Shown here in pieces: positions 1 through 64,000 of a stretch of DNA of 64,000 bases (within the stretch, counting starts at the first letter, position 1; each line of letters begins with the position of its first letter). The stretch covers positions 1 through 64,000 of the IMG/VR virus record IMGVR_UViG_3300028585_000019; one strand, given 5' to 3'. The notes under the pieces were generated by a model that was given only the letters and a program-made list of their open reading frames with translations, was not told the origin of the DNA and did no database searches. This DNA is from a virus. Position numbers and translations under genes: made by a program.

Positions 1-12
1 GCAGGAGCTGTT

Positions 13-255
13 ATGCAATTTAATCGATTGAGTCTTAAAGGTTCTGAAGAAGACGATTGGTGGTTCGATAAAGGGCGTGATAAAGTCGCAAAATATGTGG
101 GTATTTCGCGCCATGATGCAGATGAATTGTTCTCCCCTTGGAACCAATCCACCTTAGATCGTGAATATCTGGATTACAGTCAGCCTAAAACCGCCGCAAA
201 AGTAGTTCGACACTTCATTGAAACAGGGGTTGTTGACTGGGAAAAGTTCATGTAA
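13..255 (+). CDS. hypothetical early protein (probably 5'-truncated by the window edge)
   Basis: ORF followed directly by a terminator; no recognisable motif. Confidence 0.6.
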   Translation: MQFNRLSLKGSEEDDWWFDKGRDKVAKYVGISRHDADELFSPWNQSTLDREYLDYSQPKTAAKVVRHFIETGVVDWEKFM

Positions 256-262
256 TATACCT

Positions 263-288
263 AGCCCGCTTTATGCGGGCTTTTCTTT
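263..288 (+). terminator. intrinsic terminator
   Basis: AGCCCGC-TTTAT-GCGGGCT followed by TTTCTTT. Confidence 0.85.
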
Positions 289-323
289 ATCTAAAATATT
301 TTCAATTTTCTTATAAAATCTTG

Positions 324-352
324 TTGACACACCCTTCAAGCTTTGCAATAAT
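324..352 (+). promoter_or_regulatory. sigma70-type early promoter
   Basis: TTGACA-N17-AATAAT with AT-rich upstream tract. Confidence 0.75.
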
Positions 353-385
353 CCTCACAACGAAGCAAAACAACAGGGGTTAAAA

Positions 386-538
386 ATGCACTCTTTTATT
401 TTTTATTATGACACAAGGTTTTCAACTGGCCTTCTCTGCATTAAGGTTAAAGCCGAGACTAAAGAAGCTGCAAAAGCTGATTTCTTCAAGCTTGTGCCCG
501 GCTGCACTGAAATCCGTAAAATTGTCAAAGAGTACTGA
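386..538 (+). CDS. 50-aa hypothetical protein (not in ORF track)
   Basis: AGGGGT RBS then ATG; MHSFIFYYDTRF...KIVKEY; sits between the promoter and the next ORF. Confidence 0.65.
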   Translation: MHSFIFYYDTRFSTGLLCIKVKAETKEAAKADFFKLVPGCTEIRKIVKEY

Positions 539-541
539 GAA

Positions 542-820
542 ATGAACTTATCCAATCTGAGTCACCCTGTAGTACAATGCCGTATCTACGCAGCGATGCG
601 AATGGCTGTGAATGCTGCGAATGGTTTGCTTCCAAGCTTGAGTAAGCGTAAGACTACGGTTGTATCCCTCGGTGATATTGGGTTAGCTTGCATCAAGAAT
701 AACAGCGGTAAAGGTTTCCTCTCTGTTGTATATGATAAGCGTGGATTGTCAGGTTTTACATTCGAGTCTGGTGGTAAAGACGTTACCGATATTGTTACTA
801 AATCTTTGAGGGTGAATTGA
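542..820 (+). CDS. hypothetical early protein
   Basis: tightly packed operon ORF. Confidence 0.7.
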   Translation: MNLSNLSHPVVQCRIYAAMRMAVNAANGLLPSLSKRKTTVVSLGDIGLACIKNNSGKGFLSVVYDKRGLSGFTFESGGKDVTDIVTKSLRVN

Positions 821-821
821 G

Positions 822-1064
822 ATGACATTCAAAGACTGGTTTGAAAAAGAATTCAAGTTCCCGTATGATCCGAGAATCGAAGCTTTTAAAAACATTTTCA
901 ATCTTGACAAGGTTGAGGGAATGCGGGTAGGTTATGAAGTAGCACAGGAACAAGGTATCTGTATTCACGATGGTCAGAAACTTTTGTGTGAATACATACT
1001 AAACAACGATAAAGGAATTTCCGATAACACCCGACAGATTCTTGAATTGTTTGTAGGTAAATAA
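822..1064 (+). CDS. hypothetical early protein
   Basis: GAGGGTG RBS, packed operon. Confidence 0.7.
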   Translation: MTFKDWFEKEFKFPYDPRIEAFKNIFNLDKVEGMRVGYEVAQEQGICIHDGQKLLCEYILNNDKGISDNTRQILELFVGK

Positions 1065-1065
1065 A

Positions 1066-1284
1066 ATGCTAGGTAAATACGCACGTCCAAAAGCTAAGCG
1101 TGTAACAAGCCTTAGTGATTACAGGACTATCAATTACGTTAGCGAATGTAGCCAATGGGCAAAGCTTGAGAATGATAATGGTATTTACAAGGTGCAGGCT
1201 TTAGTGGTATTGTCTGATTCTCTAGCTCAGAGGCTTGTTGAAGCTAGAGAAGAAATTAAGCAGATAACGCAAAAGAAAGCTTGA
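1066..1284 (+). CDS. hypothetical early protein
   Basis: packed operon, AGGT RBS. Confidence 0.65.
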   Translation: MLGKYARPKAKRVTSLSDYRTINYVSECSQWAKLENDNGIYKVQALVVLSDSLAQRLVEAREEIKQITQKKA

Positions 1285-1308
1285 CACAGAGAACAGATGG
1301 TTTAGAAT
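1281..1308 (+). promoter_or_regulatory. sigma70-type early promoter
   Basis: AAAGC-TTGACA-N16-TAGAAT. Confidence 0.7.
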
Positions 1309-1354
1309 AGAAAACGTAAAGCGGATTATCTAAATAAATTCTAGGAGAGATATC

Positions 1355-1651
1355 ATGTCTATTGAAAATCGTGTAGAAAATATTGTCTGGGATGCTTATC
1401 AAATGTATTCTGGTAAGCCCAACGAAGGGGCAGGTTCGCCATTTCCTATGTATTCACATAACAACCCGACACCTATCTTTTGGCGTGGTTTTGTGCGTCA
1501 GTTGATGGTAGATGGGGCTTCAGATGAGCAGGTTATTCAACTTCTCCAAAGTAAGCATATGCGTTGGATGTTTGATTCAGACAGTGATAAGATCGAAGAG
1601 ATTGCAGAGCAAATGGCGAAAAATTATTCTGAAATTGCTAAAACTCTTTAA
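1355..1651 (+). CDS. hypothetical early protein
   Basis: AGGAG RBS. Confidence 0.75.
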   Translation: MSIENRVENIVWDAYQMYSGKPNEGAGSPFPMYSHNNPTPIFWRGFVRQLMVDGASDEQVIQLLQSKHMRWMFDSDSDKIEEIAEQMAKNYSEIAKTL

Positions 1652-1663
1652 GGAAGTCTAAAA

Positions 1664-1768
1664 ATGAAACAAGAACGCCTAAGTAAATCAGAAAAGAAAC
1701 AAGCTGTCTCCCTTTGTAAAGCTAAGAAAGGGAAACGTAATCTTTGGCAATTGAAAGAGGAGGATTGA
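1664..1768 (+). CDS. 34-aa basic peptide (not in ORF track)
   Basis: AAGGA RBS; MKQERLSKSEKKQ... Confidence 0.5.
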   Translation: MKQERLSKSEKKQAVSLCKAKKGKRNLWQLKEED

Positions 1769-1770
1769 GT

Positions 1771-1959
1771 ATGGAAATTATTCAAAACTTTTGGTTAGCC
1801 TTCAATATCATTTTTGGTCTTTGGAGCGCTCGGAATTGGTTGCTTTATATATATGCAAAACTAATGGGCGCAAGGTTTACTCAAGGTGAGTACGGTAGGC
1901 TACTTGACCTCTTGATTCCTACCAGCTGCCTTGCGTACTATTTGACCTTTCATAGTTAA
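1771..1959 (+). CDS. small membrane protein
   Basis: GAGGAGG RBS before ATG 1771; hydrophobic N-terminus; terminator hairpin AGCCCTC-AAAA-GAGGGCT follows. Confidence 0.7.
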   Translation: MEIIQNFWLAFNIIFGLWSARNWLLYIYAKLMGARFTQGEYGRLLDLLIPTSCLAYYLTFHS

Positions 1960-2126
1960 TTCATAGCCCTCAAAAGAGGGCTTTTCTTTACCTGCACTAA
2001 TACAAATTCTCTATCAATCTCTCACTACCTCATAGAAATATTCAATTTCCATTGATGTTAGATTGTTGTAGAATGGACAACAAGAAGGAAGCAAAGAGCT
2101 TTCCAAATACTAAAGGAATAAAGGTC

Positions 2127-2291
2127 ATGAGCGCTAAATATAGAATCACAGTGTCTAAAGCAGCACCACAAGATCTTAAAAACAAAGAGTTTCCTAATTG
2201 GGCTATGTCTTATAACGAATGCAGTCGATACTTGAATAAAGTTTGTATAGCAGATCAAATGTGGTTTCATATCCTACCTGTTGAGAACTAA
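2127..2291 (+). CDS. hypothetical early protein
   Basis: AAGGA/AAGG RBS before MSAKYRIT. Confidence 0.55.
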   Translation: MSAKYRITVSKAAPQDLKNKEFPNWAMSYNECSRYLNKVCIADQMWFHILPVEN

Positions 2292-2299
2292 ATAAAAGC

Positions 2300-2328
2300 T
2301 TGACACCATGGCCAAGGAAGGTCATAAT
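2300..2328 (+). promoter_or_regulatory. sigma70-type early promoter
   Basis: AAAAGC-TTGACA-N17-CATAAT. Confidence 0.75.
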
Positions 2329-2362
2329 CTCTGCACAACCAAAACGAAACAGGGTGAATAAA

Positions 2363-2866
2363 ATGCGTAAACTGATCGGCAAAGGCAGCTTCACAAAGGC
2401 TTACCAAATCGCACAAGATAAGGTAGAAGTATTGAGTATTTGCCCTGCTAAAGAATGCTACGCTCTGTTCTCTCAAGGGAACCCACTTGCACCAGTGATT
2501 GAGAGGATTGATTACCTTGAAAATGGCAATAGTGTTTATCATATGCCACTTTATCCTAAAGTTACAGCACCTAAGAAACAGCTCAATAAAGAAGCTTACA
2601 AAGTGTACATAGAGCTTCGCAAGGTCTCTAGTCATTGGAATATCAATTACAACAGCTTTTATGAGAAGATAGGAGAATCATCTATTGATGAAGAGGCTAA
2701 AGAGGACATCCTTAGTCTTGTTAGTGATGTTTGCAATAGTATTGATTGTGACGATATGGGCTTTGAGATTAGCCCCCGTAACATCAGCACTAATGATAAT
2801 GGCGACCTTATCATGCTAGATTGTTTCTTTAGCAGAAAGCTTCTTAAAACCACATGGAAACGTTAA
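2363..2866 (+). CDS. minimal protein-kinase-like fold protein
   Basis: Gly-loop LIGKGSFTKAY, catalytic-loop-like FEISPRNI, Mg-binding-like LIMLDCF. Confidence 0.55.
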   Translation: MRKLIGKGSFTKAYQIAQDKVEVLSICPAKECYALFSQGNPLAPVIERIDYLENGNSVYHMPLYPKVTAPKKQLNKEAYKVYIELRKVSSHWNINYNSFYEKIGESSIDEEAKEDILSLVSDVCNSIDCDDMGFEISPRNISTNDNGDLIMLDCFFSRKLLKTTWKR

Positions 2867-2941
2867 AAATAAAGCTTGCAAAGCATTCTCAGTGTGTTAA
2901 TCTACCCCTGTCGAAACAAAGAACCTCTAGGAAGAATGATT

Positions 2942-3064
2942 ATGAGCTTCGCTGACAGACTTGCTAAACAACTTGAACAAGCGCCAGCACGTACAACGTT
3001 CAATGCACAGAAGAAGCCATACAGCTGGGAAACTGAGAGTAAACAAAAGCGTAGTGTTCGTTAA
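2942..3064 (+). CDS. small basic hypothetical protein
   Basis: preceded by TTGCAA-N16-TAATCT promoter (2876-2903) and AGGA RBS. Confidence 0.5.
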   Translation: MSFADRLAKQLEQAPARTTFNAQKKPYSWETESKQKRSVR

Positions 3065-3082
3065 AAAGATAGAAATAAAAGC

Positions 3083-3111
3083 TTGACAGCTACACACAGA
3101 ACCCTTAAAAT
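3083..3111 (+). promoter_or_regulatory. sigma70-type early promoter
   Basis: AAAAGC-TTGACA-N17-TAAAAT. Confidence 0.75.
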
Positions 3112-3157
3112 TAGCACAACAGAACGCAGGATGTCTCTGCGAAATAGGAGAAAGAAG

Positions 3158-3367
3158 ATGAGTAAAGGTAAATGGTTCATTGATAAAGATTGTGATCTTG
3201 GTCTGTTTGTGAACGGCTCTTTCCATGTCTTCTATAAATGGCATGATTCCTGTGTAGTCGAAGATTACCAAGACGACGAGGTAACTTTCCTGAATGATAG
3301 AAACTCCAAAGAACTCTGGAGAAAAATTCAAGCTGCTGTAGATGAATTCAAGAAAGAAAACATCTAA
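3158..3367 (+). CDS. hypothetical early protein
   Basis: AGGAG RBS before MSKGKWF. Confidence 0.65.
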   Translation: MSKGKWFIDKDCDLGLFVNGSFHVFYKWHDSCVVEDYQDDEVTFLNDRNSKELWRKIQAAVDEFKKENI

Positions 3368-3386
3368 GTAATCTTACCGAAAGTCC

Positions 3387-3415
3387 TTGACACACTGAGG
3401 GCTTTCTAATAAAAT
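3387..3415 (+). promoter_or_regulatory. sigma70-type early promoter
   Basis: TTGACA-N17-TAAAAT. Confidence 0.75.
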
Positions 3416-3455
3416 TATTCCTAATGAAACAGCAAACTCTTAAGGAACTAACAAA

Positions 3456-3993
3456 ATGACTATCTCTTCCGCTCTGTACAACATTCTCCCTCTTCTCGTT
3501 GCTGGTGAAGCATTTATGTACGCAATGTCTAAAGTGATGGGGGTGTAATCATGACAATCATTTATGGCCTTATGTTAACAATCTGCATTAATGGCTCATG
3601 CAATACAACAATTCCAGAGAGCTATTATAGTATGGATGATTGTGTTAATGTGTTGAAAGAGATAGACAAAGCTGTAAATATCAATCCCGTAGTTTCTTTT
3701 GAATGTAAGATTGTCGAGGAGTAGATAAACATGGAATATTTTATTGGCTTTATGCTTGTTATTGTGATTATCCAGCTCTGGCACATTCAAGGCTATTTAC
3801 GCTTGAATTGTAAGAACCAAGTTAAACAAGCAGAACAGATTGCTATTCTCTTTGAAAGGATGAACAAGAAATGAACACACAAACATTCTCTAAACCTAAT
3901 GCAGCATTCATTGTAGCGTTTGGCTATATTCGGGAGGGGAAGAAGGCTAAGCTTTATAAGGAAGATGGTAGTTGGTTTGTGGAAGTAATCTAA
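3456..3993 (+). other. operon of four tiny ORFs missing from the ORF track (3456-3548, 3551-3724, 3731-3874, 3871-3993), mostly membrane or secreted peptides
   Basis: each has an RBS or ATGA coupling; followed by terminator AGCCCC-TTAATT-GGGGCT (about 4011-4030). Confidence 0.6.
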
Positions 3994-4051
3994 ACTGATG
4001 TAAACAAAACAGCCCCTTAATTGGGGCTTTATCCATTTCTAAGGAGGAAAC

Positions 4052-4744
4052 ATGAACGATGAAGAACTAATTAAAAGCTTGAAGTGTACATGCAAAGAGA
4101 GGCTTGCAGAGGTTAAGTGGCACTCTGTTAGCTGCGAATATCGTATAGGTTGGGTGAAGAACAAGGACTCTTACTGGATGCCTCAAAGAGCTATTGACGC
4201 TGCAATTAAGCATCACAACCTAATAGCTGATAAACCATTTGTTTATATTGGTGATTCTGAAGCAGAGTTGGTTGATCGCCTGTCTATGAAGCACACAGAA
4301 TGGGTCTATAATTATGGAACACAACAAGACATCGAAGATGTTTACTACGAAGAATCTGGAGAAATTCCTGTAAAAGGAATAGATCATGAACGATATAAAC
4401 CAGAGCCTCCAGATAAAGACAGAGTCAAGGAGACCTTCAGTAGTTATATTTACATGGTATTTGTTGACGACCAATTGAAGTATATTGGTAAGGGTAAAGG
4501 AAGCAGATATAAACACCCTAACTCAGGGGCAAGCAGTGTTGTGGAATTGAACAGAGATTATTTTGAAGGTAGGAATATTGTTGTACGTTTTGCTAAGAAA
4601 GGTTTATCAGATCAAGCAGCAATCCTTCTAGAAAGAGATTTAATAGGTAGTTCCAAAAGATATGGAAGGCTTTATAACAAACAATATCCAATTCGCTACA
4701 ACTACATAAACATTGAGGAAGTATTATCAAAATTGATTGACTGA
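4052..4744 (+). CDS. GIY-YIG (LEM-3-like) nuclease domain protein
   Basis: YIYMVFVDDQLKYIGKGKGSRY ... LERDLI ... LYNKQ. Confidence 0.7.
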   Translation: MNDEELIKSLKCTCKERLAEVKWHSVSCEYRIGWVKNKDSYWMPQRAIDAAIKHHNLIADKPFVYIGDSEAELVDRLSMKHTEWVYNYGTQQDIEDVYYEESGEIPVKGIDHERYKPEPPDKDRVKETFSSYIYMVFVDDQLKYIGKGKGSRYKHPNSGASSVVELNRDYFEGRNIVVRFAKKGLSDQAAILLERDLIGSSKRYGRLYNKQYPIRYNYINIEEVLSKLID

Positions 4745-4746
4745 TC

Positions 4747-4770
4747 ATAAACCCTCGTACGAGGGTTTAT
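4747..4770. terminator. perfect palindrome / terminator
   Basis: ATAAACCCTCGTACGAGGGTTTAT. Confidence 0.65.
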
Positions 4771-5267
4771 ATATTTCTACATACAACACAAATCTAAACA
4801 CATTCTGTGTTTGTGTATCTAACTGTCTAATGCTTACGCATTAGCTTACATTCTCTCATAGCGTTAGCTATGTCTATTATACCTCCCTTCCTACACTCCC
4901 TGTTAACGTAGCTTGTCTACGTATCCCTTAGTCATTGGCTTTGCCAATAGTTATTGTATGTCTCTTATTGATAATGTCTGGTTATCTATTAATGTTAGTG
5001 ATAGTGTCTTTCCTAAGTGATTGTGTGAGACCATGGAATGGTTAAGCATACTTACCTCTCTTTTACAACAAATACTTACCACTACCCTCTCTTATCTCCT
5101 CTTATTAGCAACAATCATACCAATTATCGAGCCATAGCGAGATATTATTAAAGTATCTATAGCTATTAAAGGAATTAATTATTAAGATAACTAATGATGT
5201 TCTATCAATTGATAGAGAATATTATCTTGACAAGTTATCTCTATTAAGAATGTATTTTCTTAGTATG

Positions 5268-5291
5268 TATATATTATACCGGCTTAATTAA
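5268..5291. repeat. 24-bp direct repeat, copy 1 (copy 2 at 6691-6714)
   Basis: TATATATTATACCGGCTTAATTAA, identical in both copies. Confidence 0.9.
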
Positions 5292-5554
5292 TAGATAGAA
5301 TTCATTAGACATTGCTCATGCAATGATATAAGAAATATTATTGAGTAAATCTATTCAATAGGATAGAGCCTATAGGGACAATCAATTAGACTTAGACAGG
5401 GATTTTGTTTATTCTAGAGGGGGATATGGTCTGGGTGGCTGGACTGTCTAAGCAGGTAAGCTAAAGATCCGTCAGTTTCCATAGTTATCGGATTTTCTAT
5501 AGACAAAAGAAAACCCTTCAATAAGAAGGGCTAAGCTGAAAATATGGGGGTTGG

Positions 5555-6670
5555 TTAAAGTGGCACAATTTCGATGTTAGTTACATCAATTCCTAGTCTT
5601 TCTAAGGTTTGCTTAAATGTAGTTTGCCAGCGAGCTTTCTTTGTATTAACAGCCTTCGGTACAAACCCATACTTAATCCACATATCCTTGACGAGCGTAA
5701 CCTCACCATTTAGAAGAACTTTACGAACCTTCTGTACAGGTAGTTTAACAGCATCTTCAAATGGCAGCTTATGTTTGGTCATATTCTCTTTTACACGAGT
5801 ATCACTTGTCTCATAATATGCAATCCACTCACAGCGTCGCTTAGAGACACCATCAATGATATATGTCTTCCGTGTATCTATTGGCTCGTGCTGATTAATT
5901 AAATATTTAAGCTCTACCAAACTGTTACCACACAACTCGATGTTATCTCTAACCCTTGCTATAACTACTCCAAGATAATCAGCTATCTCCTGTAGACTAG
6001 AGAACTGGTATCTGACACCACCAATACCTTGTAAGTCATACCCAGATCTGTAGTTAGATTCATAGAACATTGCAGCATAGATGTTATCAGAAGTAGAGTA
6101 CCTAATGTAAACTTTGTCATAATCTTTATTGAAGTGGTTACACAGATCAATGAGACGGTGTGTCTCTCCTTCCCATTCTACAGTTTTCTGGTGCCGAGAT
6201 TGAGCCCTTAGCTCTTCTAGTTGTTCTAGATCGTTTGTCAACTTTCTGTGTAAATATGCATAAGCATATGCAGGATTATTACCTTTGTAGAAGGTCTTTA
6301 CATGCACCCAAAACCCTTTATAAATAGCGTAATAGCTGGCTTCTGTATTTCTTTGGTTCATACTATTACAAACCCAACGTAGATTCTCTACCCTGTTATC
6401 AAACTTGTCTCGATTAATATGGTCTACTATTTTCATTTTAGGATCGTCTGGTTTAGGAATCCAAGATTGAGCAATTAATCTATGCAGACGATAGAGGCAT
6501 CTCTTGCCACCATCCGGAACTAAGTGAACGTAATAGTATTGGGGTATCCCGGATTTTGTTACTTTCTCGATCCTACCATCTGAGATTCGTTTAATGTTCC
6601 CCATGTTTGAAAATAAGTAATTAGTAAAACCTTCTAGCGGCTTCCATTCTTCTGTTGTTTCAGTTCCCAA
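5555..6670 (-). CDS. HNH homing endonuclease (NUMOD4 + HNH)
   Basis: EEWKPLEGF..Y.FSNMG (NUMOD4); HRLIA...VDHINRDKFDNRVENLRW; AGGAG RBS with TTG start. Confidence 0.85.
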   Translation of the reverse strand: MGTETTEEWKPLEGFTNYLFSNMGNIKRISDGRIEKVTKSGIPQYYYVHLVPDGGKRCLYRLHRLIAQSWIPKPDDPKMKIVDHINRDKFDNRVENLRWVCNSMNQRNTEASYYAIYKGFWVHVKTFYKGNNPAYAYAYLHRKLTNDLEQLEELRAQSRHQKTVEWEGETHRLIDLCNHFNKDYDKVYIRYSTSDNIYAAMFYESNYRSGYDLQGIGGVRYQFSSLQEIADYLGVVIARVRDNIELCGNSLVELKYLINQHEPIDTRKTYIIDGVSKRRCEWIAYYETSDTRVKENMTKHKLPFEDAVKLPVQKVRKVLLNGEVTLVKDMWIKYGFVPKAVNTKKARWQTTFKQTLERLGIDVTNIEIVPL

Positions 6671-6690
6671 TTTAATACTCCTATATCTTC

Positions 6691-6714
6691 TATATATTAT
6701 ACCGGCTTAATTAA
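6691..6714 (-). repeat. 24-bp direct repeat, copy 2; contains TATAAT on the - strand upstream of the HNH gene
   Basis: identical to 5268-5291. Confidence 0.9.
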
Positions 6715-7130
6715 ATGAATGCTCTGTTCTGTCTGTGGTAGCCATACAGTATTGCTTGCTCTTCTGTTACAACAGATTGTTGAGGGTATCGCGTCTTCAA
6801 TATACTTTCGTCTGACAAACACTTAATAAGAGGTCTGTAACACAAGAAACAAGCCTTGACGTACAGCTTTGCTTGGCTTTGTTTAATCTCCAACAGCTTC
6901 ATCACGGATTCCGTTGATATCTCATTTAGTGTAACAAAGCATCGTATTATATTACTTGTAGATAGTGGGATTTGGTTAGCTCTATCACCATACCAATCCA
7001 ACCTTGCTATACCACTAACAATATCATCAACCCATAGAGGCCAAATCTTAGGGTCGTCTTTACCGAACCATTCTTGACGGAATTGCTCTCGTATGTCATT
7101 TATCAGGATGTTTGGTTTTCTACCTCTCAT
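6711..7130 (-). CDS. hypothetical protein, possible HTH
   Basis: ISTESVMKLLEIKQSQAKLYV pattern; ATGA coupling. Confidence 0.6.
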   Translation of the reverse strand: MRGRKPNILINDIREQFRQEWFGKDDPKIWPLWVDDIVSGIARLDWYGDRANQIPLSTSNIIRCFVTLNEISTESVMKLLEIKQSQAKLYVKACFLCYRPLIKCLSDESILKTRYPQQSVVTEEQAILYGYHRQNRAFI

Positions 7131-7300
7131 CTGTCCTCCACTTTCTTTTCTTCAATCTCTCTTAGTTGGTCTTCTTGTGATTTGTTCTTCATCCGCTTCC
7201 TACGTTTAATCCATTCTTTTCCTCCTAGAACAAGTAAAGCCTCTGTGTTGGAGGCATAAAGATTTTCAAGCTCTGGTGTTATATCTGGGATTTTATTCAT
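7127..7300 (-). CDS. hypothetical protein
   Basis: packed operon. Confidence 0.55.
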   Translation of the reverse strand: MNKIPDITPELENLYASNTEALLVLGGKEWIKRRKRMKNKSQEDQLREIEEKKVEDR

Positions 7301-7304
7301 CCCG

Positions 7305-7847
7305 TCACCCACTCCTCTTAGTCAAGTCTCTAATACAAACACTGCTGTCACACCAAGGCTCTCGATACAACATAGTTAGATGGTGAATAAGGTCATCTCT
7401 GTCTTGTTGAGTCAGAGCTTCCCACTCATCTTTAGGGAACGCATGATGTTTCTCATAGCTAGTACCATTACCCTGCATCCTAGCGAAGTAAAAGGTAACA
7501 AGGATACCAGCCTCTTCATCATCTTTCATTTTCTGTTCGCGTTGTTTCCAATATTCCAGATTTTTCGTGAAGCTCCTTGTTTGATGTTCATCTTGTACTA
7601 CACAAAAGGTACGATCAATGTTCATCACATCAGAAATATTTTTCTCGATTATAGACTTGTAGGGTTCTGGGATTTCTTTAGGCCAATGGTTGTGTGCAAT
7701 CTGATAAGCCTCCTTACTGTGCTCTTGTGGACGAAAAGACCATCCAGTCCCCTTCAAGTGATAGGTGAGTTTAATACCTGTAATTAAATCAATCTCTGTG
7801 TGAGTAATCCCAAACTGTTCGCTAAGACGTTCATTTAAATCTTTCAT
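7305..7847 (-). CDS. hypothetical protein
   Basis: GAGGAG RBS, ATGA coupling. Confidence 0.7.
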   Translation of the reverse strand: MKDLNERLSEQFGITHTEIDLITGIKLTYHLKGTGWSFRPQEHSKEAYQIAHNHWPKEIPEPYKSIIEKNISDVMNIDRTFCVVQDEHQTRSFTKNLEYWKQREQKMKDDEEAGILVTFYFARMQGNGTSYEKHHAFPKDEWEALTQQDRDDLIHHLTMLYREPWCDSSVCIRDLTKRSG

Positions 7848-8293
7848 TTCTTCTCCTCATCAATAATCTTATCTCGAATTTCCATTAGCATCTTACCAAG
7901 CGTGTTCTCACCAACCTCTGTCTTACTACACACTCCCCAATACTTATCACCCCACCAATTATATTCAACAAGCTCAATACCCCGTGTCTTAATGAGGTTA
8001 CTACGAAGTGTAGGGTTTCTCTTTGAAAATTTGTATTCCAATCCATAACGCATTACATTCTCTTTAATGCCATCCCAATCTTCTCTTATGCAGAAGTCCT
8101 TACAGAAAGCTTTAAGACCTTTACTCGGATGATCAGCAATCAAGAACCTTGTGTGCTCATCTTTAAACTTCATTGCTTGATAGAAGTGCTCATTAGTTTT
8201 GTACACAGTAAAATTGTAAGTTAGGGGTGCTTCAAACCTTGCGAAATTAGACAGGAACGCAAATTCGTCTCTAAAGCCTTTCCATGTCTTCAT
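7844..8293 (-). CDS. NADAR (YbiA-like) N-glycosidase / ADP-ribosylhydrolase
   Basis: FLSNF, EHFYQAMKF, REDWD.IK..VM..GL..KF, LVE...GDKYWG, GENTLGKMLMEIR. Confidence 0.9.
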   Translation of the reverse strand: MKTWKGFRDEFAFLSNFARFEAPLTYNFTVYKTNEHFYQAMKFKDEHTRFLIADHPSKGLKAFCKDFCIREDWDGIKENVMRYGLEYKFSKRNPTLRSNLIKTRGIELVEYNWWGDKYWGVCSKTEVGENTLGKMLMEIRDKIIDEEKK

Positions 8294-8407
8294 CCCTCAA
8301 TCCCTCCTGAAACCAAACACAATAAATAGGAACACCTAGAAAAATCACTGCCACAATAATCATACCGTATTTAGCATGCCTGTGGAATCTGTCGAAGTCG
8401 AAGCTGG

Positions 8408-8707
8408 TCATTCCCAACTAGTCCTCCCATATTGTCCAATTAGGTCTCCAAGGAATTGATTTAGCTTCATCTTATCTTCAGCAATCAACTCGCCTTCACC
8501 GACAATAATAGAAATATGACCACCGATATAATCACCAAACCACTGATCCAACCAATCTTGGTCTTTAATGATACGATCATAATTCTCTTCCCAACACAAT
8601 TCATTATCATCAAACTGTACAGCAGTATCTGCGTAATCTTTTGCCACTTGCTCTGCTGTGTATTTGTATGTCCTACCAAAGTTTGTTTTTACAATGTAGT
8701 CTTTCAT
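8408..8707 (-). CDS. acidic hypothetical protein
   Basis: GAGGAG RBS, coupled start. Confidence 0.7.
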   Translation of the reverse strand: MKDYIVKTNFGRTYKYTAEQVAKDYADTAVQFDDNELCWEENYDRIIKDQDWLDQWFGDYIGGHISIIVGEGELIAEDKMKLNQFLGDLIGQYGRTSWE

Positions 8708-9246
8708 AGTAACTCCTCTGCATAATCAATAATCATTTTAAGGATCACTTCTTTATCCATATTAATGTCCTTACCATCTTCAAAGCGCATCTTATATCCG
8801 TTAGGCCACATGCCTGTGACTGAAATACCAAGTTTGTATCCAGCAACCAACCCTGCAAGGTCAGCACCAGTTTGGCCTCCAGATACTATACGCGACAGTG
8901 GCAGATGTTCATGTACCTTCTTCAAGGTGTTATAAATATATTGATTAATATCTTTCTGTGTAACTCCTTTCGTAGCCAATGTATAAATACCGTTACCAGC
9001 TACATTCACAACTGAGCAATCATGTTTCTTTAGCATAACATACAAAGCCCTTGCTGGATATAGCTCATCCATTCCGTGGAAATAGTCAACCTTAACAATC
9101 TTATCACCAGCAGCTTTCTGTGTAAGCTTCTCTCCTGCTGTGTAGTGATTTACAGCAACAGCAAGCGTAACACCTTGAGAGGCGTTGTGATATGTCCTTG
9201 GTGCATAGCTTGATGATTTATGTTCTTTTAGTTCAATAATACTCAT
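8704..9246 (-). CDS. circularly permuted YpsA/SLOG family protein (MoCo-carrier-like)
   Basis: YAPRTYHNA, VVNVAGN, RIVSGGQTGADLAGL, in permuted order. Confidence 0.75.
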   Translation of the reverse strand: MSIIELKEHKSSSYAPRTYHNASQGVTLAVAVNHYTAGEKLTQKAAGDKIVKVDYFHGMDELYPARALYVMLKKHDCSVVNVAGNGIYTLATKGVTQKDINQYIYNTLKKVHEHLPLSRIVSGGQTGADLAGLVAGYKLGISVTGMWPNGYKMRFEDGKDINMDKEVILKMIIDYAEELL

Positions 9247-9248
9247 TT

Positions 9249-9476
9249 CTAATCCTCCCACCTAATCCAATGTACATCCTTATGTTGTTTCCCTTTCTTA
9301 TCTTTCCACACTACCCATTTAATGTGGTAGCGCTTACCAGATCGTGTCTTCTGATACCCTTGCTCTCGATACACGACACTGTTCCCCTCTTGTGCCCATA
9401 TAGGAAGGATTGGTTTTATCTTAGACAGATGCTTTTCAAATTCAGCATCTGTCATTTGTGAGATGTCTTTAGTCAT
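9249..9476 (-). CDS. hypothetical protein
   Basis: packed operon. Confidence 0.6.
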   Translation of the reverse strand: MTKDISQMTDAEFEKHLSKIKPILPIWAQEGNSVVYREQGYQKTRSGKRYHIKWVVWKDKKGKQHKDVHWIRWED

Positions 9477-10009
9477 CAGTCCCATCGATTCCTACCGGAG
9501 AGTTCTTCAAACCTCTTAAGGAATCGAATCTTTGAGTATTCAGAACTCCAAGGAGAGATGTACAGGCTTGGTACATTAATGTCTTTCAGAAATTCCCAAT
9601 CTTCCGTCTCAGGCATAATATCCCTTTTTTCAGCTTTCAGCAACTGGTAGTCTGCATACTTAACTTCTTTGGGTAAGTATTTTGGCAGACTATACTTTGA
9701 TGCTATAACTTCCCAAAGCTTTTGTTCAATCTCCTTAAACAAAGGAATGGCAACTTTCAAAGGGCTTACCATATCTCCAATGTATGCTTCAGTCGCGTCG
9801 TGCATCAAAGCACAAAAGGCGTAGTCATATGATACAATCTGGCTTACATGGACAGAGTGTTGCGCTACAGAGTAGAATTGATTACAATGTCCACCAAAAC
9901 GCCCAACGTTTGATAAAGAGTGAGCAATATCCCTAATATTGACCATTTGTTCTGTTGTTTCTAGTAAGTTAAACTGAATTCCTGAGTTTGTAATAATCCA
10001 TGGTTCCAT
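9476..10009 (-). CDS. HD-domain 5'-deoxynucleotidase (YfbR/YfdR-like)
   Basis: DIAHSLS..RFGGH..FYSVAQHS, ALMHDATEAYIGDM..P.K, VK.AD. Confidence 0.85.
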   Translation of the reverse strand: MEPWIITNSGIQFNLLETTEQMVNIRDIAHSLSNVGRFGGHCNQFYSVAQHSVHVSQIVSYDYAFCALMHDATEAYIGDMVSPLKVAIPLFKEIEQKLWEVIASKYSLPKYLPKEVKYADYQLLKAEKRDIMPETEDWEFLKDINVPSLYISPWSSEYSKIRFLKRFEELSGRNRWD

Positions 10010-10011
10010 AA

Positions 10012-13000
10012 TCAATCCTCCACCAATTCAATACTATGTTCACTAACAAAATACCCATTAAAATCTTCATCAATTGTAAGATCAGCTTCAGGGTATTTCT
10101 CTTGTGCTTCTTTATAAGCTTTCTCGTTTGCCATTTCATAAAGCTTATCGATTTCTTTACCTGTTAGTGTAGGTTTGTCTTTAAGTGCCTCATCTACTTG
10201 CTCATAATACTTATATTGTAGTTCATGAAGAAGGACTAAAGCTCCATAGTTGACAACAACCGGATTATCTTCAATCCACTTATCTGCTTTCTCTTTAGAT
10301 AGAAATGCTTTAACATTCCATGTACTGTAATCGTCATATTGACCAGAGCTTGCTTGTACAATCCAGATATTCATTCTTCTATCACCTCAAAAACTACACG
10401 AACGCTCTTACCGAGCGGGAAGGTATCTGCACTATCAAAGATACTCAGGGCTTCTGGTGTTTTGTTACGGTAATCATCAAAAGCTGCTTCTAGCACTGTT
10501 AGAAAATCCAGCTTGTTTACAAAGTGCTCATCTGTGAATGTCTTAAGGATAAACTCAGTTTTCATAGATAAACCTCGTGCACAGTCCTAGCCTCTGGTTT
10601 ACGGTCTTTGTGAGATTTGATATCTTTGAGTATAGTCAAAGCCTCTTCATAATTAAAACATACAACGTTTAAATAACCCTCTTCAGTCTCCTGTACAATA
10701 GTCTCCCAGAACAAAAATGTTTTGGTTTGTGGGTAGAACTTATTGCCTTTCTGTATGATTCGATATTTCATTTCTTCTCCCTCCGCTCATCTTTAAAATA
10801 AACACCAAACTCTTCTTGGTTTTTCTCAGCCAACTTTACAAGTTCTTCATAAGACATAGCTTCGAATTCTTCAAGCGTTTTATGCAAAGCTTCCCTGAAC
10901 TCTGGTGAATTATTGCACATTGACCAATTATTCATTTATTTTCTCCCTAGCTAGATATTTAATTTCTCTCACCTCACCAAAATACAACAAGTTCTGCCAA
11001 TAAGGCTTAGATGCACGTCCTTGTGCATAAAATTCATAACACTTCCCATCTTTAATCCATATCCAATGCAATCTACCACACCTATTTCTGATTGTCTTGA
11101 TCTTTACACCATTCCAATCCTTTAGTTTGTGGTATACGGCCATCCAAAGACACCCTGATATGGTTTTCATTTTCTATTTTTGACCCAATGCTCTTCAATA
11201 TATTCTGCAACATTCTTAAATGTTTTGGCAGCGTTATTAAGATGATATACCTCATAGGGTTCAGCTTTAAATGGGTTTTCTTCAAGATGCCTATTCATCT
11301 TATACTTGTAGTCTGCCATAAGTTGATCTGCCATAGAATGTAGAACTTCTTGGGTTGTTTCAATATCTTCTTTACTAATCATTCGTTATCTCCTTGATAT
11401 CTTTTGTAAATCTCATCTGCTTCTTTCAACCATTCAGCATAAGATTCTTGAAATGTGGAACCACCGCCAGCGGCAACCCACCTACTGTACTCTTGAGTTC
11501 CCTCCAAAGGCTCCTTAAAATCTATAACAGCACAAACCCACATTGTTGCGTATTTATCGTACCAAATTGTTGGTTTCATGGGATATCGCTCCAGCCCTGA
11601 ACCATATTAGTACTATAGGTTCCGTAGTTTGAGATATATTTATGTTTCGATTCTGGCCCCTCGTAATAAAGATCGCAAAGAGGAGTGAGGCGTCCTGCCT
11701 CTCTTGCCTGCACAGTCTTAAATATCCCTAATGTGTGTCGGTACTCTTCAACAACATATTCCTGAACATCATCGTAGTACTCACCAAAATCTTTCCAGTT
11801 GATGATTACCTTATTACCTGCTTTCATTTATCCTCCTTAAACATCTTATCAAATTCCTCTTTACTCACCCTGAAAGGACGAACACTGGGGTCTTTATGCA
11901 CATACTTCCAATGATCATAAGGGACATCTCGATAAGCTTTTAGTTGATCAACCACCCCTTGCTCTTTACAAGCTGACATAAGAGATACAGCCTCTTCAAG
12001 AGCTTCTTCTTTAAATGTAGCAATATTCTTATGCCCATTATTCACCACCCACACTGTGATGCGTTCTGGAGTGTCTTCGTTTTCGTATGAGTAGGTCATA
12101 TAAGATTTCCCTTATCAGTCACAAAGTATACCACCCCGTCAACTGTGCAAGTAACCTTTAGGGCTTTAGAATCTCGGTTTAGGTGGATAGTGTTTTTACC
12201 TCCAACATCTGTACAAGCTTTAACTCTAGATTGAACCTGCTCATATGTCAGAAAGTTGCACCCTGCTAGAATTAAACAGCTTGCAAACAATACTAGGTAT
12301 TTCATTATTCAGTCTCCTTATCCAACATATAAAATAATACGCCAACACTAACAACAGAGAAGAGTATAACGTACATCCACACAGGAAGCAAGCTCAATAT
12401 GGTGTATAGGAATGTAATTACACCAACAACACTGGTAATCATTAAGAGAAGACCAAAGGCTGCTATTAGGATTCCTGTCATAAGGCCGATTGTTTTCATG
12501 ATTCTACTCCTTCCAAATTACATCATAATTGCCAATCACTTCAGACAGCTTTGTAATGCTAGGGTAATAAGGCTCATTGTTAACTAAAAAGAATACCCCT
12601 CCGCCATTCATGACAACAAAGCAGTTCTGCGCTGGTAGGTATGGTTTACCACGCTTCTCTGCTTCCCAATAGTCTTCTGTTAGCATAATCTTAAATTTCT
12701 TTCTCATACCTTCTCCTATGGATATTTAATGTACGTGGTTTTTGGTTTTATCTTCTTTGTTTTTACCCTAACAAGATCATCTTGCCGATGAGTCACCTGT
12801 CTAACTATGAAATTATCAATACGTTTCTGAGCGTGTTCTAGCGTCAATACATAATCTTCATCACTTATATCATCTCTAGTTGAGTTCCACAGCCAAAATA
12901 TTCCTGCCCAATACTCTGGGTAGTATTTCACATCTTCACCTTGGGTAACCACTTTAATTCTTGTAGGTGTAAATTCAGGTGTGACTTGATTATCCGCCCA

Positions 13001-13069
13001 CCTATTAATCCATACAACAAAACCAATTGCAGCTAATACAGCGAAAATACATAATAGTACAGTAAACAT
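10012..13069 (-). other. array of about 14 small hypothetical CDS (10012-10374, 10371-10565, 10562-10771, 10928-11170, 11167-11382, 11379-11579, 11576-11827, 11824-12099, 12096-12305 lipoprotein-like LAGC, 12305-12499 membrane, 12504-12707, 12716-13069 membrane)
   Basis: ATGA/TAATG-coupled ORFs with GGAG/AGGA RBS; no recognisable family. Confidence 0.65.
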
Positions 13070-13126
13070 TTTTCATTCTCCTTTTTCAATTGATATAATA
13101 AAGCCCTCAGTGATGAGGGCTTAATA

Positions 13127-13396
13127 TTAAACATTCTTCTTGTGGCTGTCAAGCACTTTCAAAGCCTCTTCCACTTCTTTTTCAATCTGAGCTTGACTTC
13201 TGGATGTCGCTTCCACCCAGACCTCAAAATTAAGCTGAGCAAGCTGCTCATTAGTCATATACGGAAGCCAGATAAGTGTTTGCTTAAATGCTTTGAATGA
13301 TTGAGAAGATGAGCAAGACATCTTACATTGATGTGAATTTCCACATTCAGAGCATTGCAACGAATCTATCTTCTCTTGTCGTGTGTTTTTAGTCAT
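13127..13396 (-). CDS. hypothetical protein with CxxC/HxC motif
   Basis: GAGGAG RBS; CSECGNSHQC; terminator hairpin at about 13101-13122. Confidence 0.6.
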   Translation of the reverse strand: MTKNTRQEKIDSLQCSECGNSHQCKMSCSSSQSFKAFKQTLIWLPYMTNEQLAQLNFEVWVEATSRSQAQIEKEVEEALKVLDSHKKNV

Positions 13397-13817
13397 TGTC
13401 AAGCTCCTCATATTTAAAAACATTAACACCGTGTCCTTTTAAATACTCGATACCAGAGCCATCTCTGTATTCATCCTTATAGTACACCGTTGTGATTCCT
13501 GCGTCAACGATTTCGTGTGAACACCTCAAGCAGCAAGAGTGCGTTACCAGCAGAGTTGCTCCAATAGAAGATTCATTGATTTTTCTGAGCTTGTTGAGAG
13601 CTTGGATTTCTGCATGCAGTACAACATCCGCTTTAGTATTCCCATCATTATCTTCACACTCGTTACTAGCCCATCCCGGAATTGTTCCATTAACACCAAA
13701 TGAGATCGGATTCCCATTCTTGAGTAAGCAGGCACCCACTTTTAAACGCTTAGCTTCAGACGTTTGTGCAAACACTTCTGTCATCTGCATGAAAGCTTTG
13801 AGGTACTTTTCCTTCAT
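13389..13817 (-). CDS. dCMP deaminase
   Basis: RLKVGA, G.NG, HAEIQAL, THSCCLRC, GI..VYY. Confidence 0.9.
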   Translation of the reverse strand: MKEKYLKAFMQMTEVFAQTSEAKRLKVGACLLKNGNPISFGVNGTIPGWASNECEDNDGNTKADVVLHAEIQALNKLRKINESSIGATLLVTHSCCLRCSHEIVDAGITTVYYKDEYRDGSGIEYLKGHGVNVFKYEELDND

Positions 13818-16800
13818 TCTTTACTCATCCAAGATTTATAATGGGCAAAATCCCTGTCAGTCATAAAGCGAATCATATTATTCCCCGGTGTATCATGCAA
13901 GAAGAATCCACCACGCTTACGACTAAATTGAGCCTTAACCGTTTCAACAATTTTAACACTACCAGCAAACAGCATAGTGATAATATCTTCACCTTCTTCT
14001 GTATTCAGAAGCTCTTTAAAGCTCATATCAACAGAACTAAGGTGTTCAAAGATATCTTCTGCTGCTGTATTGTGCATCTTAATCATATTTCGTACAGAGA
14101 TGTATTCTTTCCCAACACAACGAAAACGTGGTTGTTTGAAACGTTGTAGCTTTCCTTCAAGACTATAAACCGCATCATAACCTAGGGCATTACCAAACAA
14201 CACCAAGCTTTGGAGCTGAAGTTCTTCGGTGTTGACAATAGTAAAGTCTTCTTCATTCTCAGTCATTTTGTTTCTCCTTAATATAGTCTTTATACATCAC
14301 TTCCCCATACTCATGAACATATGTAGCTGGATACGCCCCACGACTGCCCTCGTTAACGAAATGATATAGGCAAGTGTACCAACTACCTTTTGGTATTGGT
14401 GTTGTTTTCACCCAATAATGCTTTGGCACAGAATAATCTTCAGGATCAACACCGTACTCAGTCAATTCTTTTACAAAGTCTTCAATCGAGTGGTGACCTT
14501 TACTCATATACATCTTTTCGTCTGGTGAATGACAAGACTCAATTTCAATTGGGTAGGTTTTCATAGACTCTCCTTTAATTTATACACTACTTTGACTTTC
14601 ATAAGCAAATGGGTAGTTTGCACCGTTTACAAGTTTAGTCAGAAGCTCTTTAAATTCGTCAGAAGCTAGAAGAGCATCGTATTCTATAGCTTTTTTAGGT
14701 TTCACTTTACCATAGTACTCAGAGCTTTGTACACCACGAAGCTTGTATAGACAAGAACTAAGATTTAAACTTGCTGGTGGATGAATACTGTCCCTATCAA
14801 TAAAATGTGTACGATAATGTTCATACTTATCAATTAAGACAGTTTCAACACAGCAATAACGAGAATCTTCTTTCCATAGACACTTCACTTTAAAACCTTT
14901 TTCTGTGAAGTAATCTTGAACTTCCAAACGTAGATTGGAAACAGCACCATTTCGTGCTTGATAAAACAGCCTATTAAGAAGTTCATCTTCTTGTTTAATG
15001 GCTTTTAACTTCATAATCTTATCTTCGTAACTCGTGTCATAGTGTAATTTCACAAATCTCTCCTTTAATTTATTTACGACGACTGGCTGTTCCTGTGCAA
15101 GTATAGATACCTGCTTCATTTTTAAATTTAGTCTTTTGCGTCTTACTCGGTATTGCTGAATATTTACCTTTAGGTGGAAAGTCAATATCAATTTGACCCT
15201 GACATTTAACTCTATCCGATGTCTTATAGAAAATGTAATCTCCTGTAGCTATTCGTATGAAGAAACTTCCCGGTGGTACAAACTCATAATCAGAAAACTG
15301 CTCATAACGTACAAATACAGTTTCAATAGGTTTTTCAGGCATCTTTCCTCCGAATGGGGACATTAAACAACTTCTTCATAATAGCGACTTTCATTCTAAG
15401 TCTTTTGTTAGGAAATTTCTTTCCATAAATCTCATCTATAATTTTAAGGCAGTCTCTCAAACCATCCTCATAAGTCTTTTCCATTACTCGCTCCAATAAC
15501 TGACTTCTTCGTCTGCACAATCTGCGGGACCATAAGACAAGTCACCATCAATGCTATCCAAGCAAAGCTCTGCCATATATTGAGACTCTTCTTCATTACA
15601 GCCGTATTTACGAAACTCATTTGCACAAGCATTCAGCCATTCTTGTTTGTTCATTGATATTCTCCTTTGGGTTTATTTCTCTTTCTGTAGCTTTCTTTAC
15701 TTGGAAAATCTTCAAAACAATCTAAACCACTTTCGTAAAAAGATTTGTACTTCTGGTAATCACCCTCTTCCCAATTATAGTACTCTTCTGAGATATCTTC
15801 AAGATAGTTTTCGAAAGACATCACTGAATACCTTTCAAAATTATCTGCTTGTTCCTCATACCTCCAAGCTTTCTGTTGAAGCACATCAAAGTCAAAACTT
15901 CGTTCCAGCTCATGAGGCTTATCCATGTCGTCCATATTGTCCCTAACTACAAGAATATACATTACCCTTCCTTATAATTTCGAGGCGTGCGATCATTTCG
16001 GCGACGGCCATACTCATAATCTTTTTGATCTTTCTCAAAGATTTTCTTGCAATAGTCATCATCTGCCCAATCCAAGTGACAAATCCAACCAGCATTAGGG
16101 TCATTTACTGTAGAAGTCACAATGAATTCGCTGATTTTTGTCTCGCCTTCCTTCCAATGACGAATAACCCTAGAGCCTTTCTTTAGTTTACTGATTTCAA
16201 TCACTTTATCAACCTCCCATTTAAACGATAATGTGTTTAATTTTACCTTTTAACGCAGCATGGTACTTACCCAACAGAAACTCTTCAGTTATCATGGGAG
16301 TCTTACCTGAAACTGAGACGTTTACACCATTGAAGTTAAATTTAATATATGCCAATCCCCATTCAGCAGCTTTAATCTTAGCTTCAAATACGGCGTCAAT
16401 CAGCTCTGTGCCTGCTAGAAAATCTACTGTGAGTTCCATACTCGGACTAACTTCTTTCATGTCTACCTCCTTTTTAACAAAACAATTCTTGAAAAATATC
16501 ATCCACCACTTCTTCTGTCAACATATCATCTGAGCGCAGCGATAGCTGCATCCGTAGATCATAGCTGTGCAACACCTCATTATAATCAATCCCGTGTTGT
16601 TCTGCACGGAGAAGACAATATTCTGTAGCTTCTTGTTTAGTCATAACTAGTCCTCAGAAGATTTCATTGAAAAGCTCCATTAAGCTTTCTTCATCCCAAT
16701 CTTCCAATTGTTCAACCTTCTCTTTTAGTTCTGAAACATAGGGGTTGATTTGAATTTCGTCATATCCCAATTCAAGTGCTTTATTGATTAGGAAGCTAAG

Positions 16801-17025
16801 TGCTTTTTCTGTAGTCATAAATTCTCCTTAAATACTCATCGGAATGCAAGAGGTGGAGTAGCTGATTCGGAAGTCTCGATAAGTGGTTGGAAAGTTTAGC
16901 TTTTTAGAAGCATTCACACAAGCTTGTTCTGTAGTGAAGCCGGGAATAGATTCTGTGTTAACCGAACCACCGGAGCGATAATCTGAACCTGAGAGAGCTG
17001 TGATAATAATCAAAGTATAAAGCAT
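13814..17025 (-). other. array of hypothetical CDS (13814-14266, 14259-14564, 14580-15053, 15070-15342, 15335-15484, 15651-15962, 15962-16204, 16221-16460, 16828-17025 secreted Cys-containing peptide, plus shorter ORFs)
   Basis: coupled ORFs with RBS; no function recognised. Confidence 0.6.
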
Positions 17026-17078
17026 TTGTTTCTCCTTATTGGAGAGTAGAATGGGCTACTCTCCTTGTTGTGTTGATT

Positions 17079-17714
17079 TTAGTTGTTTAGGGAAGTGGTG
17101 TCAAGGGTTTCTTCTGATGGTTCTTCAGGGTGCTCCTCTTCCCACTCAAGCTTTCGCATCTCTTGCACGAGAGCCCAACGTTCCCGCATTTGTTCATCAT
17201 CTAGCCACAATTGACGACCCTGAAGAATTTCCTCGATTTCCTGTTTACTCAAGTAGTGCTTGTAAACCTCCCGCAGAAATTTTTCAGTTTGCCGTGCTGT
17301 AAATTCTACATGTGCCTTGATATCAGAGCCAGTACCAGCAGAGCCATATGATACGTTATGGTTCAGGTTACTTGCAAATGGTTTTACTTCAATATCATCA
17401 CACGAAAGTGCAATCATTGCGGCACTAGAATGACAAGCCCCTTCGATAACAGCAATCACCGGACAGTTAGCCTCAGAGATGGCATTTCTGAACGCTACTC
17501 CAGAAGACATATGCCCTCCATCACTATTAATGATCAGTCGAACCAAATCTTGCTCTTGTGCTGTTCGGAGAACATGGAATGCATCTCGATAGTAGCTAGG
17601 TTCACAAATATCCTCATCTAGAATGATATCGTAGACATTCTGCACATGTGTGTAAGTTTCTTGAAGTACTTGACATTGTTGCTCTGGGATTAGTGGAAAC
17701 ATTTCTTCTTTCAT
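17079..17714 (-). CDS. ClpP-like serine protease
   Basis: INSDGG, EGACHSSAAMI (catalytic Ser), LNH, GRQLWLD. Confidence 0.8.
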   Translation of the reverse strand: MKEEMFPLIPEQQCQVLQETYTHVQNVYDIILDEDICEPSYYRDAFHVLRTAQEQDLVRLIINSDGGHMSSGVAFRNAISEANCPVIAVIEGACHSSAAMIALSCDDIEVKPFASNLNHNVSYGSAGTGSDIKAHVEFTARQTEKFLREVYKHYLSKQEIEEILQGRQLWLDDEQMRERWALVQEMRKLEWEEEHPEEPSEETLDTTSLNN

Positions 17715-17724
17715 TGTTTACTCC

Positions 17725-18858
17725 TTAGTCTGTGATTTCAACTTCATATTTCAGAAGAGCTTGGTAAGCTCGACGATCAATAATGTTCTTATACTTTTCT
17801 GCAAGCTTTTTAGCAAGACCCTCCTTGTGTGTTTTATAAGCCGCAAATGCATCTTCAATACTACTAAAACTCCCTAAGCAGACATTCTTACCATCCTCTC
17901 GGGCCTGCGTCCGAAAATAGGGCGTCCCGTCATACTTATAAGCTATATCAACTCCTATTGGTAAGTCATTCATCCGTTTACGTTTAACGAACCCGTTAAT
18001 TTCTCTTGGTAGGTAACAGCAAGCTTCAGGTCTATAAACAGTATTACCTTTAATTAGCAGATCTTTTTCTAAGTGCCATGTTTTCTCTTTAAACCCAACC
18101 TGTTCAACTGCCCACGCCGCGAAGTTCTGAAAACACTTCCACTCATCGCAAACCTCCTTATCTTGGTAAGAGTTTAAATTCTGTGCAGGGACATAGCAAC
18201 GTTTGATCATACTATTCCAGTTTTCATACTCTTTTACGTGTCTTTCAGCACCCTTTTCTTTTGCAATGAATTTTCCAACACCAAAATAACCAACACCCGC
18301 TACAGAACGAAAGAACGGATTAGAATATCCTCCGTCGGCAAAGTTGCTGTAGTGTGTTTCAAAATTGTTTCTGCTTTCTATATCTCTAAGTAAAACAACG
18401 TTTCGGTCTATTCCGAGGAGTTCGACTGAAGAGCCTTCTTTATTCTTAAAAACTTGGCCCCAATAATATGTTCCGTAATGTGTACCACAACTTCCACAGT
18501 TATAAATAGACTTATTAGACAGTTGAGCCGGTCTTACAAGTACCTTGTTTCCACACAAGCAATCACAGTTCCACCTTAAGCCTTCTGAAGTTCTATGTGA
18601 TTCAGTGGCAGTAAGCCTCCCAAAAGTCATACCAGTATAGTCATTCTTAAGTGTTGACTCTCTTGGGCAAAGACCACAACTCTTTTGTTGCAGTCCTCGG
18701 ACATCTTGCCAAGCCTTTTCTACAGTATTTCCACACTCACATAGAACTTTCACCATTCTCTTCATCTTACCATTCGGGTGATTAAGATGTTGAACCTCCT
18801 CTAATACTGTTAATTTACTATACTTATTACCAAAAGGTATCTGACTGAGTACTCCCAC
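17725..18858 (-). CDS. HNH homing endonuclease with Zn-ribbon repeats and AP2-like C-terminus
   Basis: CECG/SCG repeats, WNSMIKRCY, VCDEWKCFQNF, LEKDLL..GN.VY.PE.C, LPIGV, LGSF...A..AY. Confidence 0.85.
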   Translation of the reverse strand: MGVLSQIPFGNKYSKLTVLEEVQHLNHPNGKMKRMVKVLCECGNTVEKAWQDVRGLQQKSCGLCPRESTLKNDYTGMTFGRLTATESHRTSEGLRWNCDCLCGNKVLVRPAQLSNKSIYNCGSCGTHYGTYYWGQVFKNKEGSSVELLGIDRNVVLLRDIESRNNFETHYSNFADGGYSNPFFRSVAGVGYFGVGKFIAKEKGAERHVKEYENWNSMIKRCYVPAQNLNSYQDKEVCDEWKCFQNFAAWAVEQVGFKEKTWHLEKDLLIKGNTVYRPEACCYLPREINGFVKRKRMNDLPIGVDIAYKYDGTPYFRTQAREDGKNVCLGSFSSIEDAFAAYKTHKEGLAKKLAEKYKNIIDRRAYQALLKYEVEITD

Positions 18859-18869
18859 GTATCCTCCAA

Positions 18870-19613
18870 TTATTTAATTCCTAGTTCTTTTTCTTTAGCC
18901 TTGACCATAGCCTTAGTTAGATTACTACGGACAATATCATCGCTTGTTGCCTTAATGATTTTAATGTGTTCCTGAAGCTCTGGGTTGTTTTCAACAAACT
19001 TACACAACCAGTCCAAACCACTTTCACCTTTAATATCAGTTTGCAGTCCAGTGCCGTCCCCAATCAAGATTAGTTTACTATTCTCCTCCATCCGAGTGAT
19101 CATAGTATACAACTCTTCCTTAGTCATGCACTGTAGTTCGTCAATGATCATGCATCCGGAGACAGACCGGCCTCTGCTGTACTCAGGCGCCAGCAGCTCA
19201 ATACTACCATTCGCAAGACAGTTCTCGTAATAAGACTTACCATATCGGTTCCACATAACTTCAAGAAGCGGCATCAAGAATGGCTCATACTTTTGTTGAA
19301 GCGTATTAGGCAACATACCCAGAGAACGTCCCATAGGAATTACTGCACGAGATAGTACAAGTTTGTCAATCAAGCCCTTTTTAAGCCAATCAGAAGCTTC
19401 GCACATTGTCAAAAATGACTTACCGACCCCTGCTGGGGCTACAAACGCCACGACTTTGTACTGAGCAAGTGCAGCAAGGAACTCTTTTTGTACAGCAGTC
19501 TTAGCCTGAACAGGCGGTTTTACTTCTTGCTCAAACTTCTCTTTAACGACTCGGCCAATAGAGTCTTTTTTATCCCAGCGAGCAGTTACAACATCATGTT
19601 GATTACGCTTCAT
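18870..19613 (-). CDS. phoH: PhoH-family ATPase
   Basis: APAGVGKS, LGMLP, Y.RGRS, IIDELQ, TR..E.SK....GD..Q.D, DIVRS. Confidence 0.9.
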   Translation of the reverse strand: MKRNQHDVVTARWDKKDSIGRVVKEKFEQEVKPPVQAKTAVQKEFLAALAQYKVVAFVAPAGVGKSFLTMCEASDWLKKGLIDKLVLSRAVIPMGRSLGMLPNTLQQKYEPFLMPLLEVMWNRYGKSYYENCLANGSIELLAPEYSRGRSVSGCMIIDELQCMTKEELYTMITRMEENSKLILIGDGTGLQTDIKGESGLDWLCKFVENNPELQEHIKIIKATSDDIVRSNLTKAMVKAKEKELGIK

Positions 19614-19632
19614 TAAATTACCCCTTCTTCAG

Positions 19633-20190
19633 TTAATAAAACCAGCTGTCTTCTACTTCTTTATCCCAAACATCCATCACCGTCCTATCTACCCAATTAC
19701 TGCCATTCAAATAAGAATATCTAACATACATTCCATTAATCAAATAATCCTCCGTAGTAAGTGTTTCATTTTGGTATGTTCTGATTGCTTTTAATCCCTC
19801 CGTGTCAGATAAGTATGTGTCAAAGCTTATCATTTGTCATTCCTCTTTAGATTCTGCATCTTCTAATGCACACCGAAGGGCATCATTCAAAGAACACCCA
19901 CCATTGTAGAATCGTACATGTACAGAAATACTTCCATCTTCATTAAGCTCACCCGCGCTGCCGATGGCGAAGAAATCATCTACATCTTGTTGCTCCTGAA
20001 GATCAGTCGTATAAATATCACCATCAATAATTACAAAACCGTCTTTATAACTAAGATCAGACAGAGCATCTTCCCAGTCACTATAGTAATCCTTTAACTC
20101 AGTGACACCATAATACTCTTTACATAATTGTTCTGCTGTTTTATCTATAACACGCTTTAGTGTGCCTTTCCAGTGTTCATATTCACTCAC
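19633..20190 (-). other. two hypothetical CDS (19633-19833, 19837-20190)
   Basis: coupled ORFs with RBS. Confidence 0.6.
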
Positions 20191-20420
20191 AACTTCCCCT
20201 CCACATATTTAACCAACGAATGAAAATTATCCTCATGTACATCAATCTCATGGAAATCTAATTCTACTCCCAACTGGTCTTCAATCTCACTCAGAGTTTC
20301 CACCATATCAATAGATTCTAGTCCATTAGAAGTAAAAGATTCGTTAGGATTATATTCATCTTCACTCAACCCATTCTCTTCTAGGATGGCTTGCAGAACA
20401 ATTTGTTCAATCTTATTCAT
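20187..20420 (-). CDS. acyl carrier protein homolog
   Basis: 77 aa, very acidic, F..NGLESIDMVE.L..IED..GV.L matches the LG.DSLD.VE phosphopantetheine motif. Confidence 0.75.
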   Translation of the reverse strand: MNKIEQIVLQAILEENGLSEDEYNPNESFTSNGLESIDMVETLSEIEDQLGVELDFHEIDVHEDNFHSLVKYVEGKL

Positions 20421-22514
20421 CTTTAATCTCCACAATAAATCCCTCTTTTATATCAAGTTCAATGGCTTCTTCACAATAGACAAATTCCCAACCACCTTCA
20501 AGGATAGCGGTATTACCAGAAGTGCCTGAGAAAACTCTCACAGCAACTCCATGGTTCTTACAACGATCAATACCGTTCTGACAAAGACCTTCACAACGAA
20601 GATTATTCATATCATTTCCTCTCAGTCAAATATTTAATAAGCATTATAGGCCACAGCAAAGACAAGATTGTGATTAATGCCCAGACAATCCCTTTTGGCA
20701 CTACGTCTTTCTCTACACTCTCGTCTTCATCATAAGCGTTTAAGCAAAGAAATGCAACTACATATCCTATGATTAGGTAGAGAATTAGGATTATTGTGGT
20801 TGTCACTCGTCTTTCCTCAGAAATTTCTTGTCTTGGTGAAGAACATAATACTTCCCACTCACTTTGTCAAATCCAATTGCTGTCTCCACTTTTACACCAT
20901 TGTTATCTTGCCAATCAATATCTTCTCCAAAACTGATTAGCAAAGATTTCCCTTGAAGCTCTTTCCAGTTGAATTCATCATTCATTTCTATCATCTCCTA
21001 CAATCTCATTAATAATTTCTATCACTTCTCTGTCTTTTTCTGTTAAGACACCCTTAGAATATACTAATCTTTGAATGCATGCAAGGATCTTCTTTAAATC
21101 TTCGTCTGGGATGTTCATGAAAACAAGAATCCAATACTAGTTAGGAGCAATCCTAGAAAACACATAAATAGTCCAACACATGCTGGTACTAGGAAAGCCC
21201 ATAAGACAACATCAACCCAATCCCCACAGACATCCTTACTTTTCTTATAACCATAAATAATACCAACTACAAAAGCTATAAGTAAAACCAATACACAACC
21301 TTTCGCCACCATATTTTCTGTATGATTCATTGGTTCAGGATAAAGCTTTTGAACACAATAAGCATAGTCTTGCATCTGTGCTTGAGAAGCATATTGTGGT
21401 TCGTAGCTGTACAATACACCCTCACAACGTTGTTTCTCAATACGTTCATTTTGTGCAGCTTGAATAGCCACCATACTACTTACTACAGCACCAGTTGTTG
21501 CACTCATGTTATTTCTCCTTTGTTAAAACCACTCACAATCATCTGCAATTTCATATTCCAAAATATCCGGATGATATTCTTTCATATACTCTTTTAGTTC
21601 ATCTTCATTTGAGAGACACTCATAACAAGGAATATCCTGATACAAATTATCATCAAATATCTCTATGTAGTTGACAGAATCTGAGCAACATTCACAACCA
21701 AGAGTGAAGCTATTATAGACATATCGAATTTTAGTTGTCATTTATTTTCTTCCGTAAAAGCCTTGACCAGATCCAGCTTGCTGCTAATCTTTACAGGAAA
21801 TTTCTCAATTGCTATATCAGCCGCAGCGTAGCGGTTATCGGCAGATACACACCCATAATATTTACCATCAATATACACTTTATACAAGTTTTCCATTATT
21901 TCTCCTCCAATTTTTTAACAATATCTTCAATAGACGTTGAGTGAATATAAGATTGCATCAGCATGCTATACTCCTTCTCAGATAGTTGTCTACCTATTTT
22001 CTCTTTTACTCTTGAGATGTAGCCCATCCATGAAGACTGATCTGGTGTATGCGTCTTCATTCTAGGAAGACCTCTGTCAATCCGTCTTCAAATTCTTCTT
22101 CAGTTACACTCACCAAATCTTGCCATGCTCCAACAGACCAATAACCTCTATAGTCTCTTACAAGAACGTCGCCCTCTGGATCACATTCTTGTAGCTTTTC
22201 AATCAAATTTTTTACTTTCATGTTCAGGCTCGCCATAAAATATGATTTGCATTATAGATCCACACAGAAATGAATACACCACCACATCCCTGCTTATCTT
22301 TTACCATTGGGTCTCCAATACCGTAGGCAAACAACTCATCACCTTTATAAAACTCATACTCAGGTTCTTCACTCACATCGTCATAGATTTCTTTCAGATG
22401 AGTAATCCCGCACTTATTTTTCTTAAAGTCCCAATGAATGTGATTATACACAGTCTTCTCTTTGTTCAGAACAACGTCGGACATTTCCACTTCAAAGATT
22501 ACTTTCATACTCAA
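20413..22514 (-). other. array of small hypothetical CDS (20413-20610, 20612-20806 membrane, 20803-20994, 21115-21507 membrane, 21523-21741, 22224-22514 and shorter ORFs)
   Basis: coupled ORFs with RBS. Confidence 0.6.
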
Positions 22515-22659
22515 CCTCCTATTTTGCGTTGTATTACACGTTAGCTTCTAAAAATTAACCAGCTAATTGACTTCAGTCTTGAAAATACCCCAGGAATCAA
22601 TTTAAAGCCTCCTAGGAGCACTTCTAACGCACGATCAGTCAAAAGAAATATTCGCGGAT

Positions 22660-23355
22660 TCATTTTTCAGCCGTTGCTTGTAGCTCCTCTTTGATATCTT
22701 CAATGACCTTCCTCATCTGAGCTTCACTTTTGATAGGGTTGGTCTTACAGATACGGTAGGCATATTCTATCCTAGTCAAACCCAAAAGTTCAAGCACAGC
22801 TTCAAGATATTTATTAGGAATTTTATCCACCTTCCTCGCATGCTCATACACATAATCTAAACTTGTAAACGTTTTACCATTAATTTTAAAAGACATAACA
22901 CTCTCCGATTTTTCAACAATTGACCCATCAATCGTGACAGGCCAGTGAACCCAGTCCAATCTATCCTTATAACTCTTCGCCATATCGGGAATAGCTTCCA
23001 TCATACGCTTGTAGCGTCCTGTAAATTCCCCGTATTTAATGTCTTCCTTAGTCCACAATTCACCACGAGCAAGATAATACCCAGCCTGGGCTACTAGAAT
23101 CTTCTTCAAAGCATCAAATCGTTCGTAGATGTCCTTCTGTAAGCTCGCATCTAGCTTATTGTTACACCAAGAACAGCATGGCACCAATAACGGCGGATGC
23201 TTATCATACAAAGCCCTGTAATCATGAATCCTGCTCACTGGAGGTACGTGATCTTCCTCCATTGCAATTGATCCGCAGTAAAAGCAGGTATACGCCATAC
23301 CTTGCGGTACATCAATGCGTTTGTAAATAATATTCCTACCCTTTCTTTCTGACAT
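22660..23355 (-). CDS. HNH-type (CxxC..DH..CxxCN) nuclease-like protein
   Basis: CFYCG...EDHVPP...VPCCSWCNNK. Confidence 0.7.
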   Translation of the reverse strand: MSERKGRNIIYKRIDVPQGMAYTCFYCGSIAMEEDHVPPVSRIHDYRALYDKHPPLLVPCCSWCNNKLDASLQKDIYERFDALKKILVAQAGYYLARGELWTKEDIKYGEFTGRYKRMMEAIPDMAKSYKDRLDWVHWPVTIDGSIVEKSESVMSFKINGKTFTSLDYVYEHARKVDKIPNKYLEAVLELLGLTRIEYAYRICKTNPIKSEAQMRKVIEDIKEELQATAEK

Positions 23356-23439
23356 TTCATTTTCCCTCTATTAAGTTTTCATACAGTCACCTCCACTCAG
23401 AAGATCCTCCAGACAGACCCACTCTGCCTCTCAGATTCC

Positions 23440-23533
23440 ATAGTAGCAAGGTAGGTGCTAGAAAGCAAGCAGTAATTTGAAGAATTTTCTTTGATGATGG
23501 GCGTTGACAGGGGTGGTTGGTGTGTTCTACACT
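23440..23533. promoter_or_regulatory. divergent sigma70 promoters at the strand switch
   Basis: - strand TTGCTT-N17-TACTAT (about 23468-23440); + strand TTGACA-N18-TACACT (about 23504-23533). Confidence 0.6.
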
Positions 23534-23550
23534 TCTAAAGTGGTTGTGAG

Positions 23551-23913
23551 TAAGAGACAAGATGTCTTACAGAAATAGCACAGTAACGGGTAGGATGTCC
23601 GTTATACTAAGAGACAAATTGTCTTAATATTAAGACTGAATACAATAAGAATAAATAATTAATAAAAACGAGAAAAGGCTTTTGTCGTCGCTATCGCTCC
23701 TCTTCTATAGGCTGAGCACCACAGCGAAGCGTAAAAGATCAAAAGCAAAATCCTAGATTTGTGTTAATTATTATTTGATAGGTGCAAGATCTTAAGCCTT
23801 GCTTTGTGCCTAAGACTATAGTATTGTGTATTTGAAGCTCTTGATTCTATCATTTTCTTGGTGCAAGCCAAAGGCAATGAGAAAGAATTGAGTAACAGAC
23901 AAAATATCTCTTA
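23551..23913. repeat. imperfect palindromic repeats, putative iterons or operators
   Basis: TAAGAGACAAGATGTCTTA (23551), TAAGAGACAAATTGTCTTA (23608), inverted copy 23893-23913, related palindrome 23584-23604. Confidence 0.65.
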
Positions 23914-23922
23914 GGAGTGAAT

Positions 23923-24069
23923 ATGGAACTGAAAGTGCCTTTTGAAATCTTAGAGTGGTTGGATAAAAATAGAGGGGGTAAAAGTAGACAGGCTTACATT
24001 GTTAAATGTTTAGCGAAACTAAAAGAAATACAAGACTTTAGTCAGCCTGAGAAAGAAGATAAGGAGTAA
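23923..24069 (+). CDS. 48-aa ribbon-helix-helix (CopG-like) protein (not in ORF track)
   Basis: AGGAG RBS; MELKVPFEILEWLDKNRGGKSRQAYIVKCL. Confidence 0.6.
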   Translation: MELKVPFEILEWLDKNRGGKSRQAYIVKCLAKLKEIQDFSQPEKEDKE

Positions 24070-24109
24070 TTAAACTTTAACTGTAAACAACTTAAATACT
24101 GAGGTAGAA

Positions 24110-24634
24110 ATGAATTTAGAATCATACTGTAAAGTACCAAAAGATTTCTTAATGGCAAGCGGATTTATCAGCAAGACAGAACCACAACTTGTGGTGGAAC
24201 TGACACCAGCTGCGAAGCTGATTTATGTTTATATGCTTGACAAGAATAAATTCTTCTTGAATAATCTTAAGAGCGAACACTACGAAACACAGGCCACCAT
24301 TGCCAGATTCTGCTCACTTGAAGTCAAGACAGCAACACGACTTCTTGGTTTGTTTGTTCATCACGGAGCATTGAGAGCTGAGCTTCTGAGGAAGAAGAAC
24401 GTAAGTCCTCATCTTCAGTGGTATTACCGAGAAGTGGTGACAGACATTGAGCTAACGAACAAAGTAGGGGGTAAGCACGTCTCGGTCGAATCTGGTGTTA
24501 TATATGATAAGATTGCACCAAAGACCTTGCCTAAACGCAAAGGTGTTGCTAAGATTGTAAATGAGGGTATTCCTGAATACACAGAGGAAGACTTGATTGG
24601 TGTTGTTTTCACGGAGGATTATTATCATGTCTAA
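24110..24634 (+). CDS. winged-HTH DNA-binding / replication-initiator-like protein
   Basis: Y.KVPK, LTPAAKLIYVYM, TQATIA....EVKT..R.L pattern resembling RepA_N/HTH_36. Confidence 0.55.
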   Translation: MNLESYCKVPKDFLMASGFISKTEPQLVVELTPAAKLIYVYMLDKNKFFLNNLKSEHYETQATIARFCSLEVKTATRLLGLFVHHGALRAELLRKKNVSPHLQWYYREVVTDIELTNKVGGKHVSVESGVIYDKIAPKTLPKRKGVAKIVNEGIPEYTEEDLIGVVFTEDYYHV

Positions 24635-24678
24635 TAATGCTCTAAATAATATTGAGTTACTTTTTAGAGGAGAGTTGC

Positions 24679-25284
24679 GTGAGTACTAAAATTAATTTTG
24701 AAGAAATCAATAAACCTTTAAGCGATGAGTATCAGAAGGTTTATTATGTTTATCAAGCTTTCGTAGACGGAGAGTTGAAGTATATTGGCAAAGGTAAGGG
24801 AAAGCGACTCAACCACTGCGACAGCGGTAAAAGCTCTTGTTCTGAGTTGAATCGTGATTTTCATGCAGGGAAGGAAATTTCGGTTGTGAAATACCGGGAG
24901 GGACTTCTAGAGACTGAAGCTCACATTCTTGAATCACGGCTGATTCAAGAGAATATTGACAAAGGTGTTTATAACAAAAAGTTGGATTATGATTTGTCAT
25001 GTAAGCCTAATTTAGAAAGTATGAAAGACGTGAAGATTATTGCTGAAGATGTTGACAAGAAGGTTATTAAACACCTTTGTAAACTTTCACCGGAGATAAC
25101 AGACTACTCTTTTAAGAATTTTAGAAAACTTTTAGATGAATGTGGATTGACATTGTACTTAACAGAAGTTAGAGGCTCTACACCAATCTTAGTAATTGAC
25201 AAACCAAAGTTTTCGGACAATCATGTTCGCCACTTAGGTTGCTTCAATTGGCCCAACTGCGACGTTGATGGTTGTGATAAATGA
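24679..25284 (+). CDS. GIY-YIG (LEM-3-like) nuclease domain protein, paralog of 4052-4744
   Basis: YYVYQAFVDGELKYIGKGKGKRL..SG.SS..ELNRD. Confidence 0.7.
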   Translation: MSTKINFEEINKPLSDEYQKVYYVYQAFVDGELKYIGKGKGKRLNHCDSGKSSCSELNRDFHAGKEISVVKYREGLLETEAHILESRLIQENIDKGVYNKKLDYDLSCKPNLESMKDVKIIAEDVDKKVIKHLCKLSPEITDYSFKNFRKLLDECGLTLYLTEVRGSTPILVIDKPKFSDNHVRHLGCFNWPNCDVDGCDK

Positions 25285-25308
25285 CTAATAGTGCACAGGA
25301 GAAATAAT

Positions 25309-26433
25309 ATGAAAACAGTATTCGTAGTAATTGAGAAAAGATGGCAAGGAAAGCACATTTCTAAAATCTTTCAGTCTTACCATGATGCTTTGAGCTATCT
25401 TATATCTATCAGAGGGCCAGAGGAATTTTATGATTTCGATAGTGCTTATCAGTATTCTATTGAAGAGTGGGAGGTGCAATGAGAAAAATCAAATCTAAAG
25501 AACGCCAGGATGGAATGAAATATTGTTCCTTCTGTAAACCAGCTAAAGTAGACGCTATCTATCGAAACACCAAGCTTCGCTGTGATATGAAGGAAGAAAA
25601 GCTTCAGTTTGCTTGTGAAGCGCATAAAGATTTACTTGTAGATGGAACTGCCGTAGAGTTTGTTCGTTCAGAATACAAAGACAGTGGTCATATGACAGAA
25701 GCTGATTACCAAACGTGGTGGAGGGTTTAAAATGAACAAACTCGACAAATATCATCTTCATGAGTCCCTTGACCGTGCATTTATGATGGCAGAATTTATT
25801 GAAACAAGCCTTGTAAATCACCCTGTCTTTGATTCTGCTCCTGAACACATTCAAGAGAAAATAAAGGTTGCACAAGATTTACTTATGGATTATTATCAAT
25901 GGTGTGGTGAACAGCAGGATAAACTTTTGGAGGAATAAGATGTTTAAAAGAAAGAAGTATGAATACAGCGAATGGATGATAGGATTTCTTTGGGCTGAGA
26001 AGAAGCTACCACCTTATAAATCAGCAAATATGTTTGTTGAGCATACAGATGGTATGGAGGGTTATAATATTCTTTGGAGAAATAGGGAAACAGAGGAACC
26101 TTGGATGGCCGTTGACGGAGCTAATGTTAGTCTAGAGTTTGGTCAAGGTGTTATTGATTATCTTGAATATAGGAAGCTTCTGCAATGAGAGCTGATAAAA
26201 TATATGAAGTAATGTGCTATCATCCCGGAGAATCCTTTCGTTCTATTTGGGTATGTAAAAGTGAACAAACAGCCAATTTCCTCCGAGATTGGGAGGAAGC
26301 GAGTGAATACTCATTTTACCTGCAAATGAATGAGCTTTCAAAATCTCTTGACAGAGTAGAATGGAAATGGGAAACTTATGAAAAAGCACACGCTGGTAAA
26401 TACACAGTAGAGGAGAATTGGATTTATGAATGA
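25309..26433 (+). other. five hypothetical CDS (25309-25482, 25479-25730, 25732-25938, 25940-26188, 26185-26433)
   Basis: coupled ORFs with RBS. Confidence 0.6.
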
Positions 26434-26451
26434 AGAAAAAGGAGTCAAAGT

Positions 26452-27213
26452 ATGAAATATATGGGATCAAAAGCACGTCACGCAAAAGAGCTTCTTCCGA
26501 TTATTCTTAAAGACCACAAACCGGATATGTGGTATGTAGAACCTTTCGTTGGTGGCGCTAATATGCTTGATAAAGTACCCCCAGAAGTAGCTCCTAAACG
26601 TCTAGGTTGTGATGTACATGAATATCTTATTGCTATGTGGCAAGCTGTAAGTAAGGGTTGGTTGCCAGATAATCTTATTACCGAAGAAAAGTATTCAGAC
26701 ATTCGTGCAAATAAAGATCAGAATAAACCACTTACAGGTTACGTGGGGTTCGCAATGTCTTTCGGCGGCAAGTGGTTTGGTGGTTATCGTCGAGATATTG
26801 CAGGAACTAAAGAAGACATTAAACTTAAAGAGTTTAATGAAAATGAACAAAGTCGTAAGTCTTATGAAAGTTTAGTAAAACAGCAAAAGAACCTACTTGG
26901 TGTTCACTTCCAAAATAAATCTGTATTTAATATTGATTTTAGTCGTTGTGGTAAAGCTACAATTTATTGTGACCCGCCTTATTTAGGTACAACAAAATAT
27001 AAAGACGACTTTGATCATGAAAAGTTTTATGATTGGTGTTTAGATCGTCACAAAGAAGGACATAAGGTATTTATTTCAGAGTATTGGATGCCAGAGGATA
27101 TGTTTGAATGTGTGTGGTCAAAAGAGGTCAATAACTCTTTAACTAAAGATACTGGAAGCAAGAAAGGTGTTGAAAAACTTTTTATAGTAAAGGAGAAAAC
27201 AAAATATGACTAA
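26452..27213 (+). CDS. DNA adenine methyltransferase (D12/Dam-like)
   Basis: KYMGSK, YVEPFVGG, IYCDPPY, VFISEY, EKLF. Confidence 0.9.
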   Translation: MKYMGSKARHAKELLPIILKDHKPDMWYVEPFVGGANMLDKVPPEVAPKRLGCDVHEYLIAMWQAVSKGWLPDNLITEEKYSDIRANKDQNKPLTGYVGFAMSFGGKWFGGYRRDIAGTKEDIKLKEFNENEQSRKSYESLVKQQKNLLGVHFQNKSVFNIDFSRCGKATIYCDPPYLGTTKYKDDFDHEKFYDWCLDRHKEGHKVFISEYWMPEDMFECVWSKEVNNSLTKDTGSKKGVEKLFIVKEKTKYD

Positions 27214-27765
27214 TATGCTTTTCGGAGACAATCAAATGGAGAGCATCACAATTGGTGATGAAGTGATGTTCTTCTGTGTAGAAGACGATACATCGCTCTG
27301 GTCAGTTGGTGATGACGATATTGATGAAGAGAATCTTTCTGAGCTTGCTTTGTATAATCTTAAATAATTTGTTGACATAATTAATAAAAAGATATAAAGT
27401 GATTATATAAATAGAAATTAAGGAATAATATGAAGATTACAAAAATTAAGCTTGAAGAGGGTAACCGAATGATCCGTCTATGTCTTGTAGGGCAAAATGA
27501 AGGTCGTTGGTTTTCACGTATCGATCTGTGGTGGGTTGGTTATCGTTTTACAAAAGAATAAGGAATTATAATGAAAACTAAAGAAGATATTGAGATTGAA
27601 GAAATGATTCGTCTGATTGATATTGAGGCTGATATCTGGCTTTCTGAGAATGAATTGGAGTTTGAGGATATTGATAATCCAGTTCATCCGTTTCGTTTTG
27701 AATACGCTCATGAAGCCCTTACCAGCACTGGTACTACTCGCTTTAAGAAGTGGACTGCTGAATAA
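27206..27765 (+). other. three small CDS (27206-27367 acidic, 27430-27561 basic, 27571-27765 acidic)
   Basis: AAGGA(G) RBS before each. Confidence 0.6.
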
Positions 27766-27842
27766 GGAAAATAAGATGAATGACGAACATGATGATCTTT
27801 AAGCTATTGACAATAATAGAGAAACAATGTTAAAATGTACGC

Positions 27843-28010
27843 ATAAGGGAGAAGAAAAGATATGAGTATTCTCCCACGAATTCTAGAGCATTCTTCTCTG
27901 TTGATGTATTGATTAACTGCCCTCTCCTCAGTTAGTCAGGTGATGCAGAGAAGGAAGCCGCCCTTCCATGTGTTGTAGCGTAAGCTCCTGTGGAAAGGGT
28001 GTTTTATTTG
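27843..28010 (+). ncRNA. putative structured small RNA (about 165 nt)
   Basis: promoter TTGACA-N18-TAAAAT (27807-27836), several hairpins, terminal stem with T-tract, no substantial ORF. Confidence 0.45.
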
Positions 28011-28105
28011 TAGGATAATCTTTTTATTTCTAATTAAATGACTTGACAGCGTACTCTGGCGAGATTATTATTACCCCTATATTAACATAAATAAGGGGTT
28101 TAACT

Positions 28106-28666
28106 TTGAAAGTCGCAAAGAACAATAGAGACGAAAAGATTGCCGTTGTTGAAGGAATTGCTGAGGGTAAGATTCTTGAAGAGGATGAGCTGATCAGTCT
28201 AGTCTTTGATAAAATTAGCAATGATAAAAGGCTTAAAGGTAGTAAAGGAAATTCTCCTTTTGCTGTAGGTACAAAAGCTTATAAACAAGCTACTGTAGAC
28301 TCGTATGAAAGGGCACTTGCTTCTGTACTTCTATACTCTTTCAAGCACGGTAAAAGTTCTTCTATAGGCTATCTCTATTTTATAGAGAGTAATAGTCACA
28401 AGGGGTATGTTAAGATTGGTTATTCTCAGGACGTAGAGACAAGATTGAATTCTTATCAGATTTGTTCACCGCATAGGGATTTTAGGGTAGTTAAGTATTT
28501 AATTCTAAAGCACCCAGCGCAAGCAGAAAAGGTAGCTCTAAATTTACTTTCCAGCAAATCTGTTGGAGGTGAGTGGATTAAAACAGACGATGCAGAAGAC
28601 GACTTTAAAACTGTTTGTAAATTTTTAGCTTCTATTGGTATTAAAAATAGATTTGCTTTTACTTAA
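28106..28666 (+). CDS. GIY-YIG / T5orf172 (MUG113)-domain protein
   Basis: GYLYFI....GYVKIGYS.D...RL..YQ..SP, AE...L, GEW. Confidence 0.75.
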   Translation: MKVAKNNRDEKIAVVEGIAEGKILEEDELISLVFDKISNDKRLKGSKGNSPFAVGTKAYKQATVDSYERALASVLLYSFKHGKSSSIGYLYFIESNSHKGYVKIGYSQDVETRLNSYQICSPHRDFRVVKYLILKHPAQAEKVALNLLSSKSVGGEWIKTDDAEDDFKTVCKFLASIGIKNRFAFT

Positions 28667-28670
28667 AAGT

Positions 28671-28747
28671 GCTCCGTTAGCTCAACTGGATAGAGCAGTA
28701 GTCCTCTAAACTATAGGTTAGAAGTTCAAATCTTCTACGGAGTTCCA
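28671..28747 (+). tRNA. tRNA-Arg(UCU) with encoded CCA and atypical C33
   Basis: cloverleaf: acceptor GCTCCGT/ACGGAGT, D arm GCTC/GAGC with A20, anticodon arm GTAGT-CCTCTAA-ACTAT, T arm AGAAG-TTCAAAT-CTTCT, TCCA. Confidence 0.85.
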
Positions 28748-29135
28748 AACACCACTCAATCGGGACGCTGATTGTTTAATTCCCTTTAAGGGGCTTGAAG
28801 CTGACAGACGTGTTAGTAATTCCTCGTAGACGGGTGTTGAACGGGGCAATGAATTTTACAGCGTAAGACGATGTGGATACTGGTTGTGTACTAGACCACC
28901 CACCTTTGGACGGATAAATGAGTACACTATTTATCGGAAGCGGCCTTAGAGATTAAAGCTTTAAGGACATTGGACATGAAGCGATTTGATTCGTTAACTA
29001 ACAATACCGTGCGACTTCCCTGTAATATGAAACATATCAAGCGCCTTGGAAGCAGAGCTATCTGTACTCCATTGATATGTCATAACAATAAATGACAACC
29101 AAATATTTGCCCCACCTTGTGTGGGGCTTTTTCTT
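28748..29135 (+). ncRNA. putative large structured ncRNA (about 380 nt) directly downstream of the tRNA
   Basis: about ten helices, pseudoknot, 7-bp loop-loop complementarity, terminator GCCCCAC-CTTGT-GTGGGGC-TTTTT; no ORF of 60 aa or more. Confidence 0.65.
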
Positions 29136-29234
29136 GCCTACAATAATAGAAACTGCCTATTAAAGCTTGACAATACATAGATAATCATGTTAATATTCTT
29201 TTATGTCCCGGAACAATAAAGCAGGAATGAAAGA

Positions 29235-29690
29235 ATGAGTGATGAAGATAATGATGTAAGTGAACCTCTCTACACAGAGAGCGGTAGGAAGTTACCAAGT
29301 ACAGCTTGGCCTAAAGGTCATTGTCCTAATAAAAAAGGACGGCCAAAAGCTGGCACAGAGAAGGCTAATGCAAAGCCTCGCAGTAAGATGCGTAACACTC
29401 TTAGTAAGCTTTATGAGCTTGAGCAAGTGGCTGCTGATGTAATTAAAGAGCATCTTGAGAATAAAGACAAAACTGTCGATCTGGATAAGAGTCGTCTTGA
29501 TGTTGCTAAGTTTGTTATCAAGGCAATTGAGTCTTACAACAATACATGTCTTCGTGAAGAGATGGCTATCCTCGGTATTCGCGAGAAGAATGAAAAGAAT
29601 GCTGATACTCTAGAAGAAAATCAATCTTTGGAAGCAGAAGCTCCTAAGAACTTTAGCATGGACTTGGTAGAAACTTCCCTTAAACATTGA
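29235..29690 (+). CDS. putative terminase small subunit
   Basis: WPKGHCPNKKGRPK (DUF5681-like motif), upstream of TerL, promoter TTGACA at about 29167. Confidence 0.6.
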   Translation: MSDEDNDVSEPLYTESGRKLPSTAWPKGHCPNKKGRPKAGTEKANAKPRSKMRNTLSKLYELEQVAADVIKEHLENKDKTVDLDKSRLDVAKFVIKAIESYNNTCLREEMAILGIREKNEKNADTLEENQSLEAEAPKNFSMDLVETSLKH

Positions 29691-29698
29691 GGCAAGAT

Positions 29699-29911
29699 AT
29701 GCAATCAACAATTGAAAGACTTGAGTGGCAAATTGCACAATTAGAAAGCAGGGTAGCTCTTCTTGAGCTTGAGATTACAGCTTTGAAGCAAACTGAGATT
29801 AATATTGATCCTGTGATGGTAACAACCGAATTTAAATCTGCAACAGAGAAAACCCTTAAAGAGGCATTGAAGCCCGGTGGTATGCTTTGGAATGCAATTA
29901 ATAGTCGGTGA
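29699..29911 (+). CDS. coiled-coil hypothetical protein
   Basis: GAGG RBS; C-terminal ALKPGGMLW. Confidence 0.55.
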   Translation: MQSTIERLEWQIAQLESRVALLELEITALKQTEINIDPVMVTTEFKSATEKTLKEALKPGGMLWNAINSR

Positions 29912-30049
29912 AGACTTATGGATAATATCAAAATCGATATCATGTATTCAGACGGGTACTGGAAGTTTAAATGCTGCAAAACCTCTGTCTGGTCGGATTG
30001 GTTTGAAATAAAGAAACAAAAACCCAGAATTTTACATTGAGGAATAAAT

Positions 30050-30280
30050 ATGGAAAACCAACATAAAATGATTAAAGGTTATCGTGATCTTTCTCAATCA
30101 GAAATTGATGGGATGAACTCAATCAAGTCTCTTGAAGTTGATACTGGAGCCCTGTTTAAACAAATTTCTGAAATTGAAGGCGTTGATCCCCGTTCTTTAG
30201 CACTAGCTAAAACTAAACTGCAAGAAGGTTTTATGTGGTTCGTCCGTGCTATTGCAAAACCTGCTGACCCATTTAATTAA
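30050..30280 (+). CDS. acb2: anti-CBASS protein Acb2 (Acb2/Tad1 sponge family)
   Basis: MENQHKMIKGYRDLSQSEID.MN.IK ... LA.AKT.LQ.GFMW.VRAIA.P. Confidence 0.9.
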   Translation: MENQHKMIKGYRDLSQSEIDGMNSIKSLEVDTGALFKQISEIEGVDPRSLALAKTKLQEGFMWFVRAIAKPADPFN

Positions 30281-30293
30281 TAAGGAATAAATA

Positions 30294-30821
30294 ATGAAAT
30301 ATGAAATCTTGCTGACCAGCAAAGATATGTTTGGTCAAGACGTAGTTGATAACCTGCTGGAACTTGGTAAGCTTGGTGCTGTAAAGAAAGAAGGCACTTT
30401 CGCTCATATGAAGTTTCCTTACACTGTGTATCTTGAAGTAGAAGCTGATGAGCCTCCTATGCCTTCTGCTCAAATCCGTGTATTCGATCATAAGAAGAAA
30501 GAAGTGTTTGCTAAAGCTTTGGAAGAACAGCGTAAAGAAAAAGAGAAGGCTGAAAAGAAAGAGGCTAAGAAAGCAGAGAGTTCCACCCAAGCTGCTTCTA
30601 ATTTCTCTGTAGAGCAAGAAGATAAAGATGATGAGGATGAAGGCGAAGCTGATAATTCTCTGGCTACCAATGATCAAGGTGAACCCTGGACTAAAGAGCA
30701 GCTTGAGGATCTTGATTGGAACACCTTTAAAAAGGCACTTAAGCAGTCCCAAGGTATTACTGGGCGGAATCGTCCACAGATGTTGAAGCAGTATCTGGAT
30801 AAAGTAGCTGAAAGTCAATAA
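30294..30821 (+). CDS. hypothetical protein with charged linker and C-terminal HeH-like helical domain
   Basis: AAGGA RBS; WTKEQLEDLDWNTFKK...GITGRNR..M. Confidence 0.7.
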   Translation: MKYEILLTSKDMFGQDVVDNLLELGKLGAVKKEGTFAHMKFPYTVYLEVEADEPPMPSAQIRVFDHKKKEVFAKALEEQRKEKEKAEKKEAKKAESSTQAASNFSVEQEDKDDEDEGEADNSLATNDQGEPWTKEQLEDLDWNTFKKALKQSQGITGRNRPQMLKQYLDKVAESQ

Positions 30822-30847
30822 ATTTAAGGCTTTTAAGTTATAAAGGC

Positions 30848-31025
30848 TTGACAAGGCAGTTATTATTTAGTATACTATGAAATGTATAGAGAGAATTTAT
30901 TGAGGATTTAGTTCTTATGAATTCTCTTTAAAACTTTATGTGGATGACACGGGATTGCAAGCCCTTCTTGTTGCTTACTCAGCAAGATAGTCCACACCTA
31001 TTCCACCTAGTAAGAGGTAAAATTA
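30848..31025 (+). promoter_or_regulatory. promoter plus structured 5' leader with kissing loop over the RBS
   Basis: TTGACA...TATACT; 3-way junction 30939-30996; loop CTTACT complementary to loop AGTAAG of the RBS hairpin. Confidence 0.55.
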
Positions 31026-32426
31026 ATGAATATTAGTATCGGAGATGTATTTTCACGTCTCACAGTTATTGAAAAAGCCGAGGACAAGACTTCTCCTGGC
31101 GGAAGGGTTCGTAAGTACTGGTTGTGTAAATGTTCGTGCGACAGAAATAAAACTCTCGAAGTCCGATCTGATAGCCTTACAGGTGAACGAGTCAGAAGTT
31201 GTGGGTGTCTCAGAGATGAGACGGCTCGTAAGATGCGGACTGGTCAGCCACCAAAAACTGTTAGACCTTTGCCTAGCCTTGCTGGTAATGTCTATGGTTT
31301 GCTTACTGTTGTAAAGCAAGCTGAACCTACTGAAACTCCTAAAGGGAGGAAGATGCCTAGGTGGGAATGCTCCTGTGAATGTGGAGAGACTGCTATTCTT
31401 TATCATGAACGACTTCGTAATAAAGAATACGTTTCTTGTGGGTGTGTCTCTAAAAAATCATATGATGCTGGATTCAAAAGTGCAACAGAGGGGTTTATTA
31501 GTAAAGCTAAAGAAGTTCATGGTGACAAATATGACTACTCTCTCACTTGCTTTGAGAGTTCTCGAAAACATGTAACTATTTTGTGTAAGACTCATGGAGA
31601 GTTTAAACAAATTTCTGCTAATCATCTAACAGGAAACGGTTGTCCGCGTTGTGGAGTTGAAAGTAGGGCTGATACCCTTGAAACTTTTATAGTAAAATCT
31701 GAGATTCTACATTCTAATGTGTATGACTACTCTAAAGTGGATTTCATCAGTCCTACAGAACCTGTTACTATTACATGCAAAGTACATGGAGATTTTGAGC
31801 AAAGACCTAAGACTCATTTAGGCGGTTTGGGTTGTCCTTTATGTAGCAGAGAGTCCGTTCTTAGTAATAGAGAAGAAGAATTTATTCGCCGTTCTATAGA
31901 GAAACATGGTGATAGGTATGATTACTCAGAAGTTGTCTATGAGGACGTACGTATCCATGTGAAAGTTGGATGTCCTTCTCACGGCACATTTCTACAAAGG
32001 CCTGATATTCACATGTTAGGTAGTAAATGTCCGAAATGTTCTTCTGAGGAGAGGGCTGCAAAACAACATTGGGATTATCTGGAACGCTGCAAACTAGATC
32101 CTAAGCTTGCAAATTCGCCCGCTGTTCTGTACTTATTAAAACTTAATGACAACTTTGAATGTTTTCTTAAAGTTGGAATAAGTTCCTCTTTTAAAAGAAG
32201 GTTGTCTCACTACAAGGAAGAGGGGTTAGACTTTGAAGTTCTAGAAGTTGTTAATACTACAGCAATTCAGGCCGCATTGCTTGAAAGGGAAACTCTGAAG
32301 TATATTAGAGAATCTAGTATTAGATATATCCCTAACAAAATATTTGCAGGTTGGACAGAGTGTGCAACTCTAGAAAGTAAAGATCAACTTCTAGAAATTT
32401 TTAAGGAGCTTAGTAATAATGTCTGA
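31026..32426 (+). CDS. homing endonuclease with Zn-ribbon repeats (DUF723/CapR-like) and C-terminal GIY-YIG-like domain
   Basis: three HGDKYDYS..C..HG.F.Q....H..G..CP.C repeats, WLCKCSC/SCGC, LYLL...LKVGIS...RRL. Confidence 0.8.
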   Translation: MNISIGDVFSRLTVIEKAEDKTSPGGRVRKYWLCKCSCDRNKTLEVRSDSLTGERVRSCGCLRDETARKMRTGQPPKTVRPLPSLAGNVYGLLTVVKQAEPTETPKGRKMPRWECSCECGETAILYHERLRNKEYVSCGCVSKKSYDAGFKSATEGFISKAKEVHGDKYDYSLTCFESSRKHVTILCKTHGEFKQISANHLTGNGCPRCGVESRADTLETFIVKSEILHSNVYDYSKVDFISPTEPVTITCKVHGDFEQRPKTHLGGLGCPLCSRESVLSNREEEFIRRSIEKHGDRYDYSEVVYEDVRIHVKVGCPSHGTFLQRPDIHMLGSKCPKCSSEERAAKQHWDYLERCKLDPKLANSPAVLYLLKLNDNFECFLKVGISSSFKRRLSHYKEEGLDFEVLEVVNTTAIQAALLERETLKYIRESSIRYIPNKIFAGWTECATLESKDQLLEIFKELSNNV

Positions 32427-33930
32427 AAAGCCGATTGTGGCCCCCCAGTCGGCCTTCCAAAGAGACGTCCTCGTTAGCGACTCCCGCATTATCGTTGCTG
32501 GTGGAGCTGCCGGCTGCGCAAAAAGCACCATCGGAATTATGAGACACTTGAGGTGGATGAATGACCCTCTTTATAGAGGGTTTTGCATTCGTAAGAACTC
32601 TACTGCTATTATGAAAAGTGGCGGTCTTTTCGATGCTGCTGTTCACCTCTATTCTCAAGTAGATGATATTAAGATTAAACTAAAAGATCAGCGCATACAG
32701 TTTAGTTCAGGAGCTTCAGTTTCATTCTCCCATTATGAGAATGATAAGGCTGGACAGTTATACCATGGCTTGGAGTTGAGTAACGTCTTTTATGACGAAG
32801 CCTCTCATGCCGCTGAATCTCATATTTGGTGGCTAATCTCCCGTCTTCGTACAAAAGCTAAGATGGATCCCTCGATCTGGCTCTCATGTAACCCTGATCC
32901 AGACAGCTTTTTGTTTGAGTGGGTCAAATGGTGGCTCTACGACGAAACTAGTCCTAATTACGGCCTCCCTGACCCAGAAAAGAACGGCAAGGTTCGGTGG
33001 ATTTTGCGAAGAGATGGCGTAATATTTTGGGGAGATTCTAAAGAAGAGATGATTGTCAAGTACGGCAAACCAAATCTTCCACCTGACCACCCTCAGCAAG
33101 TCAAACCGCTCAGTTTTCAAGTCATCCTTGGTACAATTTATGATAATCCTTGGTTAATCGAAAATCAACCAGAATATCTTGCCTCGCTTGAAGCAATGCC
33201 AGACGTAGAGAGGCGTCGCCTCCTTTTAGGAGATTGGACAGCACGCGAGACTGGCAGCACATTCTTTCAGAGAGAGTGGTGTAAAGAAGAGATTGAGGAG
33301 CCACCAGCTTGCGAAATTGTGAGAACAGTTAGAGCTTATGACTTTGCTGGTACTTTGAAGTCAGCTTCAAACCCTTCGCCAGACTATACAGCATGTGCAA
33401 AGCTTAGTAAATTGAAAAATGGAAACTACTTTGTTCATGAAGTGTTGAAAACCCGTATCCTCCCCGGAGACTGGGAAAAGTTCATACTTGAGAACGCGCT
33501 AAGAGATGGTTACGGAACTGAAATCATTGTCCCTTTAGATCCAGGTGCATCAGCCAAATTAGCTACAGGTCTGTTGACAAGGGCTCTTTCTGAGTGTGGT
33601 TATAGAGTTAGAACACTTCGGGCTTCTGGTAGTAAATTAGATCGGTTCCGTCCTTTCTCGTCTCTTGCAATGAATGGACACGTCACATTCTTAAAAGGAT
33701 GTGGTACTGATATAGAGAACAATATCCAATGCGACAACAACTTTGTTTATAAAGAGTTAGAAGCTTTTACAGGCAAAAGAAAGGCAGGTGAGTCATCTCA
33801 CGATGATATCCCGGATTGCTGTTCTGATGCAATTTCTACACTAGCTTCTCGCATCAACATCCCAAATATGTCTAGTGGCTTAACAGCCGTTAACATGCAA
33901 AATAAAACACCTTTTGATAAAGCTCGTTGA
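32419..33930 (+). CDS. terL: terminase large subunit
   Basis: GGAAGCAKS Walker A, VFYDEA Walker B, SCNPD, DNP.L, LL.GDW, RAYDFA, HDDIPD. Confidence 0.95.
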   Translation: MSEKPIVAPQSAFQRDVLVSDSRIIVAGGAAGCAKSTIGIMRHLRWMNDPLYRGFCIRKNSTAIMKSGGLFDAAVHLYSQVDDIKIKLKDQRIQFSSGASVSFSHYENDKAGQLYHGLELSNVFYDEASHAAESHIWWLISRLRTKAKMDPSIWLSCNPDPDSFLFEWVKWWLYDETSPNYGLPDPEKNGKVRWILRRDGVIFWGDSKEEMIVKYGKPNLPPDHPQQVKPLSFQVILGTIYDNPWLIENQPEYLASLEAMPDVERRRLLLGDWTARETGSTFFQREWCKEEIEEPPACEIVRTVRAYDFAGTLKSASNPSPDYTACAKLSKLKNGNYFVHEVLKTRILPGDWEKFILENALRDGYGTEIIVPLDPGASAKLATGLLTRALSECGYRVRTLRASGSKLDRFRPFSSLAMNGHVTFLKGCGTDIENNIQCDNNFVYKELEAFTGKRKAGESSHDDIPDCCSDAISTLASRINIPNMSSGLTAVNMQNKTPFDKAR

Positions 33931-33958
33931 GGGCTTTTTAATCCTTTAAGGAGTATAT

Positions 33959-35473
33959 ATGGCAGAAGGAGATGTTACATCGCCAACCCTCTCCTTAGAG
34001 AAAGGTGATGAAAAAGCACCACCAATTGTTTACGGAGCTACAGGATATACAGGCTTGGTAACTCTTGGTGGTCGTGTTTTTGATGAGTGTGCCAAAGAGC
34101 TTTTGTGGCCCAGGGCATATCACACGTACAAGAAGATGGCCCTTCACCAAGCTATTGCTCCTGCACTTAGATACGTTGAAGAGAAGGTTGCCGGAGCGGA
34201 GTGGACTGTAAAGATTCCAAAAGGGTCTGCACGCCCAAATGCAAAAGCCGAGGCAGTCTTCCTAAATCAAGTTATGAGTGATATGGAGCACAGCTGGAAA
34301 TCAGCAATTAAAGATGCTGCCAGCATGAACCACTATGGATTCTCACTTCTTGAAATTGTTCCTCGTTTCCGTAATAAAAAGTACGGTAGTAAATATGATG
34401 ATGGTCTTGTAGGTCTTGAAGCGCTACAGGTTCGTAGTCAGGGCAGTGTAGATCGGTTTGAATGGTACGACAAAGGCCGAACCTTAGCTGGTTTTTATCA
34501 GAAAGCTATTTATCCCACGGATACACAAAATGCATTAACTTTTGAAGGTCTCGCTCCCCTTGCCACACAGCAATTAGATGTTAAGTGGATTCCTCGCAAA
34601 AAGTTTATTTTGTGTCGCCTGAACCCTGAGAATAGTAACCCTTATGGCACATCACCATTACAGGGAGTGTGGTCGGCGTGGAAGCTTCTAGAGGCATTTC
34701 AAGAGTCGGAGATTATTGGCACAGCTCAAGACAACAACGCATTTAAGATTCTTTACCTCCCTCCTGAGTATCTTGTAGAAGATGCTGACGAAGATCGTAA
34801 GAAATCCTTCCAGATGTATCAGAAGATGATGGAACGCGCCCACCAAGCAAAACAAAGTGGCTTCATTCTTCCAATGCTTGTTGACCAAGATGGCAACAAG
34901 ATGTTTGATTTTGAAATCAAAAATATCTCTGGTACCAAGTCTTATGACGTTGAAGCAATTATCCAACGCCTCACTCGTGAAATTCAAGTTGGTTTGTTCT
35001 CTGACGTTCTTAGTATGGGCGGAAATGGAGGATCTTACAGTCTCTCTGATAACAAGATGCTTCAAATTGAAGTAGCGGTTAAGAGTGTTCTTAATGAAAT
35101 AAAAGATCAGTTTAACCACCAACTAGTCAAAACACTATTTCAACAAAATGGATGGTCACTTGATGGTGACTTGCCTTACTTTGATTATGAACTTCCAAAC
35201 TCTGAAACACTTGCAGATAAGGGATCTTTTATCCAGCGCGTTGCTGCTGTCGGTATGCTACCCGTAGTACCCCAGACAGTTAACTTTGTTCTTAAAGCTC
35301 TAGGTGTAGATTACCAAGTCCCGGACGATATGCCCACAGAGGAGCTTAGACGCATCATGTCAAACTTCACGAGTGAGGCCTCTGGTGGAATGGAATCGGG
35401 GTTACCCTCATCCAATGGTAGTGGAACTGGTGAATCTGGTGACGCCTCTATTGCAAACACAGCAAATACATAA
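33959..35473 (+). CDS. portal protein
   Basis: position after TerL, YGFS..E, NPYG.SPL, 504 aa. Confidence 0.85.
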   Translation: MAEGDVTSPTLSLEKGDEKAPPIVYGATGYTGLVTLGGRVFDECAKELLWPRAYHTYKKMALHQAIAPALRYVEEKVAGAEWTVKIPKGSARPNAKAEAVFLNQVMSDMEHSWKSAIKDAASMNHYGFSLLEIVPRFRNKKYGSKYDDGLVGLEALQVRSQGSVDRFEWYDKGRTLAGFYQKAIYPTDTQNALTFEGLAPLATQQLDVKWIPRKKFILCRLNPENSNPYGTSPLQGVWSAWKLLEAFQESEIIGTAQDNNAFKILYLPPEYLVEDADEDRKKSFQMYQKMMERAHQAKQSGFILPMLVDQDGNKMFDFEIKNISGTKSYDVEAIIQRLTREIQVGLFSDVLSMGGNGGSYSLSDNKMLQIEVAVKSVLNEIKDQFNHQLVKTLFQQNGWSLDGDLPYFDYELPNSETLADKGSFIQRVAAVGMLPVVPQTVNFVLKALGVDYQVPDDMPTEELRRIMSNFTSEASGGMESGLPSSNGSGTGESGDASIANTANT

Positions 35474-35485
35474 GGAGACTCCTTT

Positions 35486-36928
35486 ATGGCAAAACATTCT
35501 CTTGTGAGATTGAAGGGGTCTCTTGTAAATACCCCACACTTAATTGAACCAAATAGCTTTGGTAGTATTATGGAATACGTTAATAAGCGTATTGAAGGTA
35601 ATGCTGATGTAGTTCCTAAAGCTATTGAACAGGATGATGAAGATGATCTTGTTCAAGAACGTATTTCCCACGGGTACAACCCAGATACGAAAACTGGCAT
35701 CCTTTATATTGATGGCCCCCTGACCTACAAGACCACTGGTTGGGAAGCACTTTGTGGCGGTACAAGCTATGAGATGCTTAAAGAGCAGATGGAAGCTTAT
35801 GTGTCGTATGGTGCTAAAACAGTTGCAATGATTTGCTCATCTGGTGGCGGTGAAGCTCACGGAATGATGGACAGTGCAAACTATGTTCGTAAACTTGCAG
35901 ACGAAAATGGGATTAATCTTGTTTGTTATGTAGACGGTATGTCAGCTTCGGCTAGTTATGGTTGGTCTGTAGTTGCAGATGAAATCTATATGTCTGAAGA
36001 CTCGCAAGTAGGCAGTGTTGGTGTCCTTATCCAGTTGATTAACAATTCTAAAAATCTGGAAATGAACGGATTTGAAAGGTTGTTTATTCACGCAGGAGAG
36101 GAAAAGATTCCTTTTGATAAAGAGGGTAACTTTGCTGAACACTTCCTTGACCGACTACAAGAGCAAGTGGACATGCTTTACGAAGGTTTTACTACTCATG
36201 TTGCTGAACACCGTAATATGACAGTTCAAGCTGTTAAAGACACCAAAGCAAACGTATTTCTCTCGCAAGAAGCTATCCAACTTGGGTTAGCCGATGGTGT
36301 GATGACTGCTGAGGAATTTTATGAATATTTGGCTGATGTAGCCCAGAAAAACCTAGAGGTGAATGTTATGGGCGACCAGTCCAAAAATCGTGCATTTAAA
36401 TTTTTCAACAAAGAGGATAAAGCTGAGATGTCCCAACTTAAAGAACTGCAAGCCCTTGCTGAAACGCAAGAAGCTCTGCTGCAAGACAAGGAAGCTGCTC
36501 TGATTGCCTCCCTTGAACAAGTAAACACTCTGCAAGCTTCTGTAGGTGAACTTACCAGCAAACTGGAATCTCTGCAAGCCTTTGCAGAAGAACATAAAGC
36601 TGCTGCTGAGCTTGCTAAAGCTGAAGCACAACGTGTAGCTGAAGAAGCTGCTCAAGCTAAGGTTGATCAACGCATGGCTTCTCTGAAGGATGTGTTGGCA
36701 GAAGATCAAGTAGAAGCAACTTACGCTGCTCTGTCCTCTCTGGATGATGCTTCGTTCTCCGTTATCGTTTCTCAATACGCTGCTACCAAACAAGCTCGGG
36801 CTGAAGCCTTTAAAGCTATTGGTGGTGAGGGTGTTGAACAAGAATCACTTGTCGCTGAGCACGACAGTGTGGATGCCATCCGTCAGGCTGGTGTAGCTCA
36901 TGCTCGTCAACGTTTTACTAACAAGTAA
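35486..36928 (+). CDS. S49 prohead protease with C-terminal scaffold
   Basis: SSGGGEA, SASASY, VGSVGV, GLADG; Ala/Glu-rich coiled-coil tail. Confidence 0.9.
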   Translation: MAKHSLVRLKGSLVNTPHLIEPNSFGSIMEYVNKRIEGNADVVPKAIEQDDEDDLVQERISHGYNPDTKTGILYIDGPLTYKTTGWEALCGGTSYEMLKEQMEAYVSYGAKTVAMICSSGGGEAHGMMDSANYVRKLADENGINLVCYVDGMSASASYGWSVVADEIYMSEDSQVGSVGVLIQLINNSKNLEMNGFERLFIHAGEEKIPFDKEGNFAEHFLDRLQEQVDMLYEGFTTHVAEHRNMTVQAVKDTKANVFLSQEAIQLGLADGVMTAEEFYEYLADVAQKNLEVNVMGDQSKNRAFKFFNKEDKAEMSQLKELQALAETQEALLQDKEAALIASLEQVNTLQASVGELTSKLESLQAFAEEHKAAAELAKAEAQRVAEEAAQAKVDQRMASLKDVLAEDQVEATYAALSSLDDASFSVIVSQYAATKQARAEAFKAIGGEGVEQESLVAEHDSVDAIRQAGVAHARQRFTNK

Positions 36929-36974
36929 TAGCGTTTTACAAATCAAAATAAATAAGTAAAGAGGAACCTGACTA

Positions 36975-37424
36975 ATGGCTTTCACCAATATTACTCTCCA
37001 GAAGCGTGCTTCTGATCTGGTAGTTGCTCATGAAGATCACAACTTCAGCAACGAAGATGCAAACATTACCCCGCCGGCTGCCAGTGCTGCTATCCCTTTT
37101 GGCACTGTAGTTTTCCGTGCTAAGGGTTTGGCTAAAGATGCTCCTTGGGCTGCTGTCACTGCCGCTGCCGCTCTTGTCCCTGACAATGAGTTCGGTGTTG
37201 TCTTCGGTAACCACTACGGCTTTGCTGCTGACTTCGTTCCGCGTGCAATCGTAGCTGACCGTTACAATGCAATCATCGTTAAGCGTGCAGTAGCTGGTGT
37301 TAAAGAATACTACCTCAAGCAAGTACACGGCACTCAACTTGGTGATGACTTCTCTGTCCTCAAAGAGTTGCTGGGCAATCAGGGCGTAGTTGTTCTGGAT
37401 GATGTTTCTGACCTTACCGTATAA
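36975..37424 (+). CDS. head decoration protein
   Basis: position between protease and MCP; Ala-rich, highly expressed codon usage. Confidence 0.7.
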   Translation: MAFTNITLQKRASDLVVAHEDHNFSNEDANITPPAASAAIPFGTVVFRAKGLAKDAPWAAVTAAAALVPDNEFGVVFGNHYGFAADFVPRAIVADRYNAIIVKRAVAGVKEYYLKQVHGTQLGDDFSVLKELLGNQGVVVLDDVSDLTV

Positions 37425-37490
37425 GAATCAGACAATCAATAACGAGGGTGTAAAAGCCCTCAATACAAATTTAAAGAAGGATTGAGAATA

Positions 37491-38588
37491 ATGGCACTAA
37501 TTATTGACAAGAATATTGATCGTCTGAGCCAAGGCAAATACGTTGAACTTACCGACATTCTGGTAGAGATTCCACGTAACCAAGGCATCTTCGATCAACT
37601 GGCTGTGTTTGAAGATGTATACGTTACTCAAAAGAAAATTGAGATTCAACGTTCCACGTATGCAAACCATCTGGTAAAAGATAAGAACTGGGAAGCTAAG
37701 CCTGATACTCTGGTAAGCCGTCCAGTACAAGGTTTCATCCAAGCTTCTATCCCTAACATGCAACTGCTCGATGCTATCAAGCCTCAAGACATTGATGGTG
37801 TTGCTAAAGTTGATACCATCCTTGAGGCTGCTGGCCTTGAAGAAGTGATGGACGTTCGTGTAGAGAAACTGGCTGCTCTGAATGGTGCATTTGATGACAC
37901 ACACGAAGCTGCCCGTATGCAACTGCTGAAGTTTGGTACTGTCTATGCTCCTAGTGGCACTCTGGCTACTAGCTACGGCGATACCATTGACTTCTACGAA
38001 GAAATGGGTGTTACTCGTCAGACCTTCGAAATCCCACTGACTGGCGCTAACGATCCTCGTGTTGCTGTATCGAACATTGTTAAAGCAATGAAGCTGGCTC
38101 TGCGTACTGCCCCTACTCGTGGTGGTTATCGTGAACTGGTAATTCTGGCTGGTACTAACCTGTTCAACGCAGTTATCACCAACCCGTTCGTTACTGAAGT
38201 CACCAAATACTACAACCAAGATCTGAGCCGTCTCCTGACTGGTACTGCTCAGCAAGCTCAAGGTTATGACACCTTTTTCCAAGAAGTTGTTGTCTGGGGT
38301 ATCCGTTTCATCGACGTAGGCGCTGGTGGCTACACTTCGCCGGATGGCACTTTCACTCAGTGGATTGATGATGATGCTGGTATCGCCCTGCCTACCGGTG
38401 TTCGTGGTATGTTCAAGACCTACTACGCTCCTGCTAACAAGTTTAGCTCGGTCAACAAGCGGGCCGCTGGTCGTTACTACTGGGAACGTCTGAACGACGA
38501 AGACGATCTGATCCAAATGAAAGTTGAATCCAACTTCATGAACGGTCTTCTGTATCCTCAAGCTGTATTTGATATTACTTTCTCGTAA
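37491..38588 (+). CDS. major capsid protein (lambda E-like family)
   Basis: synteny, 365 aa, F.TYYAPA...VN, ESN......P.A; terminator at about 38601-38628. Confidence 0.9.
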   Translation: MALIIDKNIDRLSQGKYVELTDILVEIPRNQGIFDQLAVFEDVYVTQKKIEIQRSTYANHLVKDKNWEAKPDTLVSRPVQGFIQASIPNMQLLDAIKPQDIDGVAKVDTILEAAGLEEVMDVRVEKLAALNGAFDDTHEAARMQLLKFGTVYAPSGTLATSYGDTIDFYEEMGVTRQTFEIPLTGANDPRVAVSNIVKAMKLALRTAPTRGGYRELVILAGTNLFNAVITNPFVTEVTKYYNQDLSRLLTGTAQQAQGYDTFFQEVVVWGIRFIDVGAGGYTSPDGTFTQWIDDDAGIALPTGVRGMFKTYYAPANKFSSVNKRAAGRYYWERLNDEDDLIQMKVESNFMNGLLYPQAVFDITFS

Positions 38589-38639
38589 GAGAGCACATAT
38601 GGGCGGCTTCATCGCCGCCCTTTGTTTTGGAGACAATAT

Positions 38640-39068
38640 ATGACCGATGAAGAAAAGATTGCTCTCCTAGCCCTCATGCTTGGTGATATCCCCGGTGGTC
38701 CTTACTACCCTATGTTCACTGAAGAACAATACCTTCAGTTTCTAAAGTTAGGTCGTGGTGATGTAAACCGTGCTGCTGTTTATGCTGCTATTAGTGCTGG
38801 TTACTTTGTTGGAAGTGAGTCTTCTCGTGAAGTGATTGGTGAGCTACAGATTAGTAATGCAACTGGTGGTAACTATCTAAAGCTTCTTGACTACCTTATC
38901 AGTAACGTTGGTCGTGTACCTCCTGCTGGCTTGATGCCTTGGTTTGCTGGATCTGACGGTTGTAATCGTAACAAGCTCCTTGATTATTCTGTTTGTGATG
39001 TTGTCAATTATGAGACATTTCAAAACGTATGGAATAAGACAGGTAGCGGTTGTTGCTCAAGTTGCTAA
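38640..39068 (+). CDS. putative head-tail adaptor
   Basis: synteny; L.LGD....YP.F..E.Y, RE.IG.L. Confidence 0.6.
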   Translation: MTDEEKIALLALMLGDIPGGPYYPMFTEEQYLQFLKLGRGDVNRAAVYAAISAGYFVGSESSREVIGELQISNATGGNYLKLLDYLISNVGRVPPAGLMPWFAGSDGCNRNKLLDYSVCDVVNYETFQNVWNKTGSGCCSSC

Positions 39069-39080
39069 GGGGGGTTTGAT

Positions 39081-39470
39081 ATGTCTTCAATGCACCCTAG
39101 AATGAGAGCAATGGTTATACGCAATCTTGGTTTAGCTCCTAGAGGACAGGGAAGCGTAGTTACGCTGCGACAAGTAGTGGATGGAGTATTTAATCCAGCT
39201 ACAGGTGAGATTGATCAGATTGTAACGGAATACTCAGGAAGTGGTGTTAGGGTTAATTACTCAGAATACACACACAGAAACTTCGATATCCCCTACAGTG
39301 ATTATCAAATCTATCTATCCCCTATTCAAGCTGATGGGGAAGAAATGCCAACCCCTCAAATCGACGACACATTAGTGTTTCTTGGTAACGAGGTAAAGGT
39401 GGTAGAGCTTCACCCTTTCAATGAGAATGGCTTTGGTTGTGGTTGGAAGATAAGGGTTAGGACAAGTTAA
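39081..39470 (+). CDS. head-closure / head-tail joining protein
   Basis: synteny; G.FNP.TG, P.IDD. Confidence 0.6.
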   Translation: MSSMHPRMRAMVIRNLGLAPRGQGSVVTLRQVVDGVFNPATGEIDQIVTEYSGSGVRVNYSEYTHRNFDIPYSDYQIYLSPIQADGEEMPTPQIDDTLVFLGNEVKVVELHPFNENGFGCGWKIRVRTS

Positions 39471-39907
39471 TGACTGACTTCTCTGATGTTATGAATGAAT
39501 GGATTGATTCTGTTGAAATTAAAATGGATGACATCTTTCAGACAGTGGTTATCAAAGTTGGTGAGCATGTTGTCCAGCTATCTCCTGTTGATACAGGCTT
39601 GTTTAGAGGTAACTGGCAACTAACGATTGATGAAGAACAATCGTCTGAGCTTACACGTCTTGATCCATCTGGTAATGCTGCTATCTCATCTATTGCTGCT
39701 AAAGCTAATAATTTGACAGCAGGGCAAGTAGCTTACATCTTAAACCATCTTGAATACGGATATGACCTTGAATATGGTACATACTTTGGCCCAACAGCTA
39801 AAGTAACAGAGGAAGGGTTTAGTAGACAAGCTCCAGAAGGTATGGTGAGGATTACAGAAGCTGAGTTTATCCCGATTGTTGAACAGGCAGTCCGCCTTAA
39901 TATTTAA
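39470..39907 (+). CDS. HK97 gp10-like tail completion protein
   Basis: SPVDTG.FRGNW, N.LEY..LEYG, S.QAP.GMV. Confidence 0.8.
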   Translation: MTDFSDVMNEWIDSVEIKMDDIFQTVVIKVGEHVVQLSPVDTGLFRGNWQLTIDEEQSSELTRLDPSGNAAISSIAAKANNLTAGQVAYILNHLEYGYDLEYGTYFGPTAKVTEEGFSRQAPEGMVRITEAEFIPIVEQAVRLNI

Positions 39908-39934
39908 AGGAGGCTATCCTCCCTAGGAGAATAG

Positions 39935-40348
39935 ATGTCTCAGGCAAGAGTGAGAAACTTGTTTCAAACGGCTTTAAATGCTTATGCAACAACAAAAAAT
40001 ATTAGGGTTGCATTTGATAACGTACAAATGGTACCAAGAGCTAATGAGACTTATCTTGTTAGTCACCTCTTACCATCTTCAACAGCTACACAAACGTTGA
40101 ATGGTGATCATAAGAGATTTCTCGGAGTCTACCAAATAACAATTGTAACTCCATCTGGTAAAGCAACAGCCCAGTCAGATGAGATTGCAAGTGAGCTACA
40201 AGAAATATTTACTATCTTTAAAAGATATACAGATTCCGATGGCTTTACCGTAACAGTGATGACACCTTTAAATGTCCCTGAAGGTAAAGTTCAAAATGGA
40301 GGCTGGATCGTCCCTTGTTATTTTAATTACAGAGCGGACACAAATTAA
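39935..40348 (+). CDS. tail terminator (DUF4128-like)
   Basis: VAFDN, YL...LLP, GVYQI....P.G, YRADT. Confidence 0.75.
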   Translation: MSQARVRNLFQTALNAYATTKNIRVAFDNVQMVPRANETYLVSHLLPSSTATQTLNGDHKRFLGVYQITIVTPSGKATAQSDEIASELQEIFTIFKRYTDSDGFTVTVMTPLNVPEGKVQNGGWIVPCYFNYRADTN

Positions 40349-40378
40349 TATTAATGTTTAACAAGTGAGGAAAATACC

Positions 40379-41038
40379 ATGGCGTTTACGTTGCCAAATG
40401 GCAGTACCATCGATCTGGCTTCCACCTACAGTGCTGAAGTTGTTGTAGAATCTATCTCTAATACAAACCCAGCTGTCGTGACTGCAACTGGTCACGGTTT
40501 TGCTGAAGGCGATATTGTCCAACTCTCGACTTCTTGGGAGCTTTTGAACAACCGCTCGTTCTTGGTTGGTGATGTAACTACTGACACCTTTCAACTTCTT
40601 GGTGCAGGCAATGACACCACCAACACTAGCTTCTATCCTGTTGGGTCTAGTGGCGGCGTAGTCAAAGCTGTTGAGACTTGGACAACCATCAACCAAATCA
40701 CAGCGGTAGAGTTTGGTGGCGGTGAACAGGAAGAACTCACCGTTCAGTTCCTTGCCTCCCGTACTCAGATTAACATTCCAACTGTTAAATCTGCAATCTC
40801 CATGACCCTGACTGTTGCGGACGACCCGACACAGCTCTACGTTCCTGTTGTCCAAGGTTATGATTTTGACCTGAGTATCAACACCTTGCGTATGAACTTG
40901 GTGAATGGTGATAGTATTCTCTATCCAGCAATCGTCACCTTCAGTCCTACTCCTACTGTGACAATCAACGAACTGCTGACCAACACCATCAGCCTTTCTG
41001 TACAAGCTACTCCAACTCGGTACACTCGTCCAGAATAA
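40379..41038 (+). CDS. major tail tube protein
   Basis: LPNGS, ISN.NPAV.TA.GHG, GGEQ....VQFL, IPT.KSA. Confidence 0.85.
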   Translation: MAFTLPNGSTIDLASTYSAEVVVESISNTNPAVVTATGHGFAEGDIVQLSTSWELLNNRSFLVGDVTTDTFQLLGAGNDTTNTSFYPVGSSGGVVKAVETWTTINQITAVEFGGGEQEELTVQFLASRTQINIPTVKSAISMTLTVADDPTQLYVPVVQGYDFDLSINTLRMNLVNGDSILYPAIVTFSPTPTVTINELLTNTISLSVQATPTRYTRPE

Positions 41039-41119
41039 GTAGTTGCTTTACTTCAACCACCTCTGATATCATACTAAAGACCCAGACAATTTCGTCTGGG
41101 ATTTATTTCGGAGGTGGTT

Positions 41120-41778
41120 ATGGTTACTAGAGGTAAAACGCTCTCAAAGCGAAAACTGGTACAGGGGGTAGGTATTAATGATGCTCCCTTTCCTACACAA
41201 AGGATTCCTTACACTGATGAAGAAGGTGTTTACCATGGTAAATGGACTCACCCTATCTATGCCTATTGGCATAATGTCCTGACAAGAACAAACGATCCAA
41301 AGTATCATGCGAAATTTCCAGCTTATGTCAAGGCAGAAATTATTGAAAGTTGGAAGTCTTTTATGGGATTTTATTCTTGGGCAGAAACTCAAGACTATGA
41401 TAGCGGAAAGGTTCTTGATAAGGATATTCTAGGAGACGGTACGCTGTATAGTCCTGAGACTTGCTGTTTTGTAGACGAGAGGGTGAATAATTTCCTAGTA
41501 GGTCAAAATATCAAAGTACATATCTGAAAGGTGTACATTTCGATAAAGAGAGTGGGAAATTTAGAGCTTGCATGGCAATGCTGGGTAAACATAAAAACCT
41601 CGGAAGATATCGTAGTCAATATGAAGGTCATTTGGTTTACTGCAAAGCAAAATTGGCTTATGCGATTGAAATTGTAAACGAGTACAGGGTTGAAGATCGT
41701 ATCGCCACTGCTCTAATCCAAAAGCTTCAAAAGAGGGTTGATGAGGCAGAAATCCTTTATCAGCAAAGTTTAATTTAA
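41120..41778 (+). pseudogene. frameshifted HNH/AP2 homing endonuclease
   Basis: GVGIND, LDKDIL, YSPETCCFV in one frame; YLKGVHFDKESGKFRA..LGRY continues in the -1 frame near CAAAAT (about 41504-41509). Confidence 0.75.
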
Positions 41779-41794
41779 TAGGAGAACAATTAAC

Positions 41795-42190
41795 ATGGCA
41801 AAGAAGTTCAGTATCATCCAAAACGCAACATTCAAACAAACTGTAAAGATTCCTCGTATTGGTGGTGAACCAATTGATGTAGAGTTTGAATATAAATACC
41901 TCACTCGCCCACAGATTTCCAAGCTTCAGGACGAATGGGACGAGTCTAGTCGTAAAATGATTGCCGAATGGAAAGAGAAGGGACTTGAAAATACTCCTCT
42001 GTTTGATATAACAGAAGATGAAATCAAACATAACATCAAGCAGCTACAAGACATTGTTGTAGGATGGAATTTCGACGAACCTCTAGACGAAGAGAATATT
42101 CGTGCTCTGGTAGAAAGTTCAATCGGTGCAACTGATGTGGTTATCAGTGCATACCATCAAGCCTATCAAAAGGCTAAGTTGGGAAACTAA
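41795..42190 (+). CDS. tail assembly chaperone (gpG-like)
   Basis: TF...V.IP, V.GW, C-terminal KLGN with slippery G GGA AAC. Confidence 0.85.
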   Translation: MAKKFSIIQNATFKQTVKIPRIGGEPIDVEFEYKYLTRPQISKLQDEWDESSRKMIAEWKEKGLENTPLFDITEDEIKHNIKQLQDIVVGWNFDEPLDEENIRALVESSIGATDVVISAYHQAYQKAKLGN

Positions 42191-42513
42191 AGAAGGTCAG
42201 CCGTTCCCTATACCAAGAAGAAGCTCCTAATAATATGTTGAGCTTCTTCGGCCTCACTAAAGAAGATATGCCAGATGAAACAATAGAAGTATTTCCTGAT
42301 AACTGGAAAGCATTCTTAACATTTGATGCAATGTCTACTCAGTGGAGATGCGGTGCTATAGGGGCTACTGGCCTAGATTATAATTGTCTTCCCTTAGTTG
42401 CACAATCTGTTGGTGTAAAGAAGAAAGAACTTCCTGATATTCTAGGTGATATTAGGGTGCTTGAATCAGAAGCTTTAAAGGTGATGATTGAGCAGAGAGA
42501 TAAGAAGAAATAG
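42181..42513 (+). CDS. tail assembly chaperone -1 frameshift extension (gpT-like, DUF1799)
   Basis: GGGAAAC at 42181; -1 frame open into MSTQWR.G..G.TGLDY. Confidence 0.85.
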   Translation, partial: GKLKKVSRSLYQEEAPNNMLSFFGLTKEDMPDETIEVFPDNWKAFLTFDAMSTQWRCGAIGATGLDYNCLPLVAQSVGVKKKELPDILGDIRVLESEALKVMIEQRDKKK

Positions 42514-42562
42514 AAGTGGTAGTTTATCTGTCACTATCTTAGCCAAGATTTGAGAGGGAATA

Positions 42563-45500
42563 ATGCCTACAATTGCAGAATTACAGATTAAGGTCAACAC
42601 AACTGACCTAGACAGGGCTAAGAAATCCCTTGATGATCTGGCTAAGTCTACAGCGAATTTAGATAAAGCCTCAGAAGCATCTTCTCGTACACGTACTAAA
42701 GCTAGTGAGCAAGTAAGTGATATTCTCGAAGATGAAGCTGCGATAATTGAACGTGTTGCTGCTGCTGAGAAGCAAAGGGCACAGTCTGCTGCTGCAAGCT
42801 CTGGCACGTTGGCTAGCAGCTACAAACAATCATCTCAAGCTGTAAATCAATTTGAAAGTGCAGTTGATAATGCTGCTGCATCACAAGGTAAGCTTCAAGC
42901 TTCCACTAAGACACGTATTTCTGATGTTGCCTCTGAGAGACAAGCTTATCGTCAGCTTATTGCATCTATTGATCCTACTACAGCAGCTCTTCAGAAATTA
43001 GAAGATCAACAAAGAGAGTTAAATGCTCTCCAAGCTCGTGGTAAAGCTGGTACAGGGATTGGCATTGATCCTGCTGAGTTTACCCGTCTCAACACAATGA
43101 TTGAGGCTAGTCGTAAACGTATTGGTGATCTTGGTGCTACAACTGGTAAGACAGCAAAAGAAATTAACTTTGCATTGCGTGGTCTTCCCGCGCAGTTCAC
43201 TGACATTGCTGTATCTTTGCAAGGTGGACAAGCCCCTCTGACTGTATTCCTTCAACAAGGCGGTCAGATTAAGGATATGTTCGGCGGTGTTGGCCCTGCT
43301 CTGCGTGCTATGGCAGGCTATGCATTTAGTCTCATCAACCCTTTCACTTTAGCTGCTGCTGCACTGGGCGCTCTTGCAGTTGGGTTTGTTGTTGGTAGCC
43401 GGGAAGCATCAGCCTACAACAAGGCTCTTATCACTACAGGAAATATTGCTGGTGTTACAGCAGACAGTTTATCTGAATCTGCCAGAGCTATTTCTGATAT
43501 GGGCGGAACTCAAGGAGCTGCCGCTAAAGCTCTCATTGAAGTAGCCTCTGCTGGCCGATTCACTGCTACACAGATTGACAGTATCGCTGAAGCCGCTGTT
43601 CGGATGAACTCTGTAACGGGTAAAGCAGTTAGTGACACAGTAGGTGAATTTGAAGCTCTGGCTAAAGAGCCAAGTAAAGCAATTCTTGATCTTAATAGTA
43701 AATATCACTTCCTAACATCTTCTGTCTTTGAACAAATTCAAGCATTGGAGAATCAGGGAAGAACACAAGATGCTGCAACCCTAGCTATTGAAACTTACTC
43801 TAACACTCTGCAATCTCGTACAACCGGTATCAAAGAAAATCTTAGTATTATTGAGACAGGTTGGAAAGCTATTAGTGGTGCTGCAAAGCTTGCCCTTGAT
43901 GCTATCGTTGATGTTGGTCGTGAGCAGACGTTCGCAGATCAGCTCGCAGAAGCACAAGAGGCTGTCAGGGTTGCCGAAGGTGCTCGTAACGCTACATATC
44001 GTGGACGCCAAGGGCTTCTCCCTGAGCGTGAAAGAGAAGTAGAGATTGCTAGGCAGTATGTAGAAGAACTTAAAGATCAACAAGAAGGTGAGCGTTTAGT
44101 TGCAGAGCAACAAGCGTTTAAGCAACGAACCCAAGACCGTGCGGTAGCATCTGGTCAAAGGTTGAACTCTCAATATCAGGCAAGTTTGTCTACTACTGAG
44201 AAACTCAGGAAAGAACTTACTGATCTGAGTAAAGAGTATGACAATATTAAGGCAGCAGGATCCGTATCTGCTGAAACTGAGAAGCAATATCAAGATACTG
44301 TAGCTGCAACAACTAAACGTCTCAAGGAAGCTGAAGAGGCTGAGAAGAAACGTGGTGCAGCCCGTACAAAAACCCCCGTTGTCAGAGAAGATTCCGGTGC
44401 TCGCCTTCTTGCAACAATGAAACAACAAGAAGAGTCTTTGATTGCACAACGTGATGCAACAGATAGGATTACTTCCGAAGAACAAAAGCTGATTAAGCTT
44501 CGTGAACAATTTAGACAAATTGAACAGAAACAACTCACTGAAAAGCTCACCAAAGAACAAACAAGTCTTTTGGCTAACAAAGAAGCTTTGCTTGCTCAAC
44601 AGCAAAAGAATGCTGAAGTACAGAAAGAGATTGTTGCTCAGAAAGAACTTGAGAAGCTTGCCACTGTCCGTGCTGCTCTTGACCAACAGATTGCTGTAGA
44701 TCGTCAGAAGTATCAAGATGCTTTGATTGGGGCTACAAGCTCTGATAAAGAAGCAGAGCGACTGAGAGAACGTAATCGTCTTGAACAAGATTACCAGCGT
44801 CAACTTCAAGAGTTTGGTAAGCAAAACCGAGAAGGAAGTCTCTCTGATGGTGGTTACCAAGAAGCTACTGCACAACTTGCTGTAACTCTGGCAGAACGTC
44901 AACGTTTGATGGAAGACTATTACGCCAAGCAAGATCAGATGCAAGGCGACTGGGTAAATGGTGCTAAGAAGGCTTATGAGAATTGGGCTGAAGCAGGTCG
45001 AAATGTTGCTGGTATGACACAGAGCTTGTTTACTTCTGCTTTCAGCAGTATGGAAGACGCTCTCACAGGTTTTGTTACTACTGGTAAACTTAGCTTCAAA
45101 GACCTGACAGTAAGTATTCTTAAAGACCTTGCTGCCATGGCAACTAAGATTGCAGCTAACCAAATCCTTACAAGTATTATCGGCAGTTTTGCTGGTGGCT
45201 TTGGTGGAGCAGCATCTGCCGGAGCTAGTGCAGCCACTTCTGCTACGACAAATACAGGATCTGCATTTGCGGGTTATGCTGCTAAAGGTAAAGCCTTCTC
45301 TGGTGGTGTTGAATACTTCGCTAATGGTGGTGCTTTCACTAATTCCATCGTAAACCGTCCTACAGCCTTCGGTACAGGAACTGGTATTGGTGTAATGGGT
45401 GAAGCTGGCCCTGAAGCTATTCTGCCACTAACTCGTACAAGTGATGGTCAACTAGGTGTTAAAGGTATGGGTGGTGGATCTACTGTTGTTGCTCCTGTAA

Positions 45501-45673
45501 GTGTCACTATTCAAACAGATGGTGGTATGGGGGGACAAGGCAACTCATCTTCTACCAACCAAGAAGGCCAAGGTAAGGCTGTACAGCAAGCTATTAAGTC
45601 TGAATGTGAACGTGCTATCTCCAACGGTCTTAAGCCTGGAGGTCAAATCTGGCGTCAAATGAATGGGCGATAG
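42563..45673 (+). CDS. tail tape measure protein (lambda-like)
   Basis: LPAQFTDI..SL.GGQ.P..V..QQGGQ.KD.FGG; F.TTGKL.F; GEAGPEAI.PL. Confidence 0.95.
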   Translation: MPTIAELQIKVNTTDLDRAKKSLDDLAKSTANLDKASEASSRTRTKASEQVSDILEDEAAIIERVAAAEKQRAQSAAASSGTLASSYKQSSQAVNQFESAVDNAAASQGKLQASTKTRISDVASERQAYRQLIASIDPTTAALQKLEDQQRELNALQARGKAGTGIGIDPAEFTRLNTMIEASRKRIGDLGATTGKTAKEINFALRGLPAQFTDIAVSLQGGQAPLTVFLQQGGQIKDMFGGVGPALRAMAGYAFSLINPFTLAAAALGALAVGFVVGSREASAYNKALITTGNIAGVTADSLSESARAISDMGGTQGAAAKALIEVASAGRFTATQIDSIAEAAVRMNSVTGKAVSDTVGEFEALAKEPSKAILDLNSKYHFLTSSVFEQIQALENQGRTQDAATLAIETYSNTLQSRTTGIKENLSIIETGWKAISGAAKLALDAIVDVGREQTFADQLAEAQEAVRVAEGARNATYRGRQGLLPEREREVEIARQYVEELKDQQEGERLVAEQQAFKQRTQDRAVASGQRLNSQYQASLSTTEKLRKELTDLSKEYDNIKAAGSVSAETEKQYQDTVAATTKRLKEAEEAEKKRGAARTKTPVVREDSGARLLATMKQQEESLIAQRDATDRITSEEQKLIKLREQFRQIEQKQLTEKLTKEQTSLLANKEALLAQQQKNAEVQKEIVAQKELEKLATVRAALDQQIAVDRQKYQDALIGATSSDKEAERLRERNRLEQDYQRQLQEFGKQNREGSLSDGGYQEATAQLAVTLAERQRLMEDYYAKQDQMQGDWVNGAKKAYENWAEAGRNVAGMTQSLFTSAFSSMEDALTGFVTTGKLSFKDLTVSILKDLAAMATKIAANQILTSIIGSFAGGFGGAASAGASAATSATTNTGSAFAGYAAKGKAFSGGVEYFANGGAFTNSIVNRPTAFGTGTGIGVMGEAGPEAILPLTRTSDGQLGVKGMGGGSTVVAPVSVTIQTDGGMGGQGNSSSTNQEGQGKAVQQAIKSECERAISNGLKPGGQIWRQMNGR

Positions 45674-45713
45674 AAATGTCGCCCCCTTAAAAGAATTAAA
45701 TGAGGGATGATAA

Positions 45714-46052
45714 ATGGCTTTACAAGAATTTAAATTCCCTGTTCTAGCCAATGATTCCGGGGAGACCCGGTTTGTTGTAAGGAAAGCACAGTTTGGTGAT
45801 AGTTATGCCCAAGTTAGCGGAGAAGGGCTACAATCTTCTGTAGATTCGTGGGCTGTCTCTTATGCAGGTCTTTGGGAAGATGTTTTAGAGGTTGAGAACT
45901 TCCTTAAAGAACATAAAGGATATATGAGTTTTGCGTGGCGTACACCTAAACGAGAACTTAAACTTTTCCGAGCTGAAACTTGGCAAGTGCTTCCTTACGC
46001 TAGAGACGTATTTCGTCTTACGACAACATTTGAAGAGGCTTTTGCTCCCTAG
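45714..46052 (+). CDS. distal tail protein (lambda gpM-like)
   Basis: AQFGD.Y.Q...G, FL..H.G..SF.W..P, FEE.F.P. Confidence 0.85.
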   Translation: MALQEFKFPVLANDSGETRFVVRKAQFGDSYAQVSGEGLQSSVDSWAVSYAGLWEDVLEVENFLKEHKGYMSFAWRTPKRELKLFRAETWQVLPYARDVFRLTTTFEEAFAP

Positions 46053-46064
46053 AGGAAATAAATT

Positions 46065-47462
46065 ATGGCAATACAAGATATTGATTTAGGAACAATTCCT
46101 CTAGACGGGACAGATGGTGATACAGCTAGGGAAGCGTTCGTTAAGGTGAATGAGAACTTTGATGAGATTGATACTCGTGTAACTGCGCTTGAGAATGAGC
46201 CAGATCCGGGTACTGTTAAAAGTGTAAATGGTGTTTTACCTAATAATCAAGGTAACGTAACGCTTACCCCAGCTAATGTAGGGTCAGCCACAGCAGCTCA
46301 AGGGTTACTGGCTTCTAGCGCCGTTCAACCAAGTTCATTAGGTACCGCTGCATATCTTGATGCAAATGCTTTTGCCACAAACGAGCAAGGACAGGCAGCA
46401 ACTACAGCGTTAGCTCTTGCGCAAAGCGCAGTTCAACCAGAAGATTTGGGATCGGCTGCATATCTAAGTAGCAGCAAGTTTGCATCAGCAGCTCAAGGCT
46501 TACTTGCTGATAGTGCTGTGCAGCCTGAAGACATACCTTCTATTCTCTCTCCATATGAAAGACTTCTTACTGCTGGGGATAACATTGCCATAGATAGGAC
46601 AGATCCCTCCACCCCTATTATAAATTCTATTCCTATTAGAATTTATGAACAACAACCAGAAAATCCACCACTTTATACCTTTTTCATGGTAGTCCCGCCA
46701 CCAGATATTGATAAACCTGTTGTAAGCTCTTTTGTTATAGTTGGTAATACTCCACCACCGCTAGCAATCTCATCTTTCGATGCTACTGATAATGTTGGAG
46801 TAACTGGTTGGTGGCTTGGTGAAACAGCACAAACCCCAGCGCTTAGCGACCCTAAATGGTCAGTCACAAAACCTCCTATCTACAATACAGAGTCTGTAGG
46901 GAGCGTAGTTGTTTATGCCAGGGCTAGAGATGCTGCTGGAAACATCAGCGATGCAGCCAGTCAAACAGTAAATGTTTTGGCCAACCCTTATGTTGATGTT
47001 AGTTGGCCTTATGACTCGGCAAGGGATACTGGTTTATTCAGTGTTGCAGCGGGTAGTTTCACTACCAGGTCTAGCATTCCGTTTGTGAATACTATAACAA
47101 GAACAATAAAAAGTGTCAGCGTTCCTATGAGAAAACAAGTTGAGGCTTCTTATCCGGGTGTTGGTACAGTGCAACTGCAAATACGCTCAGGTAGTAACAC
47201 AGGCACTGTTTTGGCAACAGCAACAACAGCACAATTCACGTCTGCGACGGTTAGTGCAAAATTGTTTACTCTTCCAGCTAACTTAACTTTGCAAGCAGGT
47301 GTTACATATTTCTTCGTATTTAGTTTGATAAATTTATCAGGCGGAGATTCAGTTTATCGACTACTTACTGACCCAACTAAAGGTACAATTTGGTCGAACT
47401 ATAATGAAACTACATGGACTAGCTACGCAGGTCAGAGTCCTTTGAGATTGGAACTAGCATGA
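46065..47462 (+). CDS. tail fibre / accessory virion protein
   Basis: N-terminal IDLG...DG.DGD..R.AF.KVNENF, VKSVNG, repeated ATAAQG.LA.SAVQP..LG.AAY, Ig-like D..P...ATDNVGV...ARDAAGN.S. Confidence 0.7.
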   Translation: MAIQDIDLGTIPLDGTDGDTAREAFVKVNENFDEIDTRVTALENEPDPGTVKSVNGVLPNNQGNVTLTPANVGSATAAQGLLASSAVQPSSLGTAAYLDANAFATNEQGQAATTALALAQSAVQPEDLGSAAYLSSSKFASAAQGLLADSAVQPEDIPSILSPYERLLTAGDNIAIDRTDPSTPIINSIPIRIYEQQPENPPLYTFFMVVPPPDIDKPVVSSFVIVGNTPPPLAISSFDATDNVGVTGWWLGETAQTPALSDPKWSVTKPPIYNTESVGSVVVYARARDAAGNISDAASQTVNVLANPYVDVSWPYDSARDTGLFSVAAGSFTTRSSIPFVNTITRTIKSVSVPMRKQVEASYPGVGTVQLQIRSGSNTGTVLATATTAQFTSATVSAKLFTLPANLTLQAGVTYFFVFSLINLSGGDSVYRLLTDPTKGTIWSNYNETTWTSYAGQSPLRLELA

Positions 47463-48565
47463 TTAATATTCCATATGATGATGAGAGTATATACTATGCA
47501 GGTAGGTGGGATTTATCAAATTCCTCAGCAAGAAGTTACTGGCAGGGCAGCCAAATACGTTTCAGAGTAGAAGGAACAGGTCAGATAATTCTAGACCTAT
47601 CCGTAACTGGAAGTAACTTTGTCGTTGTAAATATAGATTCTGGCCCAGCCGTTTTGTATACATTAAGTACAACTAGTAATCAAAGTTTAGTTATACCTCT
47701 GCCAAATGCATCCATGCACACAATTGTTCTTAAACTGTTCTCTGATCCGGTTACTCAGTTTTCTGGCACCAGCACATGTGCCCTCAGGTCTATACAGTTG
47801 GATAATGAGGGAGCACTATCTCCATGGGGCAATCGGGGGTTGGTTGTGGTACAAGCTGTTGGAGATAGCTGGATGGCTGCACAGAATGATTGGCCCTATT
47901 TACTGAATAACTCAGTATACAATATCCAGCCGATTGCATTTGGCGGCGCAAAAACATCAGACCTTAACTCCCAGTATAATAATTTCTCATCTTCCACGGT
48001 AGCAGTAGCTGATAAGCCAGCAAACCTCGTATTGGTCAGTACCGGGGTAAATGACACTTATGCTAACGTAAGTGTCAGTGATTATCAAACTGCAATGAGT
48101 GCTCTTGTTGATAAGATAAGAATTAGGCAGCCAAACGCCAGGATTGGTATTCTAGGGGCACCCCGGAATATTGCAGCCAACAGACTATACAATCAATACG
48201 ATTCTGCAAATCAGGCGGTAGCTAATTCAAAGACTGGCGTGACCTTTACACCAACACCTAATAGTGTAGCTGACAACCTATCATGGGATACTGATCAGGC
48301 CCACCTCACTTTCACAGGTCGCCAACAATACGCTGCTTGGGTAAAAACCCAAATTGATCCTATTATCGACTTTAGAAGTATCTCAGTAACAACAAGTCAA
48401 GGTTCAACACCCGTGCTGCTAGGCTTAGGCTCCCAGGAGGGTGACCTCAGTGTCAGGCTTAATGGGGGATTATACAGAACAAAGCTGGAACCTGTATACA
48501 CCCCGTACCCAGAACAAAAGGTTTTGGTTAAGTTATTAAATGGAATTTTCCAAATATCCGAATAG
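47459..48565 (+). CDS. SGNH/GDSL esterase with CE2-like N-domain, probably virion-associated
   Basis: YYAGRW..W.GS...F, GDSW, GG, GVND, DQAH. Confidence 0.8.
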   Translation: MINIPYDDESIYYAGRWDLSNSSARSYWQGSQIRFRVEGTGQIILDLSVTGSNFVVVNIDSGPAVLYTLSTTSNQSLVIPLPNASMHTIVLKLFSDPVTQFSGTSTCALRSIQLDNEGALSPWGNRGLVVVQAVGDSWMAAQNDWPYLLNNSVYNIQPIAFGGAKTSDLNSQYNNFSSSTVAVADKPANLVLVSTGVNDTYANVSVSDYQTAMSALVDKIRIRQPNARIGILGAPRNIAANRLYNQYDSANQAVANSKTGVTFTPTPNSVADNLSWDTDQAHLTFTGRQQYAAWVKTQIDPIIDFRSISVTTSQGSTPVLLGLGSQEGDLSVRLNGGLYRTKLEPVYTPYPEQKVLVKLLNGIFQISE

Positions 48566-48582
48566 TTTTATTAGGAGTAACT

Positions 48583-49395
48583 ATGCTTCGTAATGATGTG
48601 CAAAAGTTAGAACCTGGAAGTTTAGTTACTCTTATTGAAGTTGATTGCACTTCTTTCGGAGGGGACATTCTTCGCTTCCATGGGCACAATATAGCATTTA
48701 CTGAACAACAAATTCAAAATATCATGAGGCCTTTGTATGCAGGTTCATTAAGCTGGTACGCAGGAGAGACTGATGTTGTTGTTGGTTCGGGGGTCGTTGG
48801 AGACCGCCAAGGGGTTGGTCTTCCAATTATCTGGCAAGGTAATCAGTACACTGCATACCCCTGTCAAGTAGAAGGTATTGAAGCTGATAGCTCTGGCCAG
48901 CCTACAGAGCCTAGTCTTTCGGTAAGTAATGTGGACGGAACTATCAGCTCCCTTTGTTTGTTCTTTGATGATCTGGTTCAGGCTAAAGTGTCCATCAGAC
49001 AAACTCTGTCTCATTATCTGGATGCTGCTAACTTTGTTGGTGGTAATCCTGATGCTGATGCTACTCAAGAGTTTGTAGAAACATATTATATTGATTCTAA
49101 GATTCAGGAAGATAATGTGACTATTAGCTGGAAGCTTTCAAACCCAGCGGATCTCGGAGGACAAATTATTCCAGCGCGTTTGATTACAGCAAGCTGTGAA
49201 TGGTGCCTGCGGGGTGAGTATAGAGGCCCCGATTGTAACTACCAAGGCCCGATGTATGATGTAAATGACAACCCAACGGATGATCCTTCTGAAGACGTTT
49301 GTGCAGGTGTTCTTAATAGTTGTAAAGTTAGGTTTGGCGAGGATAATGAACTATCCTTCGGGGCGTTTCCTTCTTCGAATCTAATTGGCCGTTAA
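48583..49395 (+). CDS. tail tip protein (lambda gpL-like)
   Basis: I.WQG..Y...P, P.L.V.N, C.W...YRG..C.Y.G, D.C......CK.RFG, FG.FP. Confidence 0.9.
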   Translation: MLRNDVQKLEPGSLVTLIEVDCTSFGGDILRFHGHNIAFTEQQIQNIMRPLYAGSLSWYAGETDVVVGSGVVGDRQGVGLPIIWQGNQYTAYPCQVEGIEADSSGQPTEPSLSVSNVDGTISSLCLFFDDLVQAKVSIRQTLSHYLDAANFVGGNPDADATQEFVETYYIDSKIQEDNVTISWKLSNPADLGGQIIPARLITASCEWCLRGEYRGPDCNYQGPMYDVNDNPTDDPSEDVCAGVLNSCKVRFGEDNELSFGAFPSSNLIGR

Positions 49396-49461
49396 ATATT
49401 GACAACTATATTATTTATATGTTATAGTTATCTTTTGAATATAGTAAGTTAGGAGATAACA

Positions 49462-50187
49462 TTGAACATCTTAAATAAGACTCTGCAAAAGCAAATCTTT
49501 GCTCACGCTGAGAAAGAATACCCAAAAGAATGTTGTGGGTTGATCGTTAAAGCTACAAGTAAAAAGATTTATATCCCTTGTATTAATACAGCAGATACAG
49601 AACATCAAGAAGACGAGTTTGTCATCTCCCCTGAAGCATACGCTGAAGCTGAAGATCAAGGAGAGATTCTTGCTGTTGTGCATAGTCACTGCGATCATAC
49701 GACACAACCATCTGTAAGAGATAGTGCAGTATGCAGTCAGATGGAAATTCCTTGGATTATTGTATCTTATCCTGAGAAAGACTTAAGGGTTATTACACCA
49801 CAGTATTACCCACTTGAGGGTAGACCGTTCTGCCACGGAACACGTCTAGATTGTGTTGGTTTGATTAAAGACTACTACAAAGAAAATCTCAATATTCACA
49901 TTAATCATTATGAGCACTCTAGGTGGTGGTGGGAGCAAGGAGAAGATCTTTACGGGCAATTGCATGAGCAAGAAGGGTTCTTCAAAGTAACAGACGGAAC
50001 TCTCAAAGAACATGACGTGATTGTTATGAAGATTCGTGCTGATATTGAGAATCATGGTGGTATCTATGTAGGTAACAGTATGATGCTTCATCACATGTTT
50101 GGGAAGCTGTCTAAGAAAGAAATTTATGGTGGGTATTGGGCTGAGAAGACAAGTTATATTCTTCGCCATAAGAGTGTAGGAGATTAG
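49462..50187 (+). CDS. tail assembly protein (lambda gpK-like, JAB + NlpC/P60)
   Basis: YPKECCG, HSH....PS..D, DC.GL..DYY, NH.GIY.G..MLHH; internal promoter TTGACA-N17-TATAGT at about 49399. Confidence 0.9.
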   Translation: MNILNKTLQKQIFAHAEKEYPKECCGLIVKATSKKIYIPCINTADTEHQEDEFVISPEAYAEAEDQGEILAVVHSHCDHTTQPSVRDSAVCSQMEIPWIIVSYPEKDLRVITPQYYPLEGRPFCHGTRLDCVGLIKDYYKENLNIHINHYEHSRWWWEQGEDLYGQLHEQEGFFKVTDGTLKEHDVIVMKIRADIENHGGIYVGNSMMLHHMFGKLSKKEIYGGYWAEKTSYILRHKSVGD

Positions 50188-50189
50188 TT

Positions 50190-50762
50190 GTGATTAATAA
50201 TACAATGCGTACTGTTAGGCTCTACAGTAAGATGGGTGCAAAGTTCGGCAGGGTACACAAGCTTGCTGTGAACAGTCCAGCAGAAGCAATTAAAGCTTTG
50301 TGTGTAACTATCCCTGGCTTTGAAAAGTACCTGATGGAGTCTAAGAAAAATAATCTTGAGTTTGCTGTATTCAACGGCAAAGAAAATATCTCTGAAGATC
50401 TTCTTAAGATGGGCGGTACTAGAGATATCCGCATTGCTCCTATTGTCTCTGGTAGTAAACGCAATGGTCTGTTTCAGACAATCCTTGGGGCTGTATTAGT
50501 TGTCGTTGGTGTCGTATTTCCTCCAGCAGCATTCTTGGTAGCTCCCGGTCTTGCTTTGTTGGCTGGTGGTATTATTCAAATGCTTAGCCCACAGGCGAAA
50601 GGGTTGAAGAGTAGGGAAGACCCTGACAACCGCCCATCGGCATCGTTCGGCGGTGCTGTGAATACGGTCGCACAAGGGAATCCCATAGCTATTTTAGGAG
50701 GAGCCCGTCAGATCGGCGGTGCGATCATCTCAGCATCTATTGTAGCAGAAGAATATGCATAA
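50190..50762 (+). CDS. tail assembly protein (lambda gpI-like)
   Basis: EAI.AL....PGF, IRI.P...GSK..G.FQ..LG, F.G.VNT..QGNP. Confidence 0.9.
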   Translation: MINNTMRTVRLYSKMGAKFGRVHKLAVNSPAEAIKALCVTIPGFEKYLMESKKNNLEFAVFNGKENISEDLLKMGGTRDIRIAPIVSGSKRNGLFQTILGAVLVVVGVVFPPAAFLVAPGLALLAGGIIQMLSPQAKGLKSREDPDNRPSASFGGAVNTVAQGNPIAILGGARQIGGAIISASIVAEEYA

Positions 50763-50786
50763 TTGAAAAGAATTTAGGAGAAGGAA

Positions 50787-53786
50787 GTGTCAGAAGATTT
50801 TCAAATCAAAGGTAACAAGGGTGGTGAGAAGAAGCAATACCAACCTGTAGAGTCTGCTGACAGTCTCCGCTCTATTGCTAAAGCTAAGATTCTTCTTGCT
50901 CTTGGTGAGGGTGAGTTTGAGGGGGTTCCTACAGCACGAGACATTTACTTAGACGATACTCCTCTTGCTGACTCTAACGGTAATCTAAACTTTCAGAATG
51001 TAAAGTGGGAATATCGCTCAGGCTCTCAAGATCAAGAATACATTAAAGGTATGCCTTCTGTAGAGAATGAGTTTGGTTTAAACTACAATCTTCAAGTAGG
51101 CACACCATACATTCGGGCAATCACCAATACATCTCTTTCTGCTGTACGTGTTCGTATGCGCTGGCCTGCTCTTCAACAGCAACAGTCTAATGGAGATTTG
51201 ACAGGAACTTCTGTAGAATACGCAATCGATATCTCTACAGATGGTGGCCCTTATGTAACACAACTACAAGAAAGTGTTGTAGGTAAGACAACCACACCTT
51301 ATGAGCGTAGTAGACGTATTGATCTTCCAACAGCAACCAGTGGTTGGCAAATACGTGTCCGCAGGCTTACACCAGACAGCACTACAGCAACACTTCAGAA
51401 CTCAATGTTCGTTAGCGGCATCACTGAGATTGTTGATGCTAAGCTTCGTTATCCAAACACAGCCTTGTTGTTTGTTGAATTCGATGCTGCAACATTCCAG
51501 AACATCCCTAAGATTAGTGTAAGAATCAAAGGCAGAAGTTGGCCTGTACCTAGTAACTATGATCCTGTCAATCGTATCTACTCTGGTGCATGGGATGGTA
51601 CATTTAAAAGTGCTTGGACAGACAACCCTGTGTGGATTGGTTATGGGATTATGATCCATGAGAGGTTTGGATTAGGTAAGCGCATCAAAGCAAACAATAT
51701 TGATAAGTGGGAGCTATACAGAATCTCCCAATACTGTGATGAACTTGTTAGTGACGGTAAAGGAGGACAAGAGCCTCGCTTCACTTGCAACGTATACATC
51801 CAATCAAGGCAACAAGCTTGGACAGTATTACGTGATATTGCAGCTATCTATCGTGGTATGACGTACTGGTCTAAGAGTATGATGACCTCTATTGCTGATA
51901 TGCCTCGGGACATTGACTACAACTTCTCACGCACTAACGTAATTGACGGTAAGTTTGTTTATGCTGGCAGTAGTGAACGTGACGTCTACAGTCGTGCTAT
52001 CATTGCTTATGACAATCCAGACAACCTCTACAATAGTGATACAACGGCTGTTTATGACCAAGCTTTGCAACGTAGATATGGTGACAACCTTCTAGAGATT
52101 ACGGCTATTGGCTGTACTAGTGAATCTGAAGCTCAGAGACGTGGCAAGTGGGCATTGTACACCAATAGTAAGAACCGGACAGTAAGCTTTCAGACTGGCT
52201 TGGAAGGTGATATTCCTCTGCCCGGACACATCATTGGTATTGCAGATCCTTTGCTTGCGGGTCGTCCTATCGGTGGTCGTATTCGTTCTGTTAACTCACG
52301 TTCTAGTGTTGTGCTAGACAGACCATCACAGGCTAAGATTGGTGATATTCTCATCCTTAACCTTCCAAGTGGTATTAGTCAGGGGAGAACAGTTAACTCC
52401 GTAGCTGAAGATGGTAGAGTATTGGGTGTAACAGTTCAATATTCAGAACTTCCAGAAGCAGAGGCTCAGTGGTCTATTGATGCCCAGGATTTAGCTGTAC
52501 AACAGTTTAGGGTAACTAAGGTAAGAAAAGAAGAGCCTCACATTGTTTCAATTGAAGCGGTCTTTCATGATCCTAATAAGTATGAGTTTGTTGATACTGG
52601 TGCAAGACGGGAAGACAGGCCAATTACAGTAATTCCTCCAAGCGTACAAGCCCCACCAACCAATGTCAAGATTACAAGCAATACGATGGTTGAACAAACC
52701 ATGGCTGTAACAACAATGACAATCAGTTGGGATGCTCCTGAAAACGCCGTTTACTATATTGTAGAATGGCGTAAGGATGACAAAGAGTGGATTAGGATGC
52801 CTCGCACTGGTGCAACTAGTGTTGATATTACAGGTGTTTATTCAGGACAGTATCTTGCACGAGTAAGAGCTTACAATGCTATTGACTCTCAATCTGTACC
52901 AGCTACCTCTGTTCTTACCAATGTTGTTGGGAAAGAGGGTGCTCCTCCTGCTGTTGTAAACCTTCGTACAAGTGCTCAAGTGTTTGGTATTAAGGTTGAT
53001 TGGAACTTCCCTGTTGGGGCTACAGATACCAACTATACAGAGATTCAATATAACACTAATCCTGTAGATGATGGAACAGAGCTTCTTCTGGGTACATTTG
53101 CTTATCCTCTGAACACCTACACTCAAGCAGGGCTGAGTGCTGGACAGACATTCCATTATAGAGCACGGCTTGTTGATAAGACGGGTAATATCGGCCCTTG
53201 GTCAAATTGGGTAAGTGGGAGTGCTTCTGCTCAAGCAACTGAGATTCTTGACTACCTTACTGGTCAAATTACTGAGACACAGCTTGGGTCAAACCTACTT
53301 GAGAAGATTGATTCTGGTGGTGGGGCAAGTATTGAGATTGAACAGCTCAAAGGTGAGCTTGAAGTAATGTACTCCATCAAGCTTGGTATTGACGTTAATG
53401 GTAGGTACTACGGCGCGGGCATGGGGATCGGGATCGAGAACACCCCAGAGGGTATGCAATCTCAAGTGTTGTTTGTTGCTGATAGGTTTGCAATCTTGAA
53501 TCAGATTGATGGACAAGTCACAAGCCCGTTTATTGTCCAAGGTGGTAGTGTCTACATGAACTCCGCGATCATCCAAAATGCCAGCATAGACTTTTTGAAG
53601 ATTAGCGACAGCGTACAGTCTAATAATTATGTTGCAGGGCAGACGGGCTGGAAGCTATACAAAAGCGGGTTATTTGAGATTAATGGATCACTCGCGGGTC
53701 AAGGTCAAATGAAGATTGATAATCAATCTGTACGAGTATTTGATTCTAATGGAACTTTAAGGGTTCGTATGGGCATTTGGACTTAA
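50787..53786 (+). CDS. central tail fibre / tip attachment protein (lambda gpJ-like)
   Basis: EGE..G, KLRYPNTA, WDGTFK.AWTDNP, EPRFTCN, FN3 region, AD.FA, SNNY..G..GW. Confidence 0.95.
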   Translation: MSEDFQIKGNKGGEKKQYQPVESADSLRSIAKAKILLALGEGEFEGVPTARDIYLDDTPLADSNGNLNFQNVKWEYRSGSQDQEYIKGMPSVENEFGLNYNLQVGTPYIRAITNTSLSAVRVRMRWPALQQQQSNGDLTGTSVEYAIDISTDGGPYVTQLQESVVGKTTTPYERSRRIDLPTATSGWQIRVRRLTPDSTTATLQNSMFVSGITEIVDAKLRYPNTALLFVEFDAATFQNIPKISVRIKGRSWPVPSNYDPVNRIYSGAWDGTFKSAWTDNPVWIGYGIMIHERFGLGKRIKANNIDKWELYRISQYCDELVSDGKGGQEPRFTCNVYIQSRQQAWTVLRDIAAIYRGMTYWSKSMMTSIADMPRDIDYNFSRTNVIDGKFVYAGSSERDVYSRAIIAYDNPDNLYNSDTTAVYDQALQRRYGDNLLEITAIGCTSESEAQRRGKWALYTNSKNRTVSFQTGLEGDIPLPGHIIGIADPLLAGRPIGGRIRSVNSRSSVVLDRPSQAKIGDILILNLPSGISQGRTVNSVAEDGRVLGVTVQYSELPEAEAQWSIDAQDLAVQQFRVTKVRKEEPHIVSIEAVFHDPNKYEFVDTGARREDRPITVIPPSVQAPPTNVKITSNTMVEQTMAVTTMTISWDAPENAVYYIVEWRKDDKEWIRMPRTGATSVDITGVYSGQYLARVRAYNAIDSQSVPATSVLTNVVGKEGAPPAVVNLRTSAQVFGIKVDWNFPVGATDTNYTEIQYNTNPVDDGTELLLGTFAYPLNTYTQAGLSAGQTFHYRARLVDKTGNIGPWSNWVSGSASAQATEILDYLTGQITETQLGSNLLEKIDSGGGASIEIEQLKGELEVMYSIKLGIDVNGRYYGAGMGIGIENTPEGMQSQVLFVADRFAILNQIDGQVTSPFIVQGGSVYMNSAIIQNASIDFLKISDSVQSNNYVAGQTGWKLYKSGLFEINGSLAGQGQMKIDNQSVRVFDSNGTLRVRMGIWT

Positions 53787-53831
53787 AGCAAATAAAGACA
53801 AGGAAGTCTTTGATTTAAAGGAGAGTTTGGC

Positions 53832-54536
53832 ATGCCGGCTGGTTTACAAGTTTTCAACAATTTTGATACTGTACAAGTAGATTCAAACTGGAGAAATTAT
53901 AGTCTGGTATCTTCGCAGACAATTATTTCCAGCAATAACGCATGGGGGGAGGTAAACTACGCAGGGGCTATATATACTACATCTAATGCGAGTGACCTCA
54001 TATTTGTCTACTGTCCTTCAAGCTTCTTCCCAATATGCATTGTTCAACAAAACGGACAAAGATCATATAGGGTGGGTACAGGCGCCACTGCGGGAGTTGC
54101 TGTTACTTTTTATATTTTTCGGGAACAAGTTCCTGTAGATTCTAAATATGGACTTCAAGTTTTTAATGAAAATGGCGTATTGACTTTTGATTCATTAAGC
54201 AAGATGAATAGAATTGTTGGAGCCATACCAATTTCAGTCTCCTCTCAACCTAGTTTCTATAATTACGGAGGTGGTGGAAAATATGCAGTAATGGTTCCAA
54301 GCTTTACTGGGCAACTTATTCAACAAGATACTGGAGCTGGCCAGGGAGGCTTAGCATTTAGGATGCTTTCAACAAACTCCCCAAGAATATTGAGTCAGGG
54401 CGCCGGGATTTCTTATGAAGGTCTGGGGATATCTTCTTTAAAACAGATCCCTATACAAAATCCCAGCCCTGGGGTTATAATTAACAATTATAATGGAGCA
54501 CCCTACATAGTAACAGATGTGAGAGGTTATGATTGA
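53832..54536 (+). CDS. tail tip accessory protein
   Basis: MPAGLQVFN; YGLQVFNENG.LTFDS; follows gpJ. Confidence 0.65.
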   Translation: MPAGLQVFNNFDTVQVDSNWRNYSLVSSQTIISSNNAWGEVNYAGAIYTTSNASDLIFVYCPSSFFPICIVQQNGQRSYRVGTGATAGVAVTFYIFREQVPVDSKYGLQVFNENGVLTFDSLSKMNRIVGAIPISVSSQPSFYNYGGGGKYAVMVPSFTGQLIQQDTGAGQGGLAFRMLSTNSPRILSQGAGISYEGLGISSLKQIPIQNPSPGVIINNYNGAPYIVTDVRGYD

Positions 54537-54832
54537 TGCAAGGCCTAGAAATTTACAACGCAGACGGGACTTTACAATTTACAACCTCTAGTAGATTAAC
54601 AAGATTTCTAGACAGCTTCAATATAGGCACTGGGGCTGGGAGTAGGGTTGTTCTTGGACTAAACACAGGCACACCTATTGCATTTGCCTCCCCAAATATT
54701 AATAACAACACTAGCTTTTGGGGCGTACCTGTCCCAACTTTCAGTTTTAATGAATCAACTCAAACAGTTTCGTGGGGCTCTATTAGTAACCCGCAAGTAT
54801 CAGGTTACTCTGTTATTATTGCGGTCTATTAA
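54533..54832 (+). CDS. tail tip accessory protein
   Basis: GLEIYNADG.L.F...R. Confidence 0.65.
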   Translation: MMQGLEIYNADGTLQFTTSSRLTRFLDSFNIGTGAGSRVVLGLNTGTPIAFASPNINNNTSFWGVPVPTFSFNESTQTVSWGSISNPQVSGYSVIIAVY

Positions 54833-55198
54833 ATGAAAAGATTCCCGTTCACATTGCAAGTAGAACTACAACCAGATAGAAAATACTGGAAGCTTTTATC
54901 AGAGTTCACATACCTTGATCCTGATTTTGGTGACATCACAGTGGACAGAGACTTTATCTCTGATTTTGCATCTGTACCAAGGCTTCCTCTTCTATTCACT
55001 ATTCTTGGTCAATATGGACACTCTGCTGCAATTATCCACGACTGGCTTTACTCTACTCAAACATTAAATAGGAAAGATTCAGATAGAGTATTTCTTAATG
55101 CTCTAAGATCTTCTGGTATTGCTAGATGGAGAGCTTGGCTTCTATATGGCGGCGTAAGGCTCTTTGGTAATAGTAGGTGGAAAGCTCACGGTAATTAA
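54833..55198 (+). CDS. DUF1353 family protein
   Basis: F.SDFASVPR, AA..HDWLY, R...D..F, VRLFG. Confidence 0.8.
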   Translation: MKRFPFTLQVELQPDRKYWKLLSEFTYLDPDFGDITVDRDFISDFASVPRLPLLFTILGQYGHSAAIIHDWLYSTQTLNRKDSDRVFLNALRSSGIARWRAWLLYGGVRLFGNSRWKAHGN

Positions 55199-55216
55199 TT
55201 TTATAGGAAATAAACT

Positions 55217-55867
55217 ATGAAAACAATGACAATTGAAGACTTATCTAAGCTTGCAGGAGTATCTGAGGATATTGCAGCAGTTTGGGTGAGTGCTTTGAAT
55301 AACACAATGGATCGCTTTGGTATCTCAACCCCACTTCGCAGAGCACATTTCATTGCTCAGATTGGACATGAATCGGCAGGCTTCACAGCCCTCAAGGAAA
55401 ACCTCAACTACAGCGTAGAGGGACTTCTTAAAACTTTCGGTCGTCATCGTATCTCTGAGGGTGCTGCTCTTGAGTATGGACGCTCTCAAGGTAAAGCTGC
55501 TAATCAAGAAGCAATCGCTAATGAGATTTATGGTGGTGATTGGGGGCGTAAGAACCTTGGTAACACGCAGAAGGGAGACGGTTTCCGATATATTGGGCGT
55601 GGCTTGATCCAACTTACAGGCAAGGCCAACTACCAAGCTGCTGAGAATAGCCTTAAGCTTGATCTTGTTAATCGTCCTGAGCGTGTTAGTGAAGACAATC
55701 TAATTGCGACATTGGTTGCATGCTGGTTTTGGCAGACTAAAGGCTTGAATGAGCTTGCTGATGCAGATGATCTAGAAGCTGTTACACGTAGGGTTAACGG
55801 GGCTTTAAATGGTATTGAAGATCGTCGTAAGCGTTTAGCAAGGGCAAAGGCTTTCTATGGAATCTGA
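55217..55867 (+). CDS. endolysin, glycoside hydrolase family 19
   Basis: AHFIAQ.GHES, ENLNYS, GDG.RY.GRG.IQLTG..NY, RRVNG..NG..DR. Confidence 0.95.
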   Translation: MKTMTIEDLSKLAGVSEDIAAVWVSALNNTMDRFGISTPLRRAHFIAQIGHESAGFTALKENLNYSVEGLLKTFGRHRISEGAALEYGRSQGKAANQEAIANEIYGGDWGRKNLGNTQKGDGFRYIGRGLIQLTGKANYQAAENSLKLDLVNRPERVSEDNLIATLVACWFWQTKGLNELADADDLEAVTRRVNGALNGIEDRRKRLARAKAFYGI

Positions 55868-56189
55868 AGAAAAGAAAGAAGTTCCTCTGACTAAAGATAC
55901 AGCAACAGAGATTACTATCCCATCAACCAAGTTAACAGTAGTTCCTAATTGGCGGCGTGTTTTAAGAACATATTCTTTTTGGGCCATGATTGCTTCTGCT
56001 TGCTTAGTGTTTGTAGAAAGTATCCTTCCATTTTTTGGTGTATTACAACCGTTGTTGTCAGAGGGTGTATATGCGGGGACTATCTTCTTCTTTAACCTAT
56101 TAGCCGTAATTGCCCGCATGATCAAGCAGAAATCTCTGTGGGAATACCACCCTGAACAGGAGAAGCAAGATGACAATAAACTGGATTAA
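55857..56189 (+). CDS. putative holin
   Basis: V.NWR......S.W, two TM segments, AR.IKQ. Confidence 0.65.
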   Translation: MESEEKKEVPLTKDTATEITIPSTKLTVVPNWRRVLRTYSFWAMIASACLVFVESILPFFGVLQPLLSEGVYAGTIFFFNLLAVIARMIKQKSLWEYHPEQEKQDDNKLD

Positions 56190-56595
56190 GCTTATTCCTT
56201 ACATTGTTATCAGTATCTTGCTTGGGGCATTCTTCTTTACGTGGAATGCCTACTCATCGTCTCAGGAAGAGGTTGGTGGTCTTAAGAGTGAAGTGAATGT
56301 TCTCCAAGCTTCTCTTGAACGTCAAGTCAAAGAAGCTGAGTTGTTAAGACAATCTGCTAAAGCAACAGAAGAAATTCTGGTTAAAGAGCAAGATAAAAGA
56401 CTTGAAGTAGAACAACAACTCTCCTCTTCTAAAGCATCTATTGCTCAACTGAAGAAAGAGAATAACCTTCTTAAGCGGAGAGGAGATAATGAAAACTCAG
56501 ATACTGGTGGTATTGAGCTTAGTGATGATGCTACAAGGCTGCTCTTCGAGTCCTTCTGCAGAGTCAACAAGAAACATCCTGATTGCGCCTCCTGA
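56170..56595 (+). CDS. i-spanin (Rz-like) 1
   Basis: N-terminal TM, long coiled coil, overlapped by a lipoprotein gene. Confidence 0.7.
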   Translation: MTINWIKLIPYIVISILLGAFFFTWNAYSSSQEEVGGLKSEVNVLQASLERQVKEAELLRQSAKATEEILVKEQDKRLEVEQQLSSSKASIAQLKKENNLLKRRGDNENSDTGGIELSDDATRLLFESFCRVNKKHPDCAS

Positions 56596-56791
56596 TACTA
56601 TGTTAACGTACCCCTGCGTAGCTACTAGTGCTGGTACGGGTGTTGATACGTTGATGGATGGTTATATTGCTAACAACTCCTGTCTTGAGCAATGGCAGAA
56701 TAGGATGGATTCTTTAGTTGAATGGAAGAAAAAGAATATATTACTTTATGAGGGAGGGCGTTTAGATGGGAAAGATTCACGAAGCAATTAA
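56489..56791 (+). CDS. o-spanin (Rz1-like) lipoprotein 1
   Basis: lipobox LQGC, PP...L..PC, overlaps the i-spanin 3' end in another frame. Confidence 0.75.
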   Translation: MKTQILVVLSLVMMLQGCSSSPSAESTRNILIAPPDTMLTYPCVATSAGTGVDTLMDGYIANNSCLEQWQNRMDSLVEWKKKNILLYEGGRLDGKDSRSN

Positions 56792-57257
56792 GCGTCTTAA
56801 TGATGTGTGGCTTGATTTAAGTGAGGATCATTATTTGCATGTGTGGGCTGGTATTATCACCTTGTGTGTGGGTGGAATCTTGGTCTTTATGCTCTTTTCT
56901 CAGACTGATAGAATTGACCTCCTTAAAAAAGAGAATGTGGATTTGATGCAACAGCTGAGCACAGTGAATTCAGACCTAGCCTCACTGAAGGCACAACTGG
57001 AATCAAACTCCTCTCCTGTAATCCTCCCTCAACGACAGATCGACTCTGTGATTGAGAGTGGTACACAAGAAATCAAGGGAAAGGTAAAAGAGATTCAGGA
57101 AGAGCTTGTTAATAACCCAAACCCTGCAACACCAAAAGTATCTATCTCTCAACCCAAACAAAGTAATTCTTCAAACACACAACTGATGAATAAAAGTTTA
57201 TTAGAAGGGTTTTGTAAGGATAACGCCGCACATCAGAATTGCAGGGGAGATAATTGA
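56766..57257 (+). CDS. second i-spanin-like protein
   Basis: TM + coiled coil; C-terminal LLEGFCKDNAAHQNC resembles LLFESFCRVNKKHPDC of the first. Confidence 0.55.
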   Translation: MGKIHEAIKRLNDVWLDLSEDHYLHVWAGIITLCVGGILVFMLFSQTDRIDLLKKENVDLMQQLSTVNSDLASLKAQLESNSSPVILPQRQIDSVIESGTQEIKGKVKEIQEELVNNPNPATPKVSISQPKQSNSSNTQLMNKSLLEGFCKDNAAHQNCRGDN

Positions 57258-57484
57258 TGAGGTTAATCATTGTCTCTTGTATGATGTTAATAGCAGGGTG
57301 CAGTAATAATAAGCAAAATCTAGACATTTCTCCTTGTTATGTCAGCCCACCACCAACACTCTCCGGCAACTCCAATACTGATTTAGTCTCTCTATCCACT
57401 GCGTGGCTTGAACAAACATCAAATCTTGGACGCTGTAATGATAAACTCACAAAAATAAGAAGCACGCTTGAAGGGGAGAAGTAG
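57254..57484 (+). CDS. second o-spanin-like lipoprotein
   Basis: lipobox IAGC, PC..PPP, LG.CN.KL..I. Confidence 0.65.
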   Translation: MMRLIIVSCMMLIAGCSNNKQNLDISPCYVSPPPTLSGNSNTDLVSLSTAWLEQTSNLGRCNDKLTKIRSTLEGEK

Positions 57485-57485
57485 T

Positions 57486-57749
57486 ATGTCGGAACAGAAG
57501 GATAAAACAATTGTAACACTACAGAATGCCTTGATATCTCTACTCTTTCTGTTAACTGGGTGGCTCTACAATGCTAATCAGAAGACAGAAGAACGTTTGT
57601 ATCAGATGCAGTCTGTTGCAATGACAACAGTAGCTGCACAACAACTTGAAGATCGCCTTAGTCGTAATTTTGAATTGCGCTTGAACGACATCAGTAACCG
57701 CCTAGACTTGATTCTTAAGCTTGTGCAACAAGGGGGGAACTCCAAGTGA
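57486..57749 (+). CDS. single-TM coiled-coil protein
   Basis: GGAG RBS; N-terminal TM. Confidence 0.65.
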   Translation: MSEQKDKTIVTLQNALISLLFLLTGWLYNANQKTEERLYQMQSVAMTTVAAQQLEDRLSRNFELRLNDISNRLDLILKLVQQGGNSK

Positions 57750-58165
57750 ACCTGATCGAGAAGCTCTCTGAAGAGAAGTACAGTGTATGGATCAGGTGGC
57801 TGTCTCTGATTTCACAAGTTGTGATTTTGATTCTTGCGCTTACGCTCCTGACTAATATTGCTACACGTCAGTATAATTATGCTCAGATGGAAACGGTGCG
57901 CGTAGAGATATTTGATCAGATGTACAAAGACAGTAAAGAGTTTGATGAAAAACTAAAGCTTCTGAAAGAAGAGTTGACTGCCTATCAGAATACCCGAGAA
58001 GGAAGAGCTAAATTCTTTGGTGAGAAAGTGGTGGAACTTGAACATAAAATTGATCAGAACCACGAAAGGATCAATCGAAGAGTAGACAATCTAAATACCA
58101 AGCAGAATTACTGGACTGGTAAAGTTAAGAAAGCGGAGATTGAAGCTAAACTTAAAAAGCAATAG
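57746..58165 (+). CDS. single-TM coiled-coil protein
   Basis: GTGA coupling; TM then coiled coil. Confidence 0.65.
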   Translation: MNLIEKLSEEKYSVWIRWLSLISQVVILILALTLLTNIATRQYNYAQMETVRVEIFDQMYKDSKEFDEKLKLLKEELTAYQNTREGRAKFFGEKVVELEHKIDQNHERINRRVDNLNTKQNYWTGKVKKAEIEAKLKKQ

Positions 58166-58174
58166 TCATAAATA

Positions 58175-58205
58175 AGGGCTCCTAAATAGGAGCCCTTTTC
58201 TTTTA
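58175..58205. terminator. bidirectional terminator between convergent units
   Basis: AAGGGCTCCTA-AA-TAGGAGCCCTT with flanking A and T tracts. Confidence 0.8.
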
Positions 58206-58207
58206 CT

Positions 58208-58933
58208 TTAAATAAAGTCTTCTGGAAATTGCTGATGATTTGTATAAGCATATTCACCCCGAAGTTCAACACACTTTACATCATAAGCTCTTGCTGCGTC
58301 AACCTCAACAACAAAACACCCTAAACGATACTTGATATCATTATGTTTAATCTCAGCACACCATTTATTATTTTTCTTATCGTACCACACACCTTTATAC
58401 TTAGATCTAGAGCCTTTTCTTGCTCTGGTGTTCCAAGTATTTATTTTATGGCTTGTCCACCGACAGTTCTCTTTAGAATAACCTTTGTTATTATCAATAC
58501 GGTCTAATTCAAGACCCTCTTCATATCCTTCAGCCATATCCTCATAAAAGCCTAAAAATTTAATCCAGCGCACCGGAAAATCAATACCTCTTGCACCATA
58601 GTCTTTATAGCTTGGATGGCTTTTTCGGTTGCACCTTGCCTTCATGTTCTGCCAAACAGTATAGATAGGTCTAGAAGTGAACATTTCTTCACCCTCATCA
58701 TACTTCTTAAGGCATCGAGATATTTTACTAACTTCTTGAAAATAACAACCGCAGCTTGTTGCATTTCCAGACAGTACAGAGAAGCACAAAGGACTGCACG
58801 TGTTCCCGCACTCACATAAACAGTCAAAGTGCTTTCTTTTTCTACCACCCTTATGCTCTAAATTACTAATAGAAAGAATAGTAAGTCTTCCAAACTTCTT
58901 CCCAATATGCTCTTCTGGTTTAACTTTAACCAT
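58208..58933 (-). CDS. HNH homing endonuclease with AP2 domain
   Basis: G.KFGRLT, CLCECG, W.NMK.RC, YG.RGI, LDRIDNNKGYS.ENCRW, KYKGV, AA.AYD. Confidence 0.9.
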   Translation of the reverse strand: MVKVKPEEHIGKKFGRLTILSISNLEHKGGRKRKHFDCLCECGNTCSPLCFSVLSGNATSCGCYFQEVSKISRCLKKYDEGEEMFTSRPIYTVWQNMKARCNRKSHPSYKDYGARGIDFPVRWIKFLGFYEDMAEGYEEGLELDRIDNNKGYSKENCRWTSHKINTWNTRARKGSRSKYKGVWYDKKNNKWCAEIKHNDIKYRLGCFVVEVDAARAYDVKCVELRGEYAYTNHQQFPEDFI

Positions 58934-59150
58934 CTTTATTTCCTCGTCTCTCCTCATAAAAAGTATTTTTGTGTAACGATTCAAATGTATCTTTTACAGC
59001 AGCCCTATTATCTAAAACCTCATCCTTCTTGTCAAGCTCTAATTTCTTCTGCCTATCCTTTTCTTTCATTACATCTATGAAAGCATAAATAATGACAGCG
59101 TAGATTATAATAGCTAAGACAAGATCACGCAATAATCTTTTCACAGACAA
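58926..59150 (-). CDS. small membrane protein
   Basis: TM segment; upstream promoter TTGACA-N17-TAAAAT near 59240-59266; start uncertain. Confidence 0.5.
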   Translation of the reverse strand: MSVKRLLRDLVLAIIIYAVIIYAFIDVMKEKDRQKKLELDKKDEVLDNRAAVKDTFESLHKNTFYEERRGNKDG

Positions 59151-59328
59151 GCGCTACCGGTTTGTACAAGATCAATGCCCATAAAGCTAAAATCATATTC
59201 CATTTTGTATCCTCCATTTCGTTTAATGTTGGTGTGAATTTTAGACCCGCCGGTGTGGCTTGTCAACAACTATTTTCACTTTATTTTAAGCAAAGAAAAG
59301 CCCTTCGGTTAGGAAGGGCTTTATGACG

Positions 59329-61098
59329 TTAGCTAAACTCGTACCAAGTTTCGATATTATCTTTTATTACACCACCGTCGCCTGTTATCTGATAACGCCA
59401 GCCAGCAGGAACGTATAGGGTAAGCGTTAACCACCGAGAGTTGGTGGTGTTTTGTGCACCACTTCGGATTACAAAATTAGACGCACTGGCATTAGGCAAG
59501 TCGTTAATTAGTGATCGAAGATAGAAAGAAGCAGATGTTGTCTGCTTAGAGCGTAAATGTACTATCATTTCGTTTTTACTGGTGTTAGTTACCCAGTTAC
59601 CGATAGAACGTGAAGCAAGCACATCACGGTAGATACGGGCACTTTGAGGGAGAAATGTTGGCAGGTTCACCAAAGGCACTTTCCGACTGCTGTCCAATGG
59701 CGCTACGCCACTTGCTGTGTCTTTCTCACTATAAGGAATACCAGCCGTAGCTGCCTTAGCTTCTAGTTCAGTAAGTCGGGTATTTTGGACAACATCCAGA
59801 CTATCAATCCTTACAATAGCAGAGTCTGTATCTACTTGTTGGGCTTCTAGTGAGATAACCTTGTTATTGACGTTGGTAAGAGATGTACCTGAAGCTTCTA
59901 CGGCACTGAGTCTACTATCTAAAACGACAGAGTTTTCAGCAGCCCTATCACCCTTCTCATTAGCAAAAGCAGCCAAGCTTTCAACGTTAGTGAGTCTTGT
60001 TAGCTGTGCCGAAGTTAGCCCTAAAGGTGGTAGCTGACTAGTGAGAACCTTACCGTCTGCACCAAGAGTTGCAACACCACTAACAATCCCCAATTCACTA
60101 CGCTTAACTACAGTTGTATCTGAGGTCTTTAGAAAGTCTGCTGCATTACCCGCTACATAGTTCTGAGAGATTTCTGTGCGCAAAGCTCCAACAAACGCCT
60201 CTACACTCTCAGGGGTAGCTTTAACATCCCAGCGGGAACGATCTGTAGGACTTACATACCCACGTTCAGCAGTAGGAGTTACCATTGCAGTTGTGTAGTC
60301 TCCGGGAGCTGGTGAAACAACTCCTGTACGACTGTTAAAGGATGTAATACCAGATACTTGGGTATTGGTGAGTGGCTGCCAGTTAGAAGATAGTGAAGGA
60401 TCAGCACCAGCTCCTAAGATGTACCCAACACCATTGTCTTGTTGGTAGGCAATAGTAATATCTGAGTGCTCTGTAAGGGTGAGTCTTTGAGTAGCATCTT
60501 CTACAGTAACCTTACGTCCAGTAGGGAGTTCTGGAAGCTGTGATAAAGGGATCTTACCATCTTCTAAGTCAGCCTTTTCAGAGAGTTTATTGGTGAGGTC
60601 TTTAAGGCCACCTGCTGCATTACCTGTCACCATATCTTCAAGACTTTCAATTGCAGCATCTTGGAAACTGTTTACAGACTCTGTAGTTTGAACTCTAGAC
60701 AACAGAGATGCATTACTCTCAAGAAGACTGTTGACACTTGTATCAACACTAGATAATTGATTCTTAATGCTTAATTGAGCTGTGTTAAGTTGATCAATAG
60801 CTGTGTCAGCCAATTCAAGTTCTTCTTCTACACTACGAAGAGTGTTAGAGTTTCTACCAATATTTTGTTCAGCGTTGGTGAGTCTTGCCTTCATAAGATC
60901 TGTAACTTGATCAAGATCTTCTAGGTGAATGCCTTGCTCTGCTGCAATATCTTGAAGTTGAGCAAGCCTTAATGCTACAGCAGGGCTTCCTGGCTCATCA
61001 CCACCCAACAGAGCATCAAACATTCCTTGTTTGACACAAGCAATAACACCAATCCTTGCGAGGGCTGTGATTAACTCTGCTCTTTTTAGTTCATTCAT
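59329..61098 (-). CDS. tail fibre / receptor-binding-like protein in a stand-alone transcription unit
   Basis: coiled coils, three (GVA.L)D..GK.P..QLP repeats, SFNSRTG.V....GDY, C-terminal DV..SR.....TN...VP.G..Y....W.E; own promoter TAGACA-N17-TATAAT and terminator. Confidence 0.75.
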   Translation of the reverse strand: MNELKRAELITALARIGVIACVKQGMFDALLGGDEPGSPAVALRLAQLQDIAAEQGIHLEDLDQVTDLMKARLTNAEQNIGRNSNTLRSVEEELELADTAIDQLNTAQLSIKNQLSSVDTSVNSLLESNASLLSRVQTTESVNSFQDAAIESLEDMVTGNAAGGLKDLTNKLSEKADLEDGKIPLSQLPELPTGRKVTVEDATQRLTLTEHSDITIAYQQDNGVGYILGAGADPSLSSNWQPLTNTQVSGITSFNSRTGVVSPAPGDYTTAMVTPTAERGYVSPTDRSRWDVKATPESVEAFVGALRTEISQNYVAGNAADFLKTSDTTVVKRSELGIVSGVATLGADGKVLTSQLPPLGLTSAQLTRLTNVESLAAFANEKGDRAAENSVVLDSRLSAVEASGTSLTNVNNKVISLEAQQVDTDSAIVRIDSLDVVQNTRLTELEAKAATAGIPYSEKDTASGVAPLDSSRKVPLVNLPTFLPQSARIYRDVLASRSIGNWVTNTSKNEMIVHLRSKQTTSASFYLRSLINDLPNASASNFVIRSGAQNTTNSRWLTLTLYVPAGWRYQITGDGGVIKDNIETWYEFS

Positions 61099-61206
61099 TG
61101 AATTATCCTTGTTTTATAAGTACGTTGTATATTCATTATACACGATTTATACAAGTTTGTCTATTGTATAGGTATAAAAATGCCCCGAATTAACGGGGCT
61201 ACAAAA

Positions 61207-62940
61207 TCATTGACACATTTCACAAGACTCTACACGAGAAATTTCACCAGCACCACGCATGGAATAGATGTAATACAAAGATAGAATCCCTTCATCCTTG
61301 AACGCCATCTTATGGATCTTACCAATATATTCCTCACTATCATTGCTTGTAAAATAGAGGTTGATAGATTGCGCTTGATCAATATACTTCTGTCGTTGGG
61401 AGCAAAGACGCAGATAGTCCTCCATCGGAACTTCAAAGCCAGTCAGAAGTGCTGCTTTCTCTTCAGCATCCAACCAATCTACTTTTTGTACACTACCTTT
61501 GTTAGCAATCACTTCTCGAACACATTGATCAAAATCCAAACCCTTCTCTTTAATCCACTTAACAAGAACCTTGTTCACTCGGAAGAACTCACCGCCCGCC
61601 GACTGTTTAGTAAATGCCATTGCTGTGTCCAAACCGATTCCCTCTGAACCACCACCCATCAACTCTACACTAGACTTTGTTGGAGGCATCATCAGTCGTG
61701 TAGCGTTACGAATGCCCAAGCCCTCACAACCAAGGGGTTCACCCAACACTCCAGCCAACCACTTAGACGCTTGCAGAGACTCTTCATCAAGGTGCTTAAA
61801 GATCCTGTTATTCAGGAACATACAATCCAAGGACGAAACATTAATCTTCTTCTGTTGCATCAGCGTATGCCATGCAAGAACACCGCTACCAAGAGCACGG
61901 AACTCTTTAGTGAATCGGTAAATCTTCTGCATCGCCTGCTTGTCCATAGGAGTCATTTCATCCATCGTCGCAAGGTATTCACTGATATTGCAGTCTGCCA
62001 TTACCTGCCCAATGAACACTAACTTCTCTGGCCAGCTCTCCCACAACTCAAGATTGTAGTTCAGGATTACACAACTAAAGGTATAATTCTCATCAGAGGG
62101 CAGACACGTCTCTTGACATAAGTTTGACGCTTTTACTGTCATACCTTTACGCTTAAAAGCGTTAGCCAAGTGACGATTCATTTTAGAGATGAATGTGAAA
62201 TACCCTTTACCTCGAGGAAGCTTTACACCCAACATCTTACCGAACTTTTCTTCGGTTTCAGGCTCCTCTTCATCCATTTTACGATTAAAGTCATCATCAA
62301 TCAGCCAACCACAGTTGTTTGATTCTGTCCGCTCGTAAAGATGCTTCAATACCTTTTCAAAGTCACCGTGCTGTGGGCGTAGACTATAAGCCAAACTACC
62401 TCGACGGCTACCCTGTGTGGTTTCCTCCATTGCACCAACAAAATCACGAATGATGGGCATAACACCCAGAGAACGTCCTCCTCGCTTCAACTTATCACCC
62501 TCAGCAGGCCAATGATCAACTGAGTAACTTGTACCATGACTGTGCTTAGTAAGGATGGCCGCTTCTGTAACTGCATTGTAACGGTCAAACAGGTTATTAC
62601 CTACATAACCCCCTGCACAACTCACTGTAGTACCCCGGAAACGCAGCCCGCCGTTGGCTAACAAGGGTGTGGAACAGCTTACATAGCCGTCCCATAGAAC
62701 ATTAAAGAAAATATCCTCCCACGTTTTACCACAAGTATATGTATTCTCATCCCACCAAGCCGGATAAGTCTTAGGTGCATGTTGGCTCAAAGCTTTTGCA
62801 ACTGTTGTAAACCTAGACTTAACTGATTCATTTTGATAGCTGTATTTTTCATAGAACAGCTGAGTTGCACCTGTTGTATACCAGTGCGGAATCTCTCCCT
62901 TGTTTTGCAAATCTTTACGCAGCGCTGAATAATCAATCAT
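61207..62940 (-). CDS. nrdA: class I ribonucleotide reductase alpha subunit (short, no ATP cone)
   Basis: STP.LAN, VSC, RRG, SNLCQE, PPT.SS, QKYIDQ.QS.N, LYY, C-terminal CEMCQ. Confidence 0.9.
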   Translation of the reverse strand: MIDYSALRKDLQNKGEIPHWYTTGATQLFYEKYSYQNESVKSRFTTVAKALSQHAPKTYPAWWDENTYTCGKTWEDIFFNVLWDGYVSCSTPLLANGGLRFRGTTVSCAGGYVGNNLFDRYNAVTEAAILTKHSHGTSYSVDHWPAEGDKLKRGGRSLGVMPIIRDFVGAMEETTQGSRRGSLAYSLRPQHGDFEKVLKHLYERTESNNCGWLIDDDFNRKMDEEEPETEEKFGKMLGVKLPRGKGYFTFISKMNRHLANAFKRKGMTVKASNLCQETCLPSDENYTFSCVILNYNLELWESWPEKLVFIGQVMADCNISEYLATMDEMTPMDKQAMQKIYRFTKEFRALGSGVLAWHTLMQQKKINVSSLDCMFLNNRIFKHLDEESLQASKWLAGVLGEPLGCEGLGIRNATRLMMPPTKSSVELMGGGSEGIGLDTAMAFTKQSAGGEFFRVNKVLVKWIKEKGLDFDQCVREVIANKGSVQKVDWLDAEEKAALLTGFEVPMEDYLRLCSQRQKYIDQAQSINLYFTSNDSEEYIGKIHKMAFKDEGILSLYYIYSMRGAGEISRVESCEMCQ

Positions 62941-63923
62941 TAATTTTCTTTCCATCCCCGTACAAAACCATATTCATCCCAAGAGCTTTCATATTCCATC
63001 CCCATACCGGGTGTGAAGAAATCCACTACCTTATACGCATAGGTATTAAGCTCAAACCAATCTGTAATCGAACACTCACCTACTACGAAGCGATCTGGTA
63101 ACCCAAGACGATTGAGGTAAACATTCAAACGCTTCTTTACAAACTCTTTATATTCTTGCTTAGGAACGCTGTTGAATGTATCACCCGGAATTGCGATATC
63201 AATGATACGAGATTCATGTTCATAAGCATAATCAACTGCTGTCAAAACCTGATCGTACCGAATCTTATCATCCTTCAGAGTAGTACCAAGCTCATTGTAA
63301 TAAGTGTTGATAATCTCAGCACTAATAATACCATGAAGGTCTTCGTCGATGGCGCTCTGATTGGTACCTCGTGCAATTACAGGGATCATATTATAGCCAT
63401 TACTCTGAAAACTTTTGAGGATTGCAAAACTACTAAATAGAATTGCAGTCTCGATCATTGAGAAAATGATTACCCCCAAGATCTCATCTTCACTAGTAAG
63501 CAATTGACCAATCCAATCAGCCCGCTCTTTCAGTTCAGGGTCTTTAGTGTAAGCTAGATAATGCTCATCATTATCTAGACCTAATTGCTGGTTAGGTTGA
63601 TTGTAAAATTCAGCATGTACTGCCCGCTCAATCATCTCAACTACACTAGCAGCCAATTTGACTTCTGGTCGTGGAAAAATCTCAGCAATCTTTTTCCACA
63701 TGTCGCCAACACTAAGCTCATAACGAACAAAGAAAGTCAAAACAGTCTTGACAGCATGTAGTTGTTCTGGACTTAGCTCATAAAGTAATTGCATGCGATC
63801 TAGCTCTACTTTCATCTCTGAGCTAAACCATAACTGCTCTTCAAGCTGTTTGTTAGCAAGCTCCACAATGCGAGGGTAATACCGGGTGTAGCTGTCTGTT
63901 GGTGTTTGAATTCTTGTTAGCAC
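62940..63923 (-). CDS. nrdB: class I ribonucleotide reductase beta subunit
   Basis: W...E.....D, E...H...Y, E...LFSSF, DE.LH, DFF. Confidence 0.9.
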   Translation of the reverse strand: MLTRIQTPTDSYTRYYPRIVELANKQLEEQLWFSSEMKVELDRMQLLYELSPEQLHAVKTVLTFFVRYELSVGDMWKKIAEIFPRPEVKLAASVVEMIERAVHAEFYNQPNQQLGLDNDEHYLAYTKDPELKERADWIGQLLTSEDEILGVIIFSMIETAILFSSFAILKSFQSNGYNMIPVIARGTNQSAIDEDLHGIISAEIINTYYNELGTTLKDDKIRYDQVLTAVDYAYEHESRIIDIAIPGDTFNSVPKQEYKEFVKKRLNVYLNRLGLPDRFVVGECSITDWFELNTYAYKVVDFFTPGMGMEYESSWDEYGFVRGWKEN

Positions 63924-64000
63924 ATCATATCCTTATTCAATAATCTCAATAATACGTTTAATAGCTTCTTGGCTACTACCTACAACAGAATCTTTAACAA

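Follow-up and report, generated by a model that had tools for sequence, protein, structure and literature searches.

A conserved 109-nt structured RNA module in tRNA operons of uncultured phages

A non-coding/tRNA operon in the window

The window (the whole stretch of DNA that was analysed, 64,000 nt) comprises positions 1–64,000 of the 90,974-bp IMG/VR record IMGVR_UViG_3300028585_000019. It carries an operon with a promoter, a conserved leader RNA, a second promoter, an ORF with a T5orf172 domain, a tRNA-Arg gene, a structured RNA module, an insert and a terminator, in this order. All window features described below are on the plus strand.

The non-coding/tRNA operon is headed by a sigma-70-like promoter at 27807–27836 (TTGACA, an 18-nt spacer and TAAAAT, with a TG; 11 of 12 matches). 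A leader RNA with a CCCTCTCCT loop follows at 27843–27966 (ends approximate), with nhmmer matches in four related loci, L039, L019, L017 and L016. In L039, a metagenome contig and the nearest relative, the operon promoter and leader are 91% identical to those of the window. Copies of the leader extend over 27807–27966 in the window (promoter included), 1381–1576 in L039, 3733–3871 in L019 and 1996–2178 in L017; the leader stands upstream of tRNAs in several relatives and is missing in the ‘majority’ group of phages carrying the module.

The ORF at 28106–28666 (186 aa) has a T5orf172 domain (Pfam PF10544, 35.7 bits with a cut-off of 20; phrog_5032) and, judging from this domain, is probably a GIY-YIG-related, free-standing homing-type nuclease gene. 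When the protein was used as a query for related loci, no relatives were found; L039 lacks the ORF and has an unrelated 98-aa ORF in its place. The ORF sits between the leader RNA and the tRNA-Arg gene, in parallel to segB in the tRNA cluster of phage T4. By analogy, its position and the segB parallel suggest homing-type mobility of the tRNA region.

The tRNA-Arg(UCU) gene at 28671–28747, with CCA encoded, was identified by ARAGORN and by the Rfam tRNA model (61.3 bits); it is the sole tRNA that these two methods found in the window. It is immediately followed by the conserved structured RNA module at 28748–28856 (109 nt, ‘domain 1’ of an earlier, sequence-only reading), delimited by alignment with L039 and supported by covariance models, pair counts and RNAalifold. 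Then come a variable, lineage-specific insert at 28857–29029 (‘domain 2’), a 3′ hairpin region at 29030–29108 (‘domain 3’) common to very close relatives only, and an intrinsic terminator at 29109–29135 that ends the operon. The promoter of the next operon, at 29167–29196, sets the outer limit of the feature; it drives orf151 (29235–29690) and then the terminase genes.

The sequence-only reading had described the interval from the tRNA to a strong terminator as free of ORFs of 60 aa or more and as folded almost throughout into one large RNA. The first part holds: the largest ORFs in the interval have 41–43 aa, the terminator has a stem at 29109–29127 followed by a T run, and each helix that had been named is present in the sequence and correctly placed. 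What became of the single large RNA is considered below.

The terminator and the downstream TTGACA promoter ahead of an orf151 homologue are kept in L002, L017 and L020. The terminator/TTGACA junction occupies 29100–29200 in the window, 2820–2908 in L002 and 2256–2345 in L020; orf151 is a DUF5681-like gene. The gene upstream of this junction differs in the relatives: it is a long ORF, possibly a fibre or esterase gene.

Family and structure of the module

The first match to the module came from an nhmmer search over loci fetched via neighbouring genes: positions 28717–28863 aligned with the tRNA-Tyr/tRNA-Asn spacer of a 101-kb relative, and this spacer keeps every hairpin of the module through compensatory changes. 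A covariance model (R1) made from the copies of the window and of the 101-kb relative was used in a search that gave a third copy. Two degenerate patterns derived from the known copies led to further loci in IMG/VR and JGI metagenomes, all of which were confirmed by the covariance model with E values of 1e-13 to 1e-24. Models R1 and R2 match 15 distinct loci (E 1e-12 to 1e-35). The carriers are uncultured phages of ∼85–100 kb, and a sixteenth variant (X3) was found in contigs of a public run. Five complete or near-complete genomes (G000–G004) have one copy each.

Searches elsewhere gave little. Against GenBank phages (50,697 records), blastn with the window and majority versions gave tRNA matches only, or none. 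The pattern scan of bacterial and archaeal genomes gave 13 matches; the model confirmed none, and they were taken as chance. Public sequencing runs with the sequence were three DNA runs (two leaf-litter metagenomes and one described as ‘metagenome’) and no RNA run. By these sequence searches, the family is small and confined to uncultured phages.

A weak match (19.6 bits) at 5714–5794 of L012/L014 was not counted as a member, as 49 model positions are missing from it. In this segment, which lies upstream of tRNA-Asn, the loop of a 7-bp hairpin is GACG and a second loop contains GACG; the segment may be related to the module in a diverged or truncated form.

In the window the module contains five helices. 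Helix P1, a short helix that encloses the three hairpins H1, H2 and H3, pairs 28749–28753 with 28834–28838 and has an ACAC/GUGU core. Hairpins H1 (28757–28763 with 28768–28774) and H3 (28800–28806 with 28811–28817) have 7 bp each and GACG tetraloops at 28764–28767 and 28807–28810, respectively. Between them, H2 pairs 28781–28784 with 28790–28793 and has an outer extension (28777–28779 with 28795–28797). Helix P5 pairs 28822–28827 with 28841–28846; as the 3′ strand of P1 lies in the P5 loop, the two helices form a pseudoknot.

The four hairpins have standard pairs in 99.7% of the cells of the 15-sequence alignment. Compensatory double changes were found in 13 of 26 pairs, a number reached by none of 500 shuffles; counts of this kind are generous, since the alignment was fitted by the covariance model and represents only about four lineages (11 sequences are mutually 93–100% identical). 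In a slid control, with pairing partners moved by 1–3 columns, only 1–5 pairs had double changes and pairing fell to 31–55%. RNAalifold returned the same four hairpins, with the middle one extended and 15 of 29 pairs compensatory. The X3 variant is an independent addition: C is changed to G at 28782 and G to C at 28792, so that a C-G pair of H2 becomes G-C, and at 28803 in H3 a G.U pair becomes A-U.

The GACG tetraloops of H1 and H3 are invariant, while the closing pairs of both vary. The loop of H2 is variable (UUUAA, GUUAA, UAAAA, UUAAA or UUUAAA, and GAAA in the X3 variant). Invariant loops on covarying stems suggest that the two loops are recognised by a dimeric or two-site partner.

P5 has double changes in two pairs, and its sixth pair is C-G, A-U, U-G or U-A. 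In P1 the ACAC/GUGU core is invariant; the fifth pair is C-G in the window lineage, A-U in ten other sequences and mismatched in three. We therefore consider the P1/P5 pseudoknot likely rather than proven, given that P1 is mostly invariant, with one covarying pair and three mismatched sequences. Among the elements drawn for domain 1 from the letters of the window, covariation in the 15 loci supports the crossing CCTCGT/ACGGGG helix, the three hairpins and the GACG loops that two of them have in common.

The strand of the RNA, assigned earlier from G-U pairs, is borne out by the alignment. U.G or G.U pairs are fixed at three positions in 13–15 sequences, which implies that the module RNA is on the plus strand, i.e. 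the strand of the tRNA.

Folding energies of the whole interval 28748–29135 point to the same strand (z −2.60 on plus and −0.88 on minus). The plus strand folds at −108.2 kcal/mol, and none of 100 shuffles was as good, so that the comparison with shuffled controls, proposed with the sequence-only reading, came out in its favour. For the module alone the folding signal is marginal (z −1.65, 13 of 200 shuffles as good). On the evolutionary evidence, i.e. covariation and conservation in the alignment, we conclude that 28748–28856 is a previously undescribed folded RNA.

Limits of the conserved unit and comparison with known RNAs

The nearest relatives set the 3′ limit of the conserved unit. The module of L039 is 95–96% identical to that of the window, and homology runs exactly from 28748 to 28856; in L039 the module is followed by ∼85 unrelated nucleotides, and then by a common 14-nt motif, other hairpins and a terminator. 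In an X3 contig the counterpart of 28849 is joined to that of 29030 via 62 unrelated nucleotides, and a second X3 contig has 29030–29155 with three differences. Comparison of 28850–29108 with all fetched loci by nhmmer and blastn gave no homologue.

Since both closest relatives have other sequence in its place, domain 2 is dispensable, and so are its closing helix and its 7-bp kissing loop. The two complementary loops of the proposed kissing interaction do exist in the window; they lie in the replaced insert. By the same comparison, 28857–29029 is best described as a lineage-specific, dispensable insert. The helices of domain 3 are also present, and are known only from near-identical copies, L039 having different hairpins; Rfam matches to this domain are sub-threshold and of the sRNA-tail kind. 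The sequence comparisons thus reduce the conserved unit to 109 nt, the remaining ∼270 nt being lineage-specific filler and the terminator. The ‘380-nt ornate RNA with a kissing loop’ is, with this correction, mostly non-conserved sequence.

The interval downstream of the module still folds well. Positions 28857–29105 have a z of −2.14 (4 of 200 shuffles as good) on the plus strand only, and the unrelated 170 nt that follow the module in L039 are predicted to form a closed multi-branch fold (z −3.79). A structured variable arm may therefore follow the module, according to these predictions for the two lineages, with no comparative support. Such an arm would be expected if the interval were one 388-nt multi-domain RNA, at least in the lineage of the window, L039 and X3, with a conserved 5′ core, a hypervariable arm and a 3′ domain; the common 14-nt motif, the hairpins and the terminator with which both the window and L039 lineages end fit this explanation too. 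We nevertheless find it unlikely: domain 2 has neither sequence conservation nor covariation, its size is 62, ∼85 or 173 nt, and in other lineages a tRNA or an ORF comes after the module. The description of the interval as a single ∼380-nt GOLLD/ROOL-like RNA accordingly gives way to a 109-nt module, a variable insert and a terminator.

The opposite explanation, that we are dealing with chance structure or with decayed sequence, for instance the remains of a tRNA or of another gene, could apply to 28857–29029 only, which is without any homologue and varies between close relatives. For the module it is excluded by covariation and by conservation across distant phages, and there is no tRNA or Rfam signal in it; overall we give this explanation very little credence.

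In a search of the window with Rfam 15, the gathering score was reached by the tRNA alone. Nothing was found over 28779–28874 at E ≤ 10, and the L039 and L042 homologues were also without a match. The Rfam families covered include GOLLD, ROOL, HEARO, tRNA-like RNAs and riboswitches; among ribozymes, the hatchet, pistol, twister, twister-sister, HDV-like and hammerhead families of Rfam 15 have no match on the module. Matches from 28875 on were sub-threshold only, most of them to terminator-type sRNA tails (29025–29134). A CRISPR-DR32 match on the minus strand at 28742–28778 (16.8 bits, E 8.2) was taken as chance. The earlier proposal, a new phage RNA whose fold is real and includes a pseudoknot, thus stands for the 109-nt module, which has covariation and is not in Rfam, the pseudoknot being graded as likely.

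Several other identities were considered and rejected. The module is not a tRNA or tRNA pseudogene: its arms of 7, 4 and 7 bp end in tetraloops, or in a loop of 4–6 nt in H2. Nor is H2 an anticodon arm, as its loop varies in length and sequence. A hammerhead-like CUGACGA motif, noticed by eye, is absent from the window version and its bases are paired. A riboswitch was ruled out, since what lies downstream of the module is a tRNA, an ORF, 200–400 nt of non-coding sequence or the end of the operon. An antitoxin RNA of type III (ToxI-like) was ruled out by the single copy per genome and the varying neighbour genes.

The sequence-only reading had counted about eight GGA motifs and, on that count, had put forward a decoy for RsmA/CsrA as a possibility. 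The count of 8 is correct and the motif is not enriched (7.4 in shuffles, P 0.47). Within 28857–29105 there are 7 GGA versus 3.75 in shuffles (P 0.017), most of them predicted to be paired; the module has one GGA, which is missing from most homologues. We do not retain the decoy idea, nor a sponge RNA of the RsmY, RsmZ or CsrB type, as the motifs are not enriched and are mostly predicted to be paired, and that of the module is not conserved.

GOLLD and ROOL are often phage-borne, lie near tRNAs and have no known function; the module is alike in setting. They differ in size, 500–800 nt versus the conserved 109 nt of the module, which has no Rfam match to them at E ≤ 10.

A closer parallel in setting is phage T4, in which the gene order is segB (a GIY-YIG homing endonuclease), tRNA-Arg, rnaD (119 nt) and rnaC (139 nt). 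RNAs C and D of T4 are transcribed from the tRNA region, and their roles are unknown (PMC3014915; PMC9697503). Like the module they are non-coding, have a length of ∼110–140 nt and are situated in a tRNA cluster, directly downstream of tRNA-Arg and after a GIY-YIG-type gene. In a search of the 70.5–72.7 kb region of T4 by model R2 with filters off, the best match had 7 bits (E 0.41) and lay off rnaC and rnaD. Inspection by eye shows a terminal CCA in T4 RNA D and a tRNA-like T-arm close to the 3′ end of T4 RNA C; the module has neither, while the twin GACG tetraloops and the pseudoknot are features of the module. We take the module to be analogous, not homologous, to RNAs C and D, the likeness being one of setting, and, from the sequence comparisons, to represent a new family among the small RNAs of phage tRNA clusters. 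Such clusters have had unexplained small RNAs since the T4 era; the module would add a second case, unrelated to the first though alike in gene order.

In Escherichia coli, the 3′ external transcribed spacer of glyW-cysT-leuZ is a by-product of a tRNA precursor that sponges sRNAs in trans. In the reading preferred below, the module would likewise derive from a tRNA precursor and act in trans. The tRNA-spacer RNAs of E. coli have short single-stranded pairing sites, whereas the module is compact and highly paired, with conserved loops.

Genomic setting, distribution and possible role

The module is always on the tRNA strand, in the promoter-proximal non-coding/tRNA operon, and its position within the operon varies. 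Its 5′ end directly follows the tRNA CCA in the window and in L019. The 3′ tail abuts the 5′ end of tRNA-Gly or tRNA-Asn in five loci (L026, L030, L038, L040 and L019). In L033, L041 and L034 the module is 140–400 nt upstream of a tRNA; in L039 and L034 it comes right after the stop codon of an ORF, and in L017 an RBS is located 27 nt downstream of it. A promoter (TTGACA, a 17-nt spacer and CATTAT) lies ∼50 nt upstream of the module in L026. Fusion to the 3′ end of a tRNA, part of the earlier description, is therefore real in the window and in L019; it does not define the module, which elsewhere follows an ORF or non-coding sequence or precedes a tRNA.

The junctions are exact: CCA/module, stop codon/module, module/tRNA 5′ end, and module plus 27 nt plus RBS. 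Such precision would fit a cis-acting processing or stability element that steers or blocks RNase E or RNase P cuts, or shields its neighbours from exonucleases, as would the single copy per operon and the adjoining ORFs in L039, L034 and L017. The module would then be punctuation of a polycistronic transcript and have no function once released. A mere barrier, however, would not require that two tetraloops stay invariant and the junction strands stay conserved in phages whose large terminases (TerL) are 40% identical; moreover, the position of the module relative to tRNAs is not fixed, and other tRNA spacers in the same arrays have unrelated sequences. A cis-acting role is possible, in our judgement, though on the unlikely side.

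A second role in cis would be that of a processive antiterminator. The put RNA of phage HK022 acts as nascent RNA, has two hairpins and lies downstream of a phage promoter, and its likeness to the module is an idea only; twin hairpins would bind the transcribing RNA polymerase, which would then read through terminators of the operon. The module does have two hairpins with a conserved loop, and it is promoter-proximal, on the sense strand, single-copy and upstream of terminators in every locus. Yet any element of an operon has terminators downstream, and the module has no similarity to put: it has four hairpins and a pseudoknot, and may sit at the end of an operon. Such is its place in the window and in L039: only the final terminator, and then an operon with its own promoter, lie beyond it. 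We regard antitermination as quite improbable.

The distribution of the module is patchy. The nearest cultured phages by large terminase infect Pseudomonas (76 and 66% identity), and with model R2 at E ≤ 1 the module is absent from vB_PsaM_M1, phiPMW and SYP. At the same E value it is absent from the genomes G005, G007 and G008 and from the 81%-complete G009; G006 has only a 13.8-bit match (E 0.23), and the G007 lineage has a weak truncated look-alike. TerL identity to the window is 75–77% for G005–G007 and vB_PsaM_M1, 68% for G008, and 66% for phiPMW and SYP. By contrast, G003 and G004, with TerL 40% identical to that of the window, carry the module. By these comparisons, the module carriers do not form a clade.

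The compared genomes have 34–76 ORFs in common with the window genome at a median identity of ∼40%. The module of the window is 56–69% identical to those of other lineages, and that of G002 is 81% identical to the version of the majority group, which points to strong constraint, exchange between phages, or both. In either case, very divergent phages have retained the module or passed it on among themselves. The patchy spread over lineages with TerL identity of 40% suggests that the module moves between genomes with the tRNA region, and the neighbouring homing-nuclease-type genes might help this movement.

Phyletic profiling of the 513 ORFs of at least 45 aa in the window genome against four carrier and six non-carrier genomes gave no ORF that occurred in three or four of the carriers and in no more than one non-carrier. 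Since no ORF co-occurs with the module, a dedicated phage protein partner is unlikely and a host factor becomes the candidate target.

In the reading that we prefer, the module is a small stable RNA cut from a tRNA precursor, which is released and acts in trans on a host factor. It would be co-transcribed with the tRNAs from the upstream sigma-70-type promoter and excised by the tRNA-processing nucleases of the host: RNase P would cut between the 3′ tail of the module and a tRNA that directly follows it, whereas behind a tRNA the 5′ end of the module, at CCA|AACAC, would be made by RNase E or by 3′ trimming. The positions of the junctions fit release by this machinery. The product would be a stable RNA of ∼110 nt, as T4 RNAs C and D are, and would act in trans by presenting the twin GACG hairpins to the host factor. 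We estimate that this reading, built on genomic comparison, has about an even chance of being right.

A more specific idea sees in the module an RNA-only device, exchanged horizontally, that serves the phage as a counter-measure or for hijacking: a compact pseudoknotted decoy that captures a dimeric host factor by its twin GACG hairpins, the factor being perhaps a defence nuclease directed at tRNAs or an enzyme of RNA processing. If true, this would explain why the module travels with phage tRNA genes across phages with TerL identity of 40% and has no accompanying phage protein; at present we see it as a long shot. In a still rarer variant, the RNA would cleave itself at its 5′ edge (CCA/AACAC or UGA/AACAC) and represent a new class of ribozyme that matures the upstream RNA.

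The module has clear covariation and a pseudoknot, its two invariant loops give a handle for mutation, and it is a compact object for asking what non-tRNA RNAs do in phage tRNA operons.

Other non-coding segments were noticed near the tRNAs. In L040, L029, L036 and L038, a second conserved non-coding block lies ∼60–200 nt upstream of the module; shared by several phages of the majority group, it extends approximately from ...GAAAGGTCAGAACACCACTGACGG... to ...GGTCTGTCGCTGACACAGC and is possibly a further RNA element of the operon. In L019 the spacers of the tRNA array at 4204–4324, 4401–4539 and 4614–4702 look structured, with tRNA-like pieces visible by eye (a T-arm-like GGGGTTCGATCCCC and a closing helix of 7 bp that resembles an acceptor stem) but no ARAGORN call; these spacers may be degenerate tRNAs or further small RNAs. 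Among the cultured relatives, phiPMW (L062, 2104–4319) and SYP (L063, 577–2696) have genes for a polynucleotide kinase/phosphatase and an RNA ligase near their tRNA arrays, which constitute a T4-like tRNA-repair set.
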